Assembly (NCBI GenBank): GCA_963816745.1
Contig: CAWFLQ010000003.1
Location: 304,187 to 368,186 of the forward strand
Direction of reading: 5' to 3'
Source: an uncultured Alphaproteobacteria bacterium
GTDB taxonomy: Bacteria; Pseudomonadota; Alphaproteobacteria; Rhizobiales; Xanthobacteraceae
DNA: 64,000 nucleotides
In this document: in pieces, positions 1-64,000 of the stretch
How positions within the stretch are numbered: the first letter of the stretch is position 1
Layout: each line of letters opens with the position of its first letter
The notes under the pieces: generated by a model
What the model was told of the DNA's origin: nothing
Database searches by the model: none
Seen by the model: the letters and a program-made list of their open reading frames with translations, nothing else
Position numbers and translations under genes: made by a program

Positions 1-693
1 CATTTGCCGGCGGAATTCACTGTCGCACTGCGGCGAACGCACCGTTCTCGGCCCTCCTGGAAGGCACTTTGACGAACCCATCGGACCGCGAAGGCGCGAT
101 GCAAACAACGCGGCCGTGCGAATGCTCCGCGAGTCCTTTGAGACTCATCTCGCCGGACAGGGGGCTGCTCAGGTACGAAGCGTCCGCCGGCACCGTCATG
201 TTCTTCCGAAAAGATCTGCTTCCCGATGACCGGGTGACCTACACGAACGCGAAGGGACGCGAGACCTACAAGCAGGTCGTTGGTTTCAGCAAGGTGCTGA
301 ACGCCCACTGGCATCTCGGGATGCGTGCGACCGTCAGGCTCGGCGAAGACGCTCGTCGTCCGGCTGCGGCCCTACGTGGTGTTCACGCGGGACGGAAGGG
401 AGCCGCTGAAGGACGCTGAGGAGATGACCAAGATGCGCCGGCGGTTCTGCAAGAGCTGGTTCAACCACGTCTGGCGACCGCTCTTCCAGGCGTTCTACGA
501 ATTCTTCGGAAATGGGCTACCTAGCGTTCGCATAGATCTTGGCGAGCATCGGAGTTGGGCGGTTGCCGGCCAGGGACTAAAGGTGATGAGCCGTATGCGG
601 ATGCCCTTCGACCTGGACGCGATCGATACCGAGATCGAACCGGATGAGCCGGACGAGAGCGACATCGACGAGAGCGACGAGGAAGAGGAATGA
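1..693 (+). pseudogene. 3' portion of the gene directly upstream of the short pAgo. By position it is the expected effector-APAZ partner, with the effector domain outside the window. One apparent frame switch.
   Basis: Frame 3 is open from the window edge and looks coding to about 350 (..FFRKDLLPDDRVTYTNAKGRETYKQVVGFSKVLNAHWHLGMRATVRLGE). Coding signal then continues in the +1 frame (..LVVRLRPYVVFTRDGREPLKD..), which is closed upstream by TGA 298-300. That frame ends at TGA 691-693, overlapping the pAgo ATG (ATGA). The APAZ assignment is contextual only. Confidence 0.45.
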
Positions 694-2222
694 CCGCAGC
701 GTGGCACGCGATCCATCTCGACGAACCAAAGCTGATGTTCGGTCATGACCAGACCGCTGAGCATCCTAAGGACGGTCTCTTTCTCTTCGGTCCGGTCGAC
801 TCTAACCAGAACCCAGTCCGCATGGACGTCGGTGTCATCGGCACGCCGGTAGGTCTGCAGAAGTACTTGAAGTGGGTGTCGTCGATCGAGAGATTCATCG
901 ACGTGCCGCCGCCCAATCCGAAGCGCAAACGCAACGACGCCAATACGTTCGTGTGGCCCGGTTTCGAGGCCGTCTACGGGGCTTCGTGGCCTAGCAAGCC
1001 TTTCGCGACGTGTCTTATTGATGCGGCCGAGCTTAGCCGCCGGATCCTCGACGCCGACCGGCACCAGGCGATCTATTCGGCCGTCGCGCTATACGAGGAG
1101 GCGCTGCGGAAGTACCTGCGCGAGGAGGACGCGAGGCCAGCACTGTGGTTCGCGGTGGTTCCGGACGAAGTCTTCAAGTACGGGCGGCCGCAATCGACAG
1201 TGCCGCCGAAGCTGCGGACGCCGGGAACCAGACGGCTGGGCATGAAGGCGGCCCGCTCCATCCTGAACAAGGGATCATTGTTCGCGGAGGAGATGGAAGC
1301 TGCTGCTATGTACGAATACGAACTGAACTTCCACAACCAACTCAAGGCGAGGGTGATGGACACTAGCCAGGTAATCCAGGTGGTAAAGGAGATCACGCTG
1401 GAGCCGCCGCTCCCGGCCGAGAACGCGCGCTCGACCATGCAGGATCCGGCGACTATCGCCTGGAATCTCTCTACTACCAGCTTCTATAAGACCGGCGGAA
1501 AGCCATGGCGTCTGGCGCGATTGCGGGACGGGGTGTGCTACGTGGGGCTTGTCTTCAAACGCATCGAGCGGCCCAGTGGTGGCGACAACGCCTGCTGCGG
1601 GGCGCAAATGTTTCTCGGATCTGGCGACGGGCTTGTCTTCAGGGGCGCTGTCGGGCCCTGGTACTCGGAGACGAAGGACCAATTTCATCTCGACCAGGAT
1701 CAGGCGGCGAAGCTGATGGAGATGATCGTCCGCTCCTATAGGGATATCCACCGCGCTCCTCCCGCCGAACTCTTCATTCACGGCAAGACCAACTTCGATC
1801 AAAACGAATGGGCAGGGTTCGCGAGCGCAGTGCCGCAGACGACGAAGCTCGTCGGTGTGCAGATCCGGAATGGAGCGGATGTGAAGCTCTTCCGATACGG
1901 TGCAAATGCGGTGCTGCGCGGAACAGCTCTCGTTACCTCTCCGACGTCGGGATATTTGTGGAGCAGAGGCTACATTCCGCGTCTGCGCACGTACCCGGGG
2001 CGCGAGGTCCCCAATCCTCTGACAGTCGAGATCAGGCAGGGCACGGCCGACATCGAACGGGTAATCAATGATGTGATGTCGCTGACCAAGCTTAACTTCA
2101 ACGCCGCCGAATATTGCGACGGCTTACCGGTGACACTGAGGTTCGCGGATCTCGTTGGCGAAATACTGACCGCAGGCCCCATTACGCCTCATGCGCCGCT
2201 TCCGTTCAAGTTCTACATCTGA
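690..2222 (+). CDS. Short prokaryotic Argonaute (MID + PIWI only, catalytically inactive type)
   Basis: 510 aa with typical short-pAgo landmarks. N-terminus: HLDEPKLMFGHDQ..DGLFLFGP. MID-like motif: FHNQLK. PIWI strings: FYKTGGKPWRL, CYVGLVFKR, ACCGAQMFL, ELFIHGKTNF, PNPLTVEI, TKLNFNA. C-terminus: LPVTLRFADLVGEIL...FKFYI. The canonical catalytic positions appear replaced (GxDV becomes GLVF, RDG becomes HGK). Confidence 0.85.
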   Translation: MTAAWHAIHLDEPKLMFGHDQTAEHPKDGLFLFGPVDSNQNPVRMDVGVIGTPVGLQKYLKWVSSIERFIDVPPPNPKRKRNDANTFVWPGFEAVYGASWPSKPFATCLIDAAELSRRILDADRHQAIYSAVALYEEALRKYLREEDARPALWFAVVPDEVFKYGRPQSTVPPKLRTPGTRRLGMKAARSILNKGSLFAEEMEAAAMYEYELNFHNQLKARVMDTSQVIQVVKEITLEPPLPAENARSTMQDPATIAWNLSTTSFYKTGGKPWRLARLRDGVCYVGLVFKRIERPSGGDNACCGAQMFLGSGDGLVFRGAVGPWYSETKDQFHLDQDQAAKLMEMIVRSYRDIHRAPPAELFIHGKTNFDQNEWAGFASAVPQTTKLVGVQIRNGADVKLFRYGANAVLRGTALVTSPTSGYLWSRGYIPRLRTYPGREVPNPLTVEIRQGTADIERVINDVMSLTKLNFNAAEYCDGLPVTLRFADLVGEILTAGPITPHAPLPFKFYI

Positions 2223-2390
2223 GCCTGCGACTTGCTCCACGCGGTCAGCGTCCAAGCCCTGTTGCCGGATCGCGTGGCACCTTTCTATGTTAGCGCCGAT
2301 CCGTGTACAAACCAGTATCACTAAACAAACCAAAGCCCTTTTCTGTCCGAATCGGACTCTACAACCCTCCAGCGCCGAAAGGACGCGGCC

Positions 2391-3647
2391 ATGGGTCCAA
2401 TCACACTTTTCGATAAATCGTTTGTCGAGATGCTGAACCTCGACGAAGCCACAATGTTTGACGTTCTATACAAATCGGTGATCTGTCCGATATTCTACAC
2501 CGAAGTCCTCGCCGATCTTTCAAAGGTGCCACGTGATCAGCGCACTGTCGAACGCATCGTTGCTGACGTGGCCCGCAAAACGCCAATCATGCACGCAACA
2601 CCGAATGTGTCGCACTCCAAACTCTGTCTCGGCGAGTTGCTTGGTCACTCGATTGAGATGCGCGGCGTTCCAGCCGTTGCTGGCGGCAGGGCCGTCAGGC
2701 AGAGCGACGGAAAAGTTGGCATTGTCTTCGACGAGGCAAGCGAGGCCAAGGCATTTGACCGTTGGCAACGTGGAAAATTTTATGAACTTGAGCGAGAATT
2801 CGCTTCCCGCTGGCGTGAGCAGTTGAAGGCTGCAAACCATGCGGACATGGCGAAGCTTGCCAAAACGGCCCTCAAAATCAGCGCCTCCCCAAAGACCTTG
2901 GATGAAGCTCTAGCGATCGCCAAAGAGGTTGTGCAGGGGGCTGGGCAACGGTTCTGGATTCTCAAGACCGCGTACGCGCTGCTTGGACTCGAACCGAGGC
3001 AATGGAATGCTGTACTGACTCGCTGGAAGGAAATGGGAGGACCACCGCTGCCGCAATACGCCCCATACACGGCATACTGCTTGTTGGTGGACGTTTTCTT
3101 CTATGTTGCAGTGGACAAAAGGCTAATCTCGCCCGATCGTCCAAGTAACCGAACGGATATCGCGTATCTGTATTATTTGCCGTTCGCAATGATGTTCGTG
3201 TCGAACGACAAGCTGCACAAGAAAACAGTGCCGCTGTTTCTTACGGATAGGCAGCATTTCGTCTCGGGAGACGAGCTGAAGAAAGACCTACAGGCGCTTG
3301 ATGCGCACTATTCCGCATTGCCCGAAGCTGAGAGGGCGCAGGGCTTATTCCGGCTCGCGTCAACGCCTCCAAACGATGACGCATTTCTGACTACACGAAT
3401 CTGGAAACGGTTCGGACTGAACTTCGAGCGATCAAAGCCGTTTGACCACAATGAAAACAAGGAAACGAACGACAAAATCGTTGCTGAGATGAAAAAGTTG
3501 ATGGCCGCAGCGAAAACGCCCGAACCGGGAATGTTCACCCCAGGCGAGTTGAATGACCCCAACGCAATAACGATCCAGAGGCTTGTACCTCTACAGCGAG
3601 GCAAGTGGCGCCTGATGCCGCCGGGTGTTGAGGCGGACGCTTCATAA
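2391..3647 (+). CDS. Hypothetical protein, possibly a split PIN-like nuclease fold
   Basis: 418-aa ORF with an AAGGA-type RBS about 8 nt upstream, visibly less GC-rich than its neighbours. Acidic motifs are spaced as in PIN domains: ITLFDKSF (N-terminus), FYTEVLADL, then NRTDIAYLYYLPFAMMFVSNDKL after a long insert. The fold call is motif-level only. Confidence 0.5.
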   Translation: MGPITLFDKSFVEMLNLDEATMFDVLYKSVICPIFYTEVLADLSKVPRDQRTVERIVADVARKTPIMHATPNVSHSKLCLGELLGHSIEMRGVPAVAGGRAVRQSDGKVGIVFDEASEAKAFDRWQRGKFYELEREFASRWREQLKAANHADMAKLAKTALKISASPKTLDEALAIAKEVVQGAGQRFWILKTAYALLGLEPRQWNAVLTRWKEMGGPPLPQYAPYTAYCLLVDVFFYVAVDKRLISPDRPSNRTDIAYLYYLPFAMMFVSNDKLHKKTVPLFLTDRQHFVSGDELKKDLQALDAHYSALPEAERAQGLFRLASTPPNDDAFLTTRIWKRFGLNFERSKPFDHNENKETNDKIVAEMKKLMAAAKTPEPGMFTPGELNDPNAITIQRLVPLQRGKWRLMPPGVEADAS

Positions 3648-3819
3648 TGGGACGGGCCTGGACGGGCGGGCGAGCCGATTGGGGCTAAGTGGGTCAGCCT
3701 CTGCGAACGAACACAGACGGCAAGGCCTTGGCAAACCACCTCAAGCCTGACTGTGAATTGCCTTCGGTCGCGACCACGACGGCAAGGCGAGGCTAAAATC
3801 AGGGTTTGACAGGGCACCC

Positions 3820-4950
3820 ATGGCCGATCTCCAGAAAATAGTCGATGAGCTCTCGAAGCTCACACTTCGCGAGGCCACCGATCTCGCGAAGATGCTGAGA
3901 GAGAGATGGAGTGCAGGCGCGCTGCTTTTCGACGATCGCAAGAGGACGCGGACGGATCCTCTCGGTCTCGGCGAGAGCCTGTTCACGTTCTACGATGAGT
4001 GCGGCAGGCACGGCTACGACGAATTCAGATCGGTTGTGAACGGCTGGCTTGCAAAGATGCCAGCGGCCGATCGGGACGAGCTGATGACGCGTATGCGGGA
4101 TGGCGGCAACCGCGAGTTCGGAGCTTCGCTCACCGAGCTTGCCAGCCACGCGTTCATTCTCGGTTTGGGGTATCGTGCCAGCGCCCACCCGGAAATCTCT
4201 GGGACGAAGAAGCGGCCCGACTTCGCCGCAACGGACCAGCAAGGCACCGAGACGCTCGCGTACATCGAAGTGACTACCGTAAACCCGCCCTCCGCCGAAA
4301 AGGCTGACAGGAACCGCGAAAATTCCGTCTACAACGCCATCGACCGCGCCGAAATCCCAGCAGGCTCGGCCCTCGGCTACAGTCTCGTTCGCGCGGCGAA
4401 AAACAGCCCTCCCCTCAAACGTCTCGTCTCCGATGTCGAACGCTGGGCCGCGGACAATGCCGAAACGGCGAAGACCGAGGAGGTGAGCAAGACCTTCACC
4501 GTCGGCGATTGGACGATCGAGCTCGATCTCTACTCCGGCGGCACCAATCCCGATCCTGGAGTCCATGCGATCGGCGTAGTCGATATGGGCGGCGGGATCA
4601 TCTCACCGCATAAGGATCTACGTGCGGCTTTGGAGACCAAATCCAAGCGATATGGAGCGCTCGACAAGCCATATCTGATCATTGTCGCAGACGGAAAAGA
4701 GCAGCTCTTCAGCAAAGACTCGATCAAATCAGCGCTCATCGAAGCCGTGCTCGGAGATGAGATCGTCCAATTCAGGGGCGGAGTGCCTTACACCATCGCA
4801 TGGCTCGGAGACTTCGGAGACCACCTCGAACTGCTGACGCGAGATTGCGATTTTAATCCTCGCAAGCCTCGACCTGGGAAGCTGCCGTTCTACGATCGAA
4901 CTACATCTGCAAAAGCTAAGACCTTGTGCCGATTCTGTGCGGTCTTCTGA
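3820..4950 (+). CDS. Hypothetical protein with an N-terminal ribosomal L7/L12-NTD-like segment and a PD-(D/E)xK-like core
   Basis: 376-aa ORF. Residues 1-31 ([31 protein letters not shown]) closely resemble the Rhizobiales RplL N-terminus as I recall it ([31 protein letters not shown]). Further in, [32 protein letters not shown] fits an E..PD..(D/E)x(K/T) restriction-endonuclease-like pattern. Confidence 0.55.
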   Translation: [376 protein letters not shown]

Positions 4951-4961
4951 GTAATCCGTGC

Positions 4962-5090
4962 AACGTGCCCTACCTCACCGCGATGCTGGAAGGCGGCAAC
5001 CTGGACTCGTTCCTAGCGAGCACCGGCGCCGACGCGCCCAAGGTCGAGGCGCAGGGATATGCATCGCCGAGCAGCGTCGTGCAGTAGGGT
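4962..5090 (+). pseudogene. Internal fragment of a GH1 beta-glucosidase paralog
   Basis: The nucleotide stretch ..gccctacctcaccgcgatgctggaaggcgg..gactcgttcct.gcgagc.ccggcgccgacgcgcccaaggtcgaggcgcagg.. closely matches 14210-14310 of the full GH1 gene (APYLTAMLEG..DSFLAS.GADAPKVEAQ). No start codon or surrounding GH1 sequence is present. Confidence 0.6.
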
Positions 5091-5153
5091 CCCGAGAACA
5101 CCCTCGTAAGGTCGAGCGTACGAAGGCCATCGAGCGGTCGCATCGCTCGCCCC

Positions 5154-5861
5154 TCAAGCAAACGTCGCGGCCAGCTCGGCGAAATTGGCCACGATGAGGT
5201 CGGGCTGATGCGGCGTCTGGCCGAACGGCCGCTTGCGCCGGTCGATGAACGCCGTCCGCATGCCGTAGGATTTCGCGCCGATGCAGTCGAAGGCGTGATT
5301 GGCGACGAAGAGGATGCTCGAGCGATCGACGCCGATGATCTCGTCGGCCTTCGCGTAGGTCTTCCAGTGCGGCTTGAAATAGCCCGCCTCCTGCACCGAA
5401 ATGACGTGATCGAACGGAAAGCCGATGTGCGGCCCGGCGGCCTTCAGCATGTCGCGGTCACCGTTCGAGAGGATCGCGAGCTTGTATCCCTTGGACCGCA
5501 GCTTCTCGAGTGCCGCGACGACGTCGGGAAACGGCTTCAGCTTCTCGATCTCGGCTACGAGCCAGCGCACCTCGTCCTGCGTGTAAGCGATGCCGCAGCG
5601 GTCCATGACATAGGAGACCGCGCGATGCCCGATCTGCCGGTACGGCGTGTGCCCACGATCGCACAGCGCGTCGATCATGGAGTTCTCGAAGTGGGTGCGG
5701 CGCCACCATGTGACGAAGCTGTTCGGCTAGCCGTCCCAGCCTTTCCGTTTGAGGAAGGGCGTGACGGCCTCCGTCAGTCCCTTCTGCATATCGACGATGG
5801 TGCCGTACTGATCGAACGCAAGCGCCTTGATTTCGCGCTTGAGGACCTCAGGCTTTTCCAT
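5154..5861 (-). pseudogene. HAD-superfamily hydrolase (2-haloacid dehalogenase type II-like) interrupted by an in-frame TAG
   Basis: The N-terminal part is MEKPEVLKREIKALAFDQYGTIVDM..KGWDG. An in-frame TAG follows (complement of 5727-5729). The same frame then continues PNSFVTWWRRTHFENSMIDAL...LSNGDRDML...FVANHAFDCIGAKSYGMRTAFIDR. Confidence 0.75.
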
Positions 5862-6008
5862 GCGATTTCCACGGCTCGCGTGAGCCTCTCCTGATTCAGA
5901 AAATCGCGAACGCGACGGGGTGTTTGCGACCGACAATAGACCTGCAACCGCAATCTCGGCAACGCGAGCCGGGAATTTGTGGAATGACCGGTTGGGGTCT
6001 TATCGCAA

Positions 6009-9000
6009 TCAAGCATTTTTCAATCTCGACCTGGCTCCGATCAGATCGGCGGTGTCAAAACCCTCGCTGAAGCATCCGTAGACCTCGGCGAGCTGCGGGC
6101 GATATCTGTCGGCGCTTTGTCTCAGCTCGTACAGGTCATAAAGACTCACGCAAGCTCTAAGTTCGAGGGATTTCGCTTTCTGTTGGCGCGCGACGTCAAG
6201 GCCCTTGCAGAGATAATGCTCCGCCTGATCCAGATCGCGGCGTGATCGTAAATATGCTTCCCCGAGCAGCCGATATATTTCCGCTGCGTAGAAGCGCACG
6301 GAGTTCTCATCATCAAGCCCCGATTGCGCCTGGTTCAAAAAATCGAACGCCTGCGCGTAACGTGCATTCGTTATGCACGCATCCGCCAGCAATCCCAGCG
6401 CATACGATTCAAACAACAAGGCGCCGGTGGCCCGCTGTTTTTCCAAACCGCCCTGGATCTCGGCAATACCTTGCTCAAACTCGCCTTGCTGGGCGATGGC
6501 CCATCCCCGCAAAATCAAAGCCATGGCCAGATAGTGCACGAACTCATGCTCTTCGCAGAGTGCGATTGCCGCCTCAGCCTGGCTCGCGACAACAGCAGCC
6601 TCACCGCGAAACTGATGGACCCGGAGGCTTATCGTTCGTGCCATTGCCTCGCTGAACGGATGCCGGGATGCATCCGCATGACGGCGCGCCTCGGCGCAAA
6701 TCCGCAACGCCCGATCGGGATAGCCGAGCAACCACAGCGCGAGGCCGTCGTATAGTCTTACATGAACTCGCGGGTCTTGCGCCGACAGGTCAAGATACGC
6801 CGCGGCCTTGCCGTCTTCACACAAGCCGATGCTGCGTTCCAACGCGGCGTGGGCGGCGGCAAGTTTCCCGCGTGCAAACAAGGTAAAGCCCAGAGCCTCC
6901 TGGGCAAGAACCCCGGAAACCGAGTCATCTACATTCTCGGCTGCATTCACGAGATGCTCGGCAAGGATTTGCGCTTCACCAAGCGCCGCACGAAGGAAAT
7001 TCCAGGACCACAAGCCAAACACCGCAGGCAAGGTGTGTTCGTCGAACCCGCCCTCTTTGCACAGCTCAAGTGCCCGCGTGTACGCCCGCTTCACACTGTC
7101 AACGCTCCAGCCCTTGGTGGCCCGCAGTGAGTGCCCCAGCGACGTTTGAAGCAGCAGCTCCGACTTGTTGCGCAGCAGCGGGTCGTCGATATTGGGAAGG
7201 AGCTCCAAACCACGAGCAAGATGGTTTTGTGCCTCGGCATTGGCCGAGCGCCGGGCTGCCTGCTGTCCAGCCTTGAGCCAGTAGTCGATGGCGGGCTCGA
7301 CGAGGCCGGCTTCCGTGAAGTGATGTGCCACGATTTCCGGCTGGCTCGCCACGATGCCGGCAAACTTCTCCTCGAGCGCGCGCGCGATCCTGCCGTGCAA
7401 TTGCTGCCGACGGGTCTTGAGCAGGCTCTCATAGGCCGCGTCTCTCACCAGCGCATGCTTGAAGCTGTAGACGGCTTCCGGCGGTTCGCCGCGGCGGAAC
7501 ACGAGCTCCGCCTGCTCGAGCTGGGCGAGCGCATGCTTCAACGCGGCCTCGTCGCGACCGGCCAACGCGCGCACCAAGGCATAGGAGAACTCACGGCCGA
7601 TGGCGGCGCCGATCTGGCTGACCTCCTTCACCGGCGCCAAGCGGTCGAGCCGCGCCATCAAAGAGTCTTGCAGGGTGTCCGGAATGGCGAGGGGCGGCAG
7701 CGGGCCGTCGAGCCGGTAGCCCTCGCCGTCTGCGACCAGAATGCCCGCTTCCAGCACCGCTTTGGTGAGCTCCTCGACGAACAGGGGGTTCCCGTCGGTC
7801 TTGGCGACGATCTGTTGCATCACTTCGGCGGGCAGCGCACGGCCGCCGGTCACTCGCGTGGCCATGCTTTCAACGTCGTTGCGGTCGAGGCGACCGAGCC
7901 TCAACGTGCCGACGTTGGGGAGACCAATCCAGGGCGGCTCGAACTCCGGGCGAGCGGTGATGAGTGCAAGGACGGGCAGCTGGCGCACGCGCTCGACGGT
8001 CAGATCGATCAGCTCGAGCGAGGTCGCATCCGCCCATTGCGCGTCCTCGAACGAGAGCAGGATCGGTTGCCGGCGGGCGAGAGCCTCGAGCTGATCGAGC
8101 AGTGCCGCGAGCGTCCGGCGGCGTTGCTGCGTCGAGCTGAGCGCCAGCGGCGGATACCGCTCACCGGCCGGGATCGACAGCAGCGCGGCAAAAAGCGGCG
8201 CCACGGCCTGGACCGGCGCAGCGCCCGTGGCCAGGATCGCTTCGAGCTTGTCCAGCCGTTGCTCGGAAGTATCGTCCGCCTTGAACCCCGCCGCTCGCTC
8301 CAACTGGGCGATGACCGGACGAAGCGCGCTGCTGGCATGGTGGGGCGAGCATTGGTAACGCAAGCGCGCGTGCGGTTCGCCGGCGATACGCTCGGCGAGA
8401 GCCGCCGCAACGCGGGACTTGCCGATCCCCGGCTCGCCCGAGATCAACACGGTCTGCCCTTCGCCCTTCCAGGCGAGGCGTTGGCGTTCCAGCAGGAAAT
8501 CCAGCTCGGCCTCGCGGCCGATGAGATCGGTCAGCTCCGCCACACGGACAGCCTCGAAGCGGCTCTCGGAATCCGATACGCCCTCGACCGCCCACGCTGC
8601 GACCGGCCCGGCAATACCCCTGACCTCGTGCCGGCCAAGATCCCGCAGACGGAACCAGTCCCCGAGCAGGCGGCGCGTGGAGGCGGCGACGACGACCGTC
8701 CCAGGCTCGGCCAAGGACTGAAGGCGGGCTGCAACGTTCGGCGTGTCCCCGACCACGGCGTGCTCCCGCAACGCGCCCTCGCGGCTGAGGTCGCCGACCA
8801 TGACCAGACCGGTCGCGATGCCAATGCGGACCGCGAGCGGTTCCGCGGCGCGCGTCTCCAGCCGCGCAACGGCAGCAACGATATCGAGGGCCGCCCGCAC
8901 GGTTCGCTCGGCATCGTCTTCGTGCGCGCGCGGATAGCCGAAATAAGCCAATATCCCGTCGCCCCGAAACTCTCCGATGAAACCGTCGTAGTCCAGCATG

Positions 9001-9356
9001 ATCCGGGCGCAGGCGGCGTGATAGGCATCCATCACAGCGTTCATGTCCTCCGGATCAAGCCGGGCTGCGAGCGCCGTCGAGCCCACCAGATCGCAGATCA
9101 TCACGGTGAGGTGACGGCGCTCGGCCTCCTGACGCGACACGGATTCGGTCGTTGTTTCACTCAGCGCCGGCGCGGCCCCACCAAGCTCGGCGATCGCGCG
9201 CAAAAGCTTGCGGCGATGCCCCAGCAGAACGCCGAGATCTTTCAGGTCTTGCTCCGTCACGTCGCGGATCACGGAGAGGTCAATGGCGTTGTCGGCGAAG
9301 CGTTGCGCGTACTCGGAGAGGCCGAGCTTTTCGAGCCAGTCCGCGATCTGCTGCAT
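6009..9356 (-). CDS. Multidomain signalling protein: SAM domain, class III adenylate/guanylate cyclase, AAA/STAND-type ATPase and TPR repeats
   Basis: SAM-like N-terminus: MQQIADWLEKLGLSEYAQRFADNAIDLSVIRDVTEQDLKDLGV. Cyclase core: VMICDLVGSTALAARL..FRGDGILAYFGYP. Walker A: GEPGIGKSR. The C-terminal half is a long TPR-like region. Confidence 0.85.
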   Translation of the reverse strand: MQQIADWLEKLGLSEYAQRFADNAIDLSVIRDVTEQDLKDLGVLLGHRRKLLRAIAELGGAAPALSETTTESVSRQEAERRHLTVMICDLVGSTALAARLDPEDMNAVMDAYHAACARIMLDYDGFIGEFRGDGILAYFGYPRAHEDDAERTVRAALDIVAAVARLETRAAEPLAVRIGIATGLVMVGDLSREGALREHAVVGDTPNVAARLQSLAEPGTVVVAASTRRLLGDWFRLRDLGRHEVRGIAGPVAAWAVEGVSDSESRFEAVRVAELTDLIGREAELDFLLERQRLAWKGEGQTVLISGEPGIGKSRVAAALAERIAGEPHARLRYQCSPHHASSALRPVIAQLERAAGFKADDTSEQRLDKLEAILATGAAPVQAVAPLFAALLSIPAGERYPPLALSSTQQRRRTLAALLDQLEALARRQPILLSFEDAQWADATSLELIDLTVERVRQLPVLALITARPEFEPPWIGLPNVGTLRLGRLDRNDVESMATRVTGGRALPAEVMQQIVAKTDGNPLFVEELTKAVLEAGILVADGEGYRLDGPLPPLAIPDTLQDSLMARLDRLAPVKEVSQIGAAIGREFSYALVRALAGRDEAALKHALAQLEQAELVFRRGEPPEAVYSFKHALVRDAAYESLLKTRRQQLHGRIARALEEKFAGIVASQPEIVAHHFTEAGLVEPAIDYWLKAGQQAARRSANAEAQNHLARGLELLPNIDDPLLRNKSELLLQTSLGHSLRATKGWSVDSVKRAYTRALELCKEGGFDEHTLPAVFGLWSWNFLRAALGEAQILAEHLVNAAENVDDSVSGVLAQEALGFTLFARGKLAAAHAALERSIGLCEDGKAAAYLDLSAQDPRVHVRLYDGLALWLLGYPDRALRICAEARRHADASRHPFSEAMARTISLRVHQFRGEAAVVASQAEAAIALCEEHEFVHYLAMALILRGWAIAQQGEFEQGIAEIQGGLEKQRATGALLFESYALGLLADACITNARYAQAFDFLNQAQSGLDDENSVRFYAAEIYRLLGEAYLRSRRDLDQAEHYLCKGLDVARQQKAKSLELRACVSLYDLYELRQSADRYRPQLAEVYGCFSEGFDTADLIGARSRLKNA

Positions 9357-9659
9357 TGCGACCCCTCCCCGCGGATTCACCGCGGCCTAACGGCGCTCTT
9401 GGACGAGGCCGATGGAGAGCATTCAAAAAATTCTTCGCAAGTATCACTGCACCAGTCGGTCTGAACAACCGCGCAATCCGCGAGCCCGATGTCTTTAAGG
9501 ATCAAAACGCGATCGAAGCGAGCCTATCGAGTCCGCTTGCTCCTGAATGCAACCGTCCGGCGAACATTCGGATCGCCAAGTTCGCGCCAAGAGCGAACAC
9601 TGCCGCTTCCGCCAGTTGCATGATCCGATGTAGCCTAAGGTAGAGTTGCTCAATGGGAC

Positions 9660-10207
9660 GTGCCGCGCTTGCAATTGACCCGCCGCGATCTTGCGAAAAT
9701 TGCCGGGGCGGGAGCCGTCGGAGTGGCGGCGCCGGCCAGCGCGCAGCCGAGCGAGGGCGCCGCCCCCCAGCGCGAATCCGGGCGCGGCTTTCCAAATGGT
9801 TTTCTCTGGGGCACGGCGACCGCCGCCTATCAGATCGAAGGCGCCGTGAACGCCGACGGCCGCGGCCCCTCGATCTGGGACACCTTCGCGCACACTCTGG
9901 GCAAGACCCACAACAACGACACCGGCGACGTCGCCGCCGATCACTATCACCGCTGCCGGACGACATACAGTCGATGAAGGCGCTCGGCATGGCGGCGTAT
10001 CGGTTCTCGATCGCCTGGCCGCGCATCTTTCCGCAAGGTACCGGCGCGCCCAATCCGAAGGGGCTCGACTTCTATAACGCCCTAGTCAACCAGCTCATCG
10101 CCAACGGCATCGAGCCGTTCGCGACGCTCTATCACTGGGACCTGCCGCAGGCCCAGCAGGATCGCGGCGGCTGGGAGACGCGCGACATCGCCAACGCGTT
10201 CGCGGGC
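9660..10207 (+). pseudogene. N-terminal relic (about 180 codons) of a second GH1 beta-glucosidase copy, frameshifted and truncated
   Basis: Near-identical at nucleotide level to 13362-13894 (Tat signal [19 protein letters not shown], then [15 protein letters not shown]). One base is missing near 9951-9964 relative to the full copy, which changes frame. Similarity ends abruptly at about 10205. Confidence 0.8.
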
Positions 10208-10233
10208 TAGTTAGGTTCCCTGGGAGAAACGCC

Positions 10234-11328
10234 ATGTCAGACGTCACCCGTCGTGGTTTGCTCAGCAGCGCGGCAGCCGTCACCGCGACTGCGCTCACAT
10301 CGCCAGTCGAGCAAGTGTCCGCTACCGAAGTCTCGACGCTTAGGCCGGGCGAAGCGGTGATGCTGCTGCCAACCGCCGCGCACCGGAGCGAGGATGGCGC
10401 CCAATGGGTGGTGCCACTCCACGCCTGGGTCTACGTGCCTCAGAACAGCCACCTGCGACGCGGAGCGATCGCCGAGCTCTTGAAACGCCGCTACGGTCTC
10501 GACGTCACGTCGGCGAGCGCTCCGTATTTCGACACTCGGGTGAACCTACTGCTCGCCGACAACAAGGGCGGCCGGACTATCGTTGTCGACGTGGCCGGAG
10601 TACGCGTGACGTTGCCGCCGACGGCCGCCAATGGCCATACCCGGACGCTAGTCCGCATTCCAGTCTCGGCGGCGACACCCGACGGCGCGCGTCTGACAAT
10701 CAATGCAGTGTTGCCGGCGCCTGTGTCGCGTAGAATCGAGACGAGCGCTCATCTGATCGGACCAGCGGGTTTGTCGATAATCTCGGACATCGACGACACC
10801 GTGAAGATCACCCATGTCCTCGACCGCCACCGCATGTGGGAGGCGACGTTCTACAAGCCGTTCGAGGCCGTCGGCGGAATGCCTGCCGCCTATCACCGGC
10901 TCGCAGCCACAGGCGTGGCCTTCCACTACGTCTCGTCGAGCCCATGGCATCTGGCAAAGCCGCTGTTGGATTTCCTGGATGCAAACGGCTTGCCGCTCTC
11001 ATCGATCGCGCTGAAGCAGGTCCGCCTCAAAGATCGCACTAGGCTCGACATCCTCAGGCCCGGCCGCGAGACCAAACCGCCAGAAATCGAAGCCATCCTG
11101 ACAAAGTATCCCGGGCGCCGGTTCATCTTGATCGGCGATAGCGGCGAGGACGATCCGGAAGTCTATGCGGATGCGCTGCATCGCCACCCGAAGCAGATCG
11201 CGCGGATCTACATCCGCAACATCACCGCCGCACGCCGCGACGATGCGCGCTTCGCGAAGGCATTCGCTGGCGTGGAGTCGGCGCAGTGGGTTCTGTTCGA
11301 GGACGCGGAAGAGATCCGGGGGGAGTGA
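10234..11328 (+). CDS. App1-family (DUF2183) phosphatidate-phosphatase-like protein with a Tat-type signal
   Basis: Signal: MSDVTRRGLLSSAAAVTATA. Motifs: ISDIDDTVKITHV and LIGDSGEDDPEVY. Confidence 0.7.
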   Translation: MSDVTRRGLLSSAAAVTATALTSPVEQVSATEVSTLRPGEAVMLLPTAAHRSEDGAQWVVPLHAWVYVPQNSHLRRGAIAELLKRRYGLDVTSASAPYFDTRVNLLLADNKGGRTIVVDVAGVRVTLPPTAANGHTRTLVRIPVSAATPDGARLTINAVLPAPVSRRIETSAHLIGPAGLSIISDIDDTVKITHVLDRHRMWEATFYKPFEAVGGMPAAYHRLAATGVAFHYVSSSPWHLAKPLLDFLDANGLPLSSIALKQVRLKDRTRLDILRPGRETKPPEIEAILTKYPGRRFILIGDSGEDDPEVYADALHRHPKQIARIYIRNITAARRDDARFAKAFAGVESAQWVLFEDAEEIRGE

Positions 11329-11521
11329 AGGTGGGGGAAGCTCGGGTGGAGCGGAGCTGAAAGGCTGGCGACGAGCGCATCGTGTCTGCAATGCATTCAC
11401 GCAACACTCGCGAATCCTAGTGGAATGCGCTTTACGCCCACTGCCGCGCCTGTGGTCTTGCGACAGGCAGCCCCGCAGCTTGGTTTTGTACATCGAGGCG
11501 GTACCACCTCTAGAAATTATC

Positions 11522-11703
11522 GGTGCGCTATGAAGCCCTCGGTCCTGGGGGCGCTCTTGTCAGTACCTGACCCCGGTCCCTCCCCCTGGGAGGACTGTTG
11601 CTGCACACTCCCAGGGGTGACCTGGTCGGCAGTCTGACAGGACCTTGCAATCTCCAAACTCAAGGCCCCGGAGCCCCCCTGATACCCCCCCCCGGGCTTT
11701 TTT
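11522..11703 (+). ncRNA. Candidate structured small RNA with a terminator-like 3' end (family unknown)
   Basis: Located in an intergenic region. CCCCTGGGAG (11583-11592) pairs perfectly with CTCCCAGGGG (11608-11617). Flanking pairings extend this (GGTC/GACC, CTGACC/GGTCGG, CTTGTCAG/CTGACAGG) into a rod of about 85 nt. A CCTTG..CAAGG hairpin follows, then a C-rich imperfect hairpin and T6 at 11698-11703. The overlapping 70-aa ORF does not look coding. Confidence 0.2.
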
Positions 11704-11881
11704 CGGCTTCTCCATGACTGCAAATGTCGGTCGACCAGGCGCTAGGCGGCACCCAGGAACCGCTTGAATGGGCCGGACGCCGTGCCGCTATTGCAACACT
11801 CCTGGAATTTTCGAGCAGCGCCACATTGTGGGGCGGGTTGCTTGATCGAATCCGGAACGCTCAACGAATCGGGGGCTCATC

Positions 11882-12199
11882 ATGACCTTCACTAGCTTGA
11901 GCTTCACTCAACGAACAGCCGCCAGGGAAGGCATCGAAGACGACGAGATCCGCGCGCTCGTTGCCAAGCATCTCGACGTCGATGCCAGGCAAGTCACGAA
12001 TGAGGCGCACCTCAGGGACGACCTGGGGGCCGACTGGCTCAATCGTATGGAATTGCTGATACTGATCGAAGATCAATTTGTCGGTGTGGAAATCACGGAC
12101 GATGATGCCGATCAGATCGAGACCGTTGGCGATCTCATCCGCTACATTGAAGATGTGCGGGTCGGGCCGATGACGGGGCGTCGTCGGGCCTTTGCGTAG
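11882..12199 (+). CDS. Acyl-carrier-protein-like small protein lacking the phosphopantetheine serine
   Basis: The ACP-like helix pattern ..HLRDDLGADWLNRMELLILIEDQF..IETVGDLIRYI has DLGADWL where canonical ACPs have DLGxDSL (TGG versus TCG). Confidence 0.6.
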   Translation: MTFTSLSFTQRTAAREGIEDDEIRALVAKHLDVDARQVTNEAHLRDDLGADWLNRMELLILIEDQFVGVEITDDDADQIETVGDLIRYIEDVRVGPMTGRRRAFA

Positions 12200-12917
12200 T
12201 GACGCACGAACGATCGTCTGCGGCGCCTTCACGCTCGCATGCATCGCCGCGGGCGGAGTGGTCGGCTTGTTGCTCAGGATCGCCCCGTAGTCAGGACCAG
12301 GAGAGGTAGGCTGCTGCCGGCAAGCCCCGGGGCGCCGCAAACGCCCCTGGGGCTCTAACCACGATTGAGGGGGTTATCTTCAATCGTGGGTCCGGAGACT
12401 ACGTCGAGCGGCAGTTTATTTCGGAACCTTCTGAAGGTTGCGCGATTTACGTGGTTGGGGAGTGATGGCGGACCGTTGCGGGTCCCCGCCAGCTTCTCCC
12501 CGGGGATCTCGGACAGATGTAACCCGTTACGCCGGGTTTTCCCCTCCAGGTCACTTTGGCCGCTCGGCAACGGGCGGCTTTTCTTTTTCCGCTGGCCTAC
12601 TTGGCTGCGCGTCCGGCCTGCACGCTTGCGGCCTCGCGCGACGCTCGTTGTCATAGCTGCGCGCCAGAAAGAACCATTGTCCCCCTGTATTCAGCCAAGG
12701 CTCGTCTCCGAGCCCGAGTCTGTTGCCAGCTCGGCGGCATGCGACGGCTTTGGCGAGACAAAACTTGACCCATGAACGCCGCGCGGATACGCGGGCTCCG
12801 GGGCCTGCGCGGCCATGTTGGTCCAATGGCGCCAGCGATGCCATCCGGTGAATTACGTAGGGCCGACGGCCTTCCAGCACCTCAAAGCCCGAACCGGTGA
12901 GGATCGCGAGCCGGTCG

Positions 12918-13181
12918 TCAGGCGGTGCGGGTCCCTCTGACCGCTCTGACGATCCAGATCAGCAAGCACGCGCCGATGAAGCCGGCAATGAGGTAGCCGA
13001 TCCATCCCCCAAGGACGATTCCAAAGAAGTGCAAAATGGCGCTGGCAACCGCCGCCCCGACGATGCCGAGCACGATGTTCATCAGCATCCCCATTTCACT
13101 CTTCATGAATTGCTCTGCCAGCCAGCCTGCAAACCCGCCGATGATGATGGCTGCGATCCAACCTATTCCAGCGTCTCCCAT
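12918..13181 (-). CDS. GlsB/YeaQ/YmgE-family (transglycosylase-associated) small membrane protein
   Basis: 87 aa: GWIAAIIIGGFAGWLAEQFM...MNIVLGIVGA...GGWIGYLIAGFIGACLL. This is typical for the family. Confidence 0.85.
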   Translation of the reverse strand: MGDAGIGWIAAIIIGGFAGWLAEQFMKSEMGMLMNIVLGIVGAAVASAILHFFGIVLGGWIGYLIAGFIGACLLIWIVRAVRGTRTA

Positions 13182-13350
13182 GGCTCATCTCCCAGAAAAG
13201 CGCACCCGATTCGCATTCTGCAACGTGCCAAGGCCGATATGGTTCAGCCGAGTCGCGCAGAGGATCATACCACTACGGCCGGGCGGGGTAGAGCCTGCTT
13301 CTTCGACACAGCATAATAAGATGCGCGCAGCCCAATCGAGGAGCCCACTC

Positions 13351-14805
13351 ATGCCCATGCGATTGACCCGCCGCGATCTAGCGAAGGTTGCCGGTGCGGG
13401 GGCGCTCGGAGTGGCGGCGCCGGCCGGCGCCCAGCCGAGCGAGGGCGCCCTCCCCCAGCGCGAATCCACGCGCGGCTTTCCGAAAGGCTTCCTCTGGGGC
13501 ACGGCGACCGCCGCCTATCAGATCGAAGGCGCCGTGAACGCCGACGGCCGCGGCCCCTCGATCTGGGACACCTTCGCGCACACCCCGGGCAAGACCCACA
13601 ACAACGACACCGGCGACGTCGCCGACGATCACTATCACCGCTACCGGGACGACATACAGTCGATGAAGGCGCTCGGCATGGCGGCGTACCGGTTCTCGAT
13701 CGCCTGGCCGCGCATCTTTCCGCAAGGGACCGGCGCGCCCAATCCGAAGGGGCTCGATTTCTATAATCGCCTCGTCGACGAGCTCATCGCCAACGGCATC
13801 GAGCCGTTCGCGACGCTCTATCACTGGGACCTGCCGCAGGCTCTGCAGGATCGCGGCGGCTGGGAAACGCGCGACACCGCCAGCGCGTTCGCGGACTATG
13901 CCGGCCATGTCGCCGACAAGCTCAGCGACCGGGTGAAGCACTTCTTCACGCTCAACGAGTGCGCGGCCTTCGTCGAGCTGGGCCACGGCAGCGGCGTGCA
14001 TGCGCCGGGCCTCAAGCTGCCGCCCGGCCGGCTGAACCAGGCGCGGCATCACGTGCTGCTCGCCCATGGGCTCGCGGTGCAGGCGATCCGCGCGCGCTCG
14101 CGCGCGGGCACGCAAGTCGGGCCGGCGGAAAACATCAGCGTCGCCATCCCCGCCATCGAGACGCCGGAGCACATCCGCGCCGCCGAGCTCGCCACCCGCG
14201 AGCTCAACGCGCCCTACCTGACCGCGATGCTGGAAGGCCGCTACCTCGACTCGTTCCTGGCGAGCGCCGGCGCCGACGCGCCCAAGGTCGAGGCGCAGGA
14301 CATGCAGGCGATCGGCAGCCCGGTCGATTTCGTCGGCATCAATATCTATGCCCGGCAGCTTACGTGCGGCGCGCTCCGACGCCGCGCCGCGGCTTCGCCT
14401 CGCTGCCCTTCCCGGCGAAGTTTCCGATGATGAATTCGTCCTGGCTGCGCATCGGCGCCCGAAGCGCTCTACTGGGGCCCGCGCAACCTGGCCAAGGTCT
14501 GGAACGTGAAGGACATCTACATCACCGAGAACGGCTGCTCCGCGACCGACGTGCCCGCCGCCGACGGCATCGTCTACGACACCGACCGCATCATGTTCCT
14601 GCGCAACTACCTCACGCACCTGCAGCGCGCGACCGCCGAGGGCGTGCCGGTGCGCGGCTATTTCCATTGGAGCCTGATGGACAATTTCGAATGGGCCGAC
14701 GGCTACGGCACCCGCTTCGGCCTCCTGCACGTGGACTACGCCACGCAGAAGCGCACGCCGAAGCTGAGCGCGGTCCAAGCAGACCAAGCTATCCGACGAC
14801 ATTGA
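13351..14805 (+). pseudogene. GH1 beta-glucosidase with a Tat signal, carrying two compensating frameshifts as sequenced
   Basis: GAGGAG RBS; [27 protein letters not shown]; [15 protein letters not shown]; FFTLNEC (acid/base region). The frame leaves at about 14356-14361, and the alternative frame reads YVRRAPTPRRGFASLPFPAKFPMMNSSWLRIG. The frame returns at about 14453-14460 (..VWNVKDIYITENG, the nucleophile motif). The original frame has a stop at 14428-14430. Confidence 0.8.
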
Positions 14806-14806
14806 A

Positions 14807-16660
14807 GTGAACGTCTTCGTTCTGTTCAACAGCGAGACCGCCAAAACTCCGAGGCTGGTGACGCGCCGCAATGGCCGGGTCGGCTCGGCAACCGTGACTC
14901 TTGCCGAACTCGCCGAGCTCGAACAGACGATCCTTCAATCCAATCAATCGAGCTGGGCGAGACCCTGCGGGTTCCCGATCCGCAGGTCGGCATCGTGACT
15001 CCAGTGAAAGCGCCGGAGCGCCACGCAGCCCTCAACAACGGCAACATCACACGTCGGCGGCAATACCAGGACGCTCGAACAGGTCGGCCAGAACGTCCTG
15101 ATCGGCATCATCGACGTAGGCGGGATCGACTTCGCCCACGAGGATTTCATGGACGATCAGGGAAACTCCCGCATCCTGCGGATCTGGGACCAGGGCGGGG
15201 ACGCGTTCGATCCGCCGCGCCTGACCGTAACCGAGGCCGGGAGCGGCAAGTCGACCGGCTACGGATCCGAGATCACGGCGGAGCATATCGCCTTCGCACT
15301 CAAGGAGGCGGCGGCCGCGCGCGTCTCGCCCTATGACCTCGCCCCGCAGTCGCAAGAAGTCAGGGGTTCGCATGCAACCCATGTGGCAAGCATCGCCGCG
15401 GGCCGTTCGGGAGTTGTGCAAGCGGGCCAGGATCGCGGCCGTGCTGATCGCGCTTCCAGACGACGACGTGGAACGCAGCCGGTCGTTCTACGACACCACC
15501 CGCATCGTCGACGGCCTCGCCTATCTGTTCGCGCTCGCTGAATCCGAGAAGATGGATGCGGTCTCCATCAATATCAGCCTCGGCACCAATGGCGGGGCCC
15601 ATGACGGATCCGAGATGATGTCGCGCTGGATCAACGCCGCGATGAGCAACCCCGGACGCGCAGTGTGCGTGGCTGCCGGGAATTCCGGCCAGGAGGCACC
15701 CGAATTCGAGGGCGATCTCGGCATCTGGTCGGGACGCGTCCACACGCAGCGGGCGCATTCCGGCCGCCGGGTTGCGGCGCGACCTGGAATGGCTGGTGGT
15801 GGGCAATGGCCTGAAGGACGTCTCCGAGAACGAGCTCGAGATCTGGTACGGCGCGGAGGACGAGTTCGACATCGAGCTGTTCACCCCGGGCGGTCAGCGC
15901 ATCGGGCCGATCTCGCCGGGCAAGCGGGTCGAGAACCTGCTGCTTCCGGACCGCACCGTCGTCTCGATCTACAACCAGCTCAGCAATCCGAAGAACGGCG
16001 ACAATCGCATCTGCCGTCTATCTCAGTCCCTCATATGGCCGATCCTATCGTCGGCGTCGCCGCCGGCACCTGGAGGGTGCGTCTGATCGGCAAGGTCGTT
16101 CGCACCGGCGCGTACAATGCGTGGATCGAGCGCGACGATCCCAGACGTGTCGGCGGCCGACCGCAGACCGAGTGGCGATTGCCGTCTTTCTTCGGGGCAG
16201 CCACCTATCGTGGACAACTCGACGCTCAGCTCTCTCGCTTGCGGTCCGCAGGTGATCGGCGTCGCCAATCTCGATGAGGCGCGGGAGCTGCTCAATGTCA
16301 CTTCGAGTCAGGGACCGACTCGCGACGGGCGGCTCAAGCCGGAGATCGCGGCGCCTGGTACCGGCATCATCGCGGCCTGCGGCTTTGATCCGAATACGAA
16401 ATGGATCGAGATGACCGGCACGAGCATGGCGAGTCCCTATGTGACCGGCGTCGCCGGCTTGATGCTGTCGCTCGACGCCGCAGCTGACCGCGGCGCAGAT
16501 CGACGGCATCATCCAGCGCACCTCGCAGCCGCTGCCAGGCAGCAGCTACGAGTGGCACAACGGTACGGGCTTCGGTGTGATCGACCCACTCGCCTGCCTC
16601 AGGGAGGTGGTGCGCATCACCCAGCCGGTCGACGATCTCACGGAGGCGCTGCAGACATGA
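14807..16660 (+). pseudogene. Subtilisin-like S8 serine peptidase with multiple frameshifts
   Basis: The catalytic triad motifs are scattered over different frames. Asp: LIGIIDVGGIDFAHEDF. His: GSHATHVASIAAG. Ser: GTSMASPYVTGVAGLML. At least four frame changes lie between about 15000 and 16500. The C-terminus (..GFGVIDPLACLREV..LQT) ends at TGA 16658-16660. Confidence 0.75.
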
Positions 16661-16977
16661 TCATCGAGATATTTCCGAGCGCCAGCGGAGACTGCGTCCT
16701 CGTCACCTCGAGCGACGACAAGCGCCTGCTCTGCGACGCCGGCCTTCCCGCCGCCTACGAGGACTTCATCGCCGAGCCGCTCGCGGAGCTGCGCAGGCAG
16801 CAAAAGGCGATCGATGTAGCCTATGTGTCGCACATCGACCGCGATCACATCGGCGGCGTCTTGCGTATGCTCGATCACGAGGTGAAGTGGCGCGTGTTCG
16901 AGCACATGCAGAGCAAGGGCAGGACATTCAGGAAAGAATTCTACCGGGAGGTCGCGGCGGGAAATCGAGTGGTTTAG
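16657..16977 (+). pseudogene. N-terminal fragment of an MBL-fold metallo-hydrolase, translationally coupled to the S8 gene
   Basis: ATG 16657 overlaps the S8 stop (ATGA). Sequence: MIIEIFPSASGDCVLV..VAYVSHIDRDHIGGVLRML (HxDxDH-type motif). The ORF stops after about 106 aa, far short of a complete MBL domain. Confidence 0.45.
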
Positions 16978-17050
16978 GGCGTGTGCTCATTAACGAGCAG
17001 GATGTCCGGTGTTGGGGGGTGAAGCGGAAATCTTGTGCTCAGCAAGCCCG

Positions 17051-17827
17051 TCAACTGAAGAAACCATGTCGCAGCAACTCGGCGCCCGCGGCAATGACCG
17101 CGATCAACACCAGCTTCTCGAATATCTCAGGTGCAATTTTATCGCGCATATGTTGTCCGACGTACATGCCGAGCACGACCGGCAACATCGCAGCCGTCGA
17201 GATTGAAACGTCAAGCCAATTGAACTGGCGGCTGGCCGTCAGAAGAATTGCCAGCAAGCCGGCGGAAACGACGAGATACAGCGATGCTGCCTTTGTGAAC
17301 GCCTTTCCGCGCAGTCCCTTTGCAAGCAGAAATATGAAAACAAGCGGTCCCGGCATCGCTGCGATGGCTCCCAGAATCCCGCCGAAAAATCCGAATGTGA
17401 TGCCGGTTGGTAAAACCAGGCGTGACTGAAGCTGCAGCTTCGGCGCGAGCAGCGTGACGCCGCCGACACCCATAACCACCAGGCCTGCGATAATCTCTGC
17501 AACGTTCGCATCGAGCGCCAACAGGACTCGAACTCCAAGGAGGAGACCGGGAATCATGCCGAGAATCACCGGCGTCAATTGCATGAGGCATCGTCCAGTC
17601 TTTCCGCCCTCCAGCGCCTGCGGCACGTTGCTGAAGATCAAAGGCATGCTCAGCAGCATGACCGCTGATTTGATGTCGATGAACAGCGACAGCAGCGGCA
17701 GCGCGACAACTGGCATGCCGACCCCGATTATCCCCTTCAGGAGGCCGGCGACGATCAGGCTGCAAACCACGGCAGCCATGATACTTGCCTGCTCGAAATA
17801 AAGGGTGCGGATCAACATGACGCTCAA
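17051..17827 (-). CDS. TauE/SafE-family sulfite/anion exporter
   Basis: 258-aa polytopic membrane protein: GLLKGIIGVGMPVVALPLL...FGFFGGILGAIAAMPGPLVFIFLL. Confidence 0.85.
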   Translation of the reverse strand: MSVMLIRTLYFEQASIMAAVVCSLIVAGLLKGIIGVGMPVVALPLLSLFIDIKSAVMLLSMPLIFSNVPQALEGGKTGRCLMQLTPVILGMIPGLLLGVRVLLALDANVAEIIAGLVVMGVGGVTLLAPKLQLQSRLVLPTGITFGFFGGILGAIAAMPGPLVFIFLLAKGLRGKAFTKAASLYLVVSAGLLAILLTASRQFNWLDVSISTAAMLPVVLGMYVGQHMRDKIAPEIFEKLVLIAVIAAGAELLRHGFFS

Positions 17828-18097
17828 CTAACTCCTGGAGGATCATATTCCCTGCTCAGGCTTTCGCGCCGGCCTCCGAATCGAACGGAGGCAATCCCGA
17901 TGCATAAGCGGTTTCGCCAGCCACAATCGCTGGATAGATCGAACCCTTGCGGCGTCGTTCGAGCTAAGTCGAAATCGGCTCGACGCGTATAGCAGTGCGC
18001 TTCATTCCGGCCTCCAAGTTGCAGCGCATTCTTGCTGCGAGGTTCGCAATTGTCTCGCGCGAACAGTTCGGCCCATGCCGAACTGTCTTCGACTGAT

Positions 18098-18238
18098 ATG
18101 CTTCCGGTATCAGCGATAGGGTTGAGGATGGTCGCGGTGGCAAATCTGGCGGACGTGGCCGCTCTCGTGGGTGACACTGCGCGAGCGACGATGCTCGCGC
18201 AAATGCTGCAGGTCACCGTTTGGCAGATCGGACCTTGA
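18098..18238 (+). pseudogene. Possible 5' fragment of an ArsR-type HTH regulator, divergent from the TauE gene
   Basis: ..LADVAALVGDTARATMLAQML resembles the start of ArsR/SmtB-type regulators (..GDPARA.ML.AL..). The ORF ends after about 46 codons. Confidence 0.3.
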
Positions 18239-18352
18239 ACGACACAATTTCAGAAATGTGCGGGTGGATGTATCGAACTGACCGCCACGCCACGAAGATT
18301 TCCTCCGGTTTGCGGCCGGATGAGCGGGAGCTTCAAGCGTTCGGCGCGCGAA

Positions 18353-19105
18353 CTAGCCCAGGAGCTCGACACGTCCACTGTCGAGGTTATACACCGCGCC
18401 GACAATGCGGACCCTCTTCTCGGTGACAGCCTTCTCGATAATCGGCGTCGCGTTTTTCAGCTTTTCAACATTGATTGCGACATTCTGCTTGATCGCGTTA
18501 TCGAGCGTATTGCCCGTCTTATCGAGCACCGCCTTGACCGCGGGAGCGAGGGCGGACACGAGCGAAGGAAGATGGCCCGGCAGCGTCGTGCCGTCCTTGA
18601 TCGATTTGATTGCCGCATCGATCGCGCCGCAGGATCTGTGCCCCAGCACCATCAGGAGCGGGGTATTAAGGACTTGAACCGCGTACTCGAAACTCGCGAT
18701 CACATCGTCATTCGAGAAATTGCCGGCCACGCGACACACGAACAAGTCGCCACGGCCGGCGTCGAAGGCATATTCGGGCGCGATGCGAGAATCCGCGCAA
18801 CTCAGTATCCCGGCGTAAGGATTCTGCCCCTTTGTCAGCGCTTCGCGCTCGTGCTTGAAGTCGTGCCGCCTCGAGACGCCCTCGACGTAGCGGCGGTTGC
18901 CAGCCGTCAGGAGCTGCAACGCACCATCGGGCGAGACCTTGTTTTCCGGCTTGGGGGGCGCCTTCTGCGCGAAACCGCTGCCGGGCAACACAAGCCCCGC
19001 GGCCGCAGCACCGGCAAATGTGAGGAAGCGACGTCGGGTGGCAGGCGCTGCCGCATGATCCGCGGACAAATAATCACAGTGCTGGCACATGACGATCTCC
19101 TGCAA
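18353..19105 (-). CDS. Beta-class carbonic anhydrase with a Tat signal
   Basis: TRRRFLTFAGAAAAGLV; SCADSRIAPE; LGHRSCGAI. The last two are the zinc-ligand motifs of beta-CAs. Confidence 0.85.
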   Translation of the reverse strand: MQEIVMCQHCDYLSADHAAAPATRRRFLTFAGAAAAGLVLPGSGFAQKAPPKPENKVSPDGALQLLTAGNRRYVEGVSRRHDFKHEREALTKGQNPYAGILSCADSRIAPEYAFDAGRGDLFVCRVAGNFSNDDVIASFEYAVQVLNTPLLMVLGHRSCGAIDAAIKSIKDGTTLPGHLPSLVSALAPAVKAVLDKTGNTLDNAIKQNVAINVEKLKNATPIIEKAVTEKRVRIVGAVYNLDSGRVELLG

Positions 19106-19180
19106 GCAACGATGGCCGACGGCATTGCAGCGGTTTCATGCCACCTCAACCAACGATTCGGTAGGGGGATCGCTCGGCAT

Positions 19181-19564
19181 ATGAGCGAGCGACGAGGACA
19201 TAGTCGGCCGAGGAGCTGGGACGACGCGCGCCGCATGGCGCGTCGGGACATAGAGCGCACCGCTGCCGAAGAGGACGCCGCCGTCCATGCCGGCGCGTCG
19301 CGCGACCCCGATAATCCGCCGCTGACGAATGAGCAGCTGGCGCAGTTCCGGCGAGTGGAGGACGCGAGGCCCGATCTTGTGCGCCGCATGCGCGGCCAGC
19401 GCGGACCGCAGCGATCGAAGCCGCTCAAGGTGCGGGTGACGCTTCGACTCGATCCCGATGTGGTGGCGCGCTTCCGCCGGCACGGCAAGGGCTGGCAATC
19501 GCGCGTCAACACCACGCTGCGCAAGGCTTTGAATCTGCCGAAGGTCGCAGGCAAGCGGCGGTGA
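19181..19564 (+). CDS. BrnA-family antitoxin-like protein (orphan)
   Basis: ..DPDNPPLTNEQLAQFRRVEDARP..RGPQRSKPLKVRVTLRLDPDVVARFRRHGKGWQSRVNTTLRKAL matches the BrnA pattern. It forms the 3' part of a longer chimeric ORF (18320..19564) that is otherwise antisense to the carbonic anhydrase gene. Confidence 0.6.
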   Translation: MSERRGHSRPRSWDDARRMARRDIERTAAEEDAAVHAGASRDPDNPPLTNEQLAQFRRVEDARPDLVRRMRGQRGPQRSKPLKVRVTLRLDPDVVARFRRHGKGWQSRVNTTLRKALNLPKVAGKRR

Positions 19565-19825
19565 CGCCCTCCCACCCATGACCCCCACCCTAGCCGATGC
19601 TTCGCATCGGCGTTCTTAGCGCCAAGAACGGCGGCCGAAGGCCGCCTAGCGCACGCTTCTTAATTTCGGGCTCGGTGGGGACGCGATAACCGGGATTGAT
19701 CAGCAGCCTGAGGCGCGCGGCAGGCGGCCGCAATTCAAGACACGATCGGAATGGTCGCGGTTGCGGCTCATCCGCAAAAGTCGCTATCGTTACGTTTCCG
19801 GGCAGGCCCCGCGTGGGAGGGACAT

Positions 19826-20833
19826 ATGTGGCTGGTACGGTCTTGGCTCATCGGACTCGTCGCAGCAATTTCACTTCTGGCGCAGGGCGCATCGAAGGCC
19901 GAGCCGGTCAAGATCCGCGTATCCTGGATCGCGCCGCTTTCGAACTGGGCGTCGTTGCTCATGGAGAAAAAGGAGATCGCCCGGCACATGGGGCGCAGCT
20001 ACATACTCGAGCCCGTCCGCTACGCCGGAACGCCACAAATGGTCACCGCGCTCGCAAACAACGAGCTCGAAATTGCAAACCTCGCCTTCTCGACACTGCC
20101 AATCGCGATTCACAACGCGGGCCTCTCCGACCTGCGGGTCATCGCCGATGAATTCCAGGACGGCGTGCAGGACTACTACTCGCAAGAATACATGGTGCTC
20201 GCCGACGGGCCGGTGAAGCGCCTCGCAGACATGAAGGGTCGCGTGGTTGCGATCAATGCCGGCGGCTCGGCCGTCGATGTCGCGATGCGCAAGATGCTGC
20301 GCACGGCGGGGCTCGAGCACAGGCGCGACTATGTCATGATCGAGGCGCCGTTGCCGGCGATGCGTGCCGTGCTCGCCGAGAAGAAGGCCGATCTGGTTCC
20401 CCTTGTCGTGCCGTTCTCGTTCGATCCGGAGCTGCGCCGCATCGCCAAGCCTCTCTTCCACAACCGCGATGTCATGGGCCTGACGCAGCTCCTGTTCTGG
20501 TGCGCGCGGCAGTCCTTCATCGACAAGAACCGCGCCGCGATGGTGGACTTCATGGAAGACACGCTGCGCATCACCTACTGGTTTCTCGATCCGGCGAACC
20601 ACGCCGAAGTGGTGGCGATCGCCTCGCGCCTGACCAAGCAGCCCCCCGAGCGTCTCGGCTGGGTCTTCACCAAGCAGGATTACTATCACGTGCCGGGAAT
20701 GCGTCCGGACCTCGACGCGCTACAGCGCAACGTCGCACTCATCAAAGAGCTCGGACTGATCGGCGCCGATACCGATGTGAAAAAGCATTCCGACCTGACC
20801 ATTCTCGACGATGCAGCCAAGCGCCTGAAATAG
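19826..20833 (+). CDS. Periplasmic ABC-transporter substrate-binding protein (NMT1/SsuA/TauA-like)
   Basis: GGGAGG RBS and signal peptide MWLVRSWLIGLVAAISLLAQGASKA. Two-lobe SBP-like sequence (..VTALANNELEIANLAF..VAINAGGSAVDV..). Confidence 0.75.
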   Translation: MWLVRSWLIGLVAAISLLAQGASKAEPVKIRVSWIAPLSNWASLLMEKKEIARHMGRSYILEPVRYAGTPQMVTALANNELEIANLAFSTLPIAIHNAGLSDLRVIADEFQDGVQDYYSQEYMVLADGPVKRLADMKGRVVAINAGGSAVDVAMRKMLRTAGLEHRRDYVMIEAPLPAMRAVLAEKKADLVPLVVPFSFDPELRRIAKPLFHNRDVMGLTQLLFWCARQSFIDKNRAAMVDFMEDTLRITYWFLDPANHAEVVAIASRLTKQPPERLGWVFTKQDYYHVPGMRPDLDALQRNVALIKELGLIGADTDVKKHSDLTILDDAAKRLK

Positions 20834-20844
20834 CGGAGGGCAAA

Positions 20845-21633
20845 TTGGACGCAACGAAGAGGTACCGCATCTGGGCGCAGGGCGCCACCGACCAGGTCGG
20901 CCACCGCAACTACCTGGCGCAACTGTTGCCGCACATGCAGGCCTGCACGGATCCCGACTTCGAGCTCGATTTCAAGACCATGACGCCCTCGGTGACGACG
21001 GTGCACGCGTTGTCGGAATTCCGCTTCTCGCGCGCGGTGATACGCGGCGCCATTGCGGCCGAGCGGGAGGGTTATGACGTCTTTTTCATGAACCACTTTC
21101 AGGACGTCGGCCTGTACGAAGCGAGAGCGGCGGTGAAGATACCGGTGCTCGGCCTGGGCGAAGCGACCTTGCTCCATGCCTGCACCATGGGCCGCAAGCT
21201 CGGCCTGATAGCGATCAACCCCGCCTTCATGCCGACCCATAACGAGCAGATTTGCCGCTATGGGCTGCAACAACGGATCGCTGGAATTCGCGCGATGGAA
21301 GCCAATATCGGCGATTACATGGAAGCCTTCACATCGCCCGCGAAAAAGTCGGAGCTGCAGGCCAGCTTCGAACGCGAGGCACGCCGCCTCATCGATGGCG
21401 GCGCCGATGTCATCGTGCCGACCGGGGGCATTCCGATGATGCTGTTCGGCAAAGAGCCGGACGCCAATGTGGATGGCGCTCCGATCGTCAACGGAGTGAC
21501 GGTCGTGATCAAAGCCGCCGAAATGGCGGTCAAGCTGAAGCGTCTCGGCGTACCGGTCGCGAGCCGCATCCCGCAGTCGGGCTTTGCGCTGCCATCCGCT
21601 CAGACGCTCGACGAGTTTCTGCGCCATGGCTGA
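20845..21633 (+). CDS. Asp/Glu/hydantoin racemase-family protein
   Basis: TTG start preceded by GGAGGG. ..GYDVFFMNHFQDVGLYEARAAVKIPVLGLGEATL..GADVIVPTGGIPMML. Confidence 0.7.
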   Translation: MDATKRYRIWAQGATDQVGHRNYLAQLLPHMQACTDPDFELDFKTMTPSVTTVHALSEFRFSRAVIRGAIAAEREGYDVFFMNHFQDVGLYEARAAVKIPVLGLGEATLLHACTMGRKLGLIAINPAFMPTHNEQICRYGLQQRIAGIRAMEANIGDYMEAFTSPAKKSELQASFEREARRLIDGGADVIVPTGGIPMMLFGKEPDANVDGAPIVNGVTVVIKAAEMAVKLKRLGVPVASRIPQSGFALPSAQTLDEFLRHG

Positions 21634-21648
21634 TGACATCGTGGCCGG

Positions 21649-23580
21649 TCAACCGCCGAGGAGCTTGTCGAGAATGCTGCCGCCATTGGCCCAGAACACC
21701 AGCACCACACCCATCAGCGAGCCTCCGGCCACCACACCCGACGCCACCGGCAAGGTGAACTCTTCGGCGAGCTTCGGTTTCCGTCTCTCGAGCAGGAACG
21801 CAATGAGGGCGCCGAGGAAGAACAAGAGCCCATAGTACCAGTGAAACACCCAGGCCAGGCCGAACCCTGACGCCGAGGGAAGATACGCCTGGTATTTCGG
21901 CAGCAAAACAGGCGCGAGCGTGAGCACCACTCCGACAACAGCGCCGGCAAATATCAGCCATAGCTTGACGGACTCGAGCGAGGACAGACCCTGGCCGAGC
22001 GCGATGGCAACAGCGGCCCACGTCTGCGCGGCGGGCGCCGGGAACTGGTCGGTGCCGAGCACCTGCGCGTTGGGCACCAGGACTGCAAACGCGAGCACGC
22101 TGACGACCGTACCGACGAAGATGCCGGAGAACTGGGCCAGAAACTGCTGACGGGGGTTCGCACCAAGCAGGTAACCGCTCTTCAAGTCGGTGAGCAGGTC
22201 GGCCGCCGACGTCGCCGCACCGGCCGTGACGTTGGCGCTCATCAGGTTGACATTGACGTTGCCCGGGCTCAGCGCACCGAAGATGAGCTGGGTGACCTTA
22301 CCCATTGCGCCGACAGGCGTCGTATCGGTCTCGCCCGTCACGCGGCAGGCGACGAGCGCCAGCCAGAAGGACAGCGCCACCGCGATGGCAGTTTGCCAGA
22401 CCGGCATGTCGAAGCTTGCGTGCCCGAGCCAGGCAAGCGCAACAAGCGACACGATCTGGCCGGCGGCAAACCAGCTCATTGGCGCCTCAATGGGCGCCTC
22501 GATGCGGCCTCCTTCGCTCGCAGCCGACGAGCGGACGGAGAGGATTTGTCCGAGATCGCGGAACGCGCTCAATGCCGTGCGCCAGCTCAGCGCAAAGCTC
22601 AACAGTCCCGCGGCCACCATGCAGGACGCGCCGAACCAGAGCGTCCACTGCACGAGGGCGGCGAAACCCGCGCCTTCGATGAGGCCTCTCGCCTGGAGGA
22701 CCGGCACGACCACGGCCCAACACAACGTGCCCGAGACGAACATGGTCGCGCAGACCCGCATGCCGGTGATGGCGCCGGCGGCGAGAAATATGAAATCCCA
22801 GGAAAAGACCACGGTGCGCCCCGACCAGGCTTCGTAGTGACTGCCGAGAAGCCACTTCTGCAGGTCCGTCAGAAGGGCCCCGCTGGAAAAGCGTTCGAGG
22901 CTCGCGCTCATCCCTTCGGCCCAGACCTTGTCGATCGCGGCAATGAGCCCGGCAAGACCCAGCGCCTTGGCCGCGCGCAGACCCTGCGAGCTTTTGGCAT
23001 GCAGCGCGCGCAAAGTTTCCGCCGCCGCGATGCCGGACGGGAAGCGCAGCTGCTCGATGTTGATCATCTGCCGCTTCATGGGGATGGCCATCGTGACCCC
23101 GAGCACGGCGATGAAGAACACCCAGGCCAGCATCAGCGGCACGGACATCGGCTGGTGATTGACGATGATGTAGGCCGCGAAGGCCGAGACCAGAGTCCCG
23201 CCGGTGGAGTAGCCGGCCGAGCTGGCCGTCGACTGCATGCAGTTGTTCTCGAGGATGGTCATCGGCGTGCGCGCGAGGCCGACCTTGAGCAAGCTCGTCC
23301 AGATTGCGTAAGACAGGATGCTGGCCGTGATGGCGACGCCGAAGCCCCAGCCGGCCTTGAGACCGATGTAGAGATTGGTCAGCGACAACACGCCTCCCAG
23401 GCACGAGCCGATCAGCACCGCGCGCCAGGTCAGTTGCGCCATGCTGTCCCCGTGGCCGCGATACACCTGCTGGTACCACTGCCGCTCGATCTCTTCGGGC
23501 GTGCCTATGAAGCCGGCGACAGGCAGCGGCCGCTCTCGCCGATCCGTAGCTTCAACAGAGAGATCCATCGTTGGCGCCAT
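21649..23580 (-). CDS. OPT-family oligopeptide transporter
   Basis: 643-aa polytopic protein with a characteristic N-terminus: EEIERQWYQQVYRG..QLTWRAVLIGSCLGGVLSLTNLYIGLKAGWGFG. Confidence 0.85.
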   Translation of the reverse strand: MAPTMDLSVEATDRRERPLPVAGFIGTPEEIERQWYQQVYRGHGDSMAQLTWRAVLIGSCLGGVLSLTNLYIGLKAGWGFGVAITASILSYAIWTSLLKVGLARTPMTILENNCMQSTASSAGYSTGGTLVSAFAAYIIVNHQPMSVPLMLAWVFFIAVLGVTMAIPMKRQMINIEQLRFPSGIAAAETLRALHAKSSQGLRAAKALGLAGLIAAIDKVWAEGMSASLERFSSGALLTDLQKWLLGSHYEAWSGRTVVFSWDFIFLAAGAITGMRVCATMFVSGTLCWAVVVPVLQARGLIEGAGFAALVQWTLWFGASCMVAAGLLSFALSWRTALSAFRDLGQILSVRSSAASEGGRIEAPIEAPMSWFAAGQIVSLVALAWLGHASFDMPVWQTAIAVALSFWLALVACRVTGETDTTPVGAMGKVTQLIFGALSPGNVNVNLMSANVTAGAATSAADLLTDLKSGYLLGANPRQQFLAQFSGIFVGTVVSVLAFAVLVPNAQVLGTDQFPAPAAQTWAAVAIALGQGLSSLESVKLWLIFAGAVVGVVLTLAPVLLPKYQAYLPSASGFGLAWVFHWYYGLLFFLGALIAFLLERRKPKLAEEFTLPVASGVVAGGSLMGVVLVFWANGGSILDKLLGG

Positions 23581-23771
23581 TACTGCGGTGTTGAGGCTGA
23601 TCGCAATCTCATGCGACCGGCCGATTTTGTCTGTGGAGAAGGGAGCTCGGCGTCACGCCGTTACCATTGTCGGCTGAGTTTAGCCCATTTGATCCTGCTG
23701 ATGGTCGAGCTGGCCAGCGCCGGATTCGCGACCACGACCACCGAGCGCGTTGGCTGCGACTTCCGAGATGA

Positions 23772-23999
23772 ATGAGTATCCGGCACCCGATGACCGATCA
23801 GCAGGATCAAGAGTGCACTGTGCCCGAGGCAGTCAGCGTCAGCGTTGCACCACTCGGCGACTTGCCCGACAAGCTGGTGCTGACCGTGTGGGCGAATGGC
23901 GCACAGCGTTTTGTCGTGAACGGAAGAATGGCGCACTTTCTCAGCAAGGCCATCGAGGACGCCATGGAGAAGGTCAATGGAGGCCTAGGCGTCCCGTGA
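23772..23999 (+). CDS. Small hypothetical protein
   Basis: 75-aa ORF in otherwise unassigned space. No recognisable motif. Confidence 0.3.
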   Translation: MSIRHPMTDQQDQECTVPEAVSVSVAPLGDLPDKLVLTVWANGAQRFVVNGRMAHFLSKAIEDAMEKVNGGLGVP

Positions 24000-24498
24000 T
24001 GTGCTGCCAGAAGCGTCCGGCGCTCGGGAAGTGCGTGCAGGCGCGCTCAATCCGTTCGATGGCCTTGCGAGAATTCTGCAAGGAAATTTGATTGAATGGC
24101 GGCTTGAGCCCGGTACCCTCGATCGAGAGCGCGCTTCCTGCCTTCATCGCCTCGATAAGATCACGGGGCACTGCTTCGGCGCGCGTCGAAGACGGGAGCG
24201 GCGATCTGGGCGAAGCCGGCACCGAAAGTGTGAAGCTTTTGTCGTCGACCGACACTTTGATGTTGCCCTGGATATCTGCCCCTGGGGTGGAGAAGTGCAG
24301 ACCTGGTGGCGAGCCAGGCTGGTCGCACCGTACGAGGATGCACGTCCAATCGCCGGGGTTGCGGGTCTCCCCGGCACAGCCTTGCGCGGCGCGATATTGC
24401 TCGCCCGGGATCTTGGCTTCCGTCCATTGGGCTTGCGCGCTCGTCGTGGAAGCAACGCCCATGCATGCGAAGAGAAGACTCGCAGTTGTCGATCGCAT
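23974..24498 (-). CDS. Secreted hypothetical protein
   Basis: Signal peptide MRSTTASLLFACMGVASTTSAQA. Cys-containing mature part. Confidence 0.5.
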   Translation of the reverse strand: MRSTTASLLFACMGVASTTSAQAQWTEAKIPGEQYRAAQGCAGETRNPGDWTCILVRCDQPGSPPGLHFSTPGADIQGNIKVSVDDKSFTLSVPASPRSPLPSSTRAEAVPRDLIEAMKAGSALSIEGTGLKPPFNQISLQNSRKAIERIERACTHFPSAGRFWQHITGRLGLH

Positions 24499-24730
24499 CC
24501 GATCCCCTCCGGAGGAGCCCCGTACCGCGCTGTGGGCGGCTCGAGATCAGGCCGGTCCCGAAAGCGGCCGCGGCGGCGGATAAGGCACACGCACCCAACC
24601 GTCACCCTGGCACTCCGGTATTATCAAATTGTTAAGTGAGCACGCTGGGTCGGGATGAAGTCGAGGATCGCCGATTGTCGCGTGCCTTGCGGCGACGACC
24701 GCCGCGGTTCCCGCTCCGACCCGGCTGCCG

Positions 24731-25207
24731 TTACCGGTTGAGATTGTAGCGTATGTAGGCGTCGCGGCCGGCGGGATTATTCCCCAAGCCACGGTCGAGT
24801 GGAAAAGAGTGATTCAATTGGTTGATCCGCTCGCTGGGGTTATTGACCGGCGGCGGAATGTAAGGACCCGCCGGCGGCTGGGTCAGCGTCAGCGATGGTG
24901 TGGGCTGCGGTGACGCGATGTAGCGACCGCTGCTGCCGCGCGGGGTGACGCGGGGGCGTTCCGCGCGCTGGGTTGGCTGCTTCTGCTCCTGCTGCTCGCC
25001 GCGCGCGGGGCGTCTCGGACACTCCATGCCCTGCATGATGATCGGCGTTCCATCATCGCACATCGTGGCCGACGTCGTTGTCCGCTCGGCGCCAGATTTC
25101 TTGGGAGCCGCCGACGCGGTCGCAGCCACCCCAAGCACAAGAACGGCGACGGCGAGGGTCACAATTCTCGATAGCGGGACTCTGGATAGCGGCACGCTCA
25201 TGCTCAT
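24731..25207 (-). CDS. Secreted hypothetical protein (Pro/Gln-rich)
   Basis: Signal peptide ..IVTLAVAVLVLGVAATASA. Low-complexity mature region. Confidence 0.45.
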   Translation of the reverse strand: MSMSVPLSRVPLSRIVTLAVAVLVLGVAATASAAPKKSGAERTTTSATMCDDGTPIIMQGMECPRRPARGEQQEQKQPTQRAERPRVTPRGSSGRYIASPQPTPSLTLTQPPAGPYIPPPVNNPSERINQLNHSFPLDRGLGNNPAGRDAYIRYNLNR

Positions 25208-25268
25208 ATAAATACACCTCCTGCCGGCACCCGCTACTGGCACGGCTCGGGAAAAACGCCCTTTTCAG

Positions 25269-27121
25269 TCACTTTAGCGCGACGGCACGTCGCCGGTTAG
25301 CGTGACCTCCGTTGGCGGCCTCCTGTTTGCCCTTGCCGCTTTGTTTCTTGACTTCGATCCTGGGGGTCTTCGATTTCGGCGCCGGGGGCGGCTCTTGCTT
25401 GCCGCCAGCCGCGATCTTGCCGACGCCGGTGGACGTCGCTTTGCCTTTGCCGTCCTGCTTCTTGACTTCGATCCCCGCGGTCTTCGACTTCGGCGCCGAG
25501 GGCGGCTCTTGCTTGCCGCCAGCCGCGATCTTGCCGACGCCGGCGGACGCCGCTTTGCCTTTGCCGTCCTGCTTCTTGGCTTCGACCGCAGGGGCCTTCG
25601 ATTTCGGCGCCGGCAACGCCATCTGCCTGCCCGCTGCGCTCGCGCCGGAGCCGGCGGTCTCCACCCTGCCCTCTCCGTCACGCTTCTTGGCTTCGAGCGC
25701 GGCGATCTTCGTTTTGCTTCGAGCGCGACGAGCTTCGGTTTCGGCGCCGGCAGCGATCGACCGTCGGTGGCAGCGCGCGCGCCGGCGGGATCCGCCTTGC
25801 CCTTGCCGTCCTGCTTCGCGACCTCGACAGCGGCGATCTTCGGTTTCGGCACCGGCAACGGCATCTTGCTGCCGGCCGCGACCATGTCGAGCTCGCGTGG
25901 AAGCAGCATCGCGAAGCGACCGGGATGGCGAATGCGGCCGGCGAGGCGGCCGGCGTCGTCGCCGGCACCGAAATAGAGATCGGCGCGCGCCGGTCCGATG
26001 ATCGCCGATCCCGTATCCTGCGCAATCATCAGGCGGCGGAAGGGTGACGCAGGCTTCACGCTCCCGATCGGCAGATTGGCCTCGATGAAGAACGGCGTCC
26101 CGTATTCATGCAGCCGGTCGACGGCAATGGAGCGGCCCGGCGTCAACGGCACGCCCTGCGCGCCGGCCGGCTCGCCCTCGTTCGTCAGCCCGGTCACGCG
26201 GAAGAACGCATAGGCGCGGTTGGTGGCACGCACCTTCGCGGCTTCCTCCGGATACGCGGCCATCCAGGCGCGGATGCGCTCTCTCGACATCTCCTTGCGC
26301 GACATGAGATTGCGCTCGACGAGTACGCGCTCGAACGAGCTGTAGTTATAGCCGTTGTGCGAATCGTAGCTGACGCGCAGCGGCGTGCCGTCCTCGAGGA
26401 TCACGCGCCCCGAGCCTTCCATCTGGATCGCGAGCAGGTCGAACGGATCCTTGAGCCAGCAGATCTCGAGCTTCTGCCCGTCGAGCGCGCCGGCCTCGAT
26501 GGCGCCGCGGTCGTGGTACGGCACGAGCTCGTTGTTGGCGGTGCGGCGGCCGATCCGAGCATCAGGGCGTTTACGCCCGTCTTCGCGGGCTATGCCCTTG
26601 TTCGGAAATGCGGCGGACCCGGGCTTGAAGCCGGCCGCGACCAGGTCGCGCGGCCGCCGGTAGAGCGGGATCGGGAACTCGGGATTGGGAAAGCGCGAGC
26701 CTTCAACAATCGGCTCGAAATAGCCGGTCAGAAGTCCCTCGGCCTCGCCCAGACGCGCAATGCGGACGGGTTGAAAATTCTGCTCGAAGAAAGCGCGGGC
26801 GGCCTGCGCATCCCGCGGCCGCAGGGCGATGGCCTTGCGGCAGACGTTCCCCAGGGCGCCATGGATCTCTTTACTATCGTCGGTGCGCGGTGTCTTGCGC
26901 AGAACGCGGCAGCCGGCCTGATAGGCCGCGAACGCTTCGAGATGATCATCGGCCGTCCAGCCCGCGAGCTCGCTCCATTTGACGGGCTCGAGCTGGCTGC
27001 CCGCGAGCTTCAGCGGCCCTTCGGCCGATGCGGCGCCGGCCGCGAAACACACGACCACGCCGACGAGGCCTGCGACCAGGCCACGCCCAAGTAATTGTGC
27101 GAACCCCGGATCGGTCCACAT
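25269..27121 (-). CDS. mltA: Membrane-bound lytic murein transglycosylase A with a Lys-rich tandem-repeat C-terminal extension; frame broken within the repeats as sequenced
   Basis: MltA core: ..LTGYFEP..ICWLKDPFDLLAIQMEGSGRV..DTGSAIIGPARADLYFGAGDDAG. After about 25716 the sensible repeat sequence (PKSK..IEVKKQDGKGKA..GVGKIAAGGKQEPP) continues in the other frame, ending at 25269. The main frame turns into Arg-rich nonsense, ending at 25274. Confidence 0.8.
25340..25860. repeat. Tandem coding repeats of about 114 nt (about 38 codons), 4-5 copies, in the mltA 3' region
   Basis: The CTTGACTTCGATCC / CTTGGCTTCGA landmark recurs at about 25347, 25461, 25575 and 25685, with a more diverged copy (cttcgcgacctcga) near 25,817. 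Long near-identical stretches lie between the landmarks. Confidence 0.8.
26563..26595. repeat. REP-like 33-nt element embedded in-frame in mltA
   Basis: CAGGGCGTTTACGCCCGTCTTCGCGGGCTATGC contains GGGCGT/ACGCCC and GCCCG/CGGGC mini-palindromes. A near-identical copy lies in the flhB-fliR spacer (38856-38888). Confidence 0.6.
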
Positions 27122-27172
27122 GCAAGCAAATGCGCCGCATGCGGGTATGGTTCCGTTGCACCTCTGGGTGGT

Positions 27173-28216
27173 CTAGGCGTGAGCCACCTGGTCACCAACG
27201 CGGAACTCGGGCGCGACCTCGCGCATGAAAAGATCGATGCTGGCCGCGGCGGTGTCGTACGGCATGGCACCGAGGCGAAACTGCATGAGCGCACCCCCGA
27301 TGCCGATCGCCGCGAGCTCCGCCAGCTCCGCCGCGACGGTGGCAGGCGAGCCGCACAGGAAGCCGAGCAGTCCCGGCGCCAGATGCGGCGACAGCTTGAC
27401 GCCCTGCTCCCGCTCGATCCGGTCCCGCAGTCGCTTGCGGTGCTCGATCATGCTCACGAATGCCGGCCTGCCCACGGATTCGGCGCTCGCGTCGGTGTCG
27501 CCCACATAGATGCTGCGCCACACCCAGATCTTGCCGACATTGCGCGCGATCTCCTCCTCGCTGAAGCCGGCCTCGCGCATCCCTTGGCGATACATGTCGA
27601 CGCGCCGGCGGGTGGTCTCGTTGGTCTGGGGATTGAGCAGGATCGGCCGGCCCTGGCGTCCGTACCCGATGACCGAGTGCTCGCTCGATGTCGCCCGGTA
27701 GATCTCCGGATGCGGCTTGGTGTAGGGACGCGGACGCAGGATCGGCACCCGGAGATTCCAGAACTTTCCCCGGTGCTCGAAGGTCTCCTCGGTCCAGGCC
27801 CTGCGCAAAATTTCCTCGGCTTCCTCGAAGCGCTCCTGCGCCTCGTCGGCATCGAGCCCGTAGCCCTGATACTCGTAGATGTTGAAGAACGTGCCGCGGC
27901 CGAGGCCGAGGATGAGCCGCCCTTTGCTGAGATGGTCGAGCAGCGCAAGCTGCTCGGCCAGACGAACAGGATGGTAGAGCGAGGTCTGAATGACCGCGAA
28001 ACCGAGCGCCGTCCGCTTGGTCGCGACCGCCAACGCGGCCGCGAACGTCAACGGATCGACATAGGCGCAATTGCCGTCGAAATGATGCTCCGCCAGCCAG
28101 ATCGCGTCCATGCCGAGGTCGTCGCACAAGCGCGCCTCGGCCAGCGCTTCATCGATGACCGCCCCGTCGCGCCGGGGATCGCTGCTCTCCGGAAACAGGA
28201 AATCGCCAAACTTCAT
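27173..28216 (-). CDS. LLM-class (luciferase-like) flavin-dependent oxidoreductase
   Basis: MKFGDFLFPES...LGMDAIWLAEHHF...LDHLSKGRLILGLGRG. Confidence 0.85.
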   Translation of the reverse strand: MKFGDFLFPESSDPRRDGAVIDEALAEARLCDDLGMDAIWLAEHHFDGNCAYVDPLTFAAALAVATKRTALGFAVIQTSLYHPVRLAEQLALLDHLSKGRLILGLGRGTFFNIYEYQGYGLDADEAQERFEEAEEILRRAWTEETFEHRGKFWNLRVPILRPRPYTKPHPEIYRATSSEHSVIGYGRQGRPILLNPQTNETTRRRVDMYRQGMREAGFSEEEIARNVGKIWVWRSIYVGDTDASAESVGRPAFVSMIEHRKRLRDRIEREQGVKLSPHLAPGLLGFLCGSPATVAAELAELAAIGIGGALMQFRLGAMPYDTAAASIDLFMREVAPEFRVGDQVAHA

Positions 28217-28340
28217 GTGCCACACCTATCCGCCACGGCCTGAAGGGCCATAGCTTATGCAAGCGACGAGCCACATCTTATGCAAGCGGCGAGCCAGATC
28301 CGTCTCGCCACCCGGTTGACAGAATCGAAATCTGCGCCAA

Positions 28341-29030
28341 GTGACATTGCAGCAAGCCATAGGTTCCGCAGACAGCCATGTTGCGCAGAAGATCATGGAC
28401 CGCTCCCAGGTCATGGACCGCTCCCAGATCGACCCCAAGCTCAGCGAGGTCAGAGCGGTTCTGCAACGCCTGCAAACGTTCTCCGCGGCGCCGGACAGCG
28501 TGGAACCCCAACGTGAAACAGGCAGGACTATAGATCCCGACCAATCCATTGCCACGGGCCGGGCGCCAGCGGCCATCGCGCTGACAATAGCCGGCGTCTT
28601 CGCGCTTCTGGGCCTTGTCTGGCTGACGAACTCGCCCGCCGGCCGCACCGCTGCGCCCGCGGCCGCTACCCCTGATGTGTCGCTCACCGCTGCAATTCCC
28701 CCGGTGGAGGCTTCCGTCAGTCCGCCAGCGCTGCGACCATCGCGGCCGAGGGCCGCCACGGAAGTCGCTCAGGATCTCCTGGCCAGAGGCCACGTGCAAG
28801 CCGCGCGCAAGCAACTGCTCGGCTCGGTGTCCGAGGGCGCCGCCGACGTCGCCTGGATGCTCGCGCGATCCTACGATCCCAACTTCCTCGCGGCGATACC
28901 GGCGGCCGACGCGGATCCGGATATCGAGCAGGCAACGCGGTGGTATCGGGCATGGTACGCCGCCGCTGTGTCGCAGGGACTGGTCCCGAACAGCGTGTCG
29001 GTCGAGCGGATCATCGGATCGATGCGCTGA
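28341..29030 (+). CDS. Hypothetical membrane-anchored protein with a Sel1/TPR-like C-terminus
   Basis: One TM segment (AAIALTIAGVFALLGLVWL). C-terminus: ..AWMLARSYDPNFL..ATRWYRAWYAAA. Confidence 0.5.
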   Translation: MTLQQAIGSADSHVAQKIMDRSQVMDRSQIDPKLSEVRAVLQRLQTFSAAPDSVEPQRETGRTIDPDQSIATGRAPAAIALTIAGVFALLGLVWLTNSPAGRTAAPAAATPDVSLTAAIPPVEASVSPPALRPSRPRAATEVAQDLLARGHVQAARKQLLGSVSEGAADVAWMLARSYDPNFLAAIPAADADPDIEQATRWYRAWYAAAVSQGLVPNSVSVERIIGSMR

Positions 29031-29144
29031 CTAAAGTCCCATCGCAACGCTCATGGGGACGGAGGCCTCCGGAGTACGTTGGTGCCTCCGATCGCTTGCA
29101 GCATCCGTGATACCATCGACGCGCCGACAAGGGAGCTGTCCGTG

Positions 29145-30944
29145 ATGCGTCGCTTGCCGTGGCGACTGATGGCTGCCGCGACGGGACTGCTGGCGCTGAC
29201 CCTGACGGTCCATGCCCAGTGGCAAAGACCGCACGAGCGAGCAGGCTCGGTGACCATTCTCACGGATGGTATTGCCGAGCCCAACAGCCGCGCGACGCGG
29301 GCCATCAACGAGCTCGCCAAGGAAATCGGCAATGTGCGAGTCCTGCCGATCGCCGGCCATGGAGCCGCCGTCAACGTGCGCGACCTCGTCCAACTGCGCG
29401 GCGTGGACCTGGCTGTCCTCAACAGCGATATCTTCCTGTTCCTCGATCAGACTCGCCAATCCCTGGCGGCGCGGGACCACATTCGCTATGTAGCCCATAT
29501 CTACAATCAGAAGGTCTACCTTCTGGCCCGCAAGAAATTCAACACGATCAAAGATTTCCGCGGGCGCAAGCTCGGCGTTCTGTCCAGCGGGACCGGCAGC
29601 CACACGACCGCGACGACGCTGTTCGGCCTGCTCCATATCGATGTGGCGTTGCACGCGCTGGACTCAGATGCGCACCTCGACGATGCAACTCTCGAAAGAC
29701 TCGACGGCGTCTTGCTGCTGAGCGATGAGCTCGCGAGAGTCCGCCTGAGTGCGCAGGCGCGCCAGGAGCTTCGCGTCCTGCCGATCGGCCTGACACCGGC
29801 GATGCGAAGCGCCTATCGACCCGCCGTGATCGAACCGCAGGAGCTCCCCGGCCTTCCCGTCACGGCAAACACGGAGACCATCGCGGTATCTACGCTTCTG
29901 GCCGCATACAACTGGAAGGCTTCGCAAGCGCGGTTCGCCGACGTGTCGAAATTCTCGACAGGACTGTTCTCCGCCCTCCCAAAACTGCGCCAGAATGCAA
30001 ACTCGGTCTGGCGGCAAGCGGATATCAACGCGCAGATCGAGGGATGGCCACGGCACAGCGCGGCTCAACCGCGCCGCGCGCTCGGCAAGGCGCCGCCCGC
30101 TGCGCCGGCCCTCGCCGAGGAGACTACCGCGGCGATTCCTCTCGCTGTTGCGCCCTCTCCTGCGGCGGCGGCCCCGCGCGCAAAGATCACGGTGTTGGCC
30201 ATGGGCAGGGCACCGTTGGCCGACGAGCAGCTGCCGCAGGGGGGCCTGATACCGGAACTCTTGAGGAGCAGCCTCGGCAAGGCGAGGCCGAGTGGCGCGG
30301 GTTCGGAGATCGAGCTGCGGTGGACGATGGCGGCGCCCGTCAAATCGCTGCTGAGCGATGCCTCCGTGGACATCTCCTTGCCGTGGGACGGCGCCGATTG
30401 CGAGCGGCCCAATGACCTCGTCCAGGCCTCCGCGGTCTTGTGCGACAACGCACTCTATTCGGATCCGATCCTCGATGTCGTCGTCGGCCTGTTCACGCGG
30501 TCGGACAGCAACTTCAGGTTCGACACCGACGAGAGCATTTTCGGCAGGACCATTTGCATTTCCGGTGACCAGGATGTTTCCCTCCTCAACGGCCTGGGCC
30601 GCGGTTGGCTTTCGCAGAAGCGGGTCATAGCGGTCCGGCAACCGACGCTGCTCGATTGCGTAAGCGCGGTGCAGACGCAGGAGGTCGACGCCTTTGTCGC
30701 CAGCGATCTTGAAGGGCGGTATGTGCTCGACCGCCTGGGATTGTCAGGACATTTCAGGATGGCGGAGCGCCAGCTCGGGATACGCGGCGTCCACGCGGTC
30801 GCGTCCAGGGAGCACGCTCACGCGTCCGAGCTCATCGCTGCGGTGAACCGGGGTCTGAAGGAGCTCAAGGCGAGCGGCGCATACGCGACCATCGTCCGCA
30901 GCCATCTCACGCGACTATGGAATGCGCGGGCGGGCACGCCGTGA
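29145..30944 (+). CDS. Periplasmic two-module solute-binding-like protein (TAXI/NMT1-like N-terminal half, SBP_bac_3-like C-terminal half)
   Basis: Signal MRRLPWRLMAAATGLLALTLTVHAQ. The C-terminal module (..WDGADCERPNDLVQASAVLCDNALYSDP..AFVASDLEGRYVL..LKELKASGAYATIVRSHLTRLW) is paralogous to the SBP module of 31851..33126. Confidence 0.7.
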   Translation: MRRLPWRLMAAATGLLALTLTVHAQWQRPHERAGSVTILTDGIAEPNSRATRAINELAKEIGNVRVLPIAGHGAAVNVRDLVQLRGVDLAVLNSDIFLFLDQTRQSLAARDHIRYVAHIYNQKVYLLARKKFNTIKDFRGRKLGVLSSGTGSHTTATTLFGLLHIDVALHALDSDAHLDDATLERLDGVLLLSDELARVRLSAQARQELRVLPIGLTPAMRSAYRPAVIEPQELPGLPVTANTETIAVSTLLAAYNWKASQARFADVSKFSTGLFSALPKLRQNANSVWRQADINAQIEGWPRHSAAQPRRALGKAPPAAPALAEETTAAIPLAVAPSPAAAAPRAKITVLAMGRAPLADEQLPQGGLIPELLRSSLGKARPSGAGSEIELRWTMAAPVKSLLSDASVDISLPWDGADCERPNDLVQASAVLCDNALYSDPILDVVVGLFTRSDSNFRFDTDESIFGRTICISGDQDVSLLNGLGRGWLSQKRVIAVRQPTLLDCVSAVQTQEVDAFVASDLEGRYVLDRLGLSGHFRMAERQLGIRGVHAVASREHAHASELIAAVNRGLKELKASGAYATIVRSHLTRLWNARAGTP

Positions 30945-30963
30945 GCGCCGCGAAGTTTGCATG

Positions 30964-31833
30964 CTACTTCTCGATGTACGAGAGAGCGCGATGCGCGATG
31001 CGACCGGTCACCCCGAGCGCGGATTGCGCGCGCCGATCGCGCACGCTCAGCAGCAGCGCGGACAACGCCGCGTCGAGCGCGTCAGCGCCGCTGGCTTGCC
31101 ACTCGGCTTCGGCCGGCGCGCGCTCATTTTCTCGCAGCAGGGCAAGCGCATTTACGGTCGAGACCATGACGATATCCCGGAACAGCGCGCCGCACTCGCC
31201 GCGCAGCCGGGTCGAGAGCTTCTCGCTGTCCCGGGCATTGGCCACAAGATCGGCATGGGTCGCGACCAGCAGACCGCGCGAGCGCAGGCGCGCGGGCATT
31301 TCGCCCCATGCCACCCGCTCGCTCTCCTTCCACGCCTGCGTGCAGACCGTGCACCACAGGACGGCGTCGACGGCGTGGGCGGCGAGATCGACATCTCCCG
31401 GGCCGGCTAGGCCCGGCAGATCGAGGACTTGCGCGGCGCGCAGTCCCGGCGACGGCAGCCCGACCTCGAGGCGAAAGACCGATTGCGGCAGCGTCTTTCG
31501 GTCCGCGCGCAGCTGAACCCGCCGGCCGGGGTGGGACACGGCCCAGATCTCGGGCTCATCGGCATAATAAAGAAGTGTGGGAAAGCGCGTGTTCGAGATT
31601 GCCGCCGTCGGCAGGCTCTCGATCCGCCCCAGCAGGTTGGCCAGGGAGGACTTGCCCGAATTGACCTCCCCACAGATGGCAAGGCGCAGCGGGCGATCCA
31701 GGCGCTGCTCCATGCGCCGCAAGGCGCGGATGGCCGGAAACAGTTTCGATCCGCGCGAGGCCGCCCGTTCGAGCCCGCCGCGTGCCTGTCTCAGCTCGGC
31801 GACGATCCTGCCGGTCAGCGGGTGATCCGACAC
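30964..31833 (-). CDS. Small dynamin-family-like GTPase (GTPase domain only)
   Basis: G1: ICGEVNSGKSSLANLL. G3: VLDLPGL. G4-like: LVATHADL. 289 aa; last gene of a tight three-gene operon. Confidence 0.75.
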   Translation of the reverse strand: MSDHPLTGRIVAELRQARGGLERAASRGSKLFPAIRALRRMEQRLDRPLRLAICGEVNSGKSSLANLLGRIESLPTAAISNTRFPTLLYYADEPEIWAVSHPGRRVQLRADRKTLPQSVFRLEVGLPSPGLRAAQVLDLPGLAGPGDVDLAAHAVDAVLWCTVCTQAWKESERVAWGEMPARLRSRGLLVATHADLVANARDSEKLSTRLRGECGALFRDIVMVSTVNALALLRENERAPAEAEWQASGADALDAALSALLLSVRDRRAQSALGVTGRIAHRALSYIEK

Positions 31834-31850
31834 GGCCCGCGTTCACCCGA

Positions 31851-33126
31851 TTACTTTTTTGTGACCTCGGTGTTTGCCTGGGGAGCGGGCGCCGGCGCAG
31901 CGTCCTTTCTTGCCGCCGCCGACGCGGGGGACGCAGCAGGCGTGACGCTGATCGCCGGATTCGGCGCGCCCTGCGCCTCCCAGAAGCGCGCAAGATGCCG
32001 CTCGACGATCCGATCGTACTCGCCGCTGTCGCGCAGCTTCTCGAGCGAGCTGTTCACATAATAGAGAATGGTGCGCGCATGCGGATGCGATTTGGAGACC
32101 AGCGCATGGTAGGTGGTGAGTGCGATCGGCTGGTCGATCATGCTCACCTTGTCGCCGAGCCCGAGCGACGTGATGCTGGCGCGCCCCGCCAACTCCGCCT
32201 CCACCACGCCGTCGACCGTGCCGTTGTCGAGCAGGCGGAAGCACTCGTCGACCGTCGGCGGCCGCATCAGGACGACCTTGCCGTCCTTCACCCAGTTCCG
32301 TCCGTGGTCGTCGAGCTCATGGACCGGCTGACCGGCGGGAATGCACAGCGTCGCGCCGGCAATCTCTTCGCTGCGCAGCGACTTGATCCGCGAGTTTGCC
32401 CGCACGAACAATCCGGTAAACCCCTCGTAGAGCGGCTCGGAGAAAAAGAAGCGCTGACAGCGGAACTGTGACGTCGGCGCGAGATTGACGGCGTCGCAAT
32501 TCGGGCGGGCCCAGGGAAAGCCGACGTCGAACGCACGCGTCAGCAGCAACGGATTGAGGTGCGCCGACCAATCGTTGACCCATGCCACCCCGTAGTCGAA
32601 GCGACCCTTGGCCTCTTCCTTGACCACGCCCATGGCCGCGGCGATCACCTGGGTCAGCATGCCCCCGGCTTCCAGCGAGCGTCCGGTGTAAGGCGCGAAG
32701 CCATCGGCCGTCAGAAACTCGACACGCCGCACCAGCGACGAAATGAAGATGGCCTGCTCGCTCGGCGTCTGCGTCTGGGCCGGCGTGGTGGCAACGGCAG
32801 GCAGGGACTGGGACTGCTGCGCTCCGCCGACACACGGCAGCCTGAGCGTAAAGCCCGGGAATCAGCAAGGACACGTTGCTGCCGAGACGGTCCTGATTGG
32901 CATAGAAGATGATCGTCCATTGTCCCGGGTTGCCGTAAACCCGAGCGGCGATCTGGGCGAGCGTCTCGCCCTCCTTGATCGTGTAGTCCGTGCCGCAGGT
33001 CTGGGCTTCCGCCGCCGTCGGCCGCAGCAGCCCGACCAATGCGAGTACGAGAGAGGCGAGCACAATAATTGCGCGCGGAAGGACGCCGCTGACGCCCGAG
33101 ATCACTCGCACCATGACATCCCCCAA
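31851..33126 (-). pseudogene. Exported LysM-domain + SBP_bac_3-like protein; one apparent 1-nt frameshift between the domains
   Basis: Signal plus LysM: ..CGTDYTIKEGETLAQIAARVYGNPGQWTIIFYANQDRLGSNVSLLIPGL. The frame shifts at the A-run 32850-32852. The continuing frame reads TLRLPCVGGAQQSQSLPAV..VRRVEFLTADGFAPYTG....ERHLARFWEA. Confidence 0.7.
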
Positions 33127-33133
33127 TCACAAA

Positions 33134-35356
33134 CTATGGACTCACGACAACCTGCTGATCTTCTCGGCGCACATCCTGATCAATGCTCTCCAGTCGGTCA
33201 GCCAGGAGGCTCATCTCCAGGCGTTCAGCCAGGAAGCTCATGTCGGACGCCCGCTGCTCGAGCTCGGCGACCCGGGCCTCCCGGATCCGCTGCAGCTCTG
33301 CCGCCTCCCGCTGCGAATCTTCGTCAGAGCTCGATGCGCTCGCTTGCTCGCGCCGTGCCCGGCTCTGCTCCTTGAGGAGATCAAGCAGGCCCACATATAT
33401 GACGTTGGCTTCTTCAAGAGCAGACGACTGTCGCGCCTCGAGCTGCGTGCGAGCGGTCTGCGCAAGCGTGCCCGCAATCGCGGAGAATTCGTTCTCGATC
33501 AGGCGGTCGAGCGCAGCGGCGTGCCGTTCACTGCTTCGGCCGGGTTTCCACCAGCGCTTCCACCACGGTTCATCGAGCTGCAAGACGATGCTCGGTGTGC
33601 CGAGCGTGGGCAGCTCCAAGCTGCCGGGCTCGCCGCCGCCCCCCTCCGGGCTCGCCCATTGCGGATTGTATCGTTTCAGCACCTGCTGCAGCTGGAGCCT
33701 AAGCTCGGTCTCGAGCTTGCCCATCTCCTGCTCAGCCGCGCGATAGGCGGCGACCAGCGCCTCTTCGAGCTGCTGGCGCAGCAGCGCGAGGTCGCAGCTC
33801 CAGACACCGCTGCCGGCCTGCCCCTCGGCAATCGCGTCGCGCAGCTTCCGGCATTCCGCATCGGAAAAGCTTCGCATCGCGGCCTGCAAAGCGTCGGCGA
33901 TTTTCGTGCACTGGCCTTCGATCAAAAGATTGCCGCGCTCATGCGCATCGGTCAGCACGGTCTTGACCTCGGCATCGGCGGCTCGCAGCTCCTCGTCGCC
34001 TTCCTCCTGGTCGGCGCCCCCTTCCACTTCCGTGAGCGCGTGCCGAGCCGCGTTCTCGCCTACCCCGGCCAATTCGCGGAACGCTCTCGATACCCGAGTC
34101 AGCACGCGACCCGTGTGACCCTCCAGCGCTAGCTGAGCGAGAACGTCGAACAGCGCCGGCAGCCCCGAGCAGAGGAACAGGCTGCGGGCGCGCTGCTCCT
34201 TGTCGGCGTCCCCTGCCCCGAGAGCCCCAGCACCTGCAGAGGACCCTGCCTGTTGTGACAAATACTGCGCATAGGCCCTCGTCTTGGCGGACCATGCCTC
34301 CTCGACATCGGCCTCCGAGCCGCGTAGCGCGGTGTCGGCCCAGAATGCGCTGCCGGCCACGACCGCAAACTCCGACTCTGGAAGCTCGCGGCGCAAACCC
34401 TCGCGGACATGCTGCACGATCGCCGCTGCGTCACGCGCGACGTCGCCGAGCTGGTCGATGCGGTTGAGGAACACCACGATGCGATCCTTGCTGAGTCCCC
34501 GCAGGATGCGGAGCAAGGCGACATCGGCGGGTGACAGGGCCTGCTGCGGAGTCAGCACCACGATATGGAGATGGGCGCTCTCGAGCGCGCGCCGGGCGAT
34601 TTCGTCGCGGACCAGATACGGATCGTTTGTCCCGGGTGTATCGATGATGGTGGTCGGGAAGCCGAAATCGCTTCTGTCGAAATAGATATCCGCTGTCTTG
34701 ATGACATCGGAGTAGACGCCTTTCTCTTCTGCCGCGGTGTCGGGCAGGCTGGCGCAGATGTATTTCTCGAGCACCTCTGCCGACAGCGTGGAAAACACGT
34801 GCTTGTTGCCGAGCAGGGAGTCGAGCGCAGGCCCCAGCCGCGATTCCGACCGCCGGCGCATGGCGTCCACCTGCTTGTGCAGCAGCTCGACCTTGAAGCC
34901 GGGCACCAGGCTCTGCGTGAGCTCGCGGAGCTGCCCGCCGCCATTGGCCAACTGCTCCCATTCATTGCGCTCGAAGAACGAGAACTCGGCGGCCACGTTG
35001 ACCGGCGCATCGGCACGGCCGAAATGCAGGCGCGTCACCGCGGTCGTCCAGGGATTGACGTCGGTCGGAAGCAGACCCGGTTTGCCCACAAGGGCGTTGA
35101 TCAGGCTGCTCTTGCCTGCCTTCACCTGTCCGATGACGCCGATGCGGCACGTCAATCGGCCGAGCATGCGCAACGTGTCATCGACGAAGGAGCCGCCCTG
35201 CAACAACGCCTGCGTCCACTGCAGCTCTTGTCCGCACGCGATCAGCTCCGACCGGAAGGTCGCGAGCTTGTCGCCGATCTGCCGTCCACCAAATTGCCTG
35301 ACCTGCGCCTCGGTCGCGACCGCGGCGGCTGCGCTCGTACGCACTCGGAGAAACAA
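33134..35356 (-). CDS. Bacterial dynamin-like protein (large GTPase with a long helical C-terminal region)
   Basis: G1: VIGQVKAGKSSLINALVG. G3: TIIDTPGTNDP. G4: VVFLNRIDQL. About 450 aa of helical, Glu/Arg/Leu-rich sequence follows. The exact start is uncertain. Confidence 0.8.
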   Translation of the reverse strand: MFLRVRTSAAAAVATEAQVRQFGGRQIGDKLATFRSELIACGQELQWTQALLQGGSFVDDTLRMLGRLTCRIGVIGQVKAGKSSLINALVGKPGLLPTDVNPWTTAVTRLHFGRADAPVNVAAEFSFFERNEWEQLANGGGQLRELTQSLVPGFKVELLHKQVDAMRRRSESRLGPALDSLLGNKHVFSTLSAEVLEKYICASLPDTAAEEKGVYSDVIKTADIYFDRSDFGFPTTIIDTPGTNDPYLVRDEIARRALESAHLHIVVLTPQQALSPADVALLRILRGLSKDRIVVFLNRIDQLGDVARDAAAIVQHVREGLRRELPESEFAVVAGSAFWADTALRGSEADVEEAWSAKTRAYAQYLSQQAGSSAGAGALGAGDADKEQRARSLFLCSGLPALFDVLAQLALEGHTGRVLTRVSRAFRELAGVGENAARHALTEVEGGADQEEGDEELRAADAEVKTVLTDAHERGNLLIEGQCTKIADALQAAMRSFSDAECRKLRDAIAEGQAGSGVWSCDLALLRQQLEEALVAAYRAAEQEMGKLETELRLQLQQVLKRYNPQWASPEGGGGEPGSLELPTLGTPSIVLQLDEPWWKRWWKPGRSSERHAAALDRLIENEFSAIAGTLAQTARTQLEARQSSALEEANVIYVGLLDLLKEQSRARREQASASSSDEDSQREAAELQRIREARVAELEQRASDMSFLAERLEMSLLADRLESIDQDVRREDQQVVVSP

Positions 35357-35669
35357 GCAGCGGATCCGGCACGATCATTCCCATGACGCTATCCGGAGAA
35401 CAGCGACGCGCAGCTAAACAAGCAGGTCATGTCGCCCCTTCCCCAATTTTACACGAAGCTTAGCGGAGAGCCCAAGACCGTGCCAACAACTTACAAAGTG
35501 ATGCCGGCATTTGTGCACCGACATCAGCGTTCGGTGGTGGCGAGATGCCACCCGGTTCCACGGAACTGCACATTGTTGCGCGTCGGTGCGTGCGTTTACC
35601 TCCGGGCATCGATCGCGTTCGCGAATGTTCCGTTCTTTCCAACCAGCGCAAGCGCAGCCATCCGACTGT

Positions 35670-35703
35670 CACGATCGCGCCACGATCGCGAAACACGATC
35701 GCG
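35670..35703 (+). promoter_or_regulatory. Three direct CACGATCGCG boxes upstream of the dctP-like gene (candidate operator)
   Basis: CACGATCGCG occurs at 35670-35679, 35681-35690 and 35694-35703. Each copy contains the CGATCG palindrome. The last box ends 27 nt before ATG 35730. Confidence 0.3.
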
Positions 35704-35729
35704 CGGATTAAATCAGCGGGAAAAAAATT

Positions 35730-36797
35730 ATGCGGTGCGTGGTGGCATCGGCGCGATGCCGTGGCCTGTTGTTGGCATATCCGTTGTTGGCATCTCTGCT
35801 GTTGGCCCCCTTCGCAGCGCAAGCTCAGCAAGTCAAGCTCCGGCTCACATCGCAATTGCCCAGCTCGCACTATGCCGGCATCAACCTGGCGCAATTCAAG
35901 GACGAGGTGGAAAGGCGCACCGACAAGGCCCTCACGATCGAAATCTTCGACGACGGCCGCCTGTACAAGGACGACCAGGTCGTCGGCGCGGTGTCCTCCG
36001 GCGCCATCGAGATGGGTTTCCTCATCAGCGATTGGTTCGCCGAGAAGGTCGCGGCCGTCAGCATCTTGCAGCAGCCGTTCCTGTTCAATTTTGAAGCCTT
36101 GGTGAGGGCCGCGCTCAGCCCCGACCAGCACACGAGACGGCTGATCGACAAGGCAATTCTCGAATCGACCGGCAGCCGTGTCCTTTGGTGGTTGCCCTTT
36201 GGCTCCACGGTAATCTTGTCCAAGGGCCAACCCGCGGTCAGCCCCGCGGAAATAAGCAAGCAGAAGATACGCGTCTTCGGCACGGCGCTTGCGGCTTTCG
36301 TCGAGCGGTGCGGAGGCATCCCTGCGATGTTGAGCGCCGGCGACCAGCTTTCGGCGATGCAGGACGGCCGGGTCAACATGACCATGACCGGGGTCGTATC
36401 CGTCCCGGGGCGTCACCTTTGGAAGGTGACGGATACCATTACGCGAACGGATCACGCGGCAATCGAGGGGACGGTCATCATCAACGAAGCGGTGTGGCAA
36501 CGGCTGAGCGAAGGCCACAAGATCGTCATCACGGAGGTCGCCCGCAAGGTCGAGCAAAAGCTGCGGGATGAGATCGCCCGGTTGGAGGATGATGCCTACC
36601 GCTTTGCGCGCGAAAAAGGCATGAAGGTCTACAATCTGGCGCCGCATCATGTGGCCGAGTGGCGCGCCTGCAGCGCCCCTGTCGTGGATGCCTTCATGAT
36701 GGAGGGCGGGGAATTGGCGCTACAGCTGATGCGGGCCTACGGAAAACTGCGGACGTCACCCTGCTGCAGCGCGGGCCCGGCAGGCACCGCCCGCTAG
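35730..36797 (+). CDS. TRAP transporter substrate-binding protein (DctP family)
   Basis: Signal ..LLASLLLAPFAAQAQQ. ..LRLTSQLPSSHYAGINLAQFKDEVERRT.. is a typical DctP-type start. Confidence 0.8.
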   Translation: MRCVVASARCRGLLLAYPLLASLLLAPFAAQAQQVKLRLTSQLPSSHYAGINLAQFKDEVERRTDKALTIEIFDDGRLYKDDQVVGAVSSGAIEMGFLISDWFAEKVAAVSILQQPFLFNFEALVRAALSPDQHTRRLIDKAILESTGSRVLWWLPFGSTVILSKGQPAVSPAEISKQKIRVFGTALAAFVERCGGIPAMLSAGDQLSAMQDGRVNMTMTGVVSVPGRHLWKVTDTITRTDHAAIEGTVIINEAVWQRLSEGHKIVITEVARKVEQKLRDEIARLEDDAYRFAREKGMKVYNLAPHHVAEWRACSAPVVDAFMMEGGELALQLMRAYGKLRTSPCCSAGPAGTAR

Positions 36798-36832
36798 CGA
36801 GGTTTGTTGTCAGTCCGCAGGTGCGGCGTCCG

Positions 36833-37399
36833 CTATTTGCACAGATACTTGCAGACGAAATTCTTGACCATGCTGAGCGGATTTTCAGACGCCCCTGAAC
36901 TCTCGCGGCGCTCCACAACTCGCTCTTGTTTCTGTTTTCCCTCTGGCGCCGCGACCTTGCGCTCTTTCTGTTTCGGCGCTTTTTCCGCGATCACCATCGC
37001 CCAGTAGGTTTTGTAACGTGTCTGCTCGTTGCGGGCGAAGGCCACTCCGACGCTGTCGGCGCGCGCCTGCAGCAGATTCGAATTGTGGCCCGGCGAAGTC
37101 TGCCACGCACGGAACGTCTCGGCCCAAGTCTTGGTCCCGGCCGCGATGTTCTCAGCGGCCGCGCCCACATGCGCACCGGACATCCGCGAGGAGAACGAGC
37201 CGGCCACGCTGTGGTCCATCGTGCCGGACGCGGCCATCGCCTTTGCCTGCTTTTCGGCGATGGCCGTGAGCTGGGGGTCGGTCTTGACGGTAGACAGGCC
37301 GTGCTCGCGGCGGTACCGCGAGATCACCTCTGCCATGTCTTCCGCGTGCGCCACCGTGGCCGTGATGGCCATGATCACGCCAAGCAAGACCGTCTTCAT
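36833..37399 (-). CDS. CAP (SCP/PR1-like) domain secreted protein
   Basis: Signal MKTVLLGVIMAITATVAHA. ..ISRYRREHGL..WQTSPGHNSNLL..VGVAFA. Confidence 0.8.
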   Translation of the reverse strand: MKTVLLGVIMAITATVAHAEDMAEVISRYRREHGLSTVKTDPQLTAIAEKQAKAMAASGTMDHSVAGSFSSRMSGAHVGAAAENIAAGTKTWAETFRAWQTSPGHNSNLLQARADSVGVAFARNEQTRYKTYWAMVIAEKAPKQKERKVAAPEGKQKQERVVERRESSGASENPLSMVKNFVCKYLCK

Positions 37400-37683
37400 T
37401 GCTTGCCCGTTTCCCCTGCAATGACCAAAATTCATCGCGGCTGGATAAGGCGAATATTAGGCGGCCCCTGACGCCCAGGTTGCGCCGCAGCAAGCGGGCC
37501 TGGGGCGATCTACGTGTGTGGGAGCAATCCGGCCAGCCCGGCGGGCCGTCCCCGATCCGCAAAATCCGGGACGGCCCTCACCCGCCACACAGGGTGCGTG
37601 CGACCATGTGGGGGCTACCTGGAAATTTAAGACAGCATTTGCGCAGCGGCCGGACGCATTCTTCTTAAGGTTAGCCCTCAACC

Positions 37684-38760
37684 CTAATTCCGCCGCCCAA
37701 GTCCCTGCTTGATGCGCATCACGTAGCTGATGACCTCGGCCACCGCCTGGTAGTGCTCGGCCGGAATCTCCTGCTCGATCTCGACGGCGGCGTGCAGCGC
37801 GCGCGCAAGCGGCGGATTCTCCACGATCGGGATTGCGTGCTCGCCGGCGACCTCGCGAATCTTGCGCGCGACCGCATCGACGCCCTTGGCGACGCAGAGC
37901 GGCGCGTTCATGCCGCGATCGTATTTCAGGGCCACGGCGAAGTGCGTCGGGTTGGTGATGACGACCGTGGCCTGCGGCACTGCCGCCATCATGCGCTTCC
38001 TCGCGCGCGCCAGGCGGATCTGCCTGATCTTGCCCTTGACCATGGGATCGCCTTCGCTCTGGCGATACTCGTCCTTGATCTCGCGCAGCGACATCTTCTG
38101 GCGCTGGAACCATTGGGTGTATTGGAACAGGTAGTCGGCAGCCGCGACCAGCGCGAGGATGGCGACCACGGCGCCGAGCATGTCGAGCGACAGCGATTTC
38201 ATGAGCGCCAGCAGGCCGGCGGGGTCGATCGCCACCATGCCCTCGAGACGCATGCGCTGGGGCCACAGCAGCGCCGTCACGATGCCGCCGATCAGCGCGA
38301 GCTTGAGCAGGCCCTTGATGAAATTGGCGATCGCCTGCTTGGAGAACAGGCGCTTCAGGCCGGCAAGCGGGGAAATCTTGGCGAGCTTCGGCGCCATCGA
38401 CTGGGTCGACCACACCAGGCGATGCTGGATCAGGTGGCCTATCGCCCCCGCGACCGCGAGCAGCAGCATCGGAATGGCGACGGCGGCGATCACCTCGAGG
38501 CCGAGCTTGGTCATCACGTGCAGGAAGCCGCGTCCGTCGACGCGGATGGCATAGGAATTGGCGAACAGGCCGCGCAACGTGCCGGCGAGCGAGCTCGCCA
38601 TCGCGCCCGAGAAGGTCATGAGAATGAGCGTCCCGCCGGCGATGACGAACCAGGCGCTGACCTCCTGGCTCTTGACCACGTCGCCGCGCTCGAGCGCCTC
38701 GTCGAGCCGTTTCTGGGTCGGGTCTTCCGAGCGTTCGGCGTCGTCGGTCTGGTCGGCCAT
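37684..38760 (-). CDS. flhB: Flagellar export apparatus protein FlhB
   Basis: ..SEDPTQKRLDEALERGDVVKSQEV.. and the autocleavage site VVITNPTHFAVAL. Confidence 0.9.
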   Translation of the reverse strand: MADQTDDAERSEDPTQKRLDEALERGDVVKSQEVSAWFVIAGGTLILMTFSGAMASSLAGTLRGLFANSYAIRVDGRGFLHVMTKLGLEVIAAVAIPMLLLAVAGAIGHLIQHRLVWSTQSMAPKLAKISPLAGLKRLFSKQAIANFIKGLLKLALIGGIVTALLWPQRMRLEGMVAIDPAGLLALMKSLSLDMLGAVVAILALVAAADYLFQYTQWFQRQKMSLREIKDEYRQSEGDPMVKGKIRQIRLARARKRMMAAVPQATVVITNPTHFAVALKYDRGMNAPLCVAKGVDAVARKIREVAGEHAIPIVENPPLARALHAAVEIEQEIPAEHYQAVAEVISYVMRIKQGLGRRN

Positions 38761-38823
38761 GGTCTACATTTCCAGTTGGCGCATGTCCTATCGGAAAACC
38801 GGCTCCCACTTTTCCGGGAGCAC

Positions 38824-38888
38824 CAGGGCGTTCACAGCATCAGCCCGCGAAGCGTCAGGGCGTTCACGCCCGTCTTCGCGGGCTATGC
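38824..38888. repeat. REP-like element (one and a half copies) in the flhB-fliR spacer
   Basis: CAGGGCGTTCAC.. at 38824, and the full CAGGGCGTTCACGCCCGTCTTCGCGGGCTATGC at 38856-38888. Compare 26563-26595. Confidence 0.6.
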
Positions 38889-38922
38889 TGTCTCCGCCCT
38901 TATGTCTTCGACGGGCCATGCG

Positions 38923-39693
38923 CTAGGAATTGGGCGTCAAGAGCTTGAGCACGGTCTCGACCGAGCCGAGAAACACGCCCATCATCGCGCCGACCGCGAG
39001 CACGAGGATCAAGAAGCCGACCAGGATCGACAGCGGAACGCCGACGAAGAACACCTGCATCTGCGGCATCAGGCGCGAGAGAATGCCGAGGCCGAGATTG
39101 AACAGCAGGCCGAACACCAGGAACGGCGCCGACAGCTGGATGCCGACGCGGAAGGCATTGGCGAGCGAGCGCGCCGTGAGCGCCGCGACGTCGCCGAGCA
39201 GCGGGATATCGCCGGGCTGGAACAGCGTATAGCTGTCGTTGAGCGCGGCGATCACGAGATGATGGAGGTCGAGCGCGAAGATCAGCGTGATACCGAGGAG
39301 CGTGAGGAAGTTCCCCAGGATGACGCCCTGCTGGCCCTGCGACGGATCGAAGGCGGTGACGAAACCCAGCCCCAGCTGCTGGGCAATGACCGAGCCGGCG
39401 ACGTGCAGCGCGGAAATGGTGAAGCGCGCAGTGAGACCCAGCACGGCGCCGATGAACAGCTCCTGCGCCAGCATCGCGATCACCGGACCGGACGAGCGCA
39501 GATCCAGCGCATAGGCGTCGCGGTGGAGCGGCAGCAGCACCGCGGTGAGCATGAGTGCGATGGCGAGACGCACCCGCACCGGCACGGCGAGCTCGCCGAG
39601 GCCCGGCAGCATCATCACCATCGTGCCGATGCGCGCGAACACCAGCATGAAGGTCGCGGCCAGCGCGGGCAGGAAGGAGACGTCGATTTTCAT
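38923..39693 (-). CDS. fliR: Flagellar export apparatus protein FliR
   Basis: 256-aa polytopic protein: ..FMLVFARIGTMVMMLPGLGE..; positioned between fliQ and flhB. Confidence 0.85.
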   Translation of the reverse strand: MKIDVSFLPALAATFMLVFARIGTMVMMLPGLGELAVPVRVRLAIALMLTAVLLPLHRDAYALDLRSSGPVIAMLAQELFIGAVLGLTARFTISALHVAGSVIAQQLGLGFVTAFDPSQGQQGVILGNFLTLLGITLIFALDLHHLVIAALNDSYTLFQPGDIPLLGDVAALTARSLANAFRVGIQLSAPFLVFGLLFNLGLGILSRLMPQMQVFFVGVPLSILVGFLILVLAVGAMMGVFLGSVETVLKLLTPNS

Positions 39694-39715
39694 GGGATGC
39701 GGCCCGGGGGAATGC

Positions 39716-39979
39716 TCAGCCCCCGACGATTCGCGCGGCGACCCGCATCATCTCGGCCTGCAACTGGTCGGCCATGAACGGCAGCGCGACCAGCATCGCG
39801 AGGAACATCGCGATGATCTTCGGCACGAAGACGAGCGTCATCTCCTGCACCTGCGTGAGCGCCTGCAGGAGCGAGATGACGACGCCGACGACGAGGCCGA
39901 CCAGCATCAGCGGGCTCGATACCAGGACGAGCGTCACGATAGCCTCGCGCGCGACGTCCAACACTTCCGGGCCGGTCAT
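39716..39979 (-). CDS. fliQ: Flagellar export apparatus protein FliQ
   Basis: 87 aa: MTGPEVLDVAREAIVTLVLVSSPLMLVGLVVGVVISLLQALTQVQEMTLVFVPKI. Confidence 0.9.
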   Translation of the reverse strand: MTGPEVLDVAREAIVTLVLVSSPLMLVGLVVGVVISLLQALTQVQEMTLVFVPKIIAMFLAMLVALPFMADQLQAEMMRVAARIVGG

Positions 39980-40016
39980 TGTGTGTTCTTTCCCCTTCCC
40001 CGAATCTCTCTCCGAC

Positions 40017-40149
40017 GTCATTCCGGGGCGCGCCGAAAGGCGCGAGCCCGGAATCCATGACCACGGCCTGGGCTTATGGATTCCGGGCTCGCCGCCATAG
40101 CGCGTCGTAGACGCGCGTGAACGCGCTTTCGGCGGCGCCCCGGAATGAC
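40017..40149. repeat. Nested palindromic, MITE/REP-like element between fliQ and fliE
   Basis: Outer arms: GTCATTCCGGGGCGCGCCGAAAGG paired with GCTTTCGGCGGCGCCCCGGAATGAC. Inner arms: GCCCGGAATCCAT paired perfectly with ATGGATTCCGGGC. Confidence 0.75.
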
Positions 40150-40157
40150 AGCCCGCG

Positions 40158-40475
40158 TCAGATCGGCATCCGCATGATTTCCTCGTAGGCCGAGATCACC
40201 TTGTCGCGCACCGCGACCAGCGATTCGATCGCGACCTCGGTCTCCGACACCGCCGTCACCAGGTCGACGACGTTGGCCTTGCCCGTGGCCATGGCCTGCG
40301 TCTGCGCGTCCGATTTACGGCCGGCCTCGAGCACGTTGCCGATGGCGTCCTTGAGGAGCGAGCCGAAGCTCGGGCCCCCCGCGCCGTCGCCCGCGGCCTT
40401 GCCCAGCGCCGCGGACGGATCGGCGAGGCGTGCAAGACTGGAATAGGCACCGGCGGCGGCTGATGGCGTGGTCAT
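40158..40475 (-). CDS. fliE: Flagellar hook-basal body protein FliE
   Basis: 105 aa: ..FGSLLKDAIGNVLEAGRKSDAQTQAMATGKANVVDLVTAVSETEVAIESLVAVRDKVISAYEEIMRMPI. Confidence 0.9.
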   Translation of the reverse strand: MTTPSAAAGAYSSLARLADPSAALGKAAGDGAGGPSFGSLLKDAIGNVLEAGRKSDAQTQAMATGKANVVDLVTAVSETEVAIESLVAVRDKVISAYEEIMRMPI

Positions 40476-40492
40476 GGCAATGCTTCTCCTGA

Positions 40493-40903
40493 TCAGACCT
40501 TGAGGATGTCGAGGGTGCGCTGGATCATCCGGCGCGTTGCCCCGATCACGTTGATGCTGGCCTCATAGGAGCGCTGGGCCTCGCGCATGTCGTGCATCTC
40601 GATCATCGCATTGACGTTGGGATACTTGACGTTGCCGTTGGCATCGGCGGCGGGATGGCCGGGCTCGTGCCGGATGCGGAAGTCGGATGGATCGGTGCGC
40701 ACGCGCCCGAGCGCGACGATGCGCGCGTCGACCGCGCGATCCATCTCGGCACGGAAGGTCGAGATCTTGCGGCGGAACGGGTCGCGGCCCGGCGCCTGCG
40801 CGGTCGAATCGGCGTTGGCGAGGTTCTCGGCGATCACCCGCATGCGGCCGGCCTGCGCGCGCAGGCCCGAGGCCGCGATCGCGATCGATTTCAAGAAGTC
40901 CAT
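40493..40903 (-). CDS. flgC: Flagellar basal-body rod protein FlgC
   Basis: MDFLKSIAIAASGLRAQAGRMRVIAENLANADST...MIEMHDMREAQRSYEASINV. Confidence 0.9.
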   Translation of the reverse strand: MDFLKSIAIAASGLRAQAGRMRVIAENLANADSTAQAPGRDPFRRKISTFRAEMDRAVDARIVALGRVRTDPSDFRIRHEPGHPAADANGNVKYPNVNAMIEMHDMREAQRSYEASINVIGATRRMIQRTLDILKV

Positions 40904-41044
40904 GGCCCCTTTCCCTCGGTCTTGATCGGCCCCGGCCCGCAGCGTGGGCAAAGGGGCGCATCCCGTGACCGCGCCGCGATCGACCGCTTGTTGAGATCGG
41001 TATTGTGCCCGGCGCCTTTGCCCACCCTACGGTGCTCCCCTTGG

Positions 41045-41440
41045 CTACCGTTTGCCGAGCGCGGACTTGATCAGCCCCAGCCCACGCGCATAGAGGGCGG
41101 TCGCGGCCTGGTAGTCCATCTGGTTGGCCGCGACCTTGAGCATCTCATCCTCGAGGTTCACCGCGTTGCCCGCCGGCCGCACCTCGAAATCGCTGCGACC
41201 ATCGAGCTTGAACTGGCCAGCGCCGGCGCCGATGCCGGCCATATGATTTGGGCTGGTGCGCGCCATCGTCACCCCGGTGGACGATTGTCCCCCGTTGAGG
41301 TCCGGCGGCGCGAGGTCGCGCGGCTTGAACTGCGGCGTGTTGGCGTTGGAGACGTTTTCCGACAGAAGCTGCTGACGTTCCTGGTGCCACTGCATGCGGG
41401 TCCGCAGCATGGAAAAGATCGGAATCTGGGATATCGGCAT
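41045..41440 (-). CDS. flgB: Flagellar basal-body rod protein FlgB
   Basis: ..RTRMQWHQERQQLLSENVSNANTPQFKPRDL...NLEDEMLKVAANQMDYQAATALY. Confidence 0.85.
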   Translation of the reverse strand: MPISQIPIFSMLRTRMQWHQERQQLLSENVSNANTPQFKPRDLAPPDLNGGQSSTGVTMARTSPNHMAGIGAGAGQFKLDGRSDFEVRPAGNAVNLEDEMLKVAANQMDYQAATALYARGLGLIKSALGKR

Positions 41441-41811
41441 GGCGCCCCCTCCGGCGGACGACGGCGGCAGATGATCCTGGCGTGGTAGGGCGGTAGAGGC
41501 GCGGCGATCCGTCCTCTCGTCCGTCCCCCTCCGTGGTCCGACCGGGCAGATTTTGCCGGGCACATGGTTAATGGCCGGTTAAGAGCGGTTAGGCGGAGTT
41601 CCGCAGATACCGCCTTCAAACCGCCGCTTACCCAGCAAAAAGTCGGGGACGGTGGATGGAGGCCCGCATGATGAATCTTCGCGCCCTTCTTTCTTAATTC
41701 TTTGTTAGTATTCAGGGCGGCAAATATTGCCGCTGGCGTTAACCATTTGGGCGTCGCCGACCGCCACGCCGGGCGTCTCGGACGCAAGCTCCTGGGGCGC
41801 AGGGAGGACTG

Positions 41812-43122
41812 ATGTTGGACATCTTGTTCGGCGAGGGGCAACTGGCGGTAAAACTCGTCGTCGGCCTCATCGTCGTGATCGGCTTGCTGGCGGCATTCTT
41901 CTGGGGCTTGCGCCGATTCGGCGGCGAGCGCCTCGGCGCCGCCGGAGGTCGCGGACGCCAGCCGCGTTTGGCCGTGATCGACGCGGCCATGGTTGACGGG
42001 CGGCGCCGCCTCGTCCTCATTCGCCGCGACAACGTCGAGCACCTCCTCATCATCGGCGGGCCGACCGACGTCGTGGTCGAGCAGAACATCGTGCGCGCGG
42101 GCGGACCGCCGCGCGAAGCCGTGCCGGTGCGCCCGCCGACCGCGGCCGATGCGCTGCCGCGCCCGGTGCCGCTCGGCGAAGGCAACATGTGGCCGCTGCA
42201 GCCCGAGCCCGCGCCGCGAGAACTTGCACCACGAGACCCCTCGACGAGAGAGCCTGCCGCAAGAGAGCCGGCTCCGAGAGATTCTATTCCAAGAGATCCC
42301 ATTCCGAGAGATCCCATTCCAAGAGATTCCGCGCCGAGGGAGCCCGCTCCGCGAGAGCTCGCAGCGCGTCCGGAGCCGCCGCTTCGCCTCGAGCCGACGA
42401 TGCGCGCCGAGCCCGCCCCGCGCAGCGAGCCGCGGCCGCAACGTTCGGCTCCGCCGCCGCTGGCGATGCCGGTCGCCGAAGAGCCGATGGACTGGTCCGC
42501 CGAGCCCGAGCCGCCGCCACTTCCGCCGCCGCCGCGCGAGCGCAGGCCCCGCACCGCCGACCCGTTGGCCGGACTGGCGGAAGAGCTGGCGCGCGTGCCG
42601 GCAGCTCCCGTGCCGAGCGATATCGAGGAAGCGCCGCGTCAGCAGGAAGCGCCGCGTCAACCGCCGCCGCCGCGACGCGCCGCGCGGCCGCAACCGGCGC
42701 CGCCCGCGCCTGCGCCGGCTGCACAGCCCGCCCCTGCCCCCGCCGCGGCCGACGCGCAGTTCAATTCGGCCGCCGACCAGAATCTCGCCGAGATGGCGCA
42801 ACGGCTGGAGGCGGCATTGCGCCGTCCGGCCAGAACCGACGACGCCCGGCCGCCCGCCCAGAGTGCGCCACAAGCCGCGCCAGCAGCCGCACCAAAGGCA
42901 GCGCCCGAGCCGCAACCGGCCGACGAGGCCGAGGAATTCACATTCGCGCCACCCGCGGCACCCTCCCCACCGCCCGCACGGGCGGCGGAAGCCGGGCGGC
43001 CCGCGCGCGCCGACGCGAAGCCTGGGCGCTCGGATGCCAAGCCGGCGCCGCAGAAATCGCTCTACGACAGCCTCGAACAGGAGATGGCTAGCTTGCTGGG
43101 CCGTCCGAACACCAAGCCTTGA
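41812..43122 (+). CDS. fliO: FliO-like flagellar biosynthesis protein with a very long Pro/Ala/Arg-rich extension
   Basis: N-terminal TM: LVVGLIVVIGLLAAFFWGL. FliO-like core: RLAVIDAAMVDGRRRLVLIRRDNVEHLLIIGGPTDVVV. The gene lies directly upstream of, and overlaps, fliP. About 350 aa of low complexity includes PRD(P/S)I repeats. Confidence 0.7.
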   Translation: MLDILFGEGQLAVKLVVGLIVVIGLLAAFFWGLRRFGGERLGAAGGRGRQPRLAVIDAAMVDGRRRLVLIRRDNVEHLLIIGGPTDVVVEQNIVRAGGPPREAVPVRPPTAADALPRPVPLGEGNMWPLQPEPAPRELAPRDPSTREPAAREPAPRDSIPRDPIPRDPIPRDSAPREPAPRELAARPEPPLRLEPTMRAEPAPRSEPRPQRSAPPPLAMPVAEEPMDWSAEPEPPPLPPPPRERRPRTADPLAGLAEELARVPAAPVPSDIEEAPRQQEAPRQPPPPRRAARPQPAPPAPAPAAQPAPAPAAADAQFNSAADQNLAEMAQRLEAALRRPARTDDARPPAQSAPQAAPAAAPKAAPEPQPADEAEEFTFAPPAAPSPPPARAAEAGRPARADAKPGRSDAKPAPQKSLYDSLEQEMASLLGRPNTKP

Positions 43123-43892
43123 CGGCATCGGCAATCGCCCGCCGCGTTCGTCTCGCGACGGTGGTGGGCGGTGTAGCAGTCGTTCTCCTGACGGCGGCGT
43201 CGGCGGCCGTCGCGCAGGACATCAGCATCAATTTCGGCCAGGGCGCCGGGCAAGGCGGCGGCCTGACCGAACGCGTCATCCAGCTGGTCGCGTTCCTGAC
43301 GGTGCTGTCGCTGGCGCCGTCGATCCTGATCATGATGACGTCGTTCACGCGCATCGTCGTCGTGCTCTCGCTGCTGCGCACCGCGCTCGGCACCGCGACG
43401 GCGCCACCCAACGCCGTCATCGTGGCGCTCGCGCTGTTTCTCACCGCCTTCGTGATGGGCCCGGCGCTGCAGCGCGCCTACGACGCCGGCATCCGCCCGC
43501 TCATCAACAACGAGATCACCGTCGAGCAGGCCTTCGAGCGCGCGTCCGAGCCGCTCAAGGTGTTCATGCAGAAGAACGTGCGCGAGAAGGACCTGGCGCT
43601 CTTCGCCGACCTGTCGCGCGAGCCGCGGCCGGCGACGCCCGAGCAGATGTCGCTGCGCATTCTGGTGCCGGCCTTCATGATCTCGGAGCTCAAACGCGCC
43701 TTCGAGATCGGATTCCTGCTGTTTCTCCCCTTTCTGATCATCGACCTCGTGGTGGCGTCGGTGCTGATGTCCATGGGCATGATGATGCTGCCGCCGGTCG
43801 TCGTCTCGCTGCCGTTCAAGCTGATCTTCTTCGTGCTGGTCGACGGCTGGAGCCTGGTGGCGGGAAGCCTGATCCAGAGCTACGGGACGTAA
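43119..43892 (+). CDS. fliP: Flagellar export apparatus protein FliP
   Basis: ..LTVLSLAPSILIMMTSFTRIVVVLSLLRTALGT...FMISELKRAFEIGFLLFLPFLIIDLVVASVLMSMGMMMLPP. Confidence 0.9.
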   Translation: MTASAIARRVRLATVVGGVAVVLLTAASAAVAQDISINFGQGAGQGGGLTERVIQLVAFLTVLSLAPSILIMMTSFTRIVVVLSLLRTALGTATAPPNAVIVALALFLTAFVMGPALQRAYDAGIRPLINNEITVEQAFERASEPLKVFMQKNVREKDLALFADLSREPRPATPEQMSLRILVPAFMISELKRAFEIGFLLFLPFLIIDLVVASVLMSMGMMMLPPVVVSLPFKLIFFVLVDGWSLVAGSLIQSYGT

Positions 43893-43918
43893 GCGTTGGT
43901 GCCACGATCTCGGTGCGC

Positions 43919-43941
43919 CCCCTCCCCCTGAAAGGGGGAGG
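43919..43941. repeat. Perfect 9-bp-stem hairpin element (CCCTCCCCC TGAAA GGGGGAGGG) downstream of fliP
   Basis: Read directly from the sequence. It may act as a terminator between convergent genes. Confidence 0.7.
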
Positions 43942-44075
43942 GTCGGGGTGGGGGTCATCCGACAATCTAACGTGTCAACCCCACCCACGGCTGCACGTAG
44001 CCCAAGCAAAGACTTTGAGTGTCATCTTCGGTGCTGCAAGTCGCTCCGATGCGCTGCTCCGTGACCCCCTCCCCA

Positions 44076-44098
44076 ACCCTCCCCCTTTCAGGGGGAGG
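44076..44098. repeat. Inverted copy of the same hairpin element (CCCTCCCCC TTTCA GGGGGAGGG)
   Basis: Same stem; the loop is the reverse complement of the loop of the 43919 copy. Confidence 0.7.
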
Positions 44099-44159
44099 GA
44101 GCAGACCGAGTTCGGGGAGAGCGAGCAGACCGAGTCTGCTGCTCGCACTCGAGTTCAGC

Positions 44160-47100
44160 TTACCGAAAGCGCTGGGGCGGCAGCAGCGAGTCGGCAACCG
44201 CCTTGGCCGGCGCGCGCGGCGTCACGTTGCGCGTCGCGCTGCCTGTCGTCGTCGGTTCGCCTTTTCGGCTTTGCGCCGCAAGCTCGTTGCGTGGCTGGGC
44301 CGGCGATGCCGCGGCGGCGGTCTCCGGATAGCGGGTGCGCAGGTCGCGCAGGAACGCGTCGAGGGTATCGATCGCGGCGATCGAGCGCGCCAGCTCGCGG
44401 AACTCGGAGCCGTTCGCCTCGATCGGCGCGGTGACGACGTCGAAGGCGTGGCGGTCGGGGCCGTTCCCGATCTTGCCGGCGTATTTCTCGCGCAGGCGGC
44501 CCAGCCCGATCGGATCCTCGCCCAGCACGAAGCCGATGCCGGCGCGCAGGATGTCGCGGCGCTCGTCGGCGGCGAGCGGCTGGAATTCGCGCCAGCGGTC
44601 GCCGTAGAGCAGCTCGAGCTCCTCGGCGGCTTCGCGCCAGCGCTTGCTCGCCCACAGAATGTCGGCCCGCAGCCTGATCTTCTCGCGCCCCGGGATGTTG
44701 GCGACGACCTCGAGCGCGACGTCGTTCCGGCCGAGATCGGACAGCGCGCGCGCCTCGAGCAGGAGGCGCTGGTTGCGTAGCTCGCTGGTGATGTCGGCCG
44801 TGCGGGTGGCCCGCAAGGTGGCGAGCGTGCGGTCGGGCTTGCGGTTCATCAGGTAGATGACGGCAAGGCGGGTGGCGACCTGCGCGCGCGCGGCGCCCTG
44901 CAGGCGATGGTCCACCTGGTGCTGCAAGAGCTCGGCCGCCTGCTCGAGCAGATCGACCGACACGAGCCGGTCGGCCAGCCGCCGGATCATCTCGTCGCCG
45001 CGCCGGCCAATCGGGGTGAGCTCGCGGAAATCGTAGAACAGGCTGAGCGCGCCGACCGCCGGCATCGCGTCACCCTTGCCGGCCAGGAACAGGCTGTCGA
45101 AGGTCTCCGCCGCCTCGTCGTGGATGCGGCGCGTCATGTCGGAATTGGGATGCGCGGCGAGCGCGATGCGCATGACATGGAAGGCGTCGCGATGGCGGCC
45201 CTCCTCGGCATAGAGGCGAGCAAGCAGATGCAGCGCCTCGACCTCGGTCTCATCGCCGCGCCAGGTCGTGGTGAGCGCCTCGAGTGCGGCGGTGGCCTCG
45301 GTGCGCGGGATCTTGCCGAGCGCGTACTGCAAGATGAGCTCGCGCAGCCGGCCCTGCGCGGCCACCGGGCGGTCCCATGAATCGGCGGCGGCCTGATAGG
45401 CCCGCAGCGCGTCGTCCTTGCGGCCGAGTCCTTCCGCGATGCGCCCCGAGAGCACCGAAAGCGGCGCCTCGAGCTCGCGCGGAATGCCGACCGCCTCGAA
45501 CTCGCGCATCTGCCGCACCGCGCCGGCGATGTCGCCGACCTCGACCGCGGCGCGCACGATATCCTTGAGCATCATCCGCTGCACGTCGAGCGGCAGCGTC
45601 CCCATCGCGAGGCCGGCGGCGCTGAAGCCCTCGCGCGCCTCGCTCCATTTGCCCTGCCGGGCATAGACCACGGCCCGCCAGAGCGGCGCGTCGTGCTGAT
45701 TGCCGACGAGCGGATGGGCAAGGTCCTTGAGCGCAGCGTCGAGCCGGCCGATCATGATATCGGCGAAGGCGCGCAACACGAGCGGGGTGGAATCCTCGGC
45801 GGTCGGCGGGCTGTCCGCGAGCGCGACGTCGAGCACCGCCTTGGCCTCGACGCCCATGCCGCGGGCGAGATAGAAGCGCGCAAGATCGGCGCGCGCGAGC
45901 GGGCGCTTGGGCTCCGGCGCCTCGGCGGCGAGGCGGACCAGTTGAGAGTAGCGCTGATTGAAATCGGCCTGGCGGTCGAGGTCCCAGACCTGCGCGTGCA
46001 GCACATGCGGCTGGTAGACGTTGTTGTCGCCCGCCCGCGTGCTGCCGTTGACGGCGGCCGACAGAACCAGCCCCGCCGGCCGCGTGATGACGATCTTGTC
46101 GAACGCGAGCTCGGCGCCGAGATCGTCCGCGATCGGCTGCACGACCACGCCGTGGGTCGAGGCCAGCGCGCGGAACTCGACGAAATCCTGGTTCTTGACG
46201 AAGCCCCGGGCGGGCCCGAGCGCGGTCACGACGAGCAGGGCATCGCCGGCCTCGGGATCGGCCACGCGATGGAGCCGGCGCGCATCATCGAACGGGATGG
46301 TGATGCTCGAACGCGTCGACCCGATGATGTTGCGGCTGATGCGGACCGGCCGCGTCGGCTCGATCACCTCGCCGCCAAGGGTGACGGTCCAGGTCGGGCC
46401 GTCGGTGGCGGCGCTCACCAGCCGCGGCCGTTCGAGCTTGACCCGCACCACGGCGGCGTCGTCCCGCCGCGTGACGGTCGCGCTCTTGACGGTGCCACTG
46501 GCGTCGCCGTCGATGCTGTCGAGCACGATCTCGGCGCCGGTGTCGAACACGAGCCAGAGCGTGTCGGCGCGGGAGAATACGGCGGCCGGTGTCGGGCTCG
46601 CGAATGGGAACAGCAGGTTCAAGTTGTCGCCTTGCCGCTTCATCGCGACATGGACGGGCGCCTTGTCGGCGGCAGGCGACGCGGCGGCGACCGCGGATGC
46701 CGGCGGCGGCAATGCCGGCGCGACGTCGGGCTTGGTCGCGCTTTCCTTGATCGCGCTTTCCTTCACGACGTTGTCTTGCGTCGCGGCGCGATGGCGCGGC
46801 CGCTGGCCGAGCGGGCAAGGCCGCCTCGACCGGCGGCGCAGGGACGGCAGGCGGCGCGGGCGCGGCCGCTTCGTCGGTCGCCCGCCCCGATGGCGTCGGC
46901 GGTGGCGCCGGCATGGTTTGCGGCGCCTCGAAGCCCGCGGGTGGCGTTCTGCTGCGGGCCGCCAGCTCCATGGCGGTCGCGGCCAATTCGTCGGGCTTGA
47001 TCGCCCGCTCCTGCCGCTCGCTTCTCGACTCCATCGGCGTGACGTCAACGACATAGCTCAAGTCTTCGCGGAAGGTGCGCACATCCACCTTGCCCGCGAA

Positions 47101-47904
47101 GATGAAGCGCACTACGGCGGAGTCCTGGTCGATCTCGGTATCGACCGCGCCGATCACGCCCGGCAGCGCCGCCTTGGCGTCGGCGAGATCGAACTTGAGC
47201 AGCGCATCGAAGGTCAGCGTCAGCTTGTCCTTGCTGTTGTTGGCGGAAACGCCGATCAGCTCCGGCAATTCGAATACGTAGCGCGTGAACGTCGGCTGGG
47301 TGGCGATGCGGACCCGGATGGGCGTCAGCTTGCTCTGCCGGGTGAGCTGGCGCTGCTGGCGCACCTTCTGGTCGGCGTCGCGGGCACGCCGGGCGAGATC
47401 CTCGATCACCTCGCGCGGAAGGCCGGGCGGCAGCCCGCTCCAATCCTCCGGCAGCAGGTCGATGAACAGCCGCTCGGCCGCGGACATGGAATTCACCGTC
47501 ACCTTGCGGGCGAGCGCGATGCGCAGTCCCTTGCCGTCGGGGTCGCGGCGCGCCGCGCTGACGATGCCGGACAGGTTCGTATTCAGCCGTTCGAGGACGA
47601 CATCGACCGGACGCCGGAAGGTGACGACGATGATGCCGTTGTTGAGCTTGACCGTCGACTCGACGTCCTCGGCGAGGGTGAAGACGATGCGCGCAAAGCC
47701 GTTCTCGACGGTGGCGCTGACCTCGCCCTTGACCGGCTGCTGGGCGGCGGCCGGCAACGACACGGCGAGCACGGGCAGGAGAAGGAACGCGGCAAGCGAA
47801 AAAACGCGAATCGCGGCGTGCCGAATGGTACGCCGCGCGAACGCCAACTCACTCACCACGCGAAATTCTTTCACGTCAAAACCGCCCGGCCGGGGCGCCG
47901 TCAC
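44160..47904 (-). pseudogene. Very large secreted TPR-repeat protein adjoining the flagellar cluster; one apparent frameshift in a Pro/Ala linker
   Basis: The N-terminal frame (47904 down to about 46800) has the signal ..LAAFLLLPVLAVSLPAAAQQ and beta-rich modules, then PAPPVEAALPARPAAAPS. The sensible sequence resumes in another frame at ..ATQDNVVKESAIKESATKPD..APVHVAMKRQGDNLNLLFPF.. and continues through a long TPR region to 44160. Both frames stay open well past the junction. Confidence 0.65.
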
Positions 47905-48306
47905 GCGCAGCGCCTGCCGCAGCTTCGAAGCCTAGGACCGTGCGTTTAATGGCACGTTAGCAAAAACACACTTTGCCGGCATGGCTACGTTATTGAATTG
48001 TTAAGCATTTTCGAGTTCGCCCGGCAGGCTATTGAATGCTGATTGAATCTAGCCCAGCCATGGCCGCGACTTGCACCGGCGGTGCCGGGCGCTTATGTTG
48101 GGGTTCTAAAGCCACGACCCCCGCCCCTGGCGATTTATTCGGGGCAGCCATTTCCCCCCGGCCTTCTGGCCCCTGGGGTTTGGTGCCCGGCGAGGTGGGT
48201 CCCTAAAGCGATCGACAAAAATCGCACGTTCGGCATTCGTGCCGGCGAAGGGACCATCCATGACGATATCCCCAATCTTAAGTCGGAGCCGAAGCGCACC
48301 AGCGCC

Positions 48307-48564
48307 ATGTTGGTGCGCAAGGTCGAGGTCGCCCGCGTGCTTGGCGTCAGCGTCTGGTCAATCGACCGTTGGTGCCGGGCCGGCACCTTTCCCAAGCCAA
48401 TCTTCATCACCGACCACGCGCCGGCACGGTGGAGGCTGCGCGACATTGAGAATTGGGTCGAGCAGAAGCGCCGCAGCCGCCGCCGCACCACCCACCCCGG
48501 CCAAGCCAACCTGAAACGGACTACGCGCCGGGATTCGACGACCCGCTCAAAACGGCGCGCCTAA
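48307..48564 (+). CDS. AlpA/excisionase-type HTH regulator
   Basis: MLVRKVEVARVLGVSVWSIDRWCRAGTFPKPIFITDHAPARWRLRDIENWV. Confidence 0.7.
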   Translation: MLVRKVEVARVLGVSVWSIDRWCRAGTFPKPIFITDHAPARWRLRDIENWVEQKRRSRRRTTHPGQANLKRTTRRDSTTRSKRRA

Positions 48565-48566
48565 AA

Positions 48567-49595
48567 ATGCCCGGGAAGAATCTCGCAAAAGCTCTCGGCG
48601 GGGAAGTCACGCCCTTCCGTCCCCAGGACGCCAGAAGGCGCGAGGGGCAGGCCAATGCCATCAAGGAATATGCCCGCGCCGTGAAGGATTGGGCGATGCT
48701 CGACAAGGCCGTCAACCAGCAGATCAGCGACCAGCGCAGCTTGGTTTCGTGGTGGCGCAAGAATGTCTCGATGCGGCACGGGGCTGGCAGGGCGAAAAAG
48801 AACGCCGACCTACGTTCTTTAATTTCGCTGGAGCAGGCGGAAAAGCTGACCAAATTCTCGCAGCAGACAATCTCAAAGTTCGGCACACGGCTCCAAGACC
48901 TGCCGGCCTACAAGGAACTGTTGCGCGGTCCATCCTATCGCCGGGCCATGATGGAGCGCGGGTCGGGTTACTACAAGGCGTCGGGCACGGGTGAGTTTGA
49001 ATGGTACACGCCGGCTGAATATGTCGAGCGCGTCCGGCAGGTGCTAGGCAGCGTTGACCTCGATCCAGCCACCTGTGCCGCCGCACAGAAGATCGTCAAG
49101 GCCAAACGTTTTTTCACCAAGAAGGAAGACGGGCTCAAACAGGAATGGCCCGGCCGGGTCTGGCTGAATCCGCCTTATGCACAGCCTGGAATCGCGCACT
49201 ACGTGAGCAAGCTGTGCCGAGAATATGTTGCGGGTCGCACGGCCGAAGCAGTGCTACTCACGCACAATCACACCGACACAGTCTGGTTTCATGAGATTGC
49301 CAAGCATGCGGCTGCCATCTGTTTTACCCGTGGCCGGGTGAAATTCTATCGAGGCAAAACGATTGCGGCGCCGACTATAGGACAAGCCTTTTCCTATTTC
49401 GGCGATCACGTCGACAAGTTTGCCATCGCATTTGCCGATATCGGATTCATTGTCGAGCCAATGAAGATTGCGCAACGGCTGGTGGCTGACCGACCCCCGA
49501 ATGCCAGGAGGCGGCGGGGCGGCGATCCGCTACGCAGGATCGAGATTGCACGTCGCCGCCGACGTGAGAAGCACAAAACGAACGGGAGCGCGTAA
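48567..49595 (+). CDS. Phage-type DNA N6-adenine methyltransferase (Dam family) with an N-terminal extension
   Basis: ..EWYTPAEYVERVRQVLGSVDLDPA..GRVWLNPPYAQPG.. (NPPY catalytic motif). Confidence 0.75.
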   Translation: MPGKNLAKALGGEVTPFRPQDARRREGQANAIKEYARAVKDWAMLDKAVNQQISDQRSLVSWWRKNVSMRHGAGRAKKNADLRSLISLEQAEKLTKFSQQTISKFGTRLQDLPAYKELLRGPSYRRAMMERGSGYYKASGTGEFEWYTPAEYVERVRQVLGSVDLDPATCAAAQKIVKAKRFFTKKEDGLKQEWPGRVWLNPPYAQPGIAHYVSKLCREYVAGRTAEAVLLTHNHTDTVWFHEIAKHAAAICFTRGRVKFYRGKTIAAPTIGQAFSYFGDHVDKFAIAFADIGFIVEPMKIAQRLVADRPPNARRRRGGDPLRRIEIARRRRREKHKTNGSA

Positions 49596-50738
49596 TGCAA
49601 TCCTGGTCGCCGCAGCAGGCCGAGGCGCTGGCAGTCATCAACGATTGGCTTGATGCTCGCGATCAGCCATCATTCTATCTGGCGGGTTATGCCGGGACCG
49701 GCAAGACCACGCTGGCCAGCACAATCGCTTACCAAGTCAACACTGAAGTCTGCTTCGCCGCCTTCACCGGCAAAGCGGCGGCCGTGATGCGCGCGAAGGG
49801 CTGCGCTGGCGCAAGCACCATCAATTCGTTGATCTATCGCAGCCTGATTGAAGTCTCGTGCGCCGCCGTCCCGCCCTGCGCCAAGCCACACTGCACGGAG
49901 CGTTGTCGCCATCGTCGTGAGCAACATGTTGGCCGGGTCCTGAATGACGACAGCGCCGTCATCAAGGCCGGTTTGATTGTCATCGACGAGGTCTCCATGG
50001 TCGGGACCAAAATGGGGGCCGACCTGCTGTCATTCGGCAAGCCGATCCTGGTCCTGGGCGATCCCGCGCAATTGCCGCCGATCCACGGTGGCGGAATTCT
50101 TCACCGAGCATGAGCCCGACCTGCTGCTGACCGAAATCCACCGGCAGGCACTGCGGTCACCGATCATCCAGTTGGCGACGCGCGTCCGGGAAGGGCGGCG
50201 GTGCAGATACGGCACCTACGGCGCCAGCGCGGTCACCGACACATTCCCGGAGGTCGGTGAGATGCTGGAATTCGATCAGGTAATCTGTGGGCTAAACGCA
50301 ACGCGCCACCGATTGAACAAGCAGATGCGGCGCGTGCTTGGCTATCAAGGTCCGACGCCGCACGCGGGCGAGAAGTTAGTGTGTCTGAAAAACAATCACA
50401 AACTCGGCCTGCTTAACGGAACACTTTGGACTGCGGTCAACGCTCAGCCAGCGAGACGTGGCTTCGTCGAAATGGTGGTCAAGGACGATGACGGCTTCGA
50501 GGTCGAGGTGCTGGCGCCGGAAGCCGGCTTTTCCCAGCACAGCGGCACCGGCAACGACCTGCCCGAGCAGCCATTCGCATTCGGCTACGCGATCACCTGC
50601 CATAAGGCGCAGGGTTCGCAATGGGACTCGGTGCTGGTCATCGATGAAAGCGGCGCCTTCCGCGAGCATGCTGCGCGCTGGCTGTATACCGCACTCACCC
50701 GCGCGGCCAAGCGTGTGACGCTGGTTACAATGAGGTAA
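49595..50738 (+). pseudogene. RecD/Dda-like SF1 helicase, one apparent frameshift
   Basis: Walker A: LAGYAGTGKTT. Walker B: LIVIDEVSMV. Then LVLGDPAQLPPIHGG. The frame changes near 50088-50100 and continues FFTEHEPDLLLTEIHRQA...YAITCHKAQGSQWDSVLV..LYTALTRAAKRV. Confidence 0.75.
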
Positions 50739-50744
50739 GGCGAA

Positions 50745-53336
50745 ATGACGCATTGGGAAGACATGCAAAACGCGCGGCGGCAGTTCATCGAAGCGATGCG
50801 CAAGCGCGGCTTGGTGCTGGGGCCGCATGAAGACCTCATTGCCGATGGTCATATCCATCGCTGCGATGTGGCGGACAAGCCGGGCTCGCATGGCAAGGGT
50901 GATGGCTCCTATTGCTTCTTTGAGAACGGCAGCATTCCGGCCGGCTGGTTCTTGAATTGGACAGATGGCCGCAAGCCGGAAAGTTGGCATTACCAGGGTG
51001 GACGGCGGATCACCACCTCCGAACGAAATGCACTGGCGCGCTTGGCCAAGCAGAAACGCAAGGAATTCGCCGAGCACAGACGCAAGATCAACATGGCGGC
51101 GCGTAAGAAGGCGGTCCGACTGTGGCGCGATGCCGAGCCGGCACCCGATGACCATCCTTATTGCCGGCGCAAGAAGGTCAAGCCACATGGGCTGCGGATG
51201 CTGAATGCCGGCGACCAGCCGCTGCTGGTGCCGATGTACGACGAGCAGGGCAAGTTGCAGAACCTGCATTTCATCCATGCCAATAGAAACAAGCATCCGA
51301 ACAAGCACGGGCTCAAGGACGGCAAGGTCGCGGACGCACACTATTGGATCGCGACACCGAAGCAGGCCGACAACGCCAACACGATCTGCATCTGCGAAGG
51401 CTGGTCCACCGGCGAGAGCATCTACCAAGCGACGGGCTACGCGGTGATCATAGCATTCGGCAGCAATTTGTTGCCGGTGGCGGAATGGGTGCGCACGCGC
51501 TATCCCGAGGCGCGCCTTATCATCTGTGCCGATGACGACTGGAAGACGACGGACAACGAGGGTCGTCCGATCAATCCCGGCATTGCCGCAGCCAAGAAAG
51601 CCGCCGATGCGGTCGGCGGCTTCGTCGCCGTTCCCAAGTTCGGCGCGGATCGCCGCGAGCGGGAGACCGATTTCAACGACATGATGATCGCGGCCGGCAG
51701 CGATGCTGTGCAGCGTGTTATCGATGACGCTGCCGCCACAAGCAACATCGAGGTGGTGGCGGGTGTGTCGGATGACCAGCGGCCCAAGCATAAGCGGCCG
51801 GTGATCGAGGTGGCAGGCGGTCAGATCGCGCGCATTGTTGATGACATACAGGCGGCGCTGCTGGCGGCCCGGATGCGTATCTTCGTGCGCGGCGACATGC
51901 TGGTCGTACCGGTGACGGTCGAACGGGCGGCAGCGCATAACCGCACCACCCTCGTGACCGTGTTCAAGGCGCTGACCGAACCCAAGCTGGCGTACATGCT
52001 CAACAAGCACGCCGCTGAATTTGTGCATTATGATGGGCGCAGCAACAAATTGGTGTCCATCGATCCACCGGCCAAGGCGACGAATGCATTGCTGGCGCTG
52101 GGACAATGGCAATTCCCCGAGGTGCTCGGCATCGTCAGCGCCCCGACGCTGCGCCCGGACGGCAGCATCCTGAGCAAGTTCGGCTATGATCCGGCGACCA
52201 AGCTGTGGTGCAATTCCAAGGTCAACTTGCCGGCAATCCCGAACCGGCCGACGCGGGCGCAGGCGGAAGCCGCCCTGCAAATGCTCAAGAAGCTGTTGGA
52301 GGAATTCCCGTTCGTCAGCGAGGTCAACCGGGCGGTGGCGCTGGCGGCAATCAGCACCGCCGTGCTGCGCGGCGGTTTCGACCGGGCTCCATTGTTCGCC
52401 GTGCTGGCGCATGAGATTGGCACCGGCAAAAGCTATCTGGTCAACGTGATCGCGACCATCGTCACCGGCCGCGATTGTCCGGTGATCACCGGCAGCAAGT
52501 CATCGGAGGAGATGGAGAAGCGGCTGGGGGCGCTGCTGCTGGAGGGTACGACGTTGACCTCGCTTGACAACCTGTCGCGCGATATCGAAGGCGACCTGCT
52601 GTCGCAGATCATAACACAGGACTTCATCAAGACCCGCGTGCTCGGCAAGAGCGAGATGCCGGAATGCGTATGGTCCGGCACGCTGTTCGCGACCGGCAAC
52701 AATGTCAGGGTGGCCGGCGACATGGTCCGGCGCACCATGGTGTGCCGGCTAGATGCCGGGGTGGAGCGGCCGGAACAGCGCAAGTTCAAGTTCGATGCGA
52801 AACAACGGGCGCTGCAGAAGCGCGGGGAGATCATCGCCGCCGTGCTCACCATCGTCCGTGCCTACCTCGCCGCCGGCCGCCCGCAGGCGAAAGAAGCTAC
52901 CCCGCTGGCCGGCTTCGAACGCTGGTCGAAGCTGGTGCGCGAGCCGCTGCGGTGGCTGGGCGAGCAGGACCCGGTCAATTGCATGGAGCAGGCGCGGGTG
53001 CTCGACCCGGAACGGGCTGCGGCGCGGGAGTTGATCGGGTATTGGAAGCAGCGTTTCGGCATCGATGCAGTGATCACCGCCGCCAAGCTGGCCGAAAAAG
53101 CCAATACCCCCGGCTCCTCGCGCCCCGATCGCTACCGCTACCCGCAATTGCGGGCGCTGCTGGTGGCGCAAGCCGGCAGCCGCAGCGGCGACCGCATTGA
53201 CGTGTCCCGGCTGGGGCTTTGGCTGCAACGGATTCACGGCCGCGTTTTCGACGGATTTCGCATTGAGCGGCAGGAAACGCGGAAAGGACAAGCGAACAAC
53301 TATGTACTGAAAGCGATCAAGCCGGGACGGCAATAA
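50745..53336 (+). CDS. Toprim-domain primase fused to a P4/D5-type helicase
   Basis: Toprim motifs ICICEGWSTGESI and LIICADDD; P-loop LAHEIGTGKSY; 863 aa. Confidence 0.8.
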   Translation: MTHWEDMQNARRQFIEAMRKRGLVLGPHEDLIADGHIHRCDVADKPGSHGKGDGSYCFFENGSIPAGWFLNWTDGRKPESWHYQGGRRITTSERNALARLAKQKRKEFAEHRRKINMAARKKAVRLWRDAEPAPDDHPYCRRKKVKPHGLRMLNAGDQPLLVPMYDEQGKLQNLHFIHANRNKHPNKHGLKDGKVADAHYWIATPKQADNANTICICEGWSTGESIYQATGYAVIIAFGSNLLPVAEWVRTRYPEARLIICADDDWKTTDNEGRPINPGIAAAKKAADAVGGFVAVPKFGADRRERETDFNDMMIAAGSDAVQRVIDDAAATSNIEVVAGVSDDQRPKHKRPVIEVAGGQIARIVDDIQAALLAARMRIFVRGDMLVVPVTVERAAAHNRTTLVTVFKALTEPKLAYMLNKHAAEFVHYDGRSNKLVSIDPPAKATNALLALGQWQFPEVLGIVSAPTLRPDGSILSKFGYDPATKLWCNSKVNLPAIPNRPTRAQAEAALQMLKKLLEEFPFVSEVNRAVALAAISTAVLRGGFDRAPLFAVLAHEIGTGKSYLVNVIATIVTGRDCPVITGSKSSEEMEKRLGALLLEGTTLTSLDNLSRDIEGDLLSQIITQDFIKTRVLGKSEMPECVWSGTLFATGNNVRVAGDMVRRTMVCRLDAGVERPEQRKFKFDAKQRALQKRGEIIAAVLTIVRAYLAAGRPQAKEATPLAGFERWSKLVREPLRWLGEQDPVNCMEQARVLDPERAAARELIGYWKQRFGIDAVITAAKLAEKANTPGSSRPDRYRYPQLRALLVAQAGSRSGDRIDVSRLGLWLQRIHGRVFDGFRIERQETRKGQANNYVLKAIKPGRQ

Positions 53337-53382
53337 TGACGGATAGGGCCGAAAACAAAGGGCGGGACGAAATGCTAGGGTG

Positions 53383-54348
53383 CTAGGTGTTCAGTCCCGA
53401 AGTGAGGTGGGTTGGATCGTATCTGAATCGGCGTGGTTGGTCTGCCCAGGCTTTGCAGATGTGTTCATAGGGCGTCAGGCCCCTGAGGGTCTTTAGCCGC
53501 TTGGCGAAGTTATAGGCGTTCAGGAAGGCATCGAGGTGCTCTCGGAGCTGGCGGTGGGTCTCGTAGTGATAGCGTCGCACCGTCGCCTCCTTGAGGGTGC
53601 GGTTCATCCGCTCCACTTGGCCGTTGGTCCAAGGATGGTTTGGCTTGGTGAGGCGGTGCTCGATCCCATGCTCACGACAGGTGCGGTCGAACATATGCAG
53701 TCGATAGCGTGCGGTTGGGCCGGCGCGCCGTGACGGCATGTCGCCGAACTGCACGCCGTTGTCGGTCAGTACGGTATGAATCTTGTACGGCACGGCTTCG
53801 ACCAGGGCCTCCAGGAAGCCGGTGGCAGTCTTGACGTTGGCGACCTCGTGCAATTGGACGAAGGCGAACTTTGACGTGCGATCAACCGCGACGAAAAGAT
53901 AGAGCTTGCCCTCCTCGGTGCGAACCTCGGCGATGTCGATGTGGAAATAGCCGATTGGATACCGCTTGAAGGGCTTCTTGGCGGCCTTGTCGCCGGCGAT
54001 CTCCGGCAGCCGGCTGATGCCGTGGCGTTTGAGGCACCGATGCAGGGACGACCGAGTGAGATGAGGAATTGTTGCCTGCAACGCGTAAAGGCAGTCGTCC
54101 AATGGCAGAAGCGTATGCTTGCGGAAAGCGACAATGATTTCTTCTTCCTCTGGCGACAGGACGGTCGAACGGGGTGCTCTGGGACCCATCGGGGCGTCAT
54201 TGACGAAAGCGCGCTTGCGCCACTTCGCGACTGTCTTCCGGTTCAACCCATACCGTGTGGCCAAGTCTTTGAGCGGAGCCTTCGATCGCTGTATCGCAGC
54301 TCGGATGGCGTGCGTGGTCGTGGCGCTGCCGTGAAGTACCTGGCCCAT
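53383..54348 (-). CDS. IS481-family transposase (rve integrase core)
   Basis: HTH N-terminus (..LATRYGLNRKTVAKWRKR..); DDE core (..GYFHIDIAEV.., ..VLTDNGVQF.., ..WTNGQVERMNRTLKE..). The last codon and the TAG stop fall in the flanking target duplication. Confidence 0.9.
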   Translation of the reverse strand: MGQVLHGSATTTHAIRAAIQRSKAPLKDLATRYGLNRKTVAKWRKRAFVNDAPMGPRAPRSTVLSPEEEEIIVAFRKHTLLPLDDCLYALQATIPHLTRSSLHRCLKRHGISRLPEIAGDKAAKKPFKRYPIGYFHIDIAEVRTEEGKLYLFVAVDRTSKFAFVQLHEVANVKTATGFLEALVEAVPYKIHTVLTDNGVQFGDMPSRRAGPTARYRLHMFDRTCREHGIEHRLTKPNHPWTNGQVERMNRTLKEATVRRYHYETHRQLREHLDAFLNAYNFAKRLKTLRGLTPYEHICKAWADQPRRFRYDPTHLTSGLNT

Positions 54349-54407
54349 ATCGTCTCCCGGAATGTAGGATCAGCATGGCTGATTCCCCCACACTCCGGGA
54401 CCAGACA
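53388..54407 (-). mobile_element. IS481-family insertion sequence with a 6-bp target duplication GCTAGG
   Basis: Imperfect terminal inverted repeats: TGTTCAGTCCCGAAGTGAGGTGGG (left) and the reverse complement of CCCCCACACTCCGGGACCAGACA (right). Identical GCTAGG lies at 53382-53387 and 54408-54413, matching the NCTAGN target known for IS481. Confidence 0.85.
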
Positions 54408-54536
54408 GCTAGGGTTACTAGGGTTTCCCATACCCCAACGGAAAACTGTCAGTCTGACAATATAGCAGGTACAGGCTGAAACCCCCCAGCAGACCCTAGC
54501 ACCCTAGCACCCCGCAAACAGACATGGAAAAAGACG

Positions 54537-54926
54537 ATGATAACGAAATCCAATGTCAATGATCCGCTGGCTTCTGCTGCATGTCGGCAGGCGTGGCGGA
54601 TCGCTTGGTTGACCGAGTTGCTACTGACGGGGCATTCCCGGGCCGAGGTCCGCGATTACATGTTGCTGGATAAGCCCACGTTCGACGCCGTGCTGGGTGC
54701 AGCCGTCACCAAGGCGAGTCGAGAGGCTTCTCGGACGAGCGGTTTGACCGGATTGTTGCTGCGGGGATATTCCTGGAAGCAGGTGCGGGGGCTCATGCTG
54801 CTGGACAAGCCGGAATTCGATGAGATGTTGTTTGCCGCCGTCAACAAGGCCAAGGGCGAGGCTGAGCAGGCATTGAAGGAATGTGTGGCGATCCAGAATC
54901 GGGAAGAGGACAAGTCACCTGATTGA
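54537..54926 (+). CDS. Hypothetical protein made of two copies of a module of about 40 aa
   Basis: LTELLLTGHSRAEVRDYMLLDKPTFDAVLGAAVTKASREA is followed by LTGLLLRGYSWKQVRGLMLLDKPEFDEMLFAAVNKAKGEA. Confidence 0.5.
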   Translation: MITKSNVNDPLASAACRQAWRIAWLTELLLTGHSRAEVRDYMLLDKPTFDAVLGAAVTKASREASRTSGLTGLLLRGYSWKQVRGLMLLDKPEFDEMLFAAVNKAKGEAEQALKECVAIQNREEDKSPD

Positions 54927-55254
54927 TACAGGCGAGCATGTCCCTGGTGTCCTAGCCCCGGATTTTTGCCCCGGATTTTTGCCCCCACTCTCCCCTTGCC
55001 CTGACCGATCAAAGCAGGCCGCCGAAACGCACTGCGCAAGGCACCCTGAATCCACCCCCGAATCCCACCCCGAAACAGCCTGTTTCCGGCCCTTATTTTT
55101 AATCATCCGTTAAAAGCGAATTGACCAATTTTCCCGGCGAATCAACAGCTTGTGCCAGATCGGTTGCCTACACTTGAATCCTACTGTATGCTAGAGGCCG
55201 CTTAACGCCGGTTTTCGCTGTCTGAGGCGCAGTCGCGTTCCGACGGGTGCCGAC

Positions 55255-55833
55255 ATGGCTACACACAGCCGCAGCACCAAATCAGCACCGCAGCCGGTGC
55301 CGGCGCGTTCGGCGCGTGGCCGGGTGCGTGCGGTCCTCATTCCACGCAAAGGTCGCGGGCCACTCAAGACCAATAACGGCAAGATCATCAACAGCCGCTG
55401 CTACGACGCCAACGGCTACGGCCGGCTTGACGGCGCGAAGTGGATGCTGACTGGACGCGACCTGGATCAGCGCACGCGTGCAGCCCGGCTGTTCACCGCA
55501 CTATGCAATGACATTGCCAGCGATCTCGGTGGCCGCGACGCACTTTCGACGGTCGAGAAGGCGCTGGTCGAGGCGTTCGCCGGTGCCGCCCTGTTCATGC
55601 ACCACATCAATGCGCGGCTGCAGGCCGGCGAGAAGATCGACATTGCTGAACATACGCACGCGGTATCGTCGCTGGTGAAGGTGGCCAGCCGCATTGGCAT
55701 CGCCCGCCGAGTCAAGGACATTTCGCCGGACGATCTGGGTGTCGTCTTGCGCGCCGGCCAGCGCATGCTGGACAGCGAGCCTTTGCGTATCCGGCCACAG
55801 CGACGAGACGACGTTGCGGAGGCCGCCGAATGA
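55255..55833 (+). CDS. Hypothetical phage protein (position compatible with a small terminase or DNA-binding packaging factor)
   Basis: 192-aa ORF with a basic N-terminus. It overlaps the next ORF by 4 nt and is the first gene of the packaging-side block. The function is positional inference only. Confidence 0.45.
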   Translation: MATHSRSTKSAPQPVPARSARGRVRAVLIPRKGRGPLKTNNGKIINSRCYDANGYGRLDGAKWMLTGRDLDQRTRAARLFTALCNDIASDLGGRDALSTVEKALVEAFAGAALFMHHINARLQAGEKIDIAEHTHAVSSLVKVASRIGIARRVKDISPDDLGVVLRAGQRMLDSEPLRIRPQRRDDVAEAAE

Positions 55834-56030
55834 ACCGTCCGCTGGCCCTGACCCAAGAGCAGCTAGACCACGTCATCGATGTGGCCACGCCACTGTCGCC
55901 AATCGACCGCGAGCGACTGCTGCATGGACTGAATGATCGGCTGTTCGGCCTGGAGGACGTCGACGACGATGATGTGCGCGACGCCTTGCGCTTCGTCCTG
56001 GCCCGGATCAGCCCGGAGGCAGCGGCATGA
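55830..56030 (+). CDS. Small hypothetical phage protein
   Basis: 66 aa, with 4-nt overlaps to both neighbours. Confidence 0.45.
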   Translation: MNRPLALTQEQLDHVIDVATPLSPIDRERLLHGLNDRLFGLEDVDDDDVRDALRFVLARISPEAAA

Positions 56031-56269
56031 CGATGCACGAATGGCAGCGTGAACTGTTGGTGCAGCGCGTTCGCGAACTGAACGGCGCCAAGTTCAGCGT
56101 CAACGGCATCGACTATTACGGGGCACCCGACGCCGAGGTCAACGACCTGATCAAGACCGCGATCCGCTACATCGACATGGACATGCTGGCGGTGGCCGAG
56201 CGGTGGTGCGAGCAGGCCGAGGCGGCGCTGCTGGCGGCCTTGGCACCGTTGCGTCGGAGGCTGCCATGA
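56027..56269 (+). CDS. Small hypothetical phage protein
   Basis: 80 aa. The stop overlaps the terminase ATG (ATGA at 56266-56269). Confidence 0.45.
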   Translation: MTMHEWQRELLVQRVRELNGAKFSVNGIDYYGAPDAEVNDLIKTAIRYIDMDMLAVAERWCEQAEAALLAALAPLRRRLP

Positions 56270-57861
56270 CGCCGCAACGTGTCCGTGTCAAACAACGCGA
56301 CGAGACCGGTGGTGACGACGGTGGTGCACCGTTGCTGCGCTGGCGGCGCTGGCGCCGTGATCCGATCCGCTTCATTGAAGAAACGCTGGTCGATCCCGAG
56401 AGCGGCCAACCGTTCCACCTACTCGATGCCGAACGCGCCTTCCTTCAGCACGCCTTCCAGACCGACGCCAGCGGACGGCTGTTGTATCCGGAGCAAATCT
56501 ACAGTTGTCCCAAGAAAAGCGGCAAGACCACGCTGGGCGCTCTCATCACTATTGTGGTGGTGCTGCTGTTCGGTGGCAGTTACCCGGAGGCGACGCTGCT
56601 TGCCAACGACTTGGAGCAAAGCCGAGGCCGGGTGTTCGAAATGGTGAAGCGCATCATCGAATCGTCGCCGCACTTGAACCCGCCGCTACCAGCGCCGCCG
56701 CTGGCCAAGATCACCAACGACAGGATCACCTTCCCAACTCTCAACGCCACGATTACCCCGATCGCATCGGACGCTGGATCGGCTGCCGGTGGTGCGCAGA
56801 GCATCAGTGTGTTCGACGAACTTTGGGCCTACGTCAGCGAGCGATCACGCCGGCTGTGGGATGAAATGGTGCCGGTGCCGACCAAGCAAATCAGCCTGCG
56901 GCTGACCGTGACCTATGCCGGCTTCGAAGGCGAGAGCACGCTGTTGCAAGAGCTATACAAGCGTGGTCTGCAACAGCCGCTGGTCGGTCCCGATCTGCAT
57001 GCCGGCGACGGCATCTTGATGTTTTGGAGCCACACGCCGGTGGCGCCCTGGCAGACCGAGGCATGGCTGGCCGAGATGCGCCGCAGCCTGCGTCCCAATG
57101 CCTTCCTGCGCATGATCGAGAACAAGTTCGTCACCACCGAGTCCACGTTCGTCGATCTGGATTGGTGGGACGATTGCGTGGTGCCGACCGCCACGCCGCT
57201 GGTCGCCGACAAGTCGCTGTCGATCTGGGTCGGCATCGATGCCAGCGTGAAGCACGACTCCACCGCCATCGTCGCCGTCACCTGGGACCAGCGTGCGCAG
57301 ACCACGCGACTGGTGTTCCATCGCATTTACCAGCCCACGTCCGCCAATCCGATCGATTTCGAGCGCACGGTCGAGGCCACCGTCACCGATCTCAACCGCC
57401 GCTTTCATGTCCGCAAGGTGCTGTTCGACCCGTACCAGATGCACGCGTCCGCCCAGCGTCTCGCCAAGGCCGGCATCCCAATGGAGGAATTTCCGCAAAG
57501 CGTCCCCAATCTGACCGAGGCGTCGCAACATCTTTTCGAGCTGATCAAGGGCCGCAATTTGGTGGTCTATCCCGACGCCGACATCCGCCTTGCCGTCTCA
57601 CGTTGCGTCGCGCTGGAGACCGCGCGCGGCTGGCGCATCAGCAAGGACACACAGTCCCACCGCATCGACGTGGCGATCGCCCTGGCGATGGCGGCGCTGG
57701 CGGCGGTCAAGAGCCAAGGCGAGTCGGATTACGACCTCAGCGGCAAATGGATTGACGGCGTTGGCCTCGTCAACAAGACGAGCAAGGCGAGCCCGACCGA
57801 TACACCGTCGGTGACCGATCGACAACCTACGCCTCATGTGGGGCCGGTAGTGATTCACTAG
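56266..57861 (+). CDS. Phage terminase large subunit
   Basis: ATPase motifs YSCPKKSGKTT and SISVFDELWAY. C-terminal nuclease-like region: SIWVGIDASVKHDSTAIV..HRIDVAIALAMA. Confidence 0.75.
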   Translation: MTPQRVRVKQRDETGGDDGGAPLLRWRRWRRDPIRFIEETLVDPESGQPFHLLDAERAFLQHAFQTDASGRLLYPEQIYSCPKKSGKTTLGALITIVVVLLFGGSYPEATLLANDLEQSRGRVFEMVKRIIESSPHLNPPLPAPPLAKITNDRITFPTLNATITPIASDAGSAAGGAQSISVFDELWAYVSERSRRLWDEMVPVPTKQISLRLTVTYAGFEGESTLLQELYKRGLQQPLVGPDLHAGDGILMFWSHTPVAPWQTEAWLAEMRRSLRPNAFLRMIENKFVTTESTFVDLDWWDDCVVPTATPLVADKSLSIWVGIDASVKHDSTAIVAVTWDQRAQTTRLVFHRIYQPTSANPIDFERTVEATVTDLNRRFHVRKVLFDPYQMHASAQRLAKAGIPMEEFPQSVPNLTEASQHLFELIKGRNLVVYPDADIRLAVSRCVALETARGWRISKDTQSHRIDVAIALAMAALAAVKSQGESDYDLSGKWIDGVGLVNKTSKASPTDTPSVTDRQPTPHVGPVVIH

Positions 57862-57882
57862 ACAACCAAGGAGACCAACCAC

Positions 57883-58017
57883 ATGCGCAACCACACTGAC
57901 GATGACGATGACTACGACGAGAATGGCGTGCTCAAGGACGGCCGCAGCGTGCACGTGCCGATGCCGTTTCTGGATTCGCAGCAGCGCGAGAATGGCGTGC
58001 CAGCCAGGGCGAGTTGA
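57883..58017 (+). pseudogene. 5' stub of the gene following the terminase, cut off by the IS630 fragment
   Basis: Strong [47 protein letters not shown], then the sequence runs into IS630-derived sequence. Confidence 0.4.
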
Positions 58018-58487
58018 CCCCGGAACGCTTGGTCTTCATCGACGAAACGGGCGCGGCGACCAACATGGCACGTCGTTATGGCCGCTGCCCGCGGGGCCAG
58101 CGCCTCGTCACGAGCGTGCCATGGGGCCATTGGAAGACGACTACGTTCGTTGCGGCCCTGCGGGTCGACCAGGTCACCGCGCCATGTGTGTTCGACGGCC
58201 CTATCGATGGCGCGAGCTTCCGCGCCTATGTGGAGCAATGTCTGGTTCCAACGCTCCGCCCCGGCGACATCGTCGTGATGGACAATCTCGCCAGCCACAA
58301 GGTCGGCGGCATCAAGCAGGCGATCGAAGCGGCCGGCGCCAAACTGCGCTATCTGCCTCCCTACAGCCCCGATCTCAACCCGATCGAGCAGTTCTTCGCC
58401 AAGCTGAAAGCTCTGCTGCGAAAGGCGGCCGCCAGAACGCTCGATGCCCTCATCGCAGCAATCGCGGACGCTCTCACTAGCGCGCTC
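57998..58487 (+). mobile_element. Internal fragment of an IS630-family transposase gene (both ends missing)
   Basis: ..[64 protein letters not shown].. shows the DDE triad context. There is no N-terminal HTH part, no terminal repeats and no own stop. Confidence 0.75.
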
Positions 58488-58868
58488 GACCCCGGCTTCC
58501 ATGAGCCTGGCACCGGCATAGCGCTCGGCATCAATAAGCTCGTGTGGGAAAGCTTCAACGCGAGCGACCGGCGGGTCATCGAGGACGCAACTGCGGCCGA
58601 ATACGCGCGATCCCTGGCCGAGTTTAACGCCAACAATGCGCTGGGGCTGCGCATGTTACGTGACGAAAGCACCGTGAAGATCCTGAAGTTCGACGACGCG
58701 ATACTGAAGGAACTCTACCGCGTCAGCAAGGACGTGGTTGCAGAAGCCGGTTCCGGCGAGGATCTTTCACGGAAAATCTACGCGAGCCATCAGCAATTCC
58801 TCGCGTTGATCAAGGATTGGAGCGAAATCGCCGAAGGCGCCGTCCTGAGCAGTCGCAGGTTTGCTTAA
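58488..58868 (+). pseudogene. C-terminal fragment (about 126 codons) of a third TRAP solute-binding paralog, fused in frame to the IS630 fragment
   Basis: ..[70 protein letters not shown].. aligns with the C-termini of the two full paralogs encoded on the opposite strand. Confidence 0.7.
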
Positions 58869-59408
58869 TCGACTTATCGGTTGCCTGGTAGAACACTTTG
58901 AATGCGGTGGCTCGGTGCTACCGGATGTCCGGTCATGGCACTTCGCGTGGATTTCACAACGCTCCGCTTCTCGGTCGATGTTAGTAGCAAAGCGGACATG
59001 CACCATCCACGGTCCGATCCCCTAATCCCAGCCGCGACGTGGGCACGAGATCGCGCGGTTGACGAGCCTGCTCGCCACCATGCGCGAGGAACGTGTCGCG
59101 AGCGCCGCTGCCGATGATGGCCGCGCCCTGGCGCCGCGGAACCTGAACTAAAGGGTTGAATAGCTTGCGGCGAATAAACGCCCGGACGGCACGTTTCCGT
59201 ACCGAATTCTTTGTTCGCGCGAATTAGAATGCGCGCCATTGATCACCAATCGCTCGTGTTGCGACGGCATCAATCCCTGGAAATGTTTGAGGACTGCCGT
59301 AGCTCAGCTATCGTCATCCTTTTGGGCGAAGATTTCTATCTTGTTCTGTGTCGTTATCCGAGCGGTCCCGGCGAAGCCAAACCAGTTCGCCGACAAGGAA
59401 ATGCGCCA

Positions 59409-60488
59409 TCACGCGAGCCGGCGGCCGTTCAGATAGGTGCGCTCAGAGATATCGCTCCAATCCATGATCAAGCCGCGGAACCGCTGGTAGCTGGCGTAGA
59501 CCTTCCTCGAGATATCATCGCCAGCGCCTGCCGCGGCGACCACGTCCCTGCCGATCTCGTGGAAGGCCTTCAGAATCGAGTCGTCGAATTTCAGGATCTT
59601 GACAGTGCCCTCGTCGCGCAGCTGGCGCAGCGACCGGGCGTTATTGGTATTGAACTCCGCCAGCATCTGCGCGTATTCGCCGGCGGCGCAAGCCTCGATC
59701 AGCCGTCTATCACCGGCATTGAGGCTCTCCCAGACTCGCCTGTTGATGCCGAGCGTCTGCGCGGTACCCGGTTCGTGGAAGCCGGGGTAGTAGTAATAGC
59801 CGGCGGCCTTGTGCAGGTTGATGGCCATGTCGAGCCACGGCCCGATCCACTCGCTCGCATCAATGGCGCCGGACTTGAGCGCCGGGCCGATTTCGCCGCC
59901 GGGCAGGCTGACCACGATCGCGCCGAGCCGCCGCAGGATCTCGCCGCCGAGCCCCGGCATCCGGTAGCGCAGCCCCTTGAATCGGTCGAGCGAGGTGATC
60001 TCGTTGTTGAACCAGCCTCCCATCTGCGCCCCGGTGCTGAGGCAGTAGAGCGGCTTGATATTGAACTGGCCGGCGAGCGTATCCCACAACTCCTGGCCGC
60101 CGCCGTAGCGCACCCAGGCGAACAATTCATTGGCAGTGAACCCGAACGGAACGCCGCAATAGAAGTTGAGCGCCAGCGTCTTCTTCTCGAAATACCCGTC
60201 GTAGGAATGATACATGTCGGCAACCCCCGCCGACACCGCATCGAAGGTCTCGAAAGCGCGCACGAACGCACCGGCAGGAAACACCTCGATCTTGATACGG
60301 CCGCCGGTCGCCTCGCCGATCGTCTGCGCCAGCCGGCGCGCACTCGGATAGAGGCCCGGCATGGTTTCGGGCCAGTCGGTCGCCATCGTCAGTTGTCGGA
60401 TGCCCTGGGCGACGGCGGGCGCCGGGAAGCCCGCGGCCGCGCCGGCGGCCAATGACCCCGCGCCGGCCAGAACATCGCGCCGTTTCAT
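59409..60488 (-). CDS. TRAP transporter substrate-binding protein with a Tat signal (copy 1)
   Basis: MKRRDVLAGAGSLAAGAAAGFPAPAVAQG..TMATDWPETMPGLY..YYYYPGFHEPG.. Confidence 0.85.
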   Translation of the reverse strand: MKRRDVLAGAGSLAAGAAAGFPAPAVAQGIRQLTMATDWPETMPGLYPSARRLAQTIGEATGGRIKIEVFPAGAFVRAFETFDAVSAGVADMYHSYDGYFEKKTLALNFYCGVPFGFTANELFAWVRYGGGQELWDTLAGQFNIKPLYCLSTGAQMGGWFNNEITSLDRFKGLRYRMPGLGGEILRRLGAIVVSLPGGEIGPALKSGAIDASEWIGPWLDMAINLHKAAGYYYYPGFHEPGTAQTLGINRRVWESLNAGDRRLIEACAAGEYAQMLAEFNTNNARSLRQLRDEGTVKILKFDDSILKAFHEIGRDVVAAAGAGDDISRKVYASYQRFRGLIMDWSDISERTYLNGRRLA

Positions 60489-60513
60489 GGCTGCTCCCTT
60501 TCTCCCTGCGCGA

Positions 60514-61595
60514 TCAAGCAAGGGCCCGACTGTTCAAGTAGGCGCGCTCGGAGATATCGCTCCAATCGACGATCGACGCGCGGAACTGCTGGTAGCTCCG
60601 CGTAGATCCGCCTGGAAAGATCGTCACCGGAGCCCATCGTGGCTGCAACGTCCTTGCTGACCTCGGCAAACGCCTTGAGCAGCGAGTCGTCGAATTTCAG
60701 AATCTTGACCTTGTTTTCTTCGCGCAGCTTGCGCAGCGACAACGCGTTGTTGGCGTTGAACTCTGCCAGGGATTGCGCGTATTCGCCGGCGGCCACGGCC
60801 TCGATCAGCCGCCGATCGCTGGCGTCTAAGCTGTCCCACACGCCCTTGTTGATGCCGACCGAAAACCCGGAGCCCGGCTCGTGAAACCCGGGATAATAGT
60901 AGTACCCCACCGCACTGTGCAGGCCGATTGCCATGTCGAGCCAGGGACCGATCCATTCGCTGGCATCGATCGCGCCGGACTTGAGCGCCGGCATGATCTC
61001 GCCGCCCGGAAGGGTCACCACGGTAGCGCCCAGCCGCCGCAGCACCTCGGCGCCGGGCCCGGCCATCCGGTAGCGCAACCCCTTGAACCCCTCCGGCGAA
61101 GTGACCTCGCGGGTGAACCAGCCACCCATCTGGCAACCGGTGCTGCAGGCGAGCAGCGCCTTGATGTTGAATTGAGCGCTGAGCGCATCCCACAGTTCCT
61201 GGCCGCCGCCGTACCGGACCCACGCGAACAGCTCGTTTGCGGTGAAACCGAAGGCCATCGCCGAGAAGAAATGGAGCGCCGGTGATTTCTTTTCGAAGTA
61301 GCCCTCGAACGAATGATACATGTCGGCGACGCCGGCGCCCACCGCATCGAAGGTCTCGAACGCGCGCACGAACGCACCGGCAGGAAACACCTCGATCTTG
61401 ATACGGCCGCCGGTCGCCTCGCCGATCGTCTGCGCCAGCCGGCGCGCACTCGGATAGAGGCCCGGCATGGTTTCGGGCCAGTCGGTCGCCATCGTCAGTT
61501 GTCGGATGCCCTGGGCGATCGGCGGGCGCCGGGAAGCCCGCGGCCGCGCCGGCGGCCAATGACCCCGCGCCGGCCAGAACATCGCGCCGTCTCAT
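60514..61595 (-). pseudogene. TRAP transporter substrate-binding protein (copy 2), two apparent 1-nt frameshifts
   Basis: MRRRDVLAGAGSLAAGAAAGFPAPA, then a frame change at about 61511-61526 (one extra base relative to copy 1: cgatcgg versus cgacgg). A second frame change lies at about 60593-60603. The corrected C-terminus reads ..IYASYQQFRASIVDWSDISERAYLNSRALA. Confidence 0.75.
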
Positions 61596-61859
61596 GGGTC
61601 GCTCCCTTCCTGCACTGTTGACGTGCAGTTGCCCTCGCAGGTTGTGCGTTGACGCCATTCGAACATGCAAGCAGGCGGGTGGCAACAACCGTCTCCTGCG
61701 GTCTGGGACGCGAGGTGCCGGAGTGGAACGGGAGCGACAATCTCGATATCGCGCGGTTCGTGCTAGTGTCTGCTCCGATCGTGCGGAAGGTGCCGGTGCC
61801 GTGACCGCATTGGAAGCGGAAAAGGCGGACGTTTCGACCCCCTTCTTCTCCTTCCTCGC

Positions 61860-64000
61860 TTGCGGGGGAGGGACGGGAAGCCGCTGGGCGTGCGCGCGCG
61901 ATTGCTGCTCGCGTTCTTCGGGATCAGCGGTTTTTCGGTTCTCGCCGCCGCCGCGGGCATCTATGCGTTTCGCCAGGTCGGCGACCGCATCGAGTTGATC
62001 GACGCCCGCGTCCCGCAAATGGTCAGCTCGATGGAAATCTCGCGCGCGGCCAACCGGCTGATCGCGTCGGCCCCCGCGCTGCTCGCCGCCACGACGTCCA
62101 AGGAGCGTGACGAGGTGTCACACCGGATGCGACCGGAGGTCGATCGCCTCATCATCGGGCTGAACGAAATTGGCCGCGGTGGCGCGGGCGGCGAGGGAGT
62201 GGTCGCGATCCAGCTGCTGGTCGCCTCTTTCCGATCCAACATGGCGGAGCTGGAAAACCTGGTTGGACTGCGCCTCAAGACCAGGGAGCGTCTTGCCGGC
62301 CTGTTGCAGGCGGTGTTCCAGGTCAATCAGGAGACCCAGCGGCTGTTTGCGCCATGGCTCGAGGTCATGGGCATGCAGATCAGCCGCTCGCTCGACGAGA
62401 TTCGCAAGCCCAATGCCGAGCCCGGCGCCCAGGCCGGGCGCGACCTCGCGGCCTTGATCGCACTCGACCGGTCGGCGCAGGCCGCGCAGCGCGAATTCTC
62501 CACTGTCGTCGATCAGCTCGTGCAGACCGCAACCATCGGCGAGAAGCGGCGCCTTCCGGTGGTCGGTTTCCAGCTGCGACGGGGTCTGGATGATCTCGAC
62601 GCCAGGGCGAAGGACCTCGACCCGAAGCTGCGTACGCTCTTCATCGAGCAGGTCGGACACGTTCGCACGCTCGGCCTCGGGTCGGACGCGATCCTCGCCG
62701 TGCGCGGCCAGGAGCTCGATCTGATCGGCAACGCCGAAAAGCTGATCGCCGAGAATGCCGATTTGTCCGTGCGGTTGACCAAGGCCGTCGACCAGCTGGT
62801 ATGGGAGGCCGAGACCGAGGTCAGCTCGTCGGCGCGGGGCGCGCTTTCGGTTCAGCAACTGAGTGCCCGCATCCTGCTGGTGTTCGCAGCCCTGAGCCTG
62901 GTCAGCTCGATCCTGATCGTCTGGCTCTATGTCGGCCGCAATCTCATCCGTCGACTTGACGCATCTGAGCAGCGGCATGCTGGCCATCGCCGGCGGCAGG
63001 TTGCACAGCCCGATCGACATTTCCGGCCGTGACGAGGTTGCGGAGATGGGGCGCGTGGTCGAGATCTTCCGCCAGAATACCTTGGAGCGCGACGAGTTGC
63101 TGGCGGAGCGCGCGCAGGCCGCCGACCGGCTCGAGCTGCAGGTCAGGGAGCGCACGGCCGAGCTGGCGCAATCGGTCGAGGAGTTGCGCGCGCTCGGCGA
63201 GGTGAGCCAAGCCGTGAATTCGACCGTCGACCTCAATACCGTATTGACCACGATCGTCGCCAAGGCGGCGCAGCTCTCGGGCACCGAGGCCGGCACCATC
63301 TACGTGTTCGACGAGGCCAACCAGGAATTCCGGCCGCACGCGACGTACGGCATGGACGAGGCGATGATCGCCGCGATCCGCGACCGTCATCTCCGCATCG
63401 GCGAGACCCTGGTCGGCAAGGCTGCCGAGCAGCGCATGCCGATCCAACTTCCGGACGCTCATGACGACCCATCGTCGCTCGCCTTCGAGGTCGTGGTCCG
63501 TGCCGGCTTCCGCGCCCTGCTGGCGGTGCCGCTGCTCGGTGCCGATCGCATCGTCGGCGCGCTGGTGGTCCGCCGCCGGCAGCCGGGCGAATTTCCCAGG
63601 AGCACGGTCGACCTGCTGCAGACTTTCGCAGCGCAGTCGGTGCTGGCGATCCAGAACGCAAATCTCTTCGCGGAGGTGGAGGACAAGAGCCGACAACTCG
63701 AATTGGCCAGCCAGCACAAGTCCCAGTTCCTCGCCAATATGAGCCACGAGTTGCGCACCCCACTCAACGCCATCATCGGGCTGACCGAGATGATGGCCAC
63801 CAACGCGGCCCGCTTCGGCACCGAGAAGGCGAAGGAGCCGCTCAACCGCGTGCATCGCGCCGGCACCCACCTGCTCGGCCTCATCAACCAAGTGCTCGAT
63901 CTCTCCAAGATCGAGGCCGGCAAGCTCGAGCTCGCCCCGCAGTCTGTGATGCTGGCGCCGCTGATCGACGACGTGATCGGCACCGCGCGCCACCTCGCCG
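61860..64000 (+). pseudogene. Sensor histidine kinase (periplasmic/TM sensor, HAMP, GAF, HisKA). One apparent frameshift at the HAMP start; runs off the window.
   Basis: TM: ..LLLAFFGISGFSVLAAAAGIYAF. Second TM: ..ILLVFAALSLVSSILIVWLYVGRNLIRRL. The frame changes at about 62950-62960 and continues THLSSGMLAIAGGRLHSPIDISGRDEVAEMGRVVEIF (HAMP). A GAF-like region (..GTEAGTIYVFD..) follows, then the H-box FLANMSHELRTPLNAIIG. Confidence 0.75.

Follow-up and report, generated by a model that had tools for sequence, protein, structure and literature searches.

The first 5950 nt of the window, the 64,000-nt stretch of contig CAWFLQ010000003.1 analysed here, are best read (with a probability of roughly 0.8) as a patch of defence genes that a Bradyrhizobium-like alphaproteobacterium acquired horizontally and that have in part decayed, and not as a four-gene Argonaute system. 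The short Argonaute (pAgo) locus at its left end is an ordinary two-gene SPARTA, composed of the Argonaute and a TIR-APAZ partner, that is probably broken in this genome. The two open reading frames that follow, ORF3 and ORF4, are independent stand-alone genes beside SPARTA and constitute no new Argonaute parts. In SPARTA, a heterodimer of pAgo and TIR-APAZ, once charged with a small guide RNA, binds the complementary single-stranded DNA of the invader and oligomerises; the oligomerised TIR domains hydrolyse NAD(P)+, and the cell is killed or arrested. A sequence-only reading of the same DNA had presented the four frames as one extended pAgo block. The frames themselves are real, but that reading overlooked the frame breaks of the partner and the truncation of ORF4. 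The features of the region are collected in Table 1.

Table 1. Features at the left end of the window (positions in nt of the window)
Feature	Position	Strand	Evidence
TIR-APAZ 3' half (about aa 231-462, APAZ region)	1..693	+	PADLOC, tblastn, DNA alignment; four 1-nt indels
Short pAgo (MID-PIWI), SPARTA type	690..2222	+	Intact ORF, 510 aa; PADLOC pAgo_I; PDB match
ORF3, 418 aa, large uncharacterised stand-alone family	2391..3647	+	Homologs, alignment, AF2 model
ORF4, 376 aa, L7/L12-NTD-like N-terminus and PD-(D/E)xK-type core; 3'-truncated	3820..4950	+	PF16320, family, Foldseek
CoA-transferase relic, family III (CaiB/BaiF type), first ~24 codons	5063..5134	-	Pfam CoA_transf_3
Type II haloacid dehalogenase (HAD), flanking chromosome	5154..5936	-	NCBIfam TIGR01428, E 1e-37

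The pAgo assignment is supported by profile and structure-derived matches alike. The ORF scores 683 bits against the PADLOC model pAgo_I, and a phmmer search of the PDB aligns the solved SPARTA pAgos 8ifk, 8fex and 8qlo end to end with residues 7-510 (E 2e-119). Among the profiles for the pAgo and its APAZ partner, the PADLOC models pAgo_I and Aga_TIR-PNTD1-PNTD2 match, whereas the Pfam Piwi model is silent on the pAgo ORF, which reflects a limit of that model and not the absence of the fold. The gene has a dN/dS of 0.045 relative to its counterpart in L096, a relative with an intact operon. As had been noted from the sequence, it is joined to its upstream partner by an ATGA overlap, in which the start codon at 690-692 overlaps the stop codon TGA at 691-693; the same 4-nt overlap is seen in relatives.

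The upstream partner is indeed of the APAZ type. Aga_TIR-PNTD1-PNTD2 matches it in two frames (69-416 and 325-690; E 5e-26), and it shares 79% amino acid identity with the intact TIR-APAZ of L096, a 462-aa ortholog (L096:6616-8004) that matches the solved TIR-APAZ chains with an E-value of 4e-61. The TIR part lies to the left of window position 1; the orthologs from loci with 84-89% pAgo identity all carry TIR_2. Because the gene in the ATGA overlap encodes the APAZ portion of TIR-APAZ, the locus is assigned to SPARTA. It resembles the clade S2A systems MapSPARTA and CrtSPARTA in the length and alignment of the pAgo, in the type of the partner and in the gene overlap. It differs from them in that the TIR-APAZ frame is broken in its visible part, and from several close relatives in lacking a third gene.

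Relative to L096, the visible 693 nt of TIR-APAZ contain four net frame-breaking 1-nt indels, at about nt 33, 77, 157 and 349. Four frame breaks in 350 nt probably leave this copy with a dead effector, as judged from the alignment with intact orthologs. Once the frame is corrected, the APAZ region is free of in-frame stops, its dN lies below that of intact ortholog pairs, and its dN/dS of 0.11 is the same as between intact orthologs, indicative of purifying selection. The four indels are thus either very recent or local errors of the consensus. A tentative alternative is that the SPARTA operon is intact and functional and that the indels are consensus errors or strain-mixture artefacts of the metagenome assembly: the selection signature is unlike that of neutral decay with four indels, and the closest relatives derive from metagenome-assembled genomes. 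Such errors, however, would have to cluster, with four in 350 nt against none over ~3.8 kb that cover pAgo, ORF3 and ORF4, and other long ORFs of the window (600-1125 codons) are also unbroken. Neighbouring genes, moreover, show damage of a kind that indel errors do not make: ORF4 is truncated, the CoA-transferase gene is reduced to a stub, and the HAD gene carries a substitution to TAG. TIR-APAZ is wholly lost in the relatives L001 and L002, so that decay of SPARTA does happen in this clade. A SPARTA that is broken in this genome is, for these reasons, the reading that we prefer.

ORF3 and ORF4 follow the pAgo in the same orientation after gaps of 168 and 172 nt, as the sequence-only reading had described. 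Neither gap contains a convincing terminator, and no promoter or terminator evidence separates SPARTA, ORF3 and ORF4. Close SPARTA relatives, with 84-89% pAgo identity, have other genes downstream, which speaks against the suggestion that the two ORFs are accessory effectors or sensors of the pAgo. Intact two-gene operons with differing downstream genes are present in L096, L097/98, L099/100 and the plasmid L112, and the SPARTA loci L103-106 adjoin BREX; neither ORF3 nor ORF4 occurs in any of the seven other SPARTA contexts. The DNA homology to L096 ends exactly at the stop codon of pAgo, nt 2222. A non-accessory nature of both ORFs agrees with Koopal et al. 2022 (PMC9097488), who found no protein other than the APAZ one to be specifically associated with short pAgos. 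Separately, several SPARTA loci of Bradyrhizobium were observed to carry a gene of ~330 aa immediately after the pAgo; it is absent from the window locus.

ORF3 has more than 1198 homologs, none of which is annotated, and searches of Pfam, NCBIfam, PHROG, PADLOC, the PDB and BFVD with ORF3 return no match. The family alignment contains invariant residues that include D24, E38, D42, D256 and D273, with D8 conserved in at least 90% of members. The AF2 model (pLDDT 88) displays an order of strands and helices that fits a PIN core, as in VapC-like nucleases and in FEN-like nucleases with helical insertions, split by a helical insertion of ~175 residues. Acidic residues are positioned after β1 (D8), in α3 (E38), and before and after β4 (D256 and D273). 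The PIN-like acidic motifs previously proposed for ORF3 hence hold as a resemblance in motif and topology, but not at the level of profiles or fold comparison. Pfam detects no match in ORF3, in 31 family members or in nine constructs from which the insertion was removed, a PDB profile search is likewise negative, and Foldseek against the PDB and BFVD yields no match better than E 0.09. ORF3 is possibly a metal-dependent nuclease with a PIN-like core and a large helical insertion, as the topology of the model weakly suggests.

Across 80 metagenomic loci of the ORF3 family no conserved neighbour was found, the largest recurrent neighbour family being present in only four loci, and the 585 kb of flanking sequence contain no ORF4 homolog. 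The family appears always solitary, in shifting neighbourhoods with scattered restriction, Abi, TIR and conjugation genes, and the ORF3 of the window, with a G+C content of 0.535 that is below that of its neighbours, was probably acquired independently as a single gene. It is most likely a stand-alone cargo protein of defence islands or mobile elements, judging from the gene neighbourhoods.

Among these 80 loci and four further ones on viral contigs, a single lineage has SPARTA near its ORF3 homolog. This lineage, L047/L058 (97.5% identical to each other), encodes a pAgo only 46% identical to that of the window; its ORF3 homolog lies less than 1 kb from SPARTA, divergently oriented and upstream of TIR-APAZ, with another ORF in between. 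The arrangement would allow for some loose connection of ORF3 with SPARTA. It is conceivable, though we consider it doubtful, that ORF3 is a stand-alone defence gene of a new kind, which tends to settle in the hotspots used by SPARTA, the association being ecological and not mechanistic. The members of this large family are single genes with a patchy distribution, and they are present on the four viral contigs as well as on a conjugative plasmid. Among the genes directly beside ORF3 homologs are type I and type IV restriction, ThsB, AriA, AbiTii, Mrr, HNH and T4SS genes, and the family adjoins SPARTA twice, in the window and in L047/58. Against this, housekeeping genes (MnmE, ribosomal S9, KdpC) are frequent among the neighbours, PADLOC recognises nothing in ORF3, and the window is itself the case by which the family was ascertained, which leaves a single independent co-occurrence. 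Rather unlikely is the more specific proposal, which builds on the adjacency to SPARTA in two lineages with such distant pAgos, that ORF3 is a widespread undescribed single-gene defence or mobile-element protein, a PIN-like nuclease split by the large helical insertion, that preferentially inserts into SPARTA hotspots or backs SPARTA up functionally.

ORF4 belongs to a family of 3816 representative clusters, whose homology covers only aa 1-326 of the window protein (nt 3820-4797); the last ~50 codons are an unrelated read-through. Full-length members comprise ~380-425 aa including a conserved C-terminal domain, and these conserved ~95 C-terminal residues are absent from the whole window. Lacking this β-rich domain, the window copy is probably inactive, as far as the family alignment allows a prediction. 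Among 97 diverse family members, 71 match the PADLOC model PD-T7-5 (best E 1e-13) and 27 match PD-T7-1. The family member L102 matches PD-T7-5 at E 1e-8 and can be aligned to ORF4 of the window with an E-value of 3e-27. The window copy itself gives no match to the PD-T7-5 model, so that the PD-(D/E)xK-like core formerly assigned to it is supported indirectly, by its relatives and not by its own score. In the same 97 members R70, E150, K274 and Y278 are invariant and D134 is conserved in at least 90%; all five are retained in the window, and E-V-T stands in place of the canonical ExK motif. The Foldseek matches are all weak, with the REase-like fold 3ijm at the top (E 0.07, probability 0.57) and R2 RLE, BpuSI and the DREN domain of SPARDA ranked lower. 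ORF4 would thereby be related, indirectly through its family members, to the PD-(D/E)xK proteins PD-T7-5 and PD-T7-1. Both appear in the literature as defence genes of the PD(D/E)XK nuclease type and were validated in E. coli as single-gene anti-phage proteins, each acting alone (PMC10952713; Vassallo 2022).

The N-terminus of ORF4, already described as unusual, corresponds to an L7/L12 NTD-like segment. PF16320 scores 22.7 bits in the window protein (E 8e-5), below the gathering score of 25 bits, and 13 of the 26 members compared match it, with a best E-value of 2.7e-8; the homolog P0122 scores 29.8 bits. In a few members of the clade a GatB/YqeY module replaces the L7/L12-NTD-like one, both modules being derived from the translation apparatus. 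ORF4-family genes stand alone, as do PD-T7-5 and PD-T7-1, and are carried on mobile elements or plasmids; the window protein differs from these two in falling below the model, in the N-terminal module added in its clade, and in the missing C-terminal domain. Five distinct contexts of the ORF4 family, among them an integrase/relaxase element, an island with RES, Fic and HEPN genes and a setting of metabolic genes, contain neither a pAgo nor an ORF3 homolog.

On its right side the block reaches flanking chromosome. The stub behind ORF4 matches positions 1-24 of CoA_transf_3 (E 9e-4, Pfam), and in a single-frame translation the HAD gene next to it has an in-frame TAG codon, at 5727-5729, that interrupts it. 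A relic of a GH1 gene had been proposed as the end of the block. For 4950-5200, Pfam on the ORFs gives only CoA_transf_3 and the six-frame reading is devoid of a GH1 motif; the remnant of a gene is present, as is typical where an island ends, but it is a CoA-transferase stub and not GH1. Both ORF4 and the chromosomal CoA-transferase gene were probably clipped by a deletion or insertion whose junction falls between nt ~4797 and ~5063.

The proposal that ORF3, ORF4 or both are true SPARTA accessory effectors or sensors, co-transcribed in a three- or four-gene pAgo system, is very improbable and appears largely refuted already by the comparative sequence data: the common orientation, the short gaps of ~170 nt lacking a convincing terminator, the nuclease-like character of both proteins by motif or family, the ORF3 homolog near the distant SPARTA of L047/L058 and the existence of three-component short pAgo systems such as SiAgo-Aga1-Aga2 (PMC11788926) are outweighed by the absence of the two genes from the other SPARTA contexts and of their combination from any other context examined, by the divergent and separated position of the L047/L058 homolog, by the deviating G+C content of ORF3, by the truncation of ORF4 and the single-gene action of its relatives, and by the report of no further associated gene (PMC9097488). 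The SiAgo system and the window have in common that additional genes of the same strand come after a short pAgo; the extra SiAgo proteins are reported to be conserved partners (PMC11788926), whereas the extra genes of the window are not conserved with pAgo in any relative examined. The collected homologs thus co-occur with short pAgos in one ORF3 lineage and in none of the ORF4 contexts. The other option left by the sequence-only reading, independent neighbours in a defence island, agrees with these data, since homologs of ORF3 and ORF4 are solitary in variable contexts, often those of mobile elements or of defence genes, away from pAgo and from each other.

With the failure of the extended-Argonaute claim, the locus is no candidate for a new pAgo architecture, and it adds one more SPARTA, probably inactivated, to a clade of which soil alphaproteobacteria already provide many members. 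The original finding may be outweighed by three by-products of the analysis. ORF3 represents a large unannotated family that behaves like a stand-alone defence-island gene. The ORF4 family includes a clade of PD-T7-5-like nucleases with an L7/L12 N-terminal-domain-like module. Lastly, several Bradyrhizobium SPARTA loci carry the ~330-aa gene behind pAgo, in a system for which the literature reports no third partner.

The pAgo call for 690–2222 made in the sequence-only reading is borne out. The identity of the protein is secure because the PADLOC model pAgo_I scores 683 bits and covers the entire product, and because residues 7–510 align in phmmer searches with the solved SPARTA pAgos 8ifk, 8fex and 8qlo at E values of about 1e-119. 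A check with PIWI/MID profiles was positive for these pAgo-specific models only, as a Pfam scan of the product gave no match. The ORF map confirms that ORF3 and ORF4 follow on the same strand, with intergenic gaps of 168 and 172 nt, as well as the ATGA coupling of the pAgo to its upstream partner, in which the start codon (ATG, 690–692) overlaps the partner's TGA (691–693). A promoter and terminator scan of 2100–5300 yielded signal no better than that of shuffled sequence.

Coordinates of the features in the window and in the comparison loci (those with L numbers)
Feature	Position	Strand	Remarks
TIR domain of partner	left of window start, outside window
pAgo	690–2222	+	510-aa ORF
ORF3	2391–3647	+	418-aa ORF
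ORF4	3820–4950	+	376-aa ORF
L7/L12-like module	3820–3915		ORF4 aa 1–32
CoA-transferase relic	5063–5134	-	first ~24 codons, family III; CoA_transf_3 positions 1–24, E 9e-4
Type II HAD dehalogenase	5154–5936	-	TIGR01428, E 1e-37
1123-aa protein	6009–9380	-	read from translation
5'-clipped pAgo	L001:10001-11503; L002:3462-4924		88% and 84% pAgo identity
Complete SPARTA with 187-aa ORF and ORF3 homolog	L047/L058:6159-11260	-	low-G+C lineage; strand given for SPARTA, + for the other two; TIR-APAZ 470 aa, pAgo 511 aa
~330-aa gene	L096:9543-10535; L002:4937-5932; L099:9540-10534; L112:7540-8535; L113:4989-5984; L114:4989-5981		split in L099 (215+116 aa)
Trypsin-like peptidase gene	L088:7173-7952; L089:786-1565; L091-L093:7150-7941
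CBASS-like cluster with ORF4-like fragment	L101:851-4396		Acinetobacter plasmid pBJAB0715

The region 5' of the pAgo matches the PADLOC Aga_TIR-PNTD1-PNTD2 models, with the match split over two different frames. The ortholog in the close relative L096 is an intact protein of 462 aa with a TIR_2 domain, and TIR-APAZ chains of solved structure match it at E 4e-61. Codons ~231–462 of the partner are present in the window with 76% nucleotide identity to this ortholog, from which they differ by a net four indels of one base each, near nt 33, 77, 157 and 349. The damage is local, because pAgo, ORF3 and ORF4 (~3.8 kb) are free of indels and other long ORFs of the window are unbroken. After frame correction, the APAZ part has no in-frame stops and a dN/dS of 0.11, equal to that between intact orthologs; the four indels would thus reflect either a very recent loss of function or a local error in the consensus. 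Real decay is the reading we favour, and we hold it to be fairly probable, because the neighbouring genes show other types of damage (the 3' end of ORF4, the CoA-transferase, and a TAG in the dehalogenase gene) that indel errors would not yield, and because the loci L001 and L002 retain only a pAgo clipped at its first 10–20 codons, with no TIR-APAZ. On the basis of these two loci, decay of SPARTA seems to be recurrent in this clade.

The right edge of the block was correctly taken for an island edge in the sequence-only reading; the GH1 relic proposed there was rejected, as the minus-strand segment is instead the start of a CoA_transf_3 gene. This relic lies directly downstream of the type II HAD dehalogenase gene, which has an in-frame TAG (5727–5729; GWDG*PNSF) and is likely a pseudogene. 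The 3' end of ORF4 and most of the CoA-transferase gene have thus been lost at a junction between ~4797 and ~5063. To the right of the decayed patch, the first chromosomal gene that is intact encodes the 1123-aa protein, in which a SAM-like N-terminus, adenylate/guanylate-cyclase-like motifs, a P-loop ATPase and a TPR-like C-terminus are discernible by eye, and which looks like a signalling protein.

Three independent lines of sequence comparison, from the side of the pAgo, of ORF3 and of ORF4, say that neither ORF is likely to be part of SPARTA. Relatives with 84–89% pAgo identity have intact, overlapping TIR-APAZ and pAgo genes in differing genomic settings, and tblastn detected neither ORF3 nor ORF4 in their loci; the window and L096 share DNA homology exactly up to the stop codon of the pAgo and no further. 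The 80 metagenome loci of the ORF3 family, with 585 kb of flanking sequence, were devoid of ORF4 homologs, and SPARTA was present only in L047 and L058, a single lineage (97.5% identity across the shared block) in which the ORF3 homolog runs divergently from TIR-APAZ and a 187-aa ORF separates the two. For the ORF4 family, five distinct contexts were compared: an integrase-flanked block, a relaxase/integrase element, a stretch rich in transposons, a RES/Fic/HEPN island within an ICE-like region, and a setting of metabolic genes. Neither a pAgo nor a homolog of ORF3 is present in any of the five. The first reading is thus confirmed in part: its proposal of accessory effectors or sensors is unsupported, and its alternative of independent neighbours in a defence island is supported. 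This agrees with a survey of 283 short pAgos and the five genes flanking them on either side, in which the APAZ protein was the sole specifically associated gene (Koopal et al. 2022, PMC9097488). A conserved ORF3–ORF4 two-gene module was also rejected, because the pair never co-occurs elsewhere.

The gene that follows the pAgo in the relatives encodes an uncharacterised ~330-aa protein in L096, L002, L099/100 and the plasmid L112, and a caspase-like peptidase in L097/98. In four different SPARTA loci from close relatives, with dissimilar outer flanks, the ~330-aa gene lies 10–22 nt 3' of the pAgo; it has no match in Pfam or PADLOC and is absent from the window. A B. elkanii plasmid has it ~2 kb from a SPARDA-like pair of DUF4365-APAZ and pAgo, and on a plasmid of B. 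japonicum there is no pAgo inside 5 kb of it; in total, 35 plasmid records contain the gene, 12 of them from Klebsiella. It is a candidate for a genuine third gene linked to SPARTA. In L103–L106, a SPARTA with 64% pAgo identity directly adjoins an opposite-strand BREX cluster (BrxL, PglZ, PglX), the arrangement of a typical defence island; tblastn gave no match to ORF3 or ORF4 there either.

The ORF3 family comprises more than 1198 homologs, none of which is annotated. Among the immediate neighbours are type I and type IV restriction enzymes, ThsB, AriA, AbiTii, Mrr, HNH and T4SS genes together with housekeeping genes, and clustering of all flanking ORFs of the 80 metagenome loci revealed no family in more than four loci. 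Such a mixture is typical of a gene that stands alone and frequently ends up in variable regions or defence regions. Relatives without a pAgo are found on four viral contigs and one conjugative plasmid, and none in phage genomes. The G+C content of ORF3 (0.535, versus 0.60 in the pAgo and 0.64 in the window) points to a separate acquisition. In L047/L058, which differ left of the pAgo, the 187-aa ORF and the ORF3 homolog lie on the plus strand back to back with SPARTA, and copper-resistance genes adjoin.

ORF3 had been credited with PIN-like acidic motifs. Residues E38, D256 and D273 are invariant in the family and D8 nearly so, and in the confident AF2 model (pLDDT 88) the order of strands and helices would fit, with these acidic residues, a PIN core split by a ~175-residue helical insertion. 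Profile matches are lacking for ORF3 in Pfam, NCBIfam, PHROGs, PADLOC and PDB, Foldseek searches of PDB and BFVD found no structure of significant similarity, and a profile search of PDB sequences returned nothing. Pfam gave no match for ORF3, for 31 homologs or for nine constructs with the insertion removed, and about 1 Mb of the comparison loci yielded no VapC/PIN proteins for a profile–profile test. The PIN label is hence a hypothesis, and ORF3 would be an autonomous gene, possibly for a metal-dependent nuclease.

The ORF4 family profile retrieves 3816 representative clusters at E ≤ 1e-3, with typical lengths of 380–425 aa. Residues R70, E150, K274 and Y278 do not vary across 97 diverse members, in which H123, P124, P133, D134 and F135 are almost invariant; 71 of the 97 match the PADLOC model for PD-T7-5 and 27 match that for PD-T7-1, single-gene anti-phage systems from an E. 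coli functional selection (PMC9519451) that are listed among the PD(D/E)XK nucleases (PMC10952713). The AF2 model of P0122, a full-length homolog (pLDDT 83), has weak Foldseek matches to the REase-like fold 3ijm, R2 RLE, BpuSI and the SPARDA DREN domain, which appear consistent in theme. The ORF4 of the window does not itself match the PD-T7-5 model; a plasmid homolog that matches the model aligns to it at E 3e-27. Family homology stops at residue 326 and gives way to ~50 unrelated codons; unlike the PD-T7-5-like family, ORF4 is without the conserved β-rich C-terminal ~95 residues, which occur nowhere else in the window. We infer that ORF4 is an inactivated PD-T7-5-like nuclease, of a type that would act alone. 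It was found neither in phage genomes nor on IMG/VR contigs.

An N-terminal segment that resembles the dimerisation/L10-binding domain of L7/L12 is present in ORF4 and in homologs P0122–P0182 (13 of 26 members; P0122 above the Pfam cut-off), and is an add-on of the clade of the window's ORF4. Homologs P0216 and P0218 carry a GatB/YqeY domain in its place. Both modules derive from the translation machinery, a hint that these proteins may target or dock to ribosomes or tRNA. In two of the five contexts, and in no more than these, ORF4 homologs have a gene for a trypsin-like peptidase 50–60 nt to their 5' side (in L088 with matches to Trypsin_2 and PADLOC candidate PDC-S45 at E 1e-16; in L091 with a weak match). 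The two genes may form a two-gene module, although with so few cases a conserved one is noted as an observation only. On many Acinetobacter plasmids, a CBASS-like cluster of an oligonucleotide cyclase, an AAA ATPase and a DUF6602 protein terminates in a 138-aa fragment with homology to the N-terminal portion of ORF4-family proteins.

In SPARTA, the pAgo/TIR-APAZ heterodimer carries a guide RNA and binds target ssDNA, upon which it oligomerises and the NAD(P)ase activity of the TIR domains leads to abortive infection, as known from the literature (including Koopal et al. 2022, PMC9097488). Judged from its sequence, the SPARTA of the window would no longer be functional (probability about 0.65). 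The locus is a further member of the known SPARTA kind, probably in decay, and more interesting than the locus itself or the original claim are the ORF3 family, the clade of L12-NTD/PD-T7-5-like fusions, and the ~330-aa gene behind the pAgo in several Bradyrhizobium SPARTA loci.

Follow-up and report, generated by a model that had tools for sequence, protein, structure and literature searches.

A captured L7/L12 N-terminal domain on a PD-(D/E)xK-like protein of soil Alphaproteobacteria

Introduction

Why should a putative nuclease begin like a ribosomal protein? The question is raised by an open reading frame (ORF) of 376 codons on the + strand at positions 3820-4950 of a 64,000-nucleotide stretch of DNA from an uncultured alphaproteobacterium of the Xanthobacteraceae (the whole stretch is referred to here as the window). 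A first-pass annotation of the letters alone had described its first 31 residues as close to the N-terminus of Rhizobiales RplL, and the remainder as unrelated to L7/L12 and nuclease-like. The L7/L12 N-terminal domain dimerises and docks on L10 at the ribosomal stalk, and a protein that carries this domain might be brought to the same place. A full-text literature search returned no description of a fusion of the L12_N type, nor of the gatB-targeting cassette described below. New here is a PD-(D/E)xK-type protein with a captured adaptor domain, which is interesting at the level of the family and ordinary, being a probable pseudogene, at this locus.

Results

The head is of L7/L12 type

Residues 5-30 of the window protein match the Pfam family Ribosomal_L12_N (PF16320) with an E value of 8.2e-5 and 22.7 bits, placing the window copy just below the gathering score of 25. 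Sequences of RplL and rplL from related Hyphomicrobiales stood in for the host gene. The host's own RplL is expected to be of the same type, since the best named relative of the FlhB encoded in the window belongs to a 'Hyphomicrobiales bacterium' (77%). Over residues 1-31 (3820-3912, + strand; two predicted helices) the window protein is identical to RplL of Rhodopseudomonas, Bradyrhizobium, Nitrobacter and Xanthobacter at 21 of 31 positions, with identity ranging from 19 to 24 of 31 across the 120 RplL sequences listed. Searched with tblastn against a small database, Bradyrhizobium RplL aligned to 3820-3921 with an E value of 2.7e-9. The consensus head of the clade, derived from 44 homologues, is closer still and agrees with Nitrobacteraceae and Xanthobacteraceae RplL at 28 of 31 residues. 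The Pfam match and both identity values bear out the proposed RplL likeness of residues 1-31, and the Rhizobiales N-terminus given in the first-pass annotation for this comparison was exact, as RplL of the four genera named above begins in just this way. Chance-level identity is excluded, with more than 50 homologues keeping the same head.

M1, L11, L14, E18, L26, K29 and W30 are invariant among the heads of the clade, and hydrophobic positions are conserved at I7, L11, L14, A19, L22, L26 and W30. Similarity to RplL stops at W30, which is the end of the structural N-terminal domain. An AF2 model of the closest full-length relative, computed on the family alignment (pLDDT 85), has head helices at residues 4-12 and 16-30 with pLDDT 75-89. 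Model and alignments agree that the protein opens with a two-helix hairpin and continues into a flexible linker, as expected for Ribosomal_L12_N. The linker is short in the window protein (AGA; 3913-3921, + strand), while in the relatives it comprises 5-10 residues, is rich in G, S, A and P and varies in length. The L7/L12 C-terminal domain (PF00542) is absent from the window protein, for which Pfam gives the N-terminal domain only, and among ~25 loci no match to that C-terminal domain or to RplJ was found in or near any L12N-type gene.

The clade proteins thus share with RplL the homologous first 30-31 residues, the hairpin, its extreme N-terminal position and the flexible linker that comes next. 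In contrast, RplL has the PF00542 domain and an Ala-rich hinge and sits in an rplJ-rplL operon, whereas the clade head evolves much faster than the real RplL head and is attached to an unrelated body of ~385 aa. On the strength of these alignments, we consider the head to be a genuine L7/L12 N-terminal domain from a Hyphomicrobiales-type rplL and not a chance resemblance.

The ORF cannot start before the ATG at 3820: an in-frame stop is found 21 codons further upstream, and the stretch between them contains no ATG, GTG or TTG. A true start downstream of the L12-like part is excluded by the constraint on codons 2-24 (see below), and the beginning of the body offers no alternative start codon.

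The body contains a PD-(D/E)xK-like core

Residues 35-323 (3922-4787, + strand), from a conserved LF(D/E)xR motif onwards, are homologous to an uncharacterised family of ~385 aa, as seen with 127 homologues, in profile searches and in DNA homology to the closest full-length gene (L017). When 1.84 billion representatives were searched with a profile, 3883 clusters of this body family were retrieved, 793 of them at E <= 1e-30. Almost all are 380-400 aa long, start at the LFxxR motif and are without the head. The earlier statement that the rest of the protein is unrelated to L7/L12 is supported, and Pfam finds only the N-terminal domain.

A PD-(D/E)xK-like core with the order alpha-beta-beta-beta-alpha-beta was assigned to 4105-4400 (+ strand) from AF2 topology, Foldseek matches and invariant columns, and this order is present in both AF2 models. 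The core residues are E106 (4135-4137), D134 (4219-4221) and E150 (4267-4269), with T152 at the position where Lys is usual. E106, P133-D134-F135 and Y148-I-E150-V-T-T are invariant or nearly invariant columns of the family. In the AF2 models the invariant Glu belongs to the first helix, P-D to strand 2 and E-x-T to strand 3; a few of the distant members have E-x-K in the strand-3 motif (e.g. YLEAK in P0250). An invariant Lys at 4639-4641 (+ strand), found in alignments A1, A2 and A3 within the pattern Lys-x3-Tyr-Gly (K274 in the window, K276 in P0002 and K239 in the distant alignment), is a candidate for a relocated catalytic lysine.

Foldseek lists obtained with the whole model and with the core alone are both topped by proteins of the REase fold (3ijm, DrdV, Bax1, EcoRV, BpuSI, R2 RLE, I-Ssp6803I and the SPARDA nuclease), with best E values of 0.027 and 0.035 that are below significance and a probability of up to 0.96 for DrdV. 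One distant family member weakly matches Mrr_cat (E 0.032). The body itself matched no Pfam, NCBIfam or PADLOC model, and PHROGs gave a weak match to phrog_8571, whose function is unknown. A sequence search of the PDB matched only the L7/L12 N-terminal-domain fragments 1dd3, 1dd4 and 1zav, with no structure for relatives of the body, and Foldseek against viral structures found nothing.

The E..KRPDF..YIEVTT motif first proposed as nuclease-like is thus present, coincides with invariant columns and is accompanied by REase-like fold matches; its catalytic reading is weakened by the Thr at the canonical Lys and by a best E value of 0.027. The body shares its core topology with the PD-(D/E)xK nucleases 3ijm, the DrdV nuclease domain, EcoRV, Bax1, R2 RLE and I-Ssp6803I, and the conserved Glu (first helix), P-D (strand 2) and E-x-(T/K) (strand 3) are placed as in these enzymes. 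Unlike these enzymes, the clade has Thr for the canonical Lys and an invariant Lys ~125 residues later, and the body adds an N-terminal helical part and a ~220-aa C-terminal part without recognisable relatives. The core looks like a PD-(D/E)xK nuclease, a label we regard as reasonable but unproven given fold evidence that is weak but consistent.

Two unusual sequences were met among those collected. P0110 (357 aa) combines N-terminal domains of HTH/transposase type (PF13384, PF13551, PF13518 and PF13565) with about half of the family body, and is probably the result of an IS insertion into a family member. P0268 (155 aa, from a 1.5-kb metagenome contig) is an RplL whose C-terminal domain carries a stretch of ~30 residues twice in tandem.

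The head was captured once and is under selection

A database search with the window protein returned 127 homologues with 44-77% identity. Most are ~420 aa long, 60-77% identical to the window protein and carry a precomputed PF16320 match, and some sources label them 'ribosomal L7/L12-like protein'. The L12N-bearing clade, with its ~420-aa proteins, is found in soil Alphaproteobacteria, and one member (L006) lies on a contig binned as Verrucomicrobiae.

In a maximum-likelihood tree of the bodies, 54 head-bearing rows and 3 rows with secondary head loss form one clade, the sister of which is head-less. As all head-bearing rows fall in a single body clade, the fusion arose once. The head was subsequently lost at least twice within this clade, in L027:779-1921 (P0053) and in P0065, both of which start directly at MLFEDR. 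Hence, with two nested lineages having lost it, the head is dispensable for keeping the gene.

Comparison of codons 1-31 of 14 fused genes with Bradyrhizobium rplL gave 66-77% nucleotide identity and pS values of 0.52-0.90, and the 45 nt upstream of the fused genes are not rplL-like. With synonymous sites saturated and nucleotide identity at this level, the capture is old and not a recent copy of the resident rplL. The suggestion that the head might be a captured gene fragment therefore holds as far as an origin in rplL is concerned, but not for a recent capture from this genome.

The head has a dN/dS of 0.19 within the clade (codon bootstrap 0.11-0.29), and codons 2-24 taken alone give the same value. 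The linker is relaxed at 0.65, while four parts of the body range from 0.10 to 0.14. The difference between head and linker identifies the head as a selected protein domain on a loose tether, and selection on the head codons means that the start codon cannot lie downstream of them. In the intact members, these substitution patterns indicate that the head is kept by purifying selection and is thus a working part of the protein.

The window copy is truncated at its 3' end

DNA homology to the closest full-length gene (L017, 78% nucleotide identity) spans 3812-4787 of the window only. At the protein level, family homology covers residues 1 to ~323, and the last 53 codons are unrelated. Compared with 12 relatives, homology ends 163-181 nt before the stop of the window gene and ~300 nt before the stops of the relatives. 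The unrelated 3' extension of 53 codons plus stop (4788-4950, + strand) stands in place of the last ~95-100 codons of the family, and the homology endpoints mark it as a truncation scar. The family C-terminus is not encoded in any frame of the window. No other part of the protein is as constrained as this missing region (dN/dS 0.10), which contains many invariant positions.

Comparing the window with itself by blastn revealed a 103-nt relic of a GH1 gene at 4961-5063, 91% identical to 14205-14306, which is a rearrangement scar at the right edge of a low-GC island. Low-depth metagenome contigs are identical to the window over parts of 3857-4632, and none of them spans the junction at 4787, where a mis-assembly or assembly chimera may have produced the apparent truncation. 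Judging from the homology endpoints, the window copy is most likely a 3'-truncated and probably inactive remnant of a rearrangement. For this genome the practical message is accordingly a modest one: what it carries is a truncated leftover within an island in decay. Taken jointly, a true L12 head, an old single capture, selection on the head and truncation in the window make up a reading that we hold to be very probable.

An antisense ORF at 3799-4566 was also considered and rejected: nothing supports it, and every homologous match falls on the + strand.

A sister clade is fused to gatB

In the sister clade, the same body continues in frame from the final codons of chromosomal gatB, and this arrangement has one origin (support 95). 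At the junction the native ..K-L-G-V-stop becomes ..K-L-F-E-(D/E).., and fusions occur in at least 8 loci; the loci concerned are L009:8534-11514, L005, L033, L034, L035, L037, L040, L042 and L056. On the 1.57-Mb contig L009, gatA is followed by the gatB-body fusion (867 aa), and this in turn by a second gatB tail. Such a displaced native gatB tail, 17-130 aa long and with the native C-terminus, directly follows the stop in 8 of the 8 loci with downstream sequence. Fused and displaced tails of one locus differ with a pS of 0.61-0.73, a saturation that marks the fused tail as foreign. Between loci, the displaced tails have a dN/dS of ~0.2, which argues that they were functional until recently and are not products of old decay. 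The gatB form hence looks, from these sequence comparisons, like a cassette of foreign tail plus body that repeatedly recombines into gatB and overwrites its 3' end.

Insertion in a conserved gene together with a displaced segment is the hallmark of homing-type elements, and it is found in the gatB-fused clade; the L12N clade, including the window gene, does not display it. At L070, where the family member lies behind a Peptidase_M24 gene, there is no duplicated end of the host gene. As with free-standing homing endonuclease genes and the orphan 3' ends of Rhs/CdiA loci, the gatB clade replaces a native 3' end and leaves an orphan downstream. It differs from those loci in that the newcomer is read in frame with an essential enzyme, to which it adds a C-terminal extension. 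The L12N clade has no insertion site of the homing or Rhs/CdiA kind.

Discussion

Possible docking on the ribosomal stalk

The comparisons show a single ancient event in which a stand-alone PD-(D/E)xK-like protein of ~385 aa, from a large family that travels on mobile elements, acquired the opening 30-31 codons of an rplL of Hyphomicrobiales type. What was taken corresponds precisely to the L7/L12 N-terminal domain, and a short, flexible linker connects it to the body. For its role, we propose that the head would pair with another copy of itself or with L7/L12 of the host in a dimer built as a four-helix bundle. This dimer would sit on the C-terminal helix (alpha-8) of L10, tethering the nuclease-like body to the ribosomal stalk beside the factor-binding site. 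In the window gene, the final ~100 codons were most likely removed when the edge of the low-GC island was rearranged.

To the central step, docking of the body on the stalk through the head and L10, we assign a probability of roughly 0.4. A functional link to translation fits the second, independent fusion of the family to the translation protein GatB. Conservation cannot separate dimerisation from L10 binding, because the same hydrophobic residues serve both. Against docking, the head changes at the pace of the body and far more quickly than the heads of real RplL, at least two lineages have dropped it while keeping the gene, and thousands of relatives work headless. Furthermore, in the Verrucomicrobiae-binned L006, an alphaproteobacterial head might not fit the stalk of the host. 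More doubtful is the wider proposal that the intact L12N members are nuclease-like effectors plugged into the stalk and their sister clade sits on GatB, both being mobile PD-(D/E)xK proteins tethered to the translation apparatus.

The L7/L12 N-terminal domain is a self-sufficient dimerisation domain, and PD-(D/E)xK enzymes are usually dimeric. It is thus possible that the head is only a compact dimerisation module for a nuclease that acts as a dimer, with no link to the ribosome. This is a serious rival and nearly as good as stalk docking. The fragments 1dd3, 1dd4 and 1zav, the sole PDB sequence matches, represent a domain that dimerises unaided, and a mere dimerisation module accords with a head that is constrained yet drifts at the rate of the body and can be dispensed with in some descendants. 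However, a head so close to abundant host L7/L12 would be expected to form mixed dimers and to reach the stalk anyway, and the GatB fusion of the sister clade is left unexplained.

The gatB data themselves are best explained by a different account, in which the body is a selfish cassette, or one that spreads horizontally, recombining in frame into highly conserved translation genes, and the head is left over from this movement; the L12 piece would stem from an old insertion at the 5' end of rplL and be kept mainly for translation initiation. The precise joining of the sister-clade body to the last gatB codons (..K-L|F-E..), the foreign fused tails and the displaced native tails as recent casualties all agree with it, as do the integrases, recombinases and IS elements that adjoin family members. 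DNA homology between L12N-type genes also begins within a few bases of the ATG. Nevertheless, this account fits the L12N clade poorly: in ~25 loci no L12N-type gene adjoins rplJ or the remainder of rplL, the upstream 45 nt bear no likeness to rplL, amino-acid constraint extends over all 30 codons and so beyond the initiation region, and the boundary of the captured piece coincides with a structural domain end and a linker. We consider it unlikely as an explanation of the head.

That the resemblance is due to chance or annotation, with a start further downstream or an ORF that is not a gene, is refuted by the family data and has next to no probability, for although the window copy scores under the Pfam threshold and no promoter-like site was found upstream, more than 50 homologues have the same head with a consensus that is nearly that of RplL, codons 2-24 are constrained, and the start of the conserved body lacks an ATG, GTG or TTG, its first invariant residues following directly.

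If the stalk-docking reading is true, the L12N proteins would be the first non-ribosomal enzyme recruited to the bacterial stalk by L7/L12 mimicry, and a nuclease-like domain would be placed beside the sarcin-ricin loop and the factor-binding site. Tethering, if correct, would give a mobile or defence gene a hitherto undescribed means of sensing or attacking translation. Even without docking, a large family of 3883 clusters for which Pfam, NCBIfam and PADLOC have no model has twice been fused to parts of the translation machinery, and its gatB form behaves like a cassette overwriting the end of an essential gene. One cloned gene would suffice to put either of these family behaviours to a direct test.

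The pAgo neighbourhood is local to the window

The window gene lies in a block of low GC content (58.5% over 1-4800, vs 64% for the whole window). Upstream on the same strand are a TIR-APAZ gene, a short pAgo gene and an orphan gene. The short pAgo (690-2222, + strand) is intact and matches the PADLOC model pAgo_I at 7e-206. Its TIR-APAZ partner (3-693, + strand), recognised with a PADLOC profile, is frame-shifted as sequenced: the frame changes near nt 340, one frame running to ~350 (profile positions 270-334) and the other from 325 (333-437). The 418-aa orphan ORF between pAgo and the L12N gene (2391-3647, + strand) has the lowest GC content of the block, 53.5%. It matches nothing in Pfam, NCBIfam, PADLOC or PHROGs and has no relative in any fetched locus. 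A promoter/terminator scan, itself uninformative, showed no promoter-like site upstream of the L12N ORF.

In its position 1.6 kb downstream, on the same strand and in the same low-GC block, the L12N gene resembles a component of a short pAgo system (SPARTA: TIR-APAZ plus short pAgo). Unlike the SPARTA parts, it has no conserved co-occurrence with pAgo or APAZ. The defence context suggested at first pass is not conserved, as pAgo, APAZ and the 418-aa neighbour are all absent by tblastn from ~70 related loci (L001-L067). PADLOC has no match for the L12N protein or its relatives, which are not part of any pAgo model. The pAgo neighbourhood is therefore local to the window and not a system.

The settings of the relatives vary, from metabolic genes (L001) to the integrase end of a mobilisable element (L014), the vicinity of IS elements (L016) and an ICE/defence island in which the relative adjoins HEPN-RES and Fic genes (L003). 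Family members also occur on plasmids of Pseudomonas, Acinetobacter, Bradyrhizobium and actinobacteria. The loci were also searched for a partner or immunity gene that is conserved, and none was found; from one locus to another, DNA homology does not extend beyond the start and stop codons, and there is thus no conserved partner gene. The only recurrent neighbour seen is a conserved gene for a 259-aa serine protease of Trypsin_2 type, ~50 nt upstream in one sub-lineage (L003, L004, L007 and L043).

A single locus on the Acinetobacter baumannii plasmid pWM98-2 (L072:1843-6161) has a distant member (25% identity) at the end of a tightly packed operon. This member, which may be a signal-activated effector, is separated by 4 nt from a preceding run of genes that encode a CBASS cyclase, a small protein, an AAA ATPase and a DUF6602 protein; ImmA/IrrE and HTH genes are found upstream.
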